The notes under the pieces are model-generated. The model worked only from the letters and a program-made list of their open reading frames with translations. It was not told where the DNA came from and ran no database searches. Shown piece after piece: positions 1 through 64,000 of a DNA stretch of 64,000 bases. The DNA lies in contig NC_090332.1 of the NCBI RefSeq assembly GCF_035084215.1, positions 10,106,001-10,170,000 on the forward strand, given 5' to 3'. Both the position numbers and the translations under genes were made by a program. Positions within the stretch are counted from its first letter, which is position 1. Each line of letters opens with the position of its first letter. Origin of the DNA: Heptranchias perlo. Its lineage: Eukaryota.

Positions 1-175
1 GGCGCGCCATCGCCGTCAAGCCCGCGTCCCGCGGCAGCTGATTTGGAATCCGAAGACAGGCGCGTTCGCGAGCGTCCTTCCCGACGTCAGCGCGCACTGA
101 AGCTCGCGTGGGAGCCGCCGCCGCCCGCCGCCCGCCGCCGTCACGTGGGGCTACTGCCAGCTGTCAATCACGGTG
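1..175 (-). promoter_or_regulatory. CpG island / probable promoter and start codon of a leftward gene (ATG at 10-8 on - strand)
   Basis: CpG- and GC-rich. The - strand reads gacggcgATGGCGCGCC, a strong Kozak context (G at -3, G at +4). E-box CACGTG at 142-147, CRE-like GACGTCA at 83-89, (CCG)-rich tract at 116-140. The gene cannot be identified from 10 coding bases. Confidence 0.5.
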
Positions 176-1114
176 TTGCTATTGGGTATTAATGACCTCT
201 GATGTGTTTAACAGTCAGATCCATTCACCGTGATTGAAACGGTTACGCTGTGTTAGCGCATCCCGCTTTCAAAAATAAATAAACACACCTCCATTTGTTT
301 AAATGGGCGTTACAATCTGATTTTAAATCTCACTCCGGCAATGTTCACTGCTCTGCAAACTGTTTAACTACACAATTAATAGTAATGTATGGATTGCATT
401 CAAGTAAAACACTTGTAGATTTTACAGTATTCTGCTGGTGTAATGGATAGGAAGATGTGTTGATTTCAAACTATAAGACAATGTGTTTTTAATATCCATG
501 TATTTATTTATGAGATATGCTTGATCACTTTAATTTTGCTGTACCAGCGTCTCTAGGTTGGGATCGAATCTGTATTATTTTTTCTTTCCTCGAATCTGTA
601 TTCTTTATGTATGGCCAAAGAAGATTTCTGCAATGAGCCTGATTCGCCTTTATGTGTTAATACTTTTTTAATTGCAAAGTCACTAAAAGCATTTCCTAAT
701 AACTATTAGGCGGATTGACAGCTTGTTTGAGTAGAGGCAGATTCTGGTAGACCAATCTTTGAACCCACCCTGAGTCACACCTGTACTTGATTGTGTAAAA
801 ATATCTTTCTGATTTCCTTTGTCGCCATCCAATCTTCACAGTACAAATAAAAGATGGTGGACAACTTGAAACAGGTCTCTGAAGGAATAGGGTCCTGATC
901 CTTTAAAGACTACTTGTCAGAGAATTCTGTAACCAGAAGCTGCCAATTCTTAAGATAAATGTGACAGTCTTCTTCTCGTTCTTGAATTCTTTTCAGTCCT
1001 TTCAGATAGGGGCTGAAAACTCAGTGTTGGTTGGCAAAATCTTATTTATAAGTTATGTTATGGACAGTAGTCCAAGATTAGTATTATAAAGAGTTAGCAA
1101 AGTGTGTTTTTTTT

Positions 1115-1593
1115 GTGCCCATATGTACAAAAAATAATCAAAAAGGCTAATGGAATGTTAGCCTTTATAACTAGAGGGCTAGAATATAAAGGGAAGTTTT
1201 ACTACAGCTATGCAAAACCCCAGTTAGACCACATCTGGAGTACTGCGTACAGTTTTGGGCACCGCACCTTAGAAAGGGTGTATTGGCCTTGGAAGGAGTG
1301 CAGCGCAGATTCACCAGAATGTTACTGGAGATAAATTATGAAAAGAGATTATATAAATTAGGTTTGTATTCCCTGGAATATAGAAGGTTAAGGGGTGATT
1401 TGATTGAGGTTTTTAGGATTTTGAAAGGAATTAATAGGGTAGAGTGAAAAGTTTTCTTTTGGTGGGAGTCTAGGACAAGGGGACATAACCTTAAAATCAG
1501 AGCCAGGCCATTCAGGAGAGGTTAGGAAACACACTTCTTCACACAAAGGGTGTTAGAAGCTTGGAACTCTCTCCCACAAAAAGCAGTGATGCT
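1115..1593 (+). mobile_element. CR1 LINE 3' fragment, left part (interrupted by a younger LINE)
   Basis: Translates to KANGMLAFITRGLEYK...; DNA matches the CR1 ORF2 C-terminus seen at 52920-53350 and 23205-23638. Confidence 0.85.
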
Positions 1594-2760
1594 TTTTTTT
1601 ATTCATTCATGAGATGTGAGCGTCGGTGGCAAGGCCAGCATTTATTGCCCATCCCTAATTGCCCTTGAGAAGATGGTGGTGAGCCGCCTTCTTGAACCGC
1701 TGCATTCCATGTGGTGACGGTTCTCCCACAGTGCTGTTAGGTAGGGAGTTGCAGGATTTTGACCCAGCGACGATGAAGGAATAGCAATATATTTCCAAGT
1801 CGGGATGGTGTGTGACTTGGAGGGGAACATGAAGGTGGTGTTGTTCCCATGTGCCTGCTCCCCTTATCCTTCTAGGTGGTAGAGGTCGCGGGTTTGGGAG
1901 GTGCTGTCGAAGAAACCTTGGCGAGTTGCTGCAGTGCATCCTGTAGATGGTACACACTGCAGCCACAGTGCGCCGGTGGTGAAGGGAGTGAATGTTTAGG
2001 GTGGTGGATGGGGTGCCAATCAAGCGGGCTGCTTTGTCCTGGATGTTGTCAAGCTTCTTGAATGCACTCATCCAGGCAAGTGGAGAGTATTCCATCATAC
2101 TCCTGACTTGTGCCTTGTAGATGGTGGAAAGGCTTTGGGGAGTCAGGAAGTGAGTCACTTGCCACAGAATACCCAGCCTCTGACCTGCTCTTGTAGCCAC
2201 AGTATTTATATGGCTGGTCCAGTTAAGTTTCTGGTCAATGGTGACCCCCAGGATGTTGATGGTGGGGGATTCGGCAATAGTAATGCCGTTGAATGTCAAG
2301 AGGAGGTAGTTAGACTCTCTCTTGTTGGAGATGGTCATTGCCTGGCACTTGTCTGGTGCGAATGTTACTTGCCACTTATCAGCCCAAGCCTGGATGTTGT
2401 CCAGGTCTTGCTGCATGCGGGCATGGACTGCTTCATTATCTGAGGGGTTGCGAATAGAACTGAACACTGTGCAATCATCAGCGAACATCCCATTTCTGAC
2501 CTTATGATGGAGGGAAGGTCATTGATGATGCAGCTGAAGATGGTTGGGCCTAGGCACTGCCCTGAGGAACTCCTGCAGCAATGTCCTGGGGCTTAGATGA
2601 TTGGCCTCCAACAACCACTACCATCTTCCTTTGTGTTAGGTATGACTCCAGCCACAGGAGAGATTTCCCCCTGATTCCCATTGACTTCAGTTTTACTCTG
2701 GCTCTGTGGTGCCACACTCAGTCAAATACTGCCTTGATGTCAAGGGCAGTCACTCACCTC
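1594..2760 (-). mobile_element. 5'-truncated non-LTR retrotransposon (CR1/L2 group, '...KAAHHHLLKGN*' family) with poly(A) tail
   Basis: ORF 1655-2488 has the RT motif FADD, WQVTF, LGV and YKAQVRS..EY; the poly(T) at 1593-1599 is the A-tail on the - strand. Confidence 0.9.
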
Positions 2761-2900
2761 TAATTTTGCTAGCCAAGGGTATTAAGGGATATAGAGCCAA
2801 GGCAGGTGGATGGAGTTTGGATACATAGCAGCCAGCCATGATCTTATTGAATGGCACAACAGGCTGGAGGGGCTGAATGGCCTGCTCCTATTCCTATGTC
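2761..2900 (+). mobile_element. CR1 LINE 3' end/UTR, right part of the interrupted element
   Basis: aagggtattaagggatat...cagccatgatcttattgaatgg...tggcctgctcctattcctatg matches the CR1 3' UTR at 23595-23740. Confidence 0.8.
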
Positions 2901-3155
2901 CTTCATATCCTCCAACTCACTTGCGGCGCCTCATTAAATTCACCACAGCATGAATGCAGTTTATTTTTCAAATGAGTCTAATTCCATCACCACATCGACT
3001 GAGACTCAGCAAGTCTGTTAATAACTAATATCCTCAGGCTGGGATGTTGTGCACGCCACTGCCAGAGACAACGCCAGCAGCCAGAACATAAAATAAACAA
3101 CGCACGAAAGACATTTTCAGCAAAGAGCATTATCACACCGGCTCACAAGCCCTTT

Positions 3156-3317
3156 GTACGGCCGTCTCCACATATACACATGCGCACCGAGGACCCTCCG
3201 TACGGCCGTCTCCACATGTACACATGCGCACCGAGGACCCTCCGTACGGCCGTCTCCACATATACACATGCGCACCGAGGACCCTCCGTACGGCCGTCTC
3301 CACATTTACGCATGCGC
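3156..3317. repeat. 44-bp tandem repeat, about 3.7 copies, containing CATGCGC NRF1-like motifs
   Basis: Unit gtacggccgtctccacatatacacatgcgcaccgaggaccctcc at 3156, 3200 and 3244, partial at 3288. Confidence 0.95.
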
Positions 3318-3763
3318 TGACTATTTAAATATTCTCGAATGTTCGTCCGAGAGTGGGCGGAGTTCCGAGGAGGGGCGGTCGCTGGTTTCAGATTTAAAAA
3401 TTGGAGGGATTAGGACGGTCATTAAGTAGACGCTCTTTGCGGGCGGGAGTATCAGAAACGAATTAAAAGCCGGGTTTTTTTTTTTCCCTCTCTTATCTCT
3501 GTGTTCACAATCGCCGAGATTCAAGTTTTATCGATAATAACCAATTCGTGTACCACGCCATCGGGCCTCGTGCGATGCCGGGCCGACGGTTGAGTACGGC
3601 GTAACGCGTAATGTGACGTAATTACGCAAGGTGTGTGCGGAGGGCTCCGTTCCGTTCAATGTCACAATGGCAATGGCGGCGGCGTGTGTGAGGAGGCAGG
3701 TGGCGTGTGAGGCAGTGAACTGAGCTCCGTGTCACGGGCTGGGGGACCTCGCCTTCTGATCAG
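3300..3763 (+). promoter_or_regulatory. TFB2M: TFB2M CpG-island promoter and putative first (5' UTR) exon
   Basis: CpG-rich. GC boxes GGGCGG at about 3355 and 3372, ACGCATGCGC (NRF1-like) at 3308-3317, TGACGTAA at about 3614, YY1-like CAATGGCGGC at 3671, splice donor CAG|GTCAGG at 3763/3764. It is the only CpG island between the left edge island and the acceptor at 6851. Confidence 0.65.
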
Positions 3764-4189
3764 GTCAGGACATACTGGATTCCGCTCTGTTGCATATTTT
3801 ATTTTTGGAATGCGGAATTGTCACCTGTTGGAAGTGATATTTCGTAACAGCAGCAATTAAAATGCGAGCATGTTGTGTTGGTGTTCCAGAGTAACATACG
3901 CATCAAACTAATAATGTTTTTAAGACAGAGGCAAGCTAATCGCTCCCAAATTAGGGATGCTTGGAAATTAATTGATTCTTAATTTTTGCTGTCTTTCCCC
4001 CCCCCCCACCCACCCCCCAAAAGTATTGGGTAACAACGCGGAAATTCCTCATAGCTTGCAGTGTTGTAGATTTCGGTTTATAGTCACTAGTTGTTACCAT
4101 CTCTAAGTAAGAGAAAGCTTACATCTAATTGACTAACATAATGTGCATTCATGCAGCCTGGTTAGTAGCTTATGATCAAAGTATTCCAT

Positions 4190-4545
4190 TTTTTTTTAAA
4201 AATCATTCTTGGGATGTATGCATCACTGGTAAGGCTGGCATTTATTGCCCATCCCTAGTTGCCCTGTGCAACTGAACGGCTTGTTAGGCCACAGAGGGTG
4301 CTTAAGAGTCCAACCAAGTCACATGTAGGCTGGATCAGGTAAGGATGGCAGGCTTTCTTCCCTCAACAATGTTGGTGAATCAGTTGGGTTTTTACAACAA
4401 GCTGATGGCCTCATGGTCACTCTTCCTGATACCAGCTTTTGATTTCCATTTTTTAACTGAGTTCAAATTCTTGAACTGCCATGGTGAGATTTGAACTCAT
4501 GTTAAAATTCTGGATTGTAACACCAGGCCTCTGAATTGCTAATCC
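4190..4545 (-). mobile_element. SINE-like element carrying the KAAHHH-family LINE 3' tail
   Basis: 4190-4265 is the reverse complement of the LINE tail (gggatgggcaataaatgc...); the other end has a B-box-like GAGTTCAAATC on the - strand (about 4488-4498). Confidence 0.55.
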
Positions 4546-4554
4546 ACTTGCTTA

Positions 4555-5059
4555 GATGAGTGCAGTTCCAACAACACTCAAGAAGCTTGACACCATCCAA
4601 GATAAAGCAGCCCGCTTGATTGGCATCCCATCCACCACCCTAAACATTCATTCCCTTCACCACCGGCGCACAGTGGCTGCAGTGTGTACCATCCACAGGA
4701 TGCACTGCAGCAACTCGCCAAGGCTTCTTCGACAGCATTTCCCAAACCCACGACCATGAGGCCATCAGCTTGTTGTAAAAGGACAAGAGCAGCAGGCACA
4801 TGGGAACAACACCACCTGCACGTTCCCCTCCAAATCACACACCATCCTGACCTGGAAATATATCGCCGTTCCTTCATCGTCGCTGGGTCAAAATCCTGGA
4901 ACTCCCTTCCTAACAGCACTGTGGGAGAACCGTCACCACACGGGCTGCAGCGGTTCAAGAAGGCAGCTCACCACCACCTTCTCAAGGGCAATTAGGGATG
5001 AGGCAATAAATGCTGGCCTCGCCAGCGATGCCCACATCCCATGAACGAATAAAAAAAAA
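4555..5059 (+). mobile_element. KAAHHH-family LINE 3' fragment with poly(A)
   Basis: Translates to KLDTIQDKAARLIG...KAAHHHLLKGN*, followed by the tail gaacgaataaaaaaaaa. Confidence 0.9.
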
Positions 5060-6863
5060 TAACTAGTATGGTACTGTACCCTAATTTCTGGTTTGGCTTC
5101 AATCCATTGACCTGGATCACTATTGAAACATCTGTATTTCCATGATTGTTCTCGTTACATTTTTTTTGTAGTTTCTTCTGTCACTTTTGTGTATGGCTGG
5201 CATAATATTTGCTAATGCCATGCTGTTCCATCACATTGATAGTGTTTGTGGCTTCCTAATATTGCATCCTCTAGCACCCTTTGTACTGCACGTTATTTTC
5301 GTTGGGGCATGAGCAGGGAGCAATGTTTTCACTCCCAGAGCTCAGAAGATGTTTAATTCCATCTGACTTTTTTTTGAATGATTGGAAGAAGTTGGTGAGT
5401 TTCTTAGACTACTGTTCACATTTTAAACTTTTACTATCATTTGAACTTTTAAAATTTTTGCTAGTGCTTTGTGCCAGTAGGTAATCTGCATCTTTACTGG
5501 GATGAGGACCATCTTTTCCAGCTTGTCTTGGTAGAGCGAGAGATCAGTTGCCTACTGAGTCTCATGGTTGCTGTATATGATCTGGTGAGACCAAAGCAAG
5601 GAGAGGGAAAGAGGGTTTTTAAAAATGCAGGATAACTGCCTTCACTAATAAGTAACTCTCATTCAGTATTTTATTTCTCAAATTAAAACCAGAAAAAGCA
5701 GGGAATACGTAGTGATTGGATAGTTCTTTCAAAGAGCTGGCACAGCCTGAATGGCGGCCTCCTGTGCTGTATCATTCTATGATTCTGGTTCAGTCTGCAT
5801 CTGTAGGGAGAAATGACAAGTTACAATGTTTTGAGTGTGTACCTTTTCATGAGTTTTTTTCTTCCCATTCACCCACTGCACCCCTCATGAAGCAGGTGAC
5901 CAAGAAGTCTGACATAAATATTTCTAATTACTTTCTCTGATGTTGATTATTGATACATTACTGACTTTTTTTGTCTTCTCTAAAGCTGCGTGACTTGAAA
6001 ACTATTCTATCCAAGCTGACAATTTGTGGATTATATTTGGCTTATTTTTATAATCTATGATGGTACTGACATTTTGGAAACAGAAAACATCCAATCTATA
6101 ATATCTTTAATTGTACTTTGATAGAATATACCCTTATTGTTTTAAGAAAAAAAGTTTTCCCTATTTACAATATTAGCAATAAATTGTCAAATGTAGCTAA
6201 CTGAAAATGTTACTTCAGAAATATATGAGCAATAGTTTTTAAATTAAGATTAAGAATTGCAGGTGAATCGTCTCAGCTTAAATATGAAATCATCATCAAA
6301 CTTTGGTAGAATACTAGAGTTAATGTAAGACATTTGAATTCATGTTAATAAACAATGTTTTCTAAAGTCATCATGAATGTCTGTTATCCTAAATTCACTG
6401 AGCTATTACAGAAGCTAATGGTGAACGACCAAGGCTGTGTCTATGTTGATAGTCAATTTCAGTGAGGGGGCTATAGTTGACCTCCTGAGCTCTAGTGGGG
6501 AAAAATTAGTCAGAATTCCAGATCTATTTGGCTATTCAGCAAAGCCTGCTGGAGCTGCACAGATGTGAACATGGAAAGAAGATTCCGGTGAAGACTGAAC
6601 GGGACTTGGCTCTGTTATCCCCTCCCCCAAAGTTCAAGAGCCTTCAGAAGCTCTGTGTTCAGACTCGTACATGAATACTGGCCATTTCTGTAAAGTACTG
6701 TTTTCAATCTTCAACACCCACAATGATGTGGAATGGAATCCTGACTTTAGCTATATTAGTGGCAGGATTGTAGAGCTCGCATATGGTGCAAATGATTGAT
6801 AGGATTTTGATATCATCCATCTGGAATCTTAATATCTTCCCTTTATTTCAGATCATAACCAAA

Positions 6864-7287
6864 ATGTCATTATTAAGTTACAAGTCTCTACTTTTGACAC
6901 TAAGGACTGTTTCCTGTAGAGCATGTGGTTGTCCACAACAAGTCCAGCATTTAGTACGGTCATATTCACATCACTCTGGGTTTCCAGAAGGTGGCCCCCT
7001 AAAATCTCAGTCTCTGCAGAAGCTCGAGGAATATTCAACCTATTGTGGTAGAACACAGAGAAATTTGTCAGCAGTCGCCAGTTTAATGCTCAGAAAAGAG
7101 CAACAGAGGCCTCTGTCTAGGTTTGACTTTCTGGACATGGAAGACATTGAAGAAATGACAATAAAGGCAGAGAGGAGCAGAAACTTCAGGAGATTTATTG
7201 TCAATCCTGACCTGGCAAATCTAATAGTGGAATGTCTGGATGGTGATCTCTCTGAAAATAATGCTGTCATTTTGGAGTGCAATCCAG
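6864..7287 (+). CDS. TFB2M: TFB2M coding exon 1 (presequence through ILECNP)
   Basis: Acceptor tttcag| at 6851, ATG at 6864, donor CCAG|GTAGGT at 7287/7288. Basic, Ser/Leu-rich N-terminus typical of a mitochondrial presequence. Confidence 0.88.
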
Positions 7288-10200
7288 GTAGGTGTACTCT
7301 TTAAACATGTATGTTTGTACTTTGCTTAAGGATCTCTTCCCCTGTCTTGATCAATTCAGTTTTATTGCATCCTTAGGCCCTGGAGTTTTGACACGTGCAT
7401 TACTGAATAGTGGAGCACAGAGAGTGGTAGCTCTGGAGAGTGACCAGCAGTTTTTCCCTGCGTTACAGGTATATAGTTCATCTTTATTGACTTGATCAAA
7501 GCTAATTCATTTTTAGAAACTGAGCTCATCGCAATTTAGTGAATGGGTTACATGTGGCAGGTGAATGGCACTTGGCTTTAGATGGACCAGTGGATTGGGG
7601 ATGCCATCTCTCCAAACCAATTCCTGATTCCAACCTTTGTGTAGAAAAAGGAATGAAGGGCAAGCAATTACTGAGATAGGAGAAGCTAGAGTCATCCCAA
7701 TTTGCAGCAGGGTTCCAGTGTGGTTCCCTAGGTCAGGAAAATTCTCATTTCCTCCTTGAGTTTATTGATTTTGCTCTGCAATCATGCAAGTTTTGTTGTC
7801 TCTAAGTCACGTCAAGAAAGTTCCTCCCATTTAAACTGAAGCATCCATGGGTACGTGTCTACGCTAGTTGCTTCACATGCGATTGTGGGTCTTTTCACAC
7901 CATTACTGTCATCAGCCATGTTCATGTTGCTTTCTGATAAGGCAGAATTTAGAAGAATTTCAAGCTTGTCTCTATTTTCTCCATGTTTTTACGCAGAAAG
8001 TTGTAATAATGTGGAATGCACTGCCTGAAAGTGTGGTGGAAGCAGATTCAGTAGTAACTTTCAGAAGGGAATTGGATAAATCCTTGAAGGGGAAAAAATT
8101 CCAGCGATATGGGAAAAGAGCAGGGGAATGGAACTAATTTGATAGCTCTTTGAAAGAGCAGGCACGATTGGCTGAATGGCCTTCTGTGCTGCATCTACGA
8201 TGATACTATGAAGGATCTTGTTAAGTGAGAGTACTGTGGATATCATCTACAAGGGTAGAATGGTTTTGTTGGGTGTATCGTCTCCCTACACTCAGATATT
8301 GGAACTGGGGCTATTGTCTAAATCCGGAAAGAAATCCAAACAATCCGACATAGGATGATGCTGTAACTTATCTCGGGACTCGTCCTTTTGTAAGGGAGCG
8401 ATTAGGATGCTGTGTAACAATTCAGGGAGAAAGGATCCAATTTTTTTCATGAGCCACTAATCTTCCTGCACCTATTCCTGGGATATTGGCAGTCTTTGGG
8501 TAAGCTCTGGTAGCACTGCATCAGCCTGTCTTCCATAGCAGGGGCACCAATGTTTTTGGTTCATTTCCGAAGTTCTTCTCAGATATTTGGTCACAGGACT
8601 TGAGCGTATAATCTAGGCTAGCACTTCAGTACAATATTGAGGGACTATTGCATTGTCAGAGGTGCTGTCTTTTTCAAGTGAGAAGATAAAATAAATCTGT
8701 CTGTTCAGATTGGAATAAGATGCCATTGCACTATTTGAAGAAGACCAGAGAGCTCTCCCAGTGTCTTGCACTTCAAATGTAATTTATTGGCTTTGAAATG
8801 TCTGAGGTTGTGAAAGGTGCTTTTAAAAATGCTAGTTTGTTCTTTCTAATGAATAGTTGAACTATCTTGTATAAGGAAATATTCCTGTCCTCCCTGAGGA
8901 GGATCTAATGAATTGGATTCATAGAATAGGAGAACACACACTGAGGATAATTGAGAATGATTGCACGAGGTCCAGTGGTTAAAATTTATTCTTGGGTAAT
9001 GGTTACGATTTCAGTCTGTTGCACCAGGTTTCTCATGGACTACTGCTCACATAACTTGTGGAACATTAGTTGGTAGCTAAAAACTTGGATTTTATTGTCA
9101 CACACTTTCAAATCAAGAATGTTGAAGGCAGTAAGTACCAGAGTGAAGTATTTCAGATTTCCAGTGCTCCCTCTTGGCTTGACTCAGCACCCAGAATGTT
9201 CACAATTTCTGTCAGTAACTTTCTTTGCCTGCAGCATATGCATACCTATAATTTAGATTGGAGAATTTGGCTTTGTACTTCATAGATGCTCTGTTGCTTT
9301 AAATGCTGGAATTTGGATTTACTAACCAGTCCTGTGGCACTTGAGGTTTGGTTGGTTTAAGTTCTGCTTCTGAAAGAATGGAAGGGTTCACTGGGCATTG
9401 TGTTTTGGGACAGGTAATTTTGCCTGTGGTGTGGTATGATAGCATGTTGGTCTGGACTCTCTTTGCTTCCCTCCCCCTGCCCAACTCTCCCATTCTCTTT
9501 GAGACACACTTCAGCATTATATTGGTGTTAACACTCAGGATTTTGTAAGAGTTGCAGGTGGAGGGAGCATTAAACTAATAACAATACTGACCAAAGAAAG
9601 CTTGGTTGGACCCACAGGTGCTAAACATTTATTAATTGACATTTCACCTTCTGGATCTGCAGGTTCCAACCAGTAGTCAGATAAGGCACACCCAAATAAT
9701 ACTTTGGTTTTGAGCAAAATAGGAGTTTCTTCTCTTCAGTTATAAATAAAAATTTGGCATATAGAATGCTGGATTGAAAGATTTGTATTGTCATATTGGG
9801 GGAACGGCCTGAGTGTGAACTGATATATCCCAGCAATCTTTATCTACGATTTCATTCTACTAAATTTAATTTAGCAGCCGTTTTGGCTTACTGTTCCTTT
9901 TGTGGATAAGGATATGATAAGGGAGCTTTCTCTAATGGTTGATGTTCAGGGGAGGTGAGCTACTTTTAGACCCTCGAGATATCAGCATGAGAAATTAATC
10001 TCATTCTCCACAAATCTAGATATCCCCCTTTCAACTCACCAAATTGCATTTAAGTTTATAATGCTAGAAATGATAAATTCCTTTGATTTCTGTACTTAGA
10101 CCTAATGTTTGTGCAGAACAAATCAGAATTAGAGGATATGGAGTTCCCCTCTCCACTGTTTAGGTAACGTCCTCTGACCAATCTGGTGTGTGTAAAGATT

Positions 10201-13200
10201 GCATGGGTGACTCAATGATTCTACTCTTCCTTCCACGTCACTCCTCAAATGATTGTGCTTTACTGCAGCTGGCACTTTGTTCTGGTAAAAATTTGAATCT
10301 TGTTGGCATTTTAAGGTACAGACTCCCATTCCTTCGCTGTGTACCACGATAAATAGTTACTGATTGGTGCTTCAAAATAAAACTAGGCAGTTGTCGGCAC
10401 TTCAGAAATATCTGCGGAAGCATTTGCTAAAATATTGAAATAAACATTTAGTCCCTAGAGAAACGTTTGAATGGACAGTTGGAGGTGGTGCACTGCGACT
10501 TCTTCAAGCTGGATCCAATTGGTCGTGGCCCAATGAGACCTCCTGCCATGTTATCTGAAAAACTTTTCAATGATCTGGGAATATCGGAGGTTGCTTGGAC
10601 TGCAGGTGATTATCTCTTTAGAAATCTCTATCTGTTTTACTGAACTGAGTTGAGCAATAGTCATTTTGAATGTTTGAATTTGATTCAACAATGTTTACAT
10701 TGTAAAGATGTGGAGATGCCGGTGATGGACTGGGGTTGACAATTGTAAACAATTTTACAACACCAAGTTATAGTCCAGCAATTTTATTTTAAATTCACAA
10801 GCTTTCGGAGATTTTCTCCTTCCTCAGGCAAATGTCAGGCATTTGCCTGAGGAAGGAGAAAATCTCCGAAAGCTTGTGAATTTAAAATAAAATTGCTGGA
10901 CTATAACTTGGTGTTGTAAAATTGTTTACATTGTAAAGAATAGTAACCTGAACTTTATATGAAGGCTAACTGAGTAGTAATTTGGTTGAAAATCCACTAG
11001 ATGGTGTTCGAGTAACATTGTTCAGGCAGCAATAACTAATTATTGCAAACGTTATCAATTTGACCTTAAAAAAAAATGTATATTGCACCTTTAACATGTG
11101 TTCTATGGTAACACTGCGATTGACTGGAAGACTTGAGTGTTAAATTGACCTTTTTGCATACAAAGGTTGTCAGTTGGAAGATTTAGATTTAATGATTTAG
11201 AATTTTTAAATAGTACTTTAATAAATTGTGTGAGATTTATGCACCTTTATAGATGGGTCACCTTTTCAACTAGGCAAACCCTTCTGAGGGTTTTGGTTGG
11301 TGGGGTCTTCAAGATTTGAAAAAACAGTATTTTTTTGATTAACATTTTTGTTGTCTTAACCCACTTCTTAAGTCCATCCTTAACTCCATTATTTTATCTA
11401 TCTGCGGCATTATGTTTAACCTGCCCTTTCTCCAAGGTTTATGAGCACGTCAGTTGGGCCCACTGCAGTTGGTGTCAGCACCCCAAGGTTAGGGAGGGGA
11501 AAGTTAACCGAGGTTCCTGCTCCTGATAGCTATCCAGCAGCCTTCTATGTGGATGGTGGGTGAGGACCGGATCGGGCTTGGGCGTTTGTGCCCCCATAGT
11601 CGGCTAGTCTGCTGACGCTGTGGAGGCTCACAGGTGAAGTCTGACCACTTGGTTGATATATAGGACAGTACCTCACACTTGTGGAACCATATCCCAGCAA
11701 GGAGTTAACACCCTCAGGAGAGAATAAGGTGGTTTGGTGGGGGGGGGAGGTGGGCGAATAAGGTGGTATGGGCATGGCATGAATGGATTTTGATTTGTGC
11801 TTTAGACAAATTTAAGTATTACATTTTGTTAGATTTTTAAAAAATATATAGATGGACTATTGTATTAAGAAATTCCAGTTCTCTTTCCTAGATATTCCAA
11901 TAAAAGTAGTTGGAATCTTTCCACAAAAAAATGAACGGAATATGCTTTGGAAGCTTGTTTATGCTTTGTTCGAACGGATTTCCGTGTTTCAGCATGGGAG
12001 AATAGAAATTAACATGTTCATCAGTGAAAAAGAATACACGGTATGTTTAGTGATCTCTTTGAAGCCCTTGAAACGTCCTCTTGTGAGTCGTGCTTTGAAT
12101 TCAGTTGTTGAAATTGAGCATTTTATTATTATTTGTAGAAGCTGACAGCAGAGCCTGGAAACCTGAAACATTATCAGGCATTGAGTGCTTTGTGGCAGAT
12201 GGCTTGTGAAATACAGTTGTTGCACAAGGTGAGAATTTGTCTTTGTGTTTGTTTTTAATACCAAGAGTGTAAAATGTGGACAGTGCTTTTATTTGCAGTT
12301 ATTTTAGTTCTCTTTAAGTGACCGGGGGTTCTCTTCATACATACACTTTAAATGGAGGTGAAGTATATGAAACACTGATGCTTTTCCTAATGGTCATATG
12401 TAGTACAAATCACATCACTGCATCACATCTTTCCATTGCAAACTGCAACTGGACTCTGGCTTTGTTTGGGGTGGTCTACTCGAGGATCCACTGCCAGAGT
12501 TTGGAATGTCATTACCATGAAAACACTCTGGGGTTAAAGTGGTCCCAGTGTAACCTTGTATTCTGTTTGATGTGGACCTTCATATTTATCACCACAATGC
12601 AGATTGAATGGGCTCAAGGGTCTGAGCTGAAAACAATCTGGCATTGGGATTCCCATTCGGTTTTAAGACCTGCAGATGGGCAATGCACTTGCCATTATTT
12701 GAATTGTTTGTATTTTTACTTCCTTTGGTATGATGTAGGGTTTCAGCTTACTTTACCTTGTTTCCTCTTTTTTTTTAATAGTAAAAACAGAAATGATTCG
12801 GAGCACTTTTTTTGTAACCTACTGCACTCTGTCTGTAACACATTGTATCGAGTTTTAGAATAGCTCATATACTGGTCTACTGTTTGATACCCCCAGCAAA
12901 TTATATCAAAATTGTTTTTTCATTCCTCTTAATGTTAAAATGATTGAGGTTTCTGGAAGTGCATTTGGTTTTCTGAAATTGATGTATATAACTGGCTGTA
13001 GCTTTTGTTAGGTGTGCAGTTTTTTTACAAAATTGTTTGAATGCAGCCATTTGGCTTTTTTTTTAAATGGATAATCTTGCTGATGAATGTTACAGATTTG
13101 AATTGTTCAGATTCCATTCAGTGTATTTAAACATGTGAAGGAATTGTGAACCATTGCTAGCAATAACCAAGAAAGGGATCTTGTGGTATATTTTAGCATC

Positions 13201-16200
13201 AGTGAAAAGGCAGATAAGGTACTGAATTAGCAGAGAGAAGAGTATAAAGCTAAAGCAGATGTATTATTGCTGTATAAGACACCAGGCCCCATCTAGGTAT
13301 TGATATGCAATTTTGGTCACTTTTTTTTCACAAGGAAAATATTGCCAAGAGGACACTGAGGCTCACAACAAAGATAATGTTTGGGTATTGGGAGTTTGTT
13401 GTGAAGAATGTTGATGCCACTATGATTGGAATAGATTTTTTTTTTCCAATTGAAGTTTTTGAGATTGTGAACTAAATCAACAAAATTGATCAGGCAAATT
13501 GTTTACTCTGGTGAAGGGGATGCAAGTTTAAAAATTTAGGAAGTTAAAGTAAGAAGGGAAGTCAGCTGGAATATTTTAACCCAAAGGGTAAAGATTTAAA
13601 ATTAATGATCAGGAAAGGCCTTTTGAAATGGACAGTATAAATGGTTTCAAGAGATCATTAGAAGAATTTCTTGGGCTAGTGTACAGTAGGAATCTAGGTA
13701 GATGGTTCTAAGGTATGAAAAATAGACCCACTGACCATTTCCCAAAGATTCTTGTTTTGATTCAGTTATGAATTCTGAGCAAAATCACTACTTAACACAG
13801 AATATTTAGAAATGAGTAATTTTAAACATACATGCTACTTAATAGTGCATTAGGCTTAACCGACAAATGCCATTTTGAAAACCTTAAAGTCCCCAAATGT
13901 ACCACGTTACACATCTTTATTGTTAAAATAGATGTATTTTCACGTTCAGGTCAAAAGTAAGCAGTTCATAAAATGGGTTGTTTTCCTACTTTTGCATCCT
14001 TATTTAGAATAGTAAATCAGAATTTTTAAAATTTGCATTACTGTTGAAGTGGTTGGTTCTGCAAGTGCATTTGGCTTTCTGGACTTTGTAACTGGCTGCA
14101 ATGTACACTACGTGTGCAGTCTTTGTTTTCCAAAATAGCTAGTTTTAATTGATCCATTTGACCTCCTTCTGTCTCTTTTTCCCTCCTCCCCTAAGTGTTC
14201 AGTAGCCCTTCGCTCACTCTGAGGAGGGACTCCCTCTCTGGTGGTTCTTGCATCATTTGAGCACTGCTGATTTTTATTGCTGCACCAAGTTGGCTAGCTG
14301 TGCACTGGATTTCCCTAAATTTTGAGATTGGGGTATTAGCCTTCATTGAGTACTTCACTGAATAAAATTGCAGTAGCAGCTTATGTCATTAAGCTTCAAG
14401 CAGCCAACTGGGAGGAGAGAAGAGGCTCATTCAAGTCTCAAGTTTCTTTTGCACACATGTAACAACTACTCAACACAAGTAATCTGATTTATGTATTTAA
14501 CATTTTAAACCTGCTTTGTGCCCACAGTGTGAACCTTTTATGGCAGAGGTGAGGTGATGCATCACAATAATTTCAGCAATGTAGATAAGGTGGCACTTTT
14601 CTAGGGACAAGAAATGTTGAACATTAAGATTATAGGGGTACTTCAATTTATTCTTACTGAGAATGCTTATGCATAGTTTCTAACATAGCATAGTGTACCT
14701 GCACAGTTTGGCTTAGTAACTCCTCCAAGCAAATGTCCCTTGATTGCAGCATAGTTCATTGGCATCCATCTGTGGTGAAAACAAATGTATTTAACTTGTT
14801 TAAAACAAACCAATCACATCCTGTTTTAATATTGGACCCTGTGATACTGAACTGATAGCTACAACCTGCTAACATAAATAGAAATAAACTGAGACTTGAC
14901 TTCTGTTTTGTTGCATTGGCGTTTGACTGGGGACTTACAATGATCTCCTCATGCTGGTTTCAAAGATCTCATGCCATTGAAAAATAGATATGCTAGTTTA
15001 TCATCTCATTTGCTGTTTGTGGGATCTTGGATTACGCCAGCTGACTGTTGCATTGAAACCTGTTGAAATGGTAACTACACTTCAAAAGTAATCTATTGGT
15101 TGTGAAGTCCTGGAGACGTGATAAAATATAATATTAATGCAAATTCTTAACCATTACAAATACTTGAAAGTACCCAGCCATTATACTGCAGTTGTGTTCC
15201 CCAGTGTAGGGCTATTTGGTGCCTCCAGAAGTAAGACATTTTATCAGGTAGAATTATCTTAATATTCCAACATTTCTAGTAGGAATACCACAATTGTAAT
15301 GTAATGTTTATTGTTTTGAAGTAACAAATATGATTTCTAAATTTAATATTGTTTCTGTTTTAGGAGCCTTGGTCATCTTTTGTTACAAATTCTAAAAATG
15401 GTGCATGTGGAATACCACGAAGTGCGGTAAGCTTTTAGTTTGTCTCGAGTGTTGTGAAGTACAAATTCTTAGAATGAATTCTGCATCTTCATTGTTCAAA
15501 ATGGTTACAAATAACTCCCATTCTTCAGTTTGTACGTAGAATTAAATGCTTCTTCAAATGGGGAGTAATATCTGGGGCGCTATCCCTTTTTAAGAAATAA
15601 ATCGGTGGCCACAAAACACCAACTCTGATCAGATTGGTATTTCTCACCCTGTTGTATGTAACAATGTAATTCTGAATTGCATCTTGGTTCTTTTTCTCCA
15701 TATTACGAACATTGGTTTTCACTCTGCACCCTCAAAAATTGTCTGTTTAATGGTTCATTTTATACTTGGCTAGATACTCTTGTTTGTTTTGGTGGTTTAG
15801 GCTTTTGAATTGTTCTGCTTTGGTGGTAAAGGTATTTGGATTTTCAGGGTGTTAACCACCTTCTACTGGAATTCCTCTCAACCTACTTCCTAATGTATGT
15901 GTTTACTACTTAATTTTATTTTTAAAAGATATGCTGGGCCCCAGTTAATTTATGTTCATTTTATATGAAATGGTCTTCATTTTTGTACATTCAAAATGGA
16001 AAGCCAATTGGAATGGGTTCCTTTTGGTATTCCAGCTACTTTTATACTTCTACCATGTTTTTATAATTATTCATTGTTTAACAGGAAACTAATCCTGTTT
16101 AGAAAAATAGGATTTCAGCTTCAAATATGAAATTAACCATATTGTCTCTCTTGAAATTTCTGTAGCTAACAAATGATCATTTGTGTCTTGTGCGACTGAC

Positions 16201-18268
16201 TCCACGCAGAGACTTATTTAATCAGACTTTGACAGCTGCCAATGCGTCCACGCTAGTTGTGATGCTGAAGCAATGCCTTACAAAACGCAAAGCTAAACTA
16301 ATTGATCGACTGGAGTAAGTATACAGTACTTTCCCAAGTTGGGCACTTTCTTGGGGAAAATCTTTTTTGGGGCAAGGTTCAATTTTCTCTTTCTCATCTC
16401 CTCCCTGTACCCTCCTGAGGCAGGGAGGTGGACCCATCAGATGCTGTCAATACCTTAAGTGAGTATAGGATGTCGTGGAGCTAGGAAAGTATTGCTCTGA
16501 GCCAAGAGTTGGCAAAACTCGTCCACTGGAAGTTCAGGCGCTCCCCAAGAGCAGTGTGACTTAAAGAAGTTTTTTCTTCCCCTCAGGCTCGTATTCAGAA
16601 TCGTATTGTCTCTTACCTGATCATCTTGTACTCGGGTATTTTATAGTTTGAAATTCTGATGTTGGGGGGTGGGGGGGGTTTAAAATAAACATGGTGTATC
16701 ATCATTGTCCATATTTCCTAAATCAGGTTATAAACTGAGGCATAGTGAATTTTTTTAACGTATAATTGGGCATAATGTAGCTTAATAACCAGTGCTGCCC
16801 GATGGCGTATATAAAGAAAATCAGGATAATATCCTGACAAGATATTCTTCAAGGCCATGAGACAAATCCTTAACCCATTACCGTGACTCCTCATCAAGGA
16901 AGCATCAGGGATTCAGAAGCGAGTTTATGCCTAGGAGTTAAATGATGCCTAAATTTGGCTCGGCACACTGTCTTGGATCCACCAGTTCGGATTATATAAA
17001 CAATTGTACTACCAACCTTCCATCAGGATCCACACAAGCTCTTGAGTGAGTTAATCCTTTCTTGGCAATAATGAAAGAAGTCGTCAGACACAAAGTCATT
17101 TAGTAACAGTTGTTTATTAACTGTAGAATTATAGTTACCAACACTTAATTGAGTGCAAATAATTAGTGGATGGGGTTAATTAACTAAAGGTTACAATGGC
17201 CGTTCAGTTATGTCACATTAATTAATCAGTAATTGCTTGCTGTTTATAAATTGAGTCTGAAATTGATATAAATTGGTGAAATTAATTTAGGATTAGACTC
17301 CTTGGCTAGCTGACAAGTTAACAGCTATAGATAGTCAGGCCTATTGAATAGATTCAACTTCATTTGCTTGCAGTTAGCAATGTTTCTAGAACTTACACAA
17401 TCTCCTCCTTTTGAGCTGGCGTGCATGAACTGGTTTCCTTGTCTTCCTCTGGGAGGATGATAGCCTTCTGAGATGTCAGACTGATGAATCTCCATTTTTC
17501 TACATTAAAGACACTATATAAATGCATGTTGTTTTTGTTCTCATCCGTAGAGTTGTTATGCATTTCTCCTAGATCCTCTGCTTCTGAGTGAATTTGTTTC
17601 CTGCATTGGTAGCAGCTTAAACCTCACCTCCCTTGATCTCAGGGAAATTTGTGCATTGAAGTGACGCACTTGCTTCTGTCTGTTACAGCTGTACAATCTC
17701 AATCTGATTACTGACTCCATTTTGAGGACACATTTAAGGCAATTCTTTGAGCATTTCACCTATACTTAGTCAGTGCAATGCCAAAACTATGCTTGACTGA
17801 AATGTGTAACTTCAAAATCCTCGCTTCCCTCCCATGTAATTGCTGATATTGCTCAGTGAATTTTAAGCAGTAATCCAATTTAATTTCAACACTGCTCATC
17901 TTATGAACAAATTAAGCTCCACATTTGCACCTCAAGAGTTGGATTTATGCTGCACAATATAATAAAACATATGTAGTTTATTAAAACATAGTGAATGTCA
18001 ATTGGCCTTTTAAACAAAAATCCTTTTTTTAAGAAGTAATTTGATCCAAAACTTTGTTTTTAAATCACTATATAGGTCTTGGTGTCCTGGAAGTGGGGAG
18101 AAGTTATTGAAGCAGCTGGATTTACCAGAGAACATATTAACAGGTGATGTGTATCCAGAGGAGTACAAGCAACTCTTTGAAGCAATGGAGCACTCTCAGG
18201 AGTTCAGTCATAGCTGGTTATATGATGAGGTCTTGGAGAACATAAATTCTACAGTATCACATATCTGA
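6864..18268 (+). CDS. TFB2M: Mitochondrial transcription factor B2 (dimethyladenosine transferase 2, KsgA/Dim1 family); 8 coding exons, 437 aa
   Basis: join(6864-7287,7377-7468,10452-10605,11892-12040,12139-12228,15364-15426,16166-16314,18076-18268) = 1314 nt, all GT-AG introns, phases consistent. Motifs [58 protein letters not shown] and WLYDE match recalled vertebrate TFB2M. Confidence 0.95.
7377..7468 (+). CDS. TFB2M: TFB2M coding exon 2 ([31 protein letters not shown])
   Basis: ccttag|GC...CAG|GTATAT; completes SAM-binding motif I. Confidence 0.93.
7985..8210 (+). mobile_element. CR1-type LINE 3' end
   Basis: Translates to [31 protein letters not shown]...GKRAGEW*, then the tail gctgaatggccttctgtgctg. 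A similar tail occurs at 5700-5785. Confidence 0.75.
8590..8845 (+). mobile_element. Degenerate Deu-domain SINE
   Basis: gacttgagc...gcacttcagtac...gcactatttgaagaagaccag and an L2-type tail; same family as 43220-43650. Confidence 0.6.
10452..10605 (+). CDS. TFB2M: TFB2M coding exon 3 ([22 protein letters not shown]...VAWTA)
   Basis: tttag|TCC...GCAG|GTGATT; 154 nt; absent from the ORF track and translated by hand. Confidence 0.93.
10709..10930. mobile_element. Fold-back Penelope-like mini-insertion: perfect 91-bp inverted repeat with a hammerhead-like core
   Basis: Arms 10744-10834 and 10840-10930 are exact reverse complements with spacer tcagg. The 17-bp direct repeat tgtttacattgtaaaga occurs at 10692-10708 and 10923-10939. 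A sister copy lies at 28962-29083. Confidence 0.8.
10841..10881 (+). ncRNA. Putative minimal type I hammerhead ribozyme (mirror copy on the - strand at 10793-10833)
   Basis: AUUUGC-CUGAGGA-A-GGAGA(AAA)UCUCC-GAAA-GC-UU-GUGAAU. Core CUGANGA/GAAA/UH, 5-bp stem II, 6-bp stem I (two G-U pairs), palindromic AAGCUU stem III. Confidence 0.55.
11450..11725 (+). mobile_element. Ancient SINE (AmnSINE2-like, from recalled consensus)
   Basis: gggagggaaagttaaccgaggttcctgctcctgatagctatccag...ggtgaggaccggatcgggc...ggaaccatatcccagcaaggagt. Related copies at about 6460-6700, 24200-24350(-), 38050-38350(-), 59540-59780, 60700-61080(-) and 63480-63720(-). Confidence 0.5.
11892..12040 (+). CDS. TFB2M: TFB2M coding exon 4 ([11 protein letters not shown]...EKEYT)
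   Basis: ttcctag|AT...ACG|GTATGT; 149 nt. Confidence 0.93.
12139..12228 (+). CDS. TFB2M: TFB2M coding exon 5 ([30 protein letters not shown])
   Basis: ttgtag|AAG...AAG|GTGAGA; 90 nt. Confidence 0.92.
13200..13760 (+). mobile_element. Highly degenerate CR1 3' fragment
   Basis: Remnants such as ctgtataagacaccaggccccatctag...caattttggtcac and tttaacccaaagggta. Confidence 0.45.
15364..15426 (+). CDS. TFB2M: TFB2M coding exon 6 ([21 protein letters not shown])
   Basis: ttttag|GAG...GCG|GTAAGC; 63 nt. Confidence 0.9.
16166..16314 (+). CDS. TFB2M: TFB2M coding exon 7 ([18 protein letters not shown]...LIDRL)
   Basis: ctgtag|CTA...GA|GTAAGT; 149 nt, ends in phase 2. Confidence 0.9.
18076..18268 (+). 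CDS. TFB2M: TFB2M last coding exon ([11 protein letters not shown]...[17 protein letters not shown])
   Basis: tatag|G TCT TGG...TGA ending at 18268. Confidence 0.92.
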
Positions 18269-21156
18269 GTGTATAACTTTAGGAAAAAACTGTCCTGCTC
18301 CTCCAATCTCTGACAGTGCAGTGTGACTGCTAACTACATCCGAATCACTGGAGACCTTCAAGTGCTTTTATGTGTTACTAAAAGTATGGTCCATTTCTAG
18401 TTCAAAATGATATTCAGTGCACCCTGTCAGTGAAATCTCCATGTTGGCTTCAATCTTGATATTGTAGACCATACTAATCAATATGCCCTCCATATATATT
18501 ACAAGGAAACTGTTTGACATAAAGGCAGTTTTGAGGGGTTTAGTTCCCACGCAGAGCTCAGTTGACAAATATGAGATGAGACACAACAGTGAAGAGTACA
18601 TGTTCTACAGAAGTACAGATTGCAGTAATAGTTTTTTTTAAACTTGTGCAAAAACTGAATTTTATTCAAATTGATTTTTTTATTATAACATTGTACTAAG
18701 ATGTAATATTCCCAAATTAAATATTTTGGATCAGTAGTGAAGTTTTTTTAATAATTGGAGTCTGTTAAATTTTGGTTAAGAGGGTACTCAATGTTGAAGA
18801 AGCACATGTTTGCTTATATGATTATGGAAGGTCAAGTGCCTCATGAACAAAAGGACCATAACTAAGTTACAGGAATGTTGCCGAATATAAAGTGAATTGA
18901 ATTACAATGAGCAAGAATCAGATGACTAAAAACCAGTGGTGCATGTGTCACTGTTAACAGTTGTGATTTGCAAATGGCATTTTATTTTTTAGCTATAGAT
19001 ATGTATAGTTAACAGTGGTGCAATCAAATTTAGCACAACTGTTGTACAAAGGTTAATACCAATTAAATCTGTTCTTGACAATCTGAAGATTTCCATAGCT
19101 TTATGGCATTTAGTTTGGACTTGGTTTTTGGTACGTTCTTGAATACGCTGATTGTTTTTGTCAGCTGTAGCTTGTGTAACGGCATCAATTGCAAAGTTTT
19201 TCACTAATGATTTTAAATAAATTCCCTCATCAGTTCTGGTCACTAATGCTTTCAGCTGGGCGAATTTTTAAATTCAAGGAAATGGTAATATCTGTTGTCA
19301 TGCTTCCATGAACATTGAATGTAAAGCAATAAATTTTCCTTGTATGGGGTTCATGTCACATCTAACACTGCTGTTTTGTTGTATTTGTGTTTCGTATACT
19401 TTCTCAGTCACATTACCGAGCGGCTGAGGTAATGCTGCATCTTGAATTTGTTACATGGGTTACAAAAGTTTAATACTTCATTTTACATTGGCATCATTGG
19501 AAGCAAATAAACAGGGGCTTCATGCCCTCAAGTGCTTTTTGTCACTTCCACTGTTTTTTTATTTTGCTTTTACCAGAAAACCTTAAGGTACATGAAGTGG
19601 ATGTGAATCTTGCAAACAACACAGGTACTGATGCCTGTGTACTCCAAGGGAATCTCTTTGATTTTCTTTTTCACATTTGTGGAGTGTCACTAAGATCTGG
19701 AGGAGTCCTTCAAAAGTATTTTAAGTAATTTGTGTTTCTTTCATAGAATTGCTCCTGGTCTGTGGGTGTGGAAGTAGAAGTAAAAGATGATGGGTTGAGG
19801 GTAGTGGGAGGGTGCAAGCAGAGTTGCGCTAATGTGGAAAGAGAGCAACGGTATGTGGTACCACCAGACCTGGCTCTGAGGTCAGAATGGATAGATGGAT
19901 CAAGGCAATACCATTTGAAGAGGGAAGATTTATTAATTTCTGTGTATAATTTATTTACAAATAGTAATGAAATGTGGGCTTTAAATAATACCATCCCTGT
20001 TTAATTTTAATAGTAGCTGGGATGTGAGAAACTTGCGTATTGCACAGCAATGTCTTTTTTACCATTCTCTGGTTGTGTTTTTTTTTAAATCCAAACCCAT
20101 ACATTTGTAACACTGAACTAATCAAAGAACAGGCACTACCCTCCATTTGAATTAAGCAAAAAATTACTGCATTATGCTTGCAGAAGGGTAGGCACATAAA
20201 ATTATACAGATTTGGGGTGTGATGGTATGAACTACTTTGGACCTAGATGACAATACGTGTTGACTGCTGGAGTTATTTCTTTGTAAATTTAGTTTTGATA
20301 TAGAAACTTTCCTGGTGTTGTGCAACTAAAATCTCACATTTAAGCTAGTTAATGCCACTATTCTGTTGAGATATCCATTGTACATGGATCCTTGGAGCGA
20401 TGGCTTGTCACCTTTTTGAGTTGTTAAAATTAAGCCATAACAGTGATGAAATTATTCCAGGATATTGAAGTTCAGAGACGTGAATAGAACATACAACATC
20501 TTTGTGTGGAAACAAAGTATTGGACTGTTGACCAGAGGTCACCGGTTACGGTTATTGGCTTAGTACAAAGAGACGTTCAATTCTCTCTTAACTCAATTCT
20601 CTTTATTCACGTCGTTAGATCATATACATATAGCTTATACGTCTGGTTAGATATAGACATGCAGTTTGCACCAGGTTATACAGTTTTATACCCAAACTCT
20701 GATCTAAACGCACACCCACTAGGTTTCTCTAACACTCCCTGAGTGGTCACAGAATATAAAGGCTAATACCCGAAAAGGAGAGCTGATGCTGGCTAGATGT
20801 TCCATTTTCGCTCTTGCTCTAGCTCTCGACGTCGTCTCTACGTCCCTGACATAGGTTCTTCCACTTCCGTGATGGTTGGTCTCCGGAGTCTTCGCTGGCT
20901 CCACACCCGAGATTCTTCATTCTTATTCCGAATTTTATCTCTTCAAGCTATGCTGTCTCTCTCTCCCGTTGGTTTAGGCTTGCTCGCCTTGTCCATGTCT
21001 TCTCCACATTGGCTCTGTCCCAAGGACTTAGGTAGCATTACCTCATTACTCCTTTTCTAAATAAGGACTTGTGTCTTATCACATCTCCTTTTGTCTTTCA
21101 CAAAACTTAGCTAATTCAAACCGGTTCCGGAGTCAGCTCAGGCCAGCGACTGAACT

Positions 21157-21292
21157 CATAAGAACATAAGAAATAGGAGTAGGCCAATCGGCCCTTCGAG
21201 CCTGCTCTGCCATTTAATAAGATCATGGCTGATCTGATCCTAACCTCAAATCTAAATTCATGTCCAATTTCCTGCCCGCTCCCCGTAACCCC
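21157..21292 (-). mobile_element. Young CR1 3' end with TSD
   Basis: Near-exact reverse complement of 23603-23742; aactca repeated at both flanks (21153-21158 and 21294-21299). Confidence 0.85.
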
Positions 21293-21310
21293 AAACTCAG
21301 GTTACTTCAG

Positions 21311-21785
21311 TTTCAGTTTGCAACAGAATGCAACATAATTTGGAGTGAAGTCAGACACCCTTTGTCTTGGCCTGGTTTCTATTTGAACATAAGTCCCAGT
21401 TGCTTTTGCCTGTGTGTCAGCAGTTTGGAATAAACTCAGTAGTTTATGCATCCCCTGGCCAATAGTATATCATGCATTCAAGGATTACTTCTGCTGATTG
21501 GATTTCCATAATACTTTGATAAATTTTTCACAAAAAAAAATACACCAGTTCCATGTTTCTCCAAACTTGTTTTCCCCATTATCTCCTCCCAGTTTTATCT
21601 CCTTCCTATAACTTTAGATAAAGCATTTTTGATGGTCACTGGCATGCAAGATCATGAGACTACCACTGGTAATGTTTAACAGTAGATGCTAAAGCACTGG
21701 GACTTATGTTCAAATAGAAACCAGGCCAAGACAAAGGGTGTCTGACTTCACTCCAAATTATGTTGCATTCTGTTGCAAACTGAAA
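21311..21785. repeat. Perfect 90-bp inverted repeat pair with 295-bp spacer
   Basis: 21311-21400 is the exact reverse complement of 21696-21785. Confidence 0.92.
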
Positions 21786-23200
21786 TTTTGCTAGTGGTTT
21801 TTGTTTCTTTATCCCTCATAATATACCAATTGCCCAGCTTTTTTTAAAAAAACTTAATGATCCACAAACTCAATTCAACTGCCTTTAACATAGGTTGCTA
21901 CTTAAACAGTCAGAACATAAAGGACTGTCTTGCTGAGTACACCTAACAATTCTGCTTGGAGCTGGAGATGCACTGCCCTGATTTTCAAACTTCTCTGTAA
22001 CGAGAAAAGCACTTCAAGCTTCCGAAAGATAATGTCAAGTTGGAAAGCTAATAATATGGGTCCAGCAAAAACAGTTGCTTAATTCTCTAGCTGATTTAAA
22101 AACCTTGATAGACTAACATTTCAAGGGAAAAGAAAAATTAAGGTTTTTGAATTAACACAGGGTGCACTAGAAAGGTTAATGAATACTAAATTTAAAAATA
22201 TCAAATGGAAGCTGTCAAAACAGCTATATTGGATTACAGAATGAACAAGCAAAGGAGACTAAATAATGAACAGAAGAGACCTAAATCGGAACAAAGAGTC
22301 CCTTTATTGAAGATTTTCATTGTTGGGTAGAGGGTAGGTGATAGTCAGTTACAACCGTAGATATGTTTTACTAATCTACCTCTTCTCTGCTTTGAGAAGC
22401 ATGCTTGAAATCCATCTTTTCCAACATATCTTTGGTCTCCTGATCCGAATTTCTTCCTGTTTGGCATCCGCCTCCATCCCCGTAAAGCACGCAAGTTATT
22501 CCGCTGGATGAGGAGTGCCACTTACCTAAGTTGTATGACGCTGAGTTGGTGAACCAATATAAAAAGTGCTTTGTACTGGGTAACCCTAGTAGCAATCTAC
22601 TATCATGCTGGATTTTTTTCAAGAAAGAGAGGAATACAGTCAAATATATTGCAAACCCAATGAGAGGAACAGAGCTGGGGTTAAGAAGAAACTCACACAA
22701 GATTACCCTTTTGTCGCTGGAAATAAACTGAGCTGGCAGGTTTGAGTCAATTAGAAGTCCTTGTAAAATTATACGTTAATAAAATCCTCAGGTCAGATTG
22801 GTTCCAATGTGCCAAAGCACTGGTGGATTGTATCCATCAGTAAAATACAATCCCTCAATCAGAAACAAAATTGCTTTTCAGTTTACAGCTGAGGCCATGG
22901 AGCAGGAGGGGTGACCTCCCCGACACATCTCCTGTTCTTGCAAGCCCTAAAAGGGACAAAGCAATTAATCCTTTTGCACCAAAACATTTACCCCCGCCTC
23001 CCACGTACGTGTACAAAAAGAATGTGAAACACCATTTGATACTAAATGCAGCCAATCCAATCTTTACAGGCTATGGATTCCCTTGACACAGCAATATTAG
23101 AATTTGATCCATGTAGGATGATCGGATAATGTTACCATAATTCAAAGAAGATTTTTTTTCCAAAATAGTAAATGTGACTCATAGGAACAGGAACAGACCA

Positions 23201-23743
23201 TACTTAAGAAAAGACATACTTGCTCTCGAGGCAGTACAAAGAAGGTTCACTCGGTTAATCCCGGGGATGAGGGGGCGGACATACGAGGAGAGGTTGAGTA
23301 GATTGGGACTCTACTCATTGGAGTTCAGAAGAATGAGAGGCGATCTTGTTGAAACATATAAGATTGTGAAGGGGCTTGATTGGGTGGATGCGGTAAGGAT
23401 GTTCCCAAGGATGGGTGAAATTAGAACTAGGGGGCATAATCTTAGAATAAGAGGCTGCTCTTTCAAAACTGAGATGAGGAGAAACTTCTTCACTCAGAGG
23501 GTAGTAGGTCTGTGGAATTTGCTGCCCCAGGAAGCTGTGGAAGCTAAATCATTAAATAAATTTAAAACAGAAATAGACAGTTTCCTAGAAGTAAAGGGAA
23601 TTAGGGGTTACGGGGAGCGGGCAGGAAATTGGACATGAATTTAGATTTGAGGTTAGGATCAGATCAGCCATGATCTTATTGAATGGCAGAGCAGGCTCGA
23701 GGGGCCGATTGGCCTACTCCTGCTCCTATTTCTTATGTTCTTA
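23201..23743 (+). mobile_element. Young CR1 LINE 3' fragment with open ORF2 C-terminus
   Basis: Translates to RKDILALEAVQRRFTRLIPG...FFTQRVVGLWN...GNWT*, then the tail ttcttatgttctta. Confidence 0.92.
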
Positions 23744-23890
23744 TTCAACCCTTCAAGCCTGTTCCCGCCATTCAATTAGATCATAGCTGATCTGTATCTT
23801 AACTCCATTTACCCGCCTTGGTTCCGTAACCCTTAATACCCTTGCCTAACAAAAAATCCAACAATCTCAGTTTTGACGTTTTCAATATTG
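23744..23890 (-). mobile_element. Older CR1 3' end (host of the young CR1; its tail end lies at 23181-23200)
   Basis: ataggaacaggaacagacca|ttcaacccttcaagcctgttcccgccattcaattagatcatagctgatctg is a CR1 3' UTR in reverse orientation. Confidence 0.75.
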
Positions 23891-26800
23891 TCTCTTTGTT
23901 GGGGCAGGGTTTGTTCTGGTGGCAGCTGGGCTGTAACCAAGGGCTTGTTTACCTTGCATAGGAACTTCACTCAGCAGTGGCTAGAAGTTGAATCACAGTT
24001 TTATTGAGTGCCAGCACTGAGCTGCCAAAGTTGTTGAGCAATGAAACTTTATAATTGCTCTGCTGAAGTAGTTCTTAAAGGAAACTCAGTTCTACACGCA
24101 CAGTAAAAGTAGACCTGCTAAAAGGTCACTTAGCATAAGCTGCTGGTTTCAGAAATTACAAACACAGTGAAACTTGTCTTACACCCACAATTACTTGTTT
24201 TCTTGCCATCTCCTTTCCTAAAAATATTCCTTGCTGGAGTATGGTTCCCTTCATTGCTGGCCACCCTCCAGTACCTCACCCATGGCCATTATTCACGTGA
24301 GCCTTGACAGTATCTGTGGGCTATCTGACCACAGTGGTGTCATCATCACTGACTCCTATGTCTGCCAATCCTCCCAGACCCCGGGACCCCACATGCTGCA
24401 AGGAAGCCTGCCAAAGTGACGGACGATACCTATGGCTGGCACCTCAGATCTTTTATGCTAACTACTGTTCGGCAACAACTTGTATTTGTATTTAGCGTCT
24501 TTAGTGCAGAAAAATGTCCCAAAGTGCTTCACAGAGGTGTAATCAGTAAGTTCTACTGCGGGGTATGTCTGTGCCATCTGACAGGCCCCAAGTTGCCGCT
24601 GTGGCTGGTCCACAAAGCACTCTTGCTATTTCCCGGGACGGTAGCTGGAAGCTGCTCTTGGATTCCATGAAACACTGCCTCCACCAGCTGGACAGGGTAG
24701 CTGCAACCAATGAGCAGTGCACCCTGTTGCCAACAAGGTGAGGGTGTACCTCTTGGCCTCATGTCTCCTCCTAGAAAAGGTAAGGCTGTTCCCTCCTGCA
24801 TGATGTGCGGTGTAGACCTGCTTCCTAAACACCCTGGGTGGTGGGACATGTAATAAACTGGATAGTCCGGTAGTGAAGGATAGAATACTAGAGCCTGGTC
24901 TTCAGTTACTTCTAAGCCTTTATTCACAAAGATCCACATTACCCACTCCACACCCAAGATAAGCTCTCATATAAATGGACACAAGAGAGTCTCCAATTGA
25001 TAAGCACCACCTGAATACATTTAACACTAATTGATATAAATCATATGGATACAATTAACAGGACACATCCTCCTAGGATATAGTGCGTTTTTAAATTCAG
25101 TCTGCTAGGCGAGGGGTGAGTTTTATAACTGCCTTTCTCTGAGCTTTCGGATTTGGTTTCTCCTCCAACTCCCCTCATTTCTTCTGTCCAGGCCTCTCTA
25201 CTGTGAAGCCCCTTGAATCGTACATACAAACATACAAAATTGACGGGCAGGAAAAAAACCAGCGAGTCCGTCAAGCCTACCCCTCACTCATGATGGCCAC
25301 AACATCATGAATAAACACTTCTTCCCTCCCCCCTCTCTCTCACCCACCCCTGAGTGAGACCCAGGAATTATAAGAGACAGCCCTTACTCCCAGCACCAGC
25401 TACTGGAATGTGTCACTTGCAGCCACATGAGCTCACTTTCCTTTTCGGATGGCGAACCTGATAGACACTCTTTTTTCATCAAGACACAGGCTTCAAAGCA
25501 ACAAATGGTTTTATTAATTATTTAAATTCATTATCAGGTTGTGGGCGTCGCTGGCAAACCGACATTTATTGCCCATACTTAGTTGCCCTGAGAAAATGGT
25601 GTGGTGAATTGATTGCTGTTGCCATTCCTGCTTCTACGGTGCTCAGAGCTGAACCAGCAAGCCCTGCCTGGAATTGCCGTAACCTCCTGTGTTTCTTCAG
25701 GTGTGGGGAGCCTCAGACCTTGTGCAACTGGGTCAATAACTTTTGCAGCTGCCTGGGCCCTGACCTCTTCTTCCCCGAGCTGCCTGTCTGTAATCCCTCA
25801 TCATTTCTATGTCGTTTCATGATAAAACATCAAGTGGCATGGATGAATAAACTTCCACTTCCTTGACCCCTGCATAACCAAAATATTCCAGCCAAACTCT
25901 GGACACGGGTACCTCTGCGGTCATCCATAGTCCCCAAATGGGGGAAACATTGCTGTTTACATAATGGTAGTCCGACACCAGGCTGCCATGTGCTATCGCG
26001 AAAGAGCAGCCTATGTCTCATAACCCCCTTATGTGCATAATATTCACCAAGACCGCCGTGAAGGTAATGGGTCAATCTACCTACATCACCAGTCACAGCA
26101 TAACTGGCCGACTCATATCTTACGAGCTCACAAGGCTTCCAGGCTGGAGTTGCAAGATTTCTAAGAGACCAACAGTTCCATATGAAGCACCTTATCTCAT
26201 TGTTTTCAGATCTCTGACTTCTGTTCGGCTGCACACCCCCTGGCCTATTCCAGGGCAGTTAGAGCAATTGGCTCCCTGAGTGACTCACCTGTTAACGATG
26301 TGATTGAACTGGTCTCTCACCTGTGTGACTGCTTATCTGTGCTCACAAGACAATGAAATGATCAGCACCTGCACCTAGCTGCTAGAGAGTTTTACACTCC
26401 TGATCATGTAACCCGATTTTTTTTTAATTAAACTATTTCCAGAAATCTGTCCTTTAGCAGTAAATGGCAAAGACCTTCATAGTCTGTTCACGCCTTTGTT
26501 TTCCAGCCAAATCTGCCTCATGTCTTCGAACTGGATAACCATTTCTCTGTAAGTTTCTGCCTGTACTTTTGAGGCATTAAGTCATAATCTCCAAGACTAC
26601 CACGCATTACAATATCATAGTCCATACGATTGGCAGGATTGACAAGAAAACACCACACACCCAAGAACAATTATCAGAATATTTTAGTCTTTTGTCTTCT
26701 TCCTTACATGATTGTCGTGCTTGCACGCATTCTACTGTCATTTGTATTTTTACTGTTGTTTGTACAGCTGCTTTTACTTATGTGAATGACTAAACATTTT

Positions 26801-28059
26801 CACTGACTAACCATGCCAAGAAACATTATGTCTGTGAATGGCTTGAGTGTGTTCATGTAGTTCAGCCACGCCTTCTAAGCTTCAATTTGTTCTCGTCTCA
26901 CAAAATGAAACCAAATTGTATTGAGAAATAACAGCAAAAAGCGGAGGGGGAGGGGGGCGGACAAAACAGACAGCTGTGAATACAATATATTTTATTGAGA
27001 ACACTTTCCAATTGCCAATAATCATTAAGAGGAAGAGACAGGAGAATGCTGTGTCCAATAAAGTAAAGAATCAGCATTACTAGTTAGCACAGCCATGGTT
27101 ATAAATTATCAACCAATGTGCATCACCATGGAGCAGACACAGTTTCAAGACTACCCCACTTAGTTCCATGCAGGGAGGTGCAAGGCAGTAGCCATGTATC
27201 TCCTCTTCAGAGTGGAGAAGGTGGGGGCGGTGGGCGGGAAGGAGGGGAGAGGGGAAGAGGATCCATTCCTACTGATAGATAGCTAAGAATGGCATTGATT
27301 ACCTTGAAAGATAAAATCTTTGAAAACTACAATTTGTAGCACATCTTAAGTGGACAACCCACTCTTCATTTCTCAGTTTTACATCCTTTACCCCAAATAT
27401 AAATTGTAAAGTTCATTGTCATCTTGTTGGGGAGGATTAGATATAGTATAACTGACAATAAAGTATTAGAGTTTGCCTTTAAATATGCAGATTACTTCAC
27501 TAAAGGTAAAGCAGTGTGGGAAATGCAACTCTGCTTTGCCACCCCTCTCAAACATGGGAGGCATGAGACATAGGGGAGAGGGTAAGCAAGAGGGAAAATG
27601 TTCTCACTGGAGGTTAACATATGCTAGAGAAATAAAATAATATTTACAAATTAAAATGAACAAGCTGCAAAGTACCGCAGAGTTGTCAGACACAGGAATG
27701 TGGCCATGATTCCCCAGTACTATGCCATCAGGAGGAGATGCTCAATGATAGCCAAGGACTTCCCTACAAGGAGGATGGGGAGAATTGCTGGGCATGTCGA
27801 CCCAAGACATAGCCCTGGATTTACTTGTCATTGAGTGTACCAACATTCTTGTAGGTGGATTCTGAGATGGGTCATGTTTCCTCCAGATTTCTGCCCCCTA
27901 ATAACAGCACTGTAGATTCCATCACAATCTGGGCCTTCCATGTATGCAGCCACCAATGCTGCTGTGACGTGTATTAAAGTTAACAGGACTGGCATTGGAA
28001 TCCCCAAATGCTGTGACTGGGGCACCAGTTGCATCAAGGGTAATTAATGATGAGTTACT

Positions 28060-28280
28060 AATGCTCAAAGTCACACAACATCCTGATTTAGACATATATC
28101 ATCATTCCTTCATCATTGCTGGTCAAAATCCTAGAATTCCCTACCATCGTGGAAGCATATCACCACAAAGGCTGCAGGAGTTCAAGAAGGCGCACCACCA
28201 CCTTCACAAGGCAACTAGGAATGGCAATAAATATGACCTGCCAGTTATGTCCATATCCCATGAACAAATGAAAAAAGGTA
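28060..28280 (+). mobile_element. Old KAAHHH-family LINE 3' fragment
   Basis: Translates to KVTQHPDLDIY...FKKAHHHLHK, followed by the ggcaataaat tail. Confidence 0.75.
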
Positions 28281-28379
28281 CCTATTTCTGGAGTTTTTGT
28301 TTGGTTTACCTTCAGGAAAGCAGCAATGAACGTGCAGAACTTAAAAAAAAAGGAAAATTCTTAATATGACTCTCAGAGA

Positions 28380-28670
28380 CTTCTCAAATTGATTCACATT
28401 ATTTGAAGTGCACAGCATGATCTAATAAACAGCAACTAGATGGTGGTATTGATTGAGCAAGAGATGTTGGCCAGTCGACTGAGAAAGCTGCCTCCTTTTC
28501 TTTGAATAGTACCATGGGATCTTTAATGTTCACTGCTGAACAGAAGCTCGGTTTAATGTTGCATCTCAAGGATTGCATCTCCCACAGTGCAGCTCTCAAT
28601 ACTGCAATAAGTGTCAGGTTGTGTGCTGAAATTTTGGGAGTGAGTTTAAACTCACAGCTTTCTGACTTGG
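28380..28670 (-). mobile_element. Degenerate Deu-domain SINE
   Basis: tttgaatagtaccatgggatcttt...cccacagtgcagc...gtgtcaggttgtgtgctg, the reverse complement of the family consensus. Confidence 0.6.
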
Positions 28671-28961
28671 GAGGTACACTGGGCCAAAGTGGCGCACATG
28701 AGGTTAGGTAGGCTGGACAGAATGGTGTTGATGAGTTTATTCCTCTTCCGTGCTTCCTCAGAGGGGCTTAAATAGTGCTTTGTGATATTCGTGACAAATA
28801 TCTTAGCGTTTATTATAAACCAGTTAATGTTGAACCTCATTTGCCTAGGCTGATAGAGTAATACTGGGCATGATCCCAACGCCATAAGGACAAATTAATA
28901 ACTTATTAGCTTTGATATAACCAAGGCTTCGGGTGAGGTGAGGAGTGTATGTATTATGATG

Positions 28962-29083
28962 ACGTGGAGATGCCGGTGATGGACTGGGGTTGACAATTGT
29001 AAACAATTTTACAACACCAAGTTATAGTCCAGCAATTTTATTTTAAATTCACAAGGTTTTTATAACTTGGTGTTGTAAAATTG
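28962..29083. mobile_element. Second Penelope-like fold-back mini-insertion (same family as 10709-10930)
   Basis: Identical to 10710-10801, followed by a short inverted arm tataacttggtgttgtaaaattg; 12-bp TSD tgtattatgatg at 28950-28961 and 29082-29093. Confidence 0.85.
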
Positions 29084-29200
29084 TATTATGATGCACAAGA
29101 CATCACAATTGTAAGGAACAGGCTGAATGGACCAATAGGTCTTATCCTGCCAGTCATTTTTCGTATGTCATATGTAAACAATCATTAACAAGTGCCAAAT

Positions 29201-29373
29201 CAAAAGCAAAATATTGCAGATGCTGGAAATCCGAAATAAAAACAGAAAATGCTGGAAATACTCAGCAAGTCAGGCAGCATCTGACCCTTCAATGACCTGA
29301 AACCATAACTCTCTTTCTTTCTCCACAGGTGCTGCCTGACTTGCTGAGTATTTCCAGCATTTTCTGTTTTTAT
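29201..29373. mobile_element. Penelope-like fold-back mini-element (second family)
   Basis: ataaaaacagaaaatgctggaaatactcagcaagtcaggcagca is inverted at 29330-29373; same terminus as the RT-bearing copy at 54181. Confidence 0.8.
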
Positions 29374-29469
29374 CACTAACAAGGAGAAGACCACGAATAG
29401 AATTGGCCCAGCCAAACTAAAAATGCAGAATTACATACAAACATCCTGGTTCTTAATATCGCAGAGCAC

Positions 29470-30400
29470 CATTTTCCACGCCCTTCTCTTAAAATGAACG
29501 GGGGGGGGGGTAAAAGCGCTGCGGTACCACCGTTGATGCGCTGCTCGTCCTGCAGAGGGTGGCAGCGGGGGAGGTTGTTGTCGTCTCTGTTCCGTGGTCG
29601 GAGGACTTGCGCTCACACACAGGTGAGCTCTTGGGGCCGCCACCTGGCTCGGTGGCGCTGGTCGGGGTGAAGTGGAATAGAGCGAGGGCCAGTGACAGTA
29701 CCCGGATGGCAGGGGGGGGGCGGTTGGTATCAGCAGCGCGAGCTGGAGTCGGTGTTTGAACAGAGCACGAGCAGGGTAAGGAGCGCGCGCGCGCGCCCGC
29801 CCGCCGGCCCCTCTCTCTCTCTCGCGCGCGCGCGCCCGCCGGCCCCCTCTCTCTCGCGCGCGCGCGCGCGCCCGCCGGCCCCCTCTCTCTCTCGCGCGCG
29901 CGCGCCCCCTCCCTCCCTCGTGCCCGTGCCCGTGCCCGCGCTCGCCCCTCGCGCGCGGGGGACAGTTGGCCGGAGGGGTCAGGGTGATGGATGGATGGAT
30001 GGAAGCTGCCACCTGCGGGTGAGTCGGTCCGGCATCGCTCCACTTCCCAGACTGTTCATTAAAAACGAATAAAACTCCGACGGTTTGAGCTTTCGTTTCC
30101 TTCCACCGAGACGCGGAGCCGGAGGCGGGTAAGGGAGTCAGATTGTCGCCGGCGGTGCTGCCTTTGCGGTGGCGCCCGGCCCGTGGCCGATGTCTCGTCT
30201 CGGTCTGCCTGCCTGTGTCTTTTTTTTATTTTTTAAATGTGTGTTTGCGTTGCGAGTTGCTGAGCTTTGTCCCGTAGGGAGCTGCTCGACGCTGTGATTC
30301 TTGTGGCAACAGCAGCCATCTGTGCCACCGTCTCTGCCGCCCCATCCCCCCAGAGCGGCCCGTAGCTGCTCGCTGTCGTTTCTTATTTCAGTTATTGTTT
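29470..30400 (+). promoter_or_regulatory. CNST: CpG island: inferred CNST promoter and non-coding first exon(s)
   Basis: Very GC- and CpG-rich. Four consensus + strand donors: GTGAGC at 29623, GTAAGG at 29776, GTGAGT at 30019, GTAAGG at 30129. The next coding exon downstream is CNST. Confidence 0.65.
29783..29910. repeat. Compound (CG)n/(CT)n repeat, about 3 units
   Basis: (gc)n cccgccggcccc (ct)n repeated three times. Confidence 0.9.
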
Positions 30401-30459
30401 CCAGAAACCGCTTAATTCAGTCAGTCCCTCTCTGTGGCCCCCCATCCACTCAAAGTGTC

Positions 30460-33400
30460 CCTGTCACCGTGTCTCCCTCGCTGCCTGTCTGTCACCCTGT
30501 CTCCCTCGCTGCCTGTCTGTCACCGTGTCTCCCTCGCTGCCTGTCTGTCACCGTGTCTCCCTCGCTGCCTGTCTGTCACCGTGTCTCCCTCGCTGCCTGT
30601 CTGTCACCCTGTCTCCCTCGCTGCCTGTCTGTCACCCTGTCTTCCTCGCTGCCTGTCTGTCACCCTGTCTCCCTCGCTGCCTGTCTGTCACCCTGTCTCC
30701 CTCGCTGCCTGTCTGTCACCCTGTCTCCCTCGCTGCCTGTCTGTCACCCTGTCTCCCTCGCTGCCTGTCTGTCACCCTGTCTCCCTCGCTGCCTGTCTGT
30801 CACCCTGTCTCCCTCGCTGCCTGTCTGTCACCCTGTCTCCCTCGCTGCCTGTCTGTCACCCTGTCTCCCTCGCTGCCTGCCTGTCACCCTGTCTCCCTCG
30901 CTGCCTGCCTGTCACCCTGTCTCGCTCGCTGCCTGCCTGTCACCGTGTCTCCCTCGCTGCCTGCCTGTCACCCTGTCTCCCTCGCTGCCTGCCTGTCACC
31001 CTGTCTCGCTCGCTGCCTGCCTGTCACCCTGTCTCGCTCGCTGCCTGCCTGTCACCCTGTCTCGCTCGCTGCCTGCCTGTCACCCTGTCTCGCTCGCTGC
31101 CTGCCTGTCACCCTGTCTCGCTCGCTGCCTGCCTGTCACCGTCTCGCTCGCTGCCTGCCTGTCACCCTGTCTCCCTCGCTGCCTGCCTGTCACCGTGTCT
31201 CCCTCGCTGCCTGCCTGTCACCCTGTCTCCCTCGCTGCCTGCCTGTCACCCTGTCTCCCTCGCTGCCTGCCTGTCACCCTGTCTCCCTCGCTGCCTGCCT
31301 GTCACCCTGTCTCCCTCGCTGCCTGCCTGTCACCCTGTCTCCCTCGCTGCCTGCCTGTCACCCTGTCTCCCTCGCTGCCTGCCTGTCACCCTGTCTCCCT
31401 CGCTGCCTGCCTGTCACCCTGTCTCCCTCGCTGCCTGTCTGTCACCCTGTCTCCCTCGCTGCCTGCCTGTCACCCTGTCTCCCTCGCTGCCTGCCTGTCA
31501 CCCTGTCTCGCTCGCTGCCTGCCTGTCACCCGGTCTCGCTCGCTGCCTGCCTGTCACCCGGTCTCGCTCGCTCGCTGCCTGCCTGTCACCCGGTCTCGCT
31601 CGCTCGCTGCCTGCCTGTCACCCGGTCTCGCTCGCTCGCTGCCTGCCTGTCACCCGGTCTCGCTCGCTCGCTGCCTGCCTGTCACCCGGTCTCGCTCGCT
31701 CGCTGCCTGCCTGTCACCCGGTCTCGCTCGCTCGCTGCCTGCCTGTCACCCGGTCTCGCTCGCTCGCTGCCTGCCTGTCACCCGGTCTCGCTCGCTCGCT
31801 GCCTGCCTGTCACCCGGTCTCGCTCGCTCGCTGCCTGCCTGTCACCCGGTCTCGCTCGCTCGCTGCCTGCCTGTCACCCGGTCTCGCTCGCTCGCTGCCT
31901 GCCTGTCACCCGGTCTCGCTCGCTCGCTGCCTGCCTGTCACCCGGTCTCGCTCGCTCGCTGCCTGCCTGTCACCCGGTCTCGCTCGCTCGGTGCCTGCCT
32001 GTCACCCGGTCTCGCTCGCTCGCTGCCTGCCTGTCACCCGGTCTCGCTCGCTCGCTGCCTGCCTGTCACCCGGTCTCGCTCGCTCGCTGCCTGCCTGTCA
32101 CCCGGTCTCGCTCGCTCGCTGCCTGCCTGTCACCCGGTCTCGCTCGCTCGCTGCCTGCCTGTCACCCGGTCTCGCTCGCTCGCTGCCTGCCTGTCACCCG
32201 GTCTCGCTCGCTCGCTGCCTGCCTGTCACCCGGTCTCGCTCGCTCGCTGCCTGCCTGTCACCCGGTCTCGCTCGCTCGCTGCCTGCCTGTCACCCGGTCT
32301 CGCTCGCTCGCTGCCTGCCTGTCACCCGGTCTCGCTCGCTCGCTGCCTGCCTGTCACCCGGTCTCGCTCGCTCGCTCGCTGCCTGCCTGTCACCCGGTCT
32401 CGCTCGCTCGCTCGCTGCCTGCCTGTCACCCGGTCTCGCTCGCTCGCTCGCTGCCTGCCTGTCACCCGGTCTCGCTCGCTCGCTCGCTGCCTGCCTGTCA
32501 CCCGGTCTCGCTCGCTCGCTCGCTGCCTGCCTGTCACCCGGTCTCGCTCCCTCGCTCGCTGCCTGCCTGTCACCCGGTCTCCCTCCCTCGCTCGCTGCCT
32601 GCCTGTCACCCGGTCTCCCTCCCTCGCTCGCTGCCTGCCTGTCACCCGGTCTCCCTCCCTCGCTCGCTGCCTGCCTGTCACCCGGTCTCCCTCCCTCGCT
32701 CGCTGCCTGCCTGTCACCCGGTCTCCCTCCCTCGCTCGCTGCCTGCCTGTCACCCGGTCTCCCTCCCTCGCTCGCTGCCTGCCTGTCACCCGGTCTCCCT
32801 CCCTCGCTCGCTGCCTGCCTGTCACCCGGTCTCCCTCCCTCGCTCGCTGCCTGCCTGTCACCCGGTCTCCCTCCCTCGCTCGCTGCCTGCCTGTCACCCG
32901 GTCTCCCTCCCTCGCTCGCTGCCTGCCTGTCACCCGGTCTCCCTCCCTCGCTCGCTGCCTGCCTGTCACCCGGTCTCCCTCCCTCGCTCGCTGCCTGCCT
33001 GTCACCCGGTCTCCCTCCCTCGCTCGCTGCCTGCCTGTCACCCGGTCTCCCTCCCTCGCTCGCTGCCTGCCTGTCACCCGGTCTCCCTCCCTCGCTCGCT
33101 GCCTGCCTGTCACCCGGTCTCCCTCCCTCGCTCGCTGCCTGCCTGTCACCCGGTCTCCCTCCCTCGCTCGCTGCCTGCCTGTCACCCGGTCTCCCTCCCT
33201 CGCTCGCTGCCTGCCTGTCACCCGGTCTCCCTCCCTCGCTCGCTGCCTGCCTGTCACCCGGTCTCCCTCCCTCGCTCGCTGCCTGCCTGTCACCCGGTCT
33301 CCCTCCCTCGCTCGCTGCCTGCCTGTCACCCGGTCTCCCTCCCTCGCTCGCTGCCTGCCTGTCACCCGGTCTCCCTCCCTCGCTCGCTGCCTGCCTGTCA

Positions 33401-35320
33401 CCCGGTCTCCCTCCCTCGCTCGCTGCCTGCCTGTCACCCGGTCTCCCTCCCTCGCTCGCTGCCTGCCTGTCACCCGGTCTCCCTCCCTCGCTCGCTGCCT
33501 GCCTGTCACCCGGTCTCCCTCCCTCGCTCGCTGCCTGCCTGTCACCCGGTCTCCCTCCCTCGCTCGCTGCCTGCCTGTCACCCGGTCTCCCTCCCTCGCT
33601 CGCTGCCTGTCTGTCACCCGGTCTCCCTCCCTCGCTCGCTGCCTGTCTGTCACCCGGTCTCCCTCCCTCGCTCGCTGCCTGTCTGTCACCCGGTCTCCCT
33701 CCCTCGCTCGCTGCCTGTCTGTCACCCGGTCTCCCTCCCTCGCTCGCTGCCTGTCTGTCACCCGGTCTCCCTCCCTCGCTCGCTGCCTGTCTGTCACCCG
33801 GTCTCCCTCCCTCGCTCGCTGCCTGTCTGTCACCCGGTCTCCCTCCCTCGCTCGCTGCCTGTCTGTCACCCGGTCTCCCTCCCTCGCTCGCTGCCTGTCT
33901 GTCACCCGGTCTCCCTCCCTCGCTCGCTGCCTGTCTGTCACCCGGTCTCCCTCCCTCGCTCGCTGCCTGTCTGTCACCCGGTCTCCCTCCCTCGCTCGCT
34001 GCCTGTCTGTCACCCGGTCTCCCTCCCTCGCTCGCTGCCTGTCTGTCACCCGGTCTCCCTCCCTCGCTCGCTGCCTGTCTGTCACCCGGTCTCCCTCCCT
34101 CGCTCGCTGCCTGTCTGTCACCCGGTCTCCCTCCCTCGCTCGCTGCCTGTCTGTCACCCGGTCTCCCTCCCTCGCTCGCTGCCTGTCTGTCACCCGGTCT
34201 CCCTCCCTCGCTCGCTGCCTGTCTGTCACCCGGTCTCCCTCCCTCGCTCGCTGCCTGTCTGTCACCCGGTCTCCCTCCCTCGCTCGCTGCCTGTCTGTCA
34301 CCCGGTCTCCCTCCCTCGCTCGCTGCCTGTCTGTCACCCGGTCTCCCTCCCTCGCTCGCTGCCTGTCTGTCACCCGGTCTCCCTCCCTCGCTCGCTGCCT
34401 GTCTGTCACCCGGTCTCCCTCCCTCGCTCGCTGCCTGTCTGTCACCCGGTCTCCCTCCCTCGCTCGCTGCCTGTCTGTCACCCGGTCTCCCTCCCTCGCT
34501 CGCTGCCTGTCTGTCACCCGGTCTCCCTCCCTCGCTCGCTGCCTGTCTGTCACCCGGTCTCCCTCCCTCGCTCGCTGCCTGTCTGTCACCCGGTCTCCCT
34601 CCCTCGCTCGCTGCCTGTCTGTCACCCGGTCTCCCTCCCTCGCTCGCTGCCTGTCTGTCACCCGGTCTCCCTCCCTCGCTCGCTGCCTGTCTGTCACCCG
34701 GTCTCCCTCCCTCGCTCGCTGCCTGTCTGTCACCCGGTCTCCCTCCCTCGCTCGCTGCCTGTCTGTCACCCGGTCTCCCTCCCTCGCTCGCTGCCTGTCT
34801 GTCACCCGGTCTCCCTCCCTCGCTCGCTGCCTGTCTGTCACCCGGTCTCCCTCCCTCGCTCGCTGCCTGTCTGTCACCCGGTCTCCCTCCCTCGCTCGCT
34901 GCCTGTCTGTCACCCGGTCTCCCTCCCTCGCTCGCTGCCTGTCTGTCACCCGGTCTCCCTCCCTCGCTCGCTGCCTGTCTGTCACCCGGTCTCCCTCCCT
35001 CGCTCGCTGCCTGTCTGTCACCCGGTCTCCCTCCCTCGCTCGCTGCCTGTCTGTCACCCGGTCTCCCTCCCTCGCTCGCTGCCTGTCTGTCACCCGGTCT
35101 CCCTCCCTCGCTCGCTGCCTGTCTGTCACCCGGTCTCCCTCCCTCGCTCGCTGCCTGTCTGTCACCCGGTCTCCCTCCCTCGCTCGCTGCCTGTCTGTCA
35201 CCCGGTCTCCCTCCCTCGCTCGCTGCCTGTCTGTCACCCGGTCTCCCTCCCTCGCCCTCTGCCTGCCTTCCTGCCACCCTGTCTCCCTCGCTCTCTGCCT
35301 GCCTTCCTGCCACCCTGTCT
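30460..35320. repeat. 4.9-kb GC-rich minisatellite with 28-, 32- and 36-bp unit domains
   Basis: Units ctgtcaccctgtctccctcgctgcctgt (28), ctgtcacccggtctcgctcgctcgctgcctgc (32) and ctgtcacccggtctccctccctcgctcgctgcctg(c/t) (36). Confidence 0.98.
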
Positions 35321-35729
35321 GCAGCTTACATTGTTCTGTTGTCTATTTAAATCCTCTGTTTTGCAGTCACTTTCCATCCAATTAGACTGGGACCAGGTTT
35401 AAATCCAAGATTTGCCAGCTGTAAACATCATCCTTCTCTAATCAGTATCATCCACACAGCCTGCTGTAGCTCAGACAGGCTGAATTCCAGCGTGGGGCTA
35501 AATCTTTTTATGCTCACCCTCATTCCCGCTCCTTTCATGTTTGGTTGCTTCTGTGGCTTTTTTTCCCGAAGTTTTCAGTATAACTTTTTGTCTGAGTTTT
35601 TGCGATTACGGCTTCTCGCTGTTTCACCAGTGTTGTATGGGTACTGACGAAATTAGCCAAGTCTCAAAATAATGTTTTAAAAAAAAATTGTCTAGTTGAT
35701 AAACAAAAGTTAGTTCTGGATATTATTGT

Positions 35730-36305
35730 CAGATTCCACATGTGCGCTGATGACCCCCAGCTCTACCCCACCACCACCTCTTGACCCCTGCACTGCCTAT
35801 GTTTTGTCACGCTGCTTGTCAGACATCCAATATTGGATGAGCAGAAATTTCCTCCAATTAAATATGGGAAGACTGAAGTCATTGTCTTCAGACCCCACCA
35901 TAAGCTCTGTTCCCTAACCACCGATTTCATCCCCTTCCCTTGCCATTGTCTGAGGCTGAACCAGACTGTTCGCAACCTCGGCGTCCTATTTGACCCTGAG
36001 CTGAGCTTCCGACCCCATATCCTTTCCATCACCAAGATCACTTACTTCCACCTCAGTAATATCACCCGTCTCTGCTCATCTGCTGCTGAAACCCTCACCC
36101 ATGCCTTTGTTACCTCCTGACTCGACTATTCCAACGCTCTCCAGGCCGGCTTCACATCTTCCACCCTCTATAAACTTGAGCTCATCCAAAACTCTGCTGC
36201 CCGTATCCTATCTCGCACCAAGTCAAATTTTGTCTGATTACACTGCTGTAAAGTGCTTTGGGATGTTTTACTACATTAAAGGTGCTATATAAATGCAAGT
36301 TGTTG
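35730..36305 (+). mobile_element. L2-clade LINE fragment with 3' tail
   Basis: Frame remnants (ADD..., CLSDIQYWMSRNFLQLN, KTEVIVF, VRNLGVLFDPELSF) and the tail aaaggtgctatataaatgcaagttgttg. Confidence 0.85.
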
Positions 36306-37621
36306 TATTGTAGATGGGAGAATTAAACAAAAGAATATTTTAAGTTGTACAGATCAAGATGAACAATTTGGTACTTAATATAGTTGAGTATATTTGGCTA
36401 CTGGTCCAGAGTTGCAGTTAGACTGCAGTCAGTGTGAAGCTCAAATCATTTGAGAGTACCTCTTTGAGGTGATTTTATACCTTTTGCTGGCGGTCTTATA
36501 CTTTTTGCCTAGGTGTGCTTCTGGGTGTCTTTGCAACAATATCACACTACACAATTTGCATTGATGCATAGCTGAAGCCAATTGGATTGATGCCAACTGT
36601 ATAGCATAACTGGGAAACCAGTTGCATTAATATAACTTGACTACAGGTCATTATTTTGGTTGGGGGTAGATTAAGGTTATCATGAGGTTGTGATTGCTGT
36701 TTATTTCTAAACGAGAATGCCTTGAATTTGTGGTGTGCTGTGTTCGAGTTTACAATTGTTGTCAATTGTGCGGACTGCCAGTTGAGTGAATTCTTACAAA
36801 ACTGATCATTGGTGCTCTGCAGAATCTGCTTTGGGCAGATAAATGATAAAACTACAGTTGTGTTGGATCCCCTGCCGTATCAAGCATTATAAGGAATTAA
36901 AAGATCATTCCTTCATAAGTTGTCATGTCAATTCTGATTTGCATTTGGAGTGGATTGATATATTTAGAAATTTCTAAATTGTGGGTGTGCTGTTTAATGA
37001 ACAAAGGTTTTAAATCAGGCCCATCACAGTCTGAAATTTTGTCATTAGGACTTTTTGGATGTATATTGGAAGAGGAAATGGTTAAATAATTGTCCTTGTT
37101 ACGTCCTTTAGATCAGATAATCCTGTCGTATGTTGAGATCAGTACCATTTTACCTATAATTTATGCATGCTGGTCCCTTCACAGAATATACTTGGTCCAG
37201 TTAATTAGATACCAATTAGATGTTTTATGATTTAATACTGTCTCGGAAAATTATATGAGTATTGTGGTAGTGGTCTGTCATCAGATAGTAATTTTTAGCA
37301 TTTGATATCATTTAAATCTTTCACAGATCTCTCATTATGCTGGACAAGAAAAGTTGCCTATTTTACTTGTCAATACCAGCTATTGTATGAGCCAAACTTT
37401 TGGCTTCTTCGAAGCATTCTAATTCTAATATTATTGTAAACCCTATTACTGTATTTAGTTGTGACTGGTCATTGGACTACTGTATACCGTAACATACTCC
37501 CACTTCAGTGGTCTGACAGTACAGACTGGCAGTAATAAGAATTCATGTTAGCACTTTGAGCGATCTATTTTGTGCAAGCAGTGCTGGAGCATTAGTGTTC
37601 AAGGAACAGCAGCTCATACAA

Positions 37622-37850
37622 AGCAAAATACTGCGGATGCTGGAAATCTGAAATAAAAACAGAAAATGCTGGAAACACTCATCAAGTCAGGCAGCATCTA
37701 TGGAAAGAGAAACGGAGTTAACGTTTCCGTTCAGTGACCTTTCAGACCTGATGAAAGATCATTGCATTGACCTGAAATGTTAACTCTGTTTCTCTCTCCA
37801 TAGATGCTGCCTGATCTGCTGAGTGTTTCCATCATTTTCTGTTTTTATAT
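37622..37850. mobile_element. Penelope-like fold-back mini-element with TSD and hammerhead-like core
   Basis: Imperfect inverted arms at about 37653-37727 and 37774-37848; CTGATGA...GACCTGAAA at 37748-37777; 12-bp TSD cagctcatacaa at 37610-37621 and 37851-37862. Confidence 0.85.
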
Positions 37851-40249
37851 CAGCTCATACAATTCCTATTGCAACATAAACCTTGAGGCTAAAGTGCTGT
37901 GGTTTGAGTAGCCAATCAGGATTTCACCTGGTCATACGTAGAAAATAAGAACTGAATTTGGAAAAAATAAAGGGTGAGACATGGACCGGATCCCAGGCAC
38001 TTCAGCACAGAATGGAATAAGATCCAATTTAAAAGCAAGGCAGCACAGGTTGTGCTTCCAATTTTTTCCTTTCCTATCTTGAAGCTACTGACATGCTAGG
38101 ATATGGCGCAGTGTACCAACAGCCCTCCAGTAATGGTGCTTAAGTGACCATTCTTTAATGAGCCTAAGTGATCTGTGTCAGCAAGTGTTAGACCATGAGA
38201 TCACAAGATAGGGAGTAAGAATCCTGGCTGTTGTTTTTCCACTTTTCCCCAGCCCTGAAGCACCAAGGCCAACTATGACCAATTATCTAATTCCGCTCAA
38301 ACCAGAGGGACCTTCCTTGTCTGTACTGCCCAGTACCACACCAGGCAGTGTGTTTACATGCAGTCAGCAAAGCTCCTACTCCATTTTTAAAAAAAAACAT
38401 ACGTTTTGTGAATAAAACTTAACAAATCACAGCACAAGTATAATTTATAATGGCCCACCAAAGGGATTTACCGTTTTGCAGGTGTGAAATTTCCCCCCAC
38501 CATCAAGGAAGCATCAGAGGTCCCGCCAACAGCCTATGAATGAATGACCAGATAATCTGTGTGTGTTGATATTGGTTGAGGGAGGAATGTTAACTCTGTG
38601 GCCAGGACACCTTGCTTGTCTTTGCATAGCATCATGTGAGTTTTTGCGTCTACTTGAACAGGCAGACTGGGCTGAAGTTTAACATTTCACCTGAAATGTA
38701 GGACCTCCATAAGTGTGAGTTTGAACTCGCAGCCTTCTGACATAAAAGCAAGTGAGTTATCGATTGAGTCAATTGATGACTCACGTAGTTATTGGAATTA
38801 TCTTGGGTGGTGTATTTTTTAACACATATTTTGGGATAAAGCTAGTATAGAGCCTTAATTTGCAGCATTCCTTTAAAACTTAATCTCATCCTGCTGTATA
38901 AACAGAATATTGAGCTATGAAAAGTGAATTAGCATGTCTATTTAACTGTTGAGCAATTACAGTTTGCGTGGCAATTGTAGTTGTGGTTTCTTTTTAAATG
39001 TTTTCACCAGTTACTTTGTGTACTGCAATAATCCCTAAACCACCCACAGAACACCTTTTTATGCTTTTAATTTCCCTTTCCTCTTTTGGGATGTCTTTAC
39101 TGGGAGGGATGCATTGTGTTCTTTGTGCTGTAGCTGTAAGTAGATTAATGTGGTGCTATGGTACTTGACTAAAAGACTGGTAATAATCTGTGCCAGGTCC
39201 AGTCAGGAAGGGATGTGGCTATTTACTGACTGCAGAAAAATCCCAATTTAACTTGTTATTGACTTGAGCATTTCTGACCTAGAATTCTCTTTTTAAAATG
39301 GAATTACATGCTGGGGCTCTAATGTATTACATGACTGGTTTAGCGATTTAGGTTTGTGTTCTTGACCTCAGTATGATCTCAGTATGGTTGTGCCAACTTT
39401 TTTTTGTGTTGAATCTGCTCAATTTATATTTTGGCTCAGATTTCTTAACCAGAGAAACTCTGTTTTTGAGATTCAAGCATATGTAGTTTCTCCAAAGTCA
39501 CAAATGCAACATTAACGTTACTGAACATGTGTAGATCGTGCAAAATGGCATTTGACGATGGAGTCTGGTTTTGTATATTCCCTGATGTTGGGGAGTGTCC
39601 GTACAGACCAGCGATGTTAATGCTACATTAACGGCCTATATGGACAGCCTGTGACCAGACCACAAAATGGCGGACTTGATCTAGGTTTTGATGTTGCATG
39701 ATGTTTATGCTACCACCAATGGTGCTCTTGCCATTGGAGGAAACCCTGTTGTACAAATAGGACACTGGTAACAGGTTTGAGTGACATTGGTGATGTCTAT
39801 AGACCAGATGACCTCCCTGCCTTGTAGGCTAAAGGTGGCAGGGGGCATCGGGGCGATCCAAGAATTTTGCTTATTAAAACAATTTTTCAGAGTGTCTGAT
39901 GGGTAGGACATTCTATACTGAAATCACACTTTGCTACAGAAAATTTGGTGACATGTCTTTTTAAAAAAAAAATTATCTTTCATAAAATGCCTAATATCAA
40001 TGAAATTCCACAGTCTGGCTGTGGAGGAAATTTTGTGGCTCATTCCAAGAATTCTATGAATGAATTGTGTGATTTTATGTATTACTCTAAATCTATAATC
40101 TAACCCTCATCAGAAATTAGCAAAACAAAATCTAATTACAAATGTTGCCTCTAAGAAAAAAGATGCGAATTTTGAATGTCCAAAGATGGAACTCTGAAGA
40201 TGAAAACATGGTTTGCTAAAGGTGAATTACCCAGTCGTAGCCAGAGAAT

Positions 40250-41338
40250 CTCCTGCAGTGGTTTTTCTTTCCACTCCCGCACCTACATCTGGAGTTTCCC
40301 AAGGATCCATCCTTGACACCCCATTTCTCATCAACATGCTGCCACTTAGTGCATCATTTGAAAACATATCAGGTTCCACGTATACGCTGACGACACCCTA
40401 AGCTCTACCTCTCCATCACCTCTCTCGACCCCTTCCACTGCTTTTGAAATTGTCAGACTGCTTGTCTGACATCCAGGCCTGCATGAGCTGAAATTACCTC
40501 CAAATAAACATTTGGAAGATTGATGTCATTGTCTTTGGCTCCCACCACAAACTCCATTCCCTAGCCACCGATTCCATCCCCCTCCCTGGCCACTGTGTCA
40601 GGCTAAACTAGCTGTTCGCAACCTCAGCATCTTATTTGATCCTGAGTTGAGCTTCCGATCCCATAATTCTCTCCATCATCAAGCCCACCTACTTCCATCT
40701 CTGTCACATCACCTGTCTCCACCCCTGCCTGAGCCCATCTGCTGCTGAAACCGTCATCTGTGCTTTTGTTGCCTCCAGACCTGAGTACTCCAGTGCACTT
40801 CTGGCCGGCCTCCCATCCTTTAGCCTCCATAAACTTAAGCTCATCCAAAATTCTGCTGCCCATATCCTAAATCGTACCAAATCCCATTCATCTACCAGCC
40901 CTGTGCTTGCTGACCTGCATTGGCTCCTTGACCAGCGACATCTCAATTTTAATATTCTCATCCTCGTGCAAATCCCTCCGTGGCCTGGCTCCTCCTCTCT
41001 CTCTAACCTCCTCCAGCTCTACAACCCTCCGAGAACTCTGCATTCCTCCAATTCTGGCCTCTTGTGCATCCTCCCTTTCTTCGCCTCACCATTGGATGCC
41101 CTACCTTCAACCATCTCGGGCCGAAGCTCTGGAATCCCCTCCCTAAACCTCTCCGACTCTCCCCCTCTCTCTCCTCCTTTGAGACACTCCTTAAAACCTA
41201 TCTCTTAGGCTAAGCTTTTGGTCACTTGTCTTAATATCGAATGCTTAGCTCCGTGTAAATTTTTGTCTGATTACGCTCCTTTTAAGCGCCTTGGGACATT
41301 TTGCTACGTTAAAGGTGCTTTATAAATGCAAGTTGTTG
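40250..41338 (+). mobile_element. L2-clade LINE 3' ~1.1 kb
   Basis: GVSQGSIL, tatacgctgacgacacc (YADD), LADLHWL, and the L2 tail ataaatgcaagttgttg. Confidence 0.88.
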
Positions 41339-41589
41339 AATTAATAGTGATAATATTGCAGCTGCTGATCTGAGCGTGGTATTAATGCACATTATGCAGA
41401 CCTTTGTTATACTGCGGAATAATAGTCTGAGTCTGACCAAGGTACGGTGCCACAGGCGCTCTGCATCCTAATATCTAATTTTTAATGTTCAAGCCCATAT
41501 GGGAGATTTCATATGATTATAATTTCAGAATGTTTAATGGGCCTCCTAGGCATTTACAAAGTGGTGCATTTCTCTGCTCTGGAGGTATT

Positions 41590-42030
41590 GGGAATTAAAT
41601 ATTGGGAAGGCCGAAGCCATTGCCTTCGTCCCCGCCACAAATTCTGTTCCCTAGGCATTGATTCCATCCCTTCCCTGTCCACTGTCTGAGGTTGAACTAG
41701 ACTGTTCACAACTTCGGCGTCCTTTTTGACCTTGAGCTGAGCTTCCGACCCCATATCCTCTCCCTCTCTGAGACCGCCTCAATCAATCTCTGCAATATTG
41801 CCCGGCTCCTCCCATGCCTCAGCTTGTCTGCTGCTGAAGACATCATCCATGCCTTTATCTCCAGACTCGACTTCCACCTCTCATCTTCCACCCTTCGTAA
41901 ACTTGAGCTCATCCAAAACTCTGCAGCCTTTACCGTAACTCGCAACCGAGTCCCGTTCACCCAATGCCCCTGCGCTCGTTGACCTAAATTGGCCCCCGGT
42001 CTTGCAGTGCCTCAATTTAAAAATTCTCAT
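41590..42030 (+). mobile_element. L2-clade LINE internal fragment
   Basis: Parallels 35850-36200 and 40500-40960. Confidence 0.8.
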
Positions 42031-42829
42031 TGAGTCTTTTCAGAAGCAAATATTCGGATTTATAACTGACAGTCTTAATTATAAGTATCATACCAACATT
42101 GTAATTGAGGCTACATCAACTCCTCATCCTCATATCCACTTGAAATGACATGTAGTAACGGTTTTGGTACCGATATAGAACTGACATATCTGGATGGGTA
42201 CATTTTGCTCACAGCTAAAATTAAAGTGCGTTTGCGAAAGGACCCGTAAAGACTTCTTAAAGTTACAAGTACAGGCATTTGTACAATTAACACAGATGTA
42301 GCTTTTTTTCAATCAAAGCTCTTAATTAAAAGTTGTCCTTCCAGGTCGCAAGGCCACAAGAAAAAGATAGATGAGAGAGGCCTTTTGTTCCATCTTAGAT
42401 GATCAATCTGCAAAAAAGCTTACAGTTGCCCTCCTCCCCAAATGCATTTTCAAATTGGATTTCAAATCTAAGATTTCTCCTTCCTTTGCTGTACCCAAGT
42501 TGATCAAACTATACATGACAAATTTTCTTGACATTCCTCCACTTTTAGTCTATATCTCCTTGTTCTGCCATTTTGGCCTATTTTGAAAGTGTTCTAGATT
42601 TACCTTATCTAATCTTCTTAATGTCTTATGTATATACAGCTATTTGGTCACTTCTTAGTGACTCCCTTTCAAGGAGAAAGGGCACCAGCTCTTCCTAATA
42701 CTAGGAAATTCTGTTTGTCCTATTCCCTGGTTGAGGCTGTTTAAACTCTGCTTCAGTTTTCTATTTGTCTTGCATTTTGTGCTATCCAATATTGATTGTA
42801 GCATGCACTTCAGGACAAGTAAGAAGGAA

Positions 42830-43215
42830 AGAAAGAACTTGCATTTATATAACATCTTTCAGATCAGGACATCCCAAAGCTTGATAGTACTTTTGAAGTG
42901 CAATCACTATTGTAATGTAGGAAACTCGGCAGCCAATTTACACGCAGCAAGGGCTTACAAACAGCAATGAAATAAATAACTAGATAATCTGTTTTCGTTG
43001 AAAGATAAATGTTGGCCAGGATACTGGAAAAACTCTCCTGCTCTTCTTTGAATAGTGCCATGGGATGTTTTATGCCAACTGAGAGGGCAGACATTGCATC
43101 CGAAAGACGGCGTCTCTGACTGTGCAGCACTCTTTCACTACTGCACTGAAGTGTCAGCCTACATTATGTGCTCAAGTCTTAGGATTGGATCTTGAACCTA
43201 CCATCTTTTGACTCT
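42830..43215 (-). mobile_element. Deu-domain tRNA-derived SINE (SacSINE1-like)
   Basis: L2-type tail gaacttgcatttatataac, core ctctttgaatagtgccatgggat, B-box-like cttgaacc. Confidence 0.75.
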
Positions 43216-43219
43216 GTGT

Positions 43220-43650
43220 CAACCTTGGCTCAGTAGTACCACACTTGTTTCTCTGTCAGTAGGTCGTGGGTTCAAGCCCCACTCCAGAGACTTGAGCACA
43301 GAATTTCGGTTGGCATTCCAGTGCAGTAATGAGGGAGTGCTGCACTGGTGATGGTGCCGTCTTTCAGATTATGTTGAACCGAGGCCTTGACAGTCCTCTC
43401 AGGTGGATGGAAAAGATCCCACGGCACTATTCAAAGAGGAGCAGGAGTGTTCTCCTGGTGTCCTGGCCAACATTTATCCTTCAACCAACTCAACAAATCT
43501 GGTAACTTATTTCATTGCTGTTTGCGGGATCTTGTGGTGCTCAAATTGGCTGCGGTGTTTCCTACACAACAACAGTGACTGCACTTCAAAAAGTAAAGCT
43601 TAAAGTCCTGAGGTTGTGAAAGGTTCTACGTCTATAAATGCAAATTCTTT
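43220..43650 (+). mobile_element. Deu-domain tRNA-derived SINE (SacSINE1-like)
   Basis: A-box tggctcagtagta, B-box ggttcaagccc, core ccgaggcc...ctcaggtggatggaaaagatcccacggcactatt, tail tataaatgcaa. Confidence 0.8.
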
Positions 43651-43890
43651 GTTTAGATCTGAGGGTCCTCCCCTGAGCCATAGCTGACAGCTGTGAAATA
43701 CTTGTGTCTCATAGATTGTTAGAAGGGTGGATTGTTAGAAGTTCCTCTTGCTCTTCTAATTTTTTTGAAGTTAGATTTTATTTTCATATTGAAACAAATA
43801 CTAAGCTGCAAGCTGTGTGATAAGTTTATTCTCAATTATTAGACTGAATATATATTACTTGTCGGAACTAAACAAAATGTATCTCACAGT

Positions 43891-44722
43891 CTGCTGTTCA
43901 GTATCATTTCTGGATGTGACTTATCTTGCTGCAAATAGGATTTCTGTTTTCCTGCTGTAAGAATGTGATGATCTATTTCTCTCCCTCCCCGCCCCAAATG
44001 GTTGGGCGTAACTCAAGTGTCCCCTCAGGAATATTTTTCTTTACATATGTTCATGTATATATTTAATGAAGCTATTGTACATTTAGGTGTACATTCACAT
44101 ATATATTGTGAATCCATTTTATGATTAAGAGGCATTAACATAGATATTTTGAGGTCATTGTATATTAACGTGTACAATCGCACATTTTGAGGGTGTACAT
44201 TCTTATACGTTCATGAAGTCATTGCACATCCTCACTACACATGCATGTGGGAGGAATGTATGACTACATCAGGCTGTTTGCACGGAGAGCAGTGTAGGGT
44301 GGCGGGTGGCTGGGGGTTGAGGCAGCTTGTTTAGCCCTTAGTTATTGTGTTCATTCGTGTTGCGCATGGCGGGAAGGGGTCCTGCCTACTGTTGGTCTTC
44401 TTAGCTAGTGGGTGGGGTACAATGCTAAGGAGGTAGTTTGTGTTGTGTGGGTCTCCAAAAACAACCCCCAGACTGCCTGATACTTAATTCCAGGTAGAGG
44501 TGCAAAATCACTCCTTCTGATATGTTTCAGCCACATTAGTTGTGGTTGGGTCTGCCCTTTGCCACAAAGGGGATACATCTTCTTGTAACTAGTAAGAAGA
44601 ATTGTGCTAACTTGCTTATTGCAGGAGGAACTTTTCTCTCCAGTGGGCAAGCCCAGCAAGCTGCTGTTCAGTATCATTTCTGGATGTGACTTATCTTGCT
44701 GTAAATGGGATTTCTGTTTTCC
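43891..44722. repeat. 62-bp dispersed direct duplication
   Basis: 43891-43952 versus 44661-44722, two mismatches. Confidence 0.9.
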
Positions 44723-58400: not shown

Positions 58401-61400
58401 TGTAGCTATTTTGATGGCTGCTTTTAGTTTACTGGAGTGAGGATGGTTATTGGCAAGAATGACTTGGATGTGGCTTCATGTAGTTGGTGAAAACCCCTTA
58501 CCAAAACCCAGTGGCATCTATATTAATAACTTGTATTATCTGATTCATCGTCTCTGTGCAGAGGAAAAGGCAATGCTGCTATTTTTATTCCCGCTTCTTT
58601 GTCTTGGCCTTAGAACCTCACCCTGGCCATCAGGCAAACTTGAGCAACCCACAGGATGGCTTCCAAAAGAGTTGGGTCAAACATAACAATACAGATAACC
58701 TACTAATATTAGAAGATCTTTGGGTAGGGGGCCTTACATGTCTTAACCCTTGTACCCTGCAGAATAAACAGGAACTCTACTGCCTTGGACATGGTAACTA
58801 TGTGAACAGTGCTCTAAGCATCATATTTCATCTTTTGGTCTAGTTTCTGGTTTTGAAGTATAATTGTTTGGAATCTGAGTTGTAATTTAACAGATATTGT
58901 GCAAAAGGTCTTCTACCGTAGGGATTCATTTTAACATCCTTGCCAGAGAACATTTGTAGGATCTATTATGCTTTTACATTTCAGAAAATTAACCTGGAAA
59001 GGTGGAAGAATATGCCTTCACATCTTATGTGAGGACAAGGTTTATTTAAAATGTTATTTCCCCCCACCCCAATTAATTTGCATGATTCAGATACCACCTC
59101 GTGGAAATGTATGCCAGTAATGTATTCAGAAGTGAACTGTGGACCTTCTAAGTGTCACTGATGCAAAGTAAGATTGGTAACTTGTCTAATGAAATAGTTT
59201 TGGAAAAAATTGCAGATTCTGACAAGTACTCAGCATTTATCTTAGAAGTTTCAGAAAATTAACTTTTTTAACCAGTGTGCAAATGTAATATGGCACCTTT
59301 GCTTTCACTGGCATTTATGAATGTACTGCTTTGGCCATCTCCCAAGTGACATAATTTTTGGGGAAAGAGGAAGGAGAGACATTCTGCAGCTCCAGAAAAT
59401 TAAGAAAATGTAACTCCAAAATAATTCCTGAGCTTTTGGTGGATTACCTACAATGATTTCAACTCCAAGAAGAATCCACTGTCTCTAAATGATCATAGTC
59501 TACACATGAATGGACTCTTGGAGAATTGTAATCTAGAAGAGAGTAACTATTGAGAGAGTCCAATTCCCAGTCTGTGGTGTTAGATAATTCCAGCTGGGAT
59601 GAAGCGCTACGATTGACCTTGGTGGCCATGGAGTATGAAAGGAAAAATCCGCCACGTCACCCACAATTGCTATCCAGCAACACCCCTGTATATGTGACTA
59701 TCTCTTGAATGCTGTGCCAACACTTGTACATCTGCGCCTCAGCTCATACATGAAGAATCACCACTTAGGCGAAGTATTAGAGCACAATGGCAAAACTAAA
59801 GGGTAGCTGTAAAGAGTTTGACCAATTCCTTGTGGTGATGGTGCTCCCTCTTGTAATGTCAGTTAAATCACTTTCTCCCAATGAATACTGCAACTCTGTA
59901 ACTTTATAGAGTAAATACATTATTTCATGTCAACTCTTAGAAAATGTTCTTTTCAGTAATAAATGTTACATACTGTAATTGGAGAGGTGCGAAGCAACTT
60001 GCTTCACTTGAAAATTCTTGAGGTTGATATGAGACACTTCTGAATGTTTATATATGCATTCCAAAATTAGATTGAGAGGGATGCTGAACTTAACACACAA
60101 ATATTCCTCTGGCTGCTTTTATTTGTGAAGAATAAGTAAGTACTTGGAAGATTAAAAAAAAATACTATTTTCAAATTGCATAGTTCTGTTAAGCTAATTG
60201 GTGATATGATGGAGAATACATATACACCAGTTAATTGTGCACTAGCAAAGTTAAAGGCACTTGAAATATTGCAGTTTTGCAAACAATAATAGTTGCAAGG
60301 ATTTTCAACTTAAGGATCCCTTGCACTGACGCTGTGCTGGAAAGGCTTGAAGACTAACCAAGGTAGCATGTGGACTGTTGGGGCAGAGGTTCATTTCTCC
60401 CATTCTAGGTTGTGCCTCTGGGGTAAGATACTGAGTTGAGGTGCAGCACCTCCCCACAGGGGAAGAGGGGAAATCAATTCAGAGGCCAAGTTGTTCTTAG
60501 GCTGCTTAAGCATCCTGAGTAAATCGTGTTATAAATTAGTGTTTTGGCATTCTCAGCTCAGTTACTTTAGTTCTTGGCAAATGGCATAAGCTGTGCTTGC
60601 CAACGCCTGTGAGCAATAAGTGAGTGGCCAATAAAGAATGGGGGGAGAAATTATGTTTCCATGCACTTTTAAAAAAAAAAAAAAAATTGTTTGAAATCTC
60701 AAAGAACTACATTTTTTATTTTTACCTCCAATTTTCTCCCCTCCCCATTCCCTCACTGTTTTGCAGTTCCAGGGCAACAATCACTTGCTGGAGTCTTCAA
60801 GTATCCCAGTGCCCATTGTTCATGCGTGAGCCTTGACAGTGTTTGTTGGCTGGCAGGCTATTTGGTTGTCATCACAACCAAACCTAATACCTTCACTTGG
60901 TACTCACACATTTCCAGCTGAGGTCTCAGTTTCATGATCAAGAGTAGGATCATTGTGTTTCCCCACCCTTTCCCTGAAGCAATCTGCTGTACTTGCTGAG
61001 ATCAACATCCTCAGAATATACTGGAGATTGAACCTAGCCCCTTCCTGGTCTCATATATAGGCTTTACTTCTGAGTCATTGAGACAGCTATTTTTTTCTTC
61101 CTTTATTTTATTTTACTCGGGAATATTCCTGCTGATATCTTTGGGGGAACTGGCTTGGCAAGTTACTGAACCCTATAATATGAAGCAGCTGAATGTGAAT
61201 AAACAGCACAAGCAGAATTGCTGCTAGATTAATAATTATTTCCACTGATGTGACAGAATTGAATTAACTAAGGCTCAATAACTTCTCCAAACCAGCCCTT
61301 CTGATATCTCTTCAGTGCTTCTGTTGCTACAAGGAAAAATAAGAAAAGTAATTAATGATGTTTTGGAACTTTTTTAAAAAGAAAGGGATGCTGATGGTGG

Positions 61401-62921
61401 TACTGAATCCTTAAACAGGGCCTTGGGAGAAGTTATTGAACTTGAGAATCAAGTTAACATTCACAGCTAAAATTGCTGAAGCATTGAGTAAACAATGTTG
61501 TGAACTGGTGTCCTCAGCTCGGTTTACTTCCATGCTAGTTCCCTGCACTCAGTGTGCAAACATTCAAGTTTATCATAATTCTGTAACAAATTGTTAAATT
61601 TTTATAAAAACCTTGGATATTTTGTTATTTTGTGATTATTTTGTCTTTGTTGAATTCATAATTGTAAGAGTCATAGTAGTGCCGTATGTTTGCTTAATGC
61701 TGCCACACGCCACAATGTAAAGGAAAATGAATTATGTCCACCATTCCACAAGACATACTGTCAATCCTCGCTGCCATACCCAAATTTGGTGTCAAGCAGA
61801 GGCCATGTGCATCCAACAAGGTGGAGGGAAAATCAGTGCAGTGAGTCACTCACCATTCCATTTTGAATTGCATTGTAGGTGACCAGGACTGAGATTGGAA
61901 TAAAAACAGAAAATGCTGGAAAAGCTCAGCGAGTGAGGTAGCATCTGTGGCGAAGAAGTCAGAGTTAACATTTCAGGGAGGAAGCTAGTCATCTGAGTTG
62001 TTAAATGGTGTGTGGTCATTTTAGAAATTAATCAGAATAAAAGTTAAATAGGACAGTTTAGTAAATTCTGTCACTGGTGATTCTGGGGATCTTAAAAGAA
62101 TTGGTACTTGAGCTAGCACTTTCAGTGTTTTAAACAATGTTTTGTTGTGAGATTTCTTGCATAGTTTTTAAACCCAAGCTCCGAATTTACAGTTCAGTCA
62201 ACCAAAAAGCCAATGCTGTATCTGTATTTTCATATACAGAAACACTCCACATGTAGGAAATTGTACAAACGTCAACATAGGTTTCACCTTTTACCGTGGC
62301 TAGAATATTCAAATGCGGTTTTATGTTGCACTAAGAAAGCTAATTAAAGCTGAGGGCATCATTCCAGCAAATGACTTGTATATTGAGAAACTATAGACAA
62401 TAGATTTATTAAAATGCAAGTGATAATTGAATCTGCAGTCCATTCCTACAGTGCAAGGGGTGTTACCATTACAACATTCTTTCAACACGAAACTTTCAAC
62501 ACAGGCACTTCTGTGCTGTAAGATTCTATGAAACTTCTGATTTTCTACAAAATCCTGTTGGTGGACTTTGGATATGAAAATGAAAACATGCTGTATATTT
62601 ACCAATTAAATGCTGCTTTTGGATGACTGTTTATAAAGTGGTGGGATCCAGTATGCTTTATTAATTGAGACCCATGTGAAGTTTCAAACAGCAGCTCTTC
62701 TATGTGAGATGTGTATCAAAATGCTATGCTGCACTGTACTTAAACAGCACATTGGGATCTTGGCCATATCCTGAAAAAATTCTGTAGTTACAGCTGTGAT
62801 AGGCCCTGAACTGAAATAAATAATTCCTTTATTGATTTTTTAAAAAATTTTTCCAGGCATACTTTTTTTTTAAATTGAAGAAAATTGATGGTCCCAGGCT
62901 GGACTATAGTAGAAGGTTCTC

Positions 62922-63321
62922 ATGGATGAAGGACGATCGCTTACGATTGAACTTGATACAACAGACAAAAATGACTGTAACGAGAGTGTGGAAAAGGCCA
63001 GTGCAACCAGTCAGCTTTCGCCGTTAATTTCAGATGAAAATGAAAATCGGATTCGTGAGGCACAGATAGTGTCACCGTGTAGTAACGACACAATGGGAGG
63101 ACTTGAGTGGATCAAGCAAGATTTGATCAATAACAATGAAGACGACCATGACAGAACTGCCTTTGAGATTGCACAAAATAATTGTCTGGAGGCTGTTTGT
63201 GATGATGAATCAGAGATTTCGAACAGCATTGCAAACCTGAGTCCCGAACTGCCATTGAGGAAGAAAAGAGTTAGGAATTGGGATTCAGAAATGGAAAGAA
63301 AATTAAAAAACACCTCTTCTG
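62922..63321 (+). CDS. CNST: Consortin (connexin sorting protein), first coding exon; the gene continues beyond the window
   Basis: Acceptor ttccag| at 62856, ATG at 62922, donor G|GTAAGT at 63321/63322 (phase 1). Acidic N-terminus with SVE..S, SDENEN, MG, QDLINNNE and a basic patch matches recalled vertebrate consortin (SDENEN, EQDSLNNNE). Synteny with TFB2M supports the call. Confidence 0.85.
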
Positions 63322-63754
63322 GTAAGTTTTCAGTTAGTACCTTTAAATCATTTGCTGCCCAAGCAAGACAAAAATTTGAGAATTAGGACTTGAAACCTGA
63401 AAGTGTGAATGTAATAAACTTGAAAAATTAATTTCGGTTGTCTATTTTTGTACGTCTTTTTCTAATAAATTTTCTTGCCCATGTTTCCTCTCTAGTCTCA
63501 CCCCTCTCAAAGGTAGAGACTTTTGCAGGGGTACAGTTCCAACTTCAGCTGACACCCTTTTATCATCATGTAACCATTCATCATGTTTGCGTTCAGTACA
63601 GCAAGCCTCCATAAGTTATTGAACGGTGGGACACATCATCTTTAATTCCAGACTTGCCCGTACTTAATCACACTACCAACATGGGTCACTGAACTGCAAT
63701 CTGGAGTGGAGACAATGACTCTTTTTCTCATCTTCCCATCCTCCTCTTCCACAC

Positions 63755-64000
63755 CCCCCCCCCCCCCCCCGCCTCTTTTTCTCCCCATCACCTACCCCGC
63801 TCCTCCTCCTCTTTTCCTTCCTCCTTTTTCTCCTTCCTCCTTTTTCTCCTTCCTCCTTTTTCTCCTTCCTCCTTTTTCCCCCTCCTCCTTTTTCCCCCTC
63901 CTCCTTTTTCCCCCTCCTCCTTTTTTCCCCCTCCTCCTTTTTCCCCCTCCTCCTTTTTTCCCCCTCCTCCTTTTTCCCCCTCCTCCTTTTTCCTTCCCCC
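63755..64000. repeat. Polypyrimidine tract with ~16-18 bp tandem repeat, running off the window
   Basis: Poly(C) followed by (ttttctccttcctcct)/(ttttcccctcctcct) units. Confidence 0.92.

Follow-up and report, generated by a model that had tools for sequence, protein, structure and literature searches.

Minimal head-to-head insertion of a Penelope-like element in a TFB2M intron of the shark Heptranchias perlo, and counts from its family that bear on paired priming

As described for Penelope-like elements that carry an endonuclease (EN+ PLEs), insertions combine inverted pLTRs, an optional one-sided tail of 30-40 bp, a target-site duplication (TSD) and palindromes at the junctions (PMC3846280; PMC8557442). 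In Adineta, the Pen2a/Pen2 elements have head-to-head inverted termini, a tail at one end, a TSD of 8-10 bp, junction palindromes and a parent in partial tandem (PMC3846280). Self-priming fold-back has been proposed as the origin of such structures (Arkhipova 2013, PMC3846280), and resolution by the endonuclease as the origin of the tail (Craig 2021); where Craig 2021 and Frangieh 2024 address the matter, they call the origin of PLE inverted repeats and tails unresolved. The protein of PAc, a Poseidon element of Anolis carolinensis, nicks and extends both target strands in vitro, is a predicted dimer and begins synthesis at two internal sites on the RNA between which the tail lies, and its insertion is independent of ribozyme cleavage (Frangieh 2024, PMC11167929). 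Between the reverse transcriptase (RT) and the endonuclease (EN), a CX2-5CxxC linker defines Neptune and Nematis and is absent in Penelope and Poseidon, according to the clade descriptions in Craig 2021.

Hammerhead ribozymes (HHRs) recur in these elements. Metazoan PLEs carry minimal forms with a CUGANGA core, a bulged base before stem II, a G10.1-C11.1 pair, a palindromic 15.2/16.2 and no loop 3, and in Schistosoma dual motifs of this kind, one per strand, are separated by 100-700 bp (Cervera and De la Pena 2014, PMC4209133). Non-LTR retrozymes are non-coding, PLE-derived units with a type I HHR, whose units are repeated head-to-tail in tandem and hold two or more HHRs in sense (Li 2026, bioRxiv 10.64898/2026.07.22.740005).

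Here we analyse a window of 64,000 nucleotides from the shark Heptranchias perlo (contig NC_090332.1, positions 10,106,001 to 10,170,000; coordinates without a contig are those of the window), in which an intron of TFB2M holds a palindromic insert. We hypothesize, with a probability of roughly 0.7, that a young autonomous PLE left the insert as a minimal head-to-head insertion, formed by both nicked strands priming on the element's 5' UTR, and that the hammerhead motif is kept inactive in the hairpin predicted for the pre-mRNA. The features of the locus are these:

10450-10605, plus strand: TFB2M coding exon upstream of the host intron, with its GT donor at 10606-10607
10692-10708, plus strand: left copy of the direct repeat (59 of 70 family copies have a TSD of 12-13 nt)
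10707-10743, minus strand: PLE tail of 37 nt, unit positions -37 to -1 before the ATG of the ORF, on the left arm only
10744-10834, minus strand: left arm, PLE 5' UTR -128 to -38, containing the minus-strand hammerhead motif (10793-10833)
10835-10839, no strand: junction spacer TCAGG, one exact genome-wide match
10840-10930, plus strand: right arm, PLE 5' UTR -128 to -38, the tail-less end, by match to the parent unit
10841-10881, plus strand: hammerhead motif of the minimal type I, in sense orientation within the TFB2M pre-mRNA, with cleavage predicted at 10875|10876 following CUU
10923-10939, plus strand: right copy of the direct repeat (TSD), from the inverted/direct repeat search and the family TSD survey

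An inverted-repeat search found the two 91-nt arms to be 100% complementary around a spacer of 5 nt, as a sequence-only reading of the window had described them; the next-best inverted pair within 9000-13000 is 24 nt long at 75%. The left arm runs 37 nt beyond the palindrome, which makes the insert asymmetric (224 nt), and a direct repeat of 17 nt flanks it, of which the last 12-13 nt are probably the true TSD and the remainder microhomology with the element's end. The spacer and the CA that follows repeat 10824-10830, and the spacer is likely a templated insertion; the junction as a whole matches its own genome exactly once and is unique. The host gene had been named as TFB2M from the letters alone, and this stands: the exon (10452-10604) matches human TFB2M chains in phmmer (E = 1e-14), and two contigs span precisely 10450-10605. 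These contigs come from runs labelled "RNA?", none of which is on record as RNA, and their missing cover of the flanking intron carries no evidential weight. The distance of about 140 nt first given between the donor and the insertion holds for the arm (138 nt), but the insert itself already begins some 100 nt past the donor.

Perfect palindromes are a known class of artefact, no contig spans the centre of this one, and a fold-back read had been named beforehand as a possible refutation. Against an artefact of assembly or read fold-back, the junctions between flank and element are both crossed, in the outward-facing orientation and with 0 differences, by contigs from two DNA runs (the runs are from the same sample as the assembly and hence not independent of it), the insert has a TSD and an asymmetric tail, and 70 of 70 head-to-head copies examined share the architecture, each with a TSD of its own. 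We regard an artefact as scarcely credible.

The parent of the insert was located through cores spaced 3,081 bp apart. Tandem units of this length occur at three loci (L091, L092 and L094), in the tandem or partial-tandem pLTR organization of PLEs, and each unit carries a 902-aa ORF that is open in 5 of 5 complete units examined; along contig C1, tandem full-length units lie at L091:1466-9501, L092 and L093/L094, near 3.12, 4.44 and 4.46 Mb. The ORF contains DKG, YIDD (532), a CX4CxxC linker (CHGNLCKTC at 753) and VVY..C..C..YIG (VVYLIRCRKGCPRAWYIG at 790), with two cysteines inside GIY-YIG. Pfam recognizes RVT_1 in it (E = 3e-10); GIY-YIG drew no Pfam match at E<=0.1 and was identified from its motif and from relatives labelled PF01541. 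Among named relatives, shark proteins match best, at 80-96% identity. Positions 10707-10834 match the autonomous unit exactly from -128 to -1, ending one base before the ATG, and the right arm matches -128 to -38 exactly; by these matches, the insert is two head-to-head 5' UTR stumps of an autonomous PLE, with the tail on one. An RT plus a GIY-YIG at the C-terminus, both in a single ORF, together with an inverted 5'-truncated copy, a tail at one end and a TSD, are what an EN+ PLE insertion comprises. The sequence-only reading had called the insert Penelope-derived and had predicted linkage of its terminus to PLE ORFs; the arms are indeed attached to intact RT + GIY-YIG ORFs. By its linker motif and the cysteines of its GIY-YIG, rather than by a tree, we assign the ORF to the Neptune/Nematis type, and the CX2-5CxxC linker, which Penelope and Poseidon lack in the published clade definitions, rules out that clade in the strict sense.

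Set beside the Adineta elements as published, the shark family has the same head-to-head termini, one-end tail, TSD, junction palindromes and partial-tandem parent; unlike them, the arms of the window's family are cut to 90-130 nt of 5' UTR, the TSD is 12-13 bp, and thousands of young copies permit counts that favour twin priming over self-priming. With PAc it shares an HHR in the terminal region and, presumably, two RT start sites bounding the tail. In the PAc element as reported, the HHR contains the start of the ORF and reverse transcription begins 111-118 nt within that ORF, whereas in the shark PLE the HHR and the tail lie wholly in the 5' UTR, which ends at the ATG.

The hammerhead motif called on both strands from the letters alone is present (10841-10881, plus; 10793-10833, minus), as the only two in the window and against 0 in 100 shuffles. 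As read on the plus strand, stem I pairs 10841-46 with 10876-81 and includes two adjacent G-U pairs; the core CUGAGGA (10847-53) and a bulged A (10854) follow, then stem II (10855-59/10863-67), GAAA (10868-71), GC, U16.1 and U17. The catalytic core, stems I and II and the palindromic 15.2/16.2 of a minimal type I hammerhead are all there in the sequence. Of the stem III once read in AAGCUU, the palindromic AGCU remains, with no loop and no stem III proper. The motif resembles the metazoan PLE forms as described in PMC4209133 in its CUGANGA core, bulged base, G10.1-C11.1 pair, palindromic 15.2/16.2 and missing loop 3, and departs from them in a weaker predicted stem I and in the U at 17. A search of Rfam, recommended earlier with Hammerhead_1 in mind, gave 8 matches at E<=1, none of them a hammerhead family (all are generic long-hairpin miRNA models below their gathering scores), as is expected for a motif without stem III. 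Across 14 hand-picked variants, with four stem II pairs fixed by the search pattern, 94.8% of cells are paired versus 91.3 +/- 0.9 in shuffles, and 2 of 11 stem pairs change on both sides, a number that 122 of 500 shuffles reach; such pairing-consistent variation across subfamilies lends the motif modest support. The monomer folds as a hammerhead at -7.3 kcal/mol; in a cofold of two monomers the dimer hammerhead is not the minimum-energy structure, a result that is uninformative.

A 91-bp perfect duplex is a plausible substrate for ADAR editing, and the core and stems of the hammerhead are intact; on these two points could rest the earlier proposal of a functional switch in the TFB2M pre-mRNA, by self-cleavage when the hairpin opens or by ADAR/Dicer regulation. 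But each strand has one motif without stem III, which leaves it no partner for dimerising in cis, transcription reaches the antisense arm before the sense one, and a hammerhead fold forced in the hairpin context comes to -104.2 kcal/mol versus -172.1, a cost of about 68 kcal/mol. The window copy is identical to its mobile parent, showing no sign of host selection, and in another organism an orthologous contig follows 10302-10708 and then turns to unlike sequence, so that the element is absent from that intron, though the site is not a clean empty one. Related ribozymes argue the same way, a single minimal HHR having stayed uncleaved in Cervera 2014 and the PAc HHR having required protein in the assays of Frangieh 2024. 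We consider a switch very improbable. Given its single sense copy, the perfect antisense transcribed before it and the predicted fold cost, the motif is most likely inert in this pre-mRNA. That the ribozyme travels with its own antisense inhibitor is literally so, but as a by-product of a known insertion geometry repeated at thousands of loci.

In its own genome (3.25 Gb) the insert has 865 candidate matches, and scoring of 40 gave identities of 92-100% in every case across most of its length. The genome-wide copy count that had been recommended came to 9,608 exact matches of a 38-nt core; a generic hammerhead core has 71,808-72,493 matches (~72,000), and compact head-to-head junctions number at least 3,002 across subfamilies versus 2 control matches. 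Copies for closer study were the first 100 core matches on contig C1 and three sets picked by centre or ribozyme core; since sampling lay mostly at the start of C1 and needed an exact motif, young copies are favoured. Duplicates were dropped (L115 and L116, equal to L114; L201, equal to L200; L173-L175, equal to L048, L099 and L118), as was L164, the pair already represented by L165 but cut by the edge of its locus. The L114-L116 group (C1 15.34-15.37 Mb) holds one compact insertion in three copies at intervals of about 15.4 kb and represents a local tandem duplication. The TSD measures 11-17 nt in 70 of 70 head-to-head copies, 30 of which were picked by likeness to the query. Young copies often lie in or beside older copies of related PLE subfamilies (L031, L039, L093:1129-1253, L097 and L140), and at L093 and L140 the young copy directly abuts the older terminus, which may reflect self-targeting.

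The two arms of a pair derive from one source: they differ at 4 of 11,573 sites (0.035%) in exact-core copies, which are a biased sample, versus 0.62% between pairs, and polymorphic sites agree in 106/106 comparisons within pairs versus 813/1386 between them. The centre is made anew at each insertion, as the unique junction of the window copy indicates, together with other centres that contain flank-derived or self-templated filler. Filler of non-element sequence, about 60-110 nt long, occupies the centres at L037:1457-1745, L128:1556-1882 and L158/L159, and at L037 it is copied from flanking DNA and resembles templated-insertion end joining.

These observations bear on whether the palindrome is copied whole, as a self-propagating non-autonomous unit of MITE-like or retrozyme-like kind. 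Its stereotyped size of about 220 nt with fixed ends among the 30 best matches, and one junction common to 410 matches, would suit such a unit; however, centres differ between copies, each pair's arms hold their own source variants, arm length is graded continuously up to whole 3-kb units, and about half of the insertions are single arms. We think this reading improbable, at odds of a few in a hundred. The copies do not share one internal sequence, by which we reject a MITE or a self-copying palindromic element. The non-LTR retrozymes, as characterized in Li 2026, are likewise non-coding and PLE-derived with a type I HHR, but their head-to-tail tandems hold at least two HHRs in sense, whereas the window insert is head-to-head with one motif per strand, and a retrozyme is rejected as well.

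The preferred reading, a minimal head-to-head insertion primed from both strands, draws its evidence from the outer ends of the family's copies. In a hand tally of head-to-head pairs chosen regardless of their outer ends, with the 30 query-biased best matches set aside, 91 of 96 have one end with the tail (tail+) and one without (tail-): 30/32 in the C1 sample, 24/26 at new loci with the commonest junction, 12/13 in the set with an AGATCT centre and 25/25 in older subfamilies (p ~1e-21 versus 50%). The 5 exceptions comprise a tail-/tail- pair, a pair ending at +4/-11 and three pairs in which one end is short and atypical. Among single arms (n=22) both ends occur, 8 being tail+ and 14 tail-, so that -38 appears to be a priming site in its own right; independent choice of ends would yield about 46% mixed pairs.

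The 5' limits of the arms seem to follow the promoter. Among 80 arms (those outside L091-L094, complete at the edges and of at least 95% identity), 27 start at -133 to -126, with 12 at -131, which is TATA+30 (TATAAAT). In a subfamily with its TATA 46-48 nt above the core rather than 40, 19 of the 40 short arms have their start at a TCATTT initiator-like motif, 15-19 nt above the core (44 of its 84 arms ran past the TATA). Because the stops move with the TATA in two subfamilies of differing TATA-ribozyme spacing, the 5' stop appears to track the TATA/promoter and not the ribozyme, the start site being read from motifs. Ends set by the ribozyme are rejected: 0 of 80 arms start near its predicted cut (-92).

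At the commonest junction (410 matches), the cDNA end AAATGTTT is nearly self-complementary, and its 2-nt loop comes from the tail- arm at 12 loci and from the tail+ arm at 9 (21 resolved loci; 9 of 30 rows were left unresolved by the script). Over 28 pairs, the longer arm is the tail- one in 9 and the tail+ one in 4. These counts speak to the published interpretation, by which the second arm is self-primed from one folded-back cDNA (or an antisense template) and the tail is left by endonuclease resolution. Fold-back accounts for identical arms and for the matched truncation points of long pairs (e.g. -734/-734 and -1959/-1965) equally well as twin priming, and it explains palindromic centres, of which the perfect AGATCT-centred junction has 198 matches. 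Against it, 12 of 21 loci take the loop from the tail- arm, tail- arms often carry sequence missing from the tail+ arm, a tail- cDNA cannot serve as template for the tail, single tail- arms inserted between TSDs point to direct priming at -38, and in a few older pairs (L212, L227, L254) the two arms disagree at subfamily-diagnostic sites. Fold-back fits the tail- loops and the longer tail- arms only if later centre deletions and spacer inversions are invoked; unequal arms could stem from later deletions at the palindrome centre, and inversion of the spacer could scramble the loop's orientation. With the end pairing, the TATA-tracking stops and a loop from either arm favouring twin priming, we judge fold-back unlikely, at perhaps one chance in five. 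The arms of older pairs at L212, L213, L227 and L254 differ in the core N7 (C/G) and the stem II loop (A/T), and one listed compact junction likewise differs between its arms at diagnostic sites; the four pairs possibly derive from two different template RNAs.

In L1 twin priming, both target strands prime on the element RNA, which leaves an inversion inside the TSD; the second priming falls at a variable internal site and a different segment is copied. The shark PLE would resemble L1 in the priming of both target strands on element RNA, and would differ in that both sites are fixed, 37 nt apart, and the same segment is copied, giving a palindrome. We favour, at slightly better than even odds, a dimeric RT/endonuclease that primes both nicked strands at these two 5' UTR sites, each strand at its own site, with cDNAs that prime each other. 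The GIY-YIG domain would cut the target with a stagger of 12-13 nt, the length of the TSDs observed. Of the two 3' ends, one would then prime immediately ahead of the ATG (giving tail+) and one 37 nt farther upstream (giving tail-), where the ends are seen, by analogy with the priming in Frangieh 2024, whose in-vitro element is a Poseidon of another clade than the parent PLE. On a promoter-initiated transcript both cDNAs would reach the RNA 5' end, and stop, after 90-130 nt, the observed stops lying about 30 nt below the TATA, in the manner of retroviral strong-stop DNA from a motif-inferred start. Identical cDNA 3' ends would anneal by short self-complementarity or templated filler, as the observed junctions suggest, and prime each other's second strand. 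Templated filler is of the kind left by polymerase theta. The outcome in TFB2M would be a passive intronic hairpin, presumably neutral, that is spliced out, the splicing of the upstream exon being observed. In the literature searched, mostly papers outside subscription, no title or abstract opening was found that proposes twin priming or strong-stop cDNA for PLEs.

The sequence-only reading took the identity of the arms as a mark of very recent insertion. The subfamily of the window copy is young, by its low arm divergence (the 4 in 11,573 above) and open ORFs, and the autonomous family is probably still active; but arms are born identical, so perfect arms do not date this copy, and its 0 differences in 91 bound divergence only below 3.2%. 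In two runs, DNA contigs continue unbroken across both TSDs and on into the element, which suggests that the sequenced individual has no empty allele, bearing in mind that Logan contigs drop rare variants and that the sample is possibly the assembly's source. Runs from three other organisms (X11, X12 and X18) match the element's end (10707-10810) with 0 differences over 70-104 nt, and in them the TFB2M exon is uncovered at 80% likeness; in X9, which holds a TFB2M orthologue, no element contig was found in the 65% of the run read. This pattern could reflect horizontal transfer among sharks, contamination or a seeding limit.

On its own the window locus is minor, an ordinary gene feature and one of at least 3,002 compact mirror-image junctions, and its insertion architecture has already been published for PLEs; the value of the shark family is mechanistic. 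Its counts of end pairing, loop origin and TATA tracking discriminate between fold-back and twin priming, and they predict directly what the in-vitro PLE assay already in use should show; with open ORFs and thousands of young copies, the family is a ready test system. Paired priming, if true, would provide one rule for the tail, the inverted pLTR and the intron hairpins of sharks, and would explain why only tandem copies give full-length progeny. If many of the inserts are intronic, sharks would carry a sizeable load of endogenous dsRNA from them, of a kind comparable to inverted Alus.

Elsewhere in the window, a pyrimidine-rich and GC-rich minisatellite of about 4.9 kb, with units of 28 and 36 nt, occupies 30460-35320 and causes the strong skew at 30-36 kb, and short tandem repeats with 44-nt and 16-nt units lie at 3156-3317 and 63802-63993.
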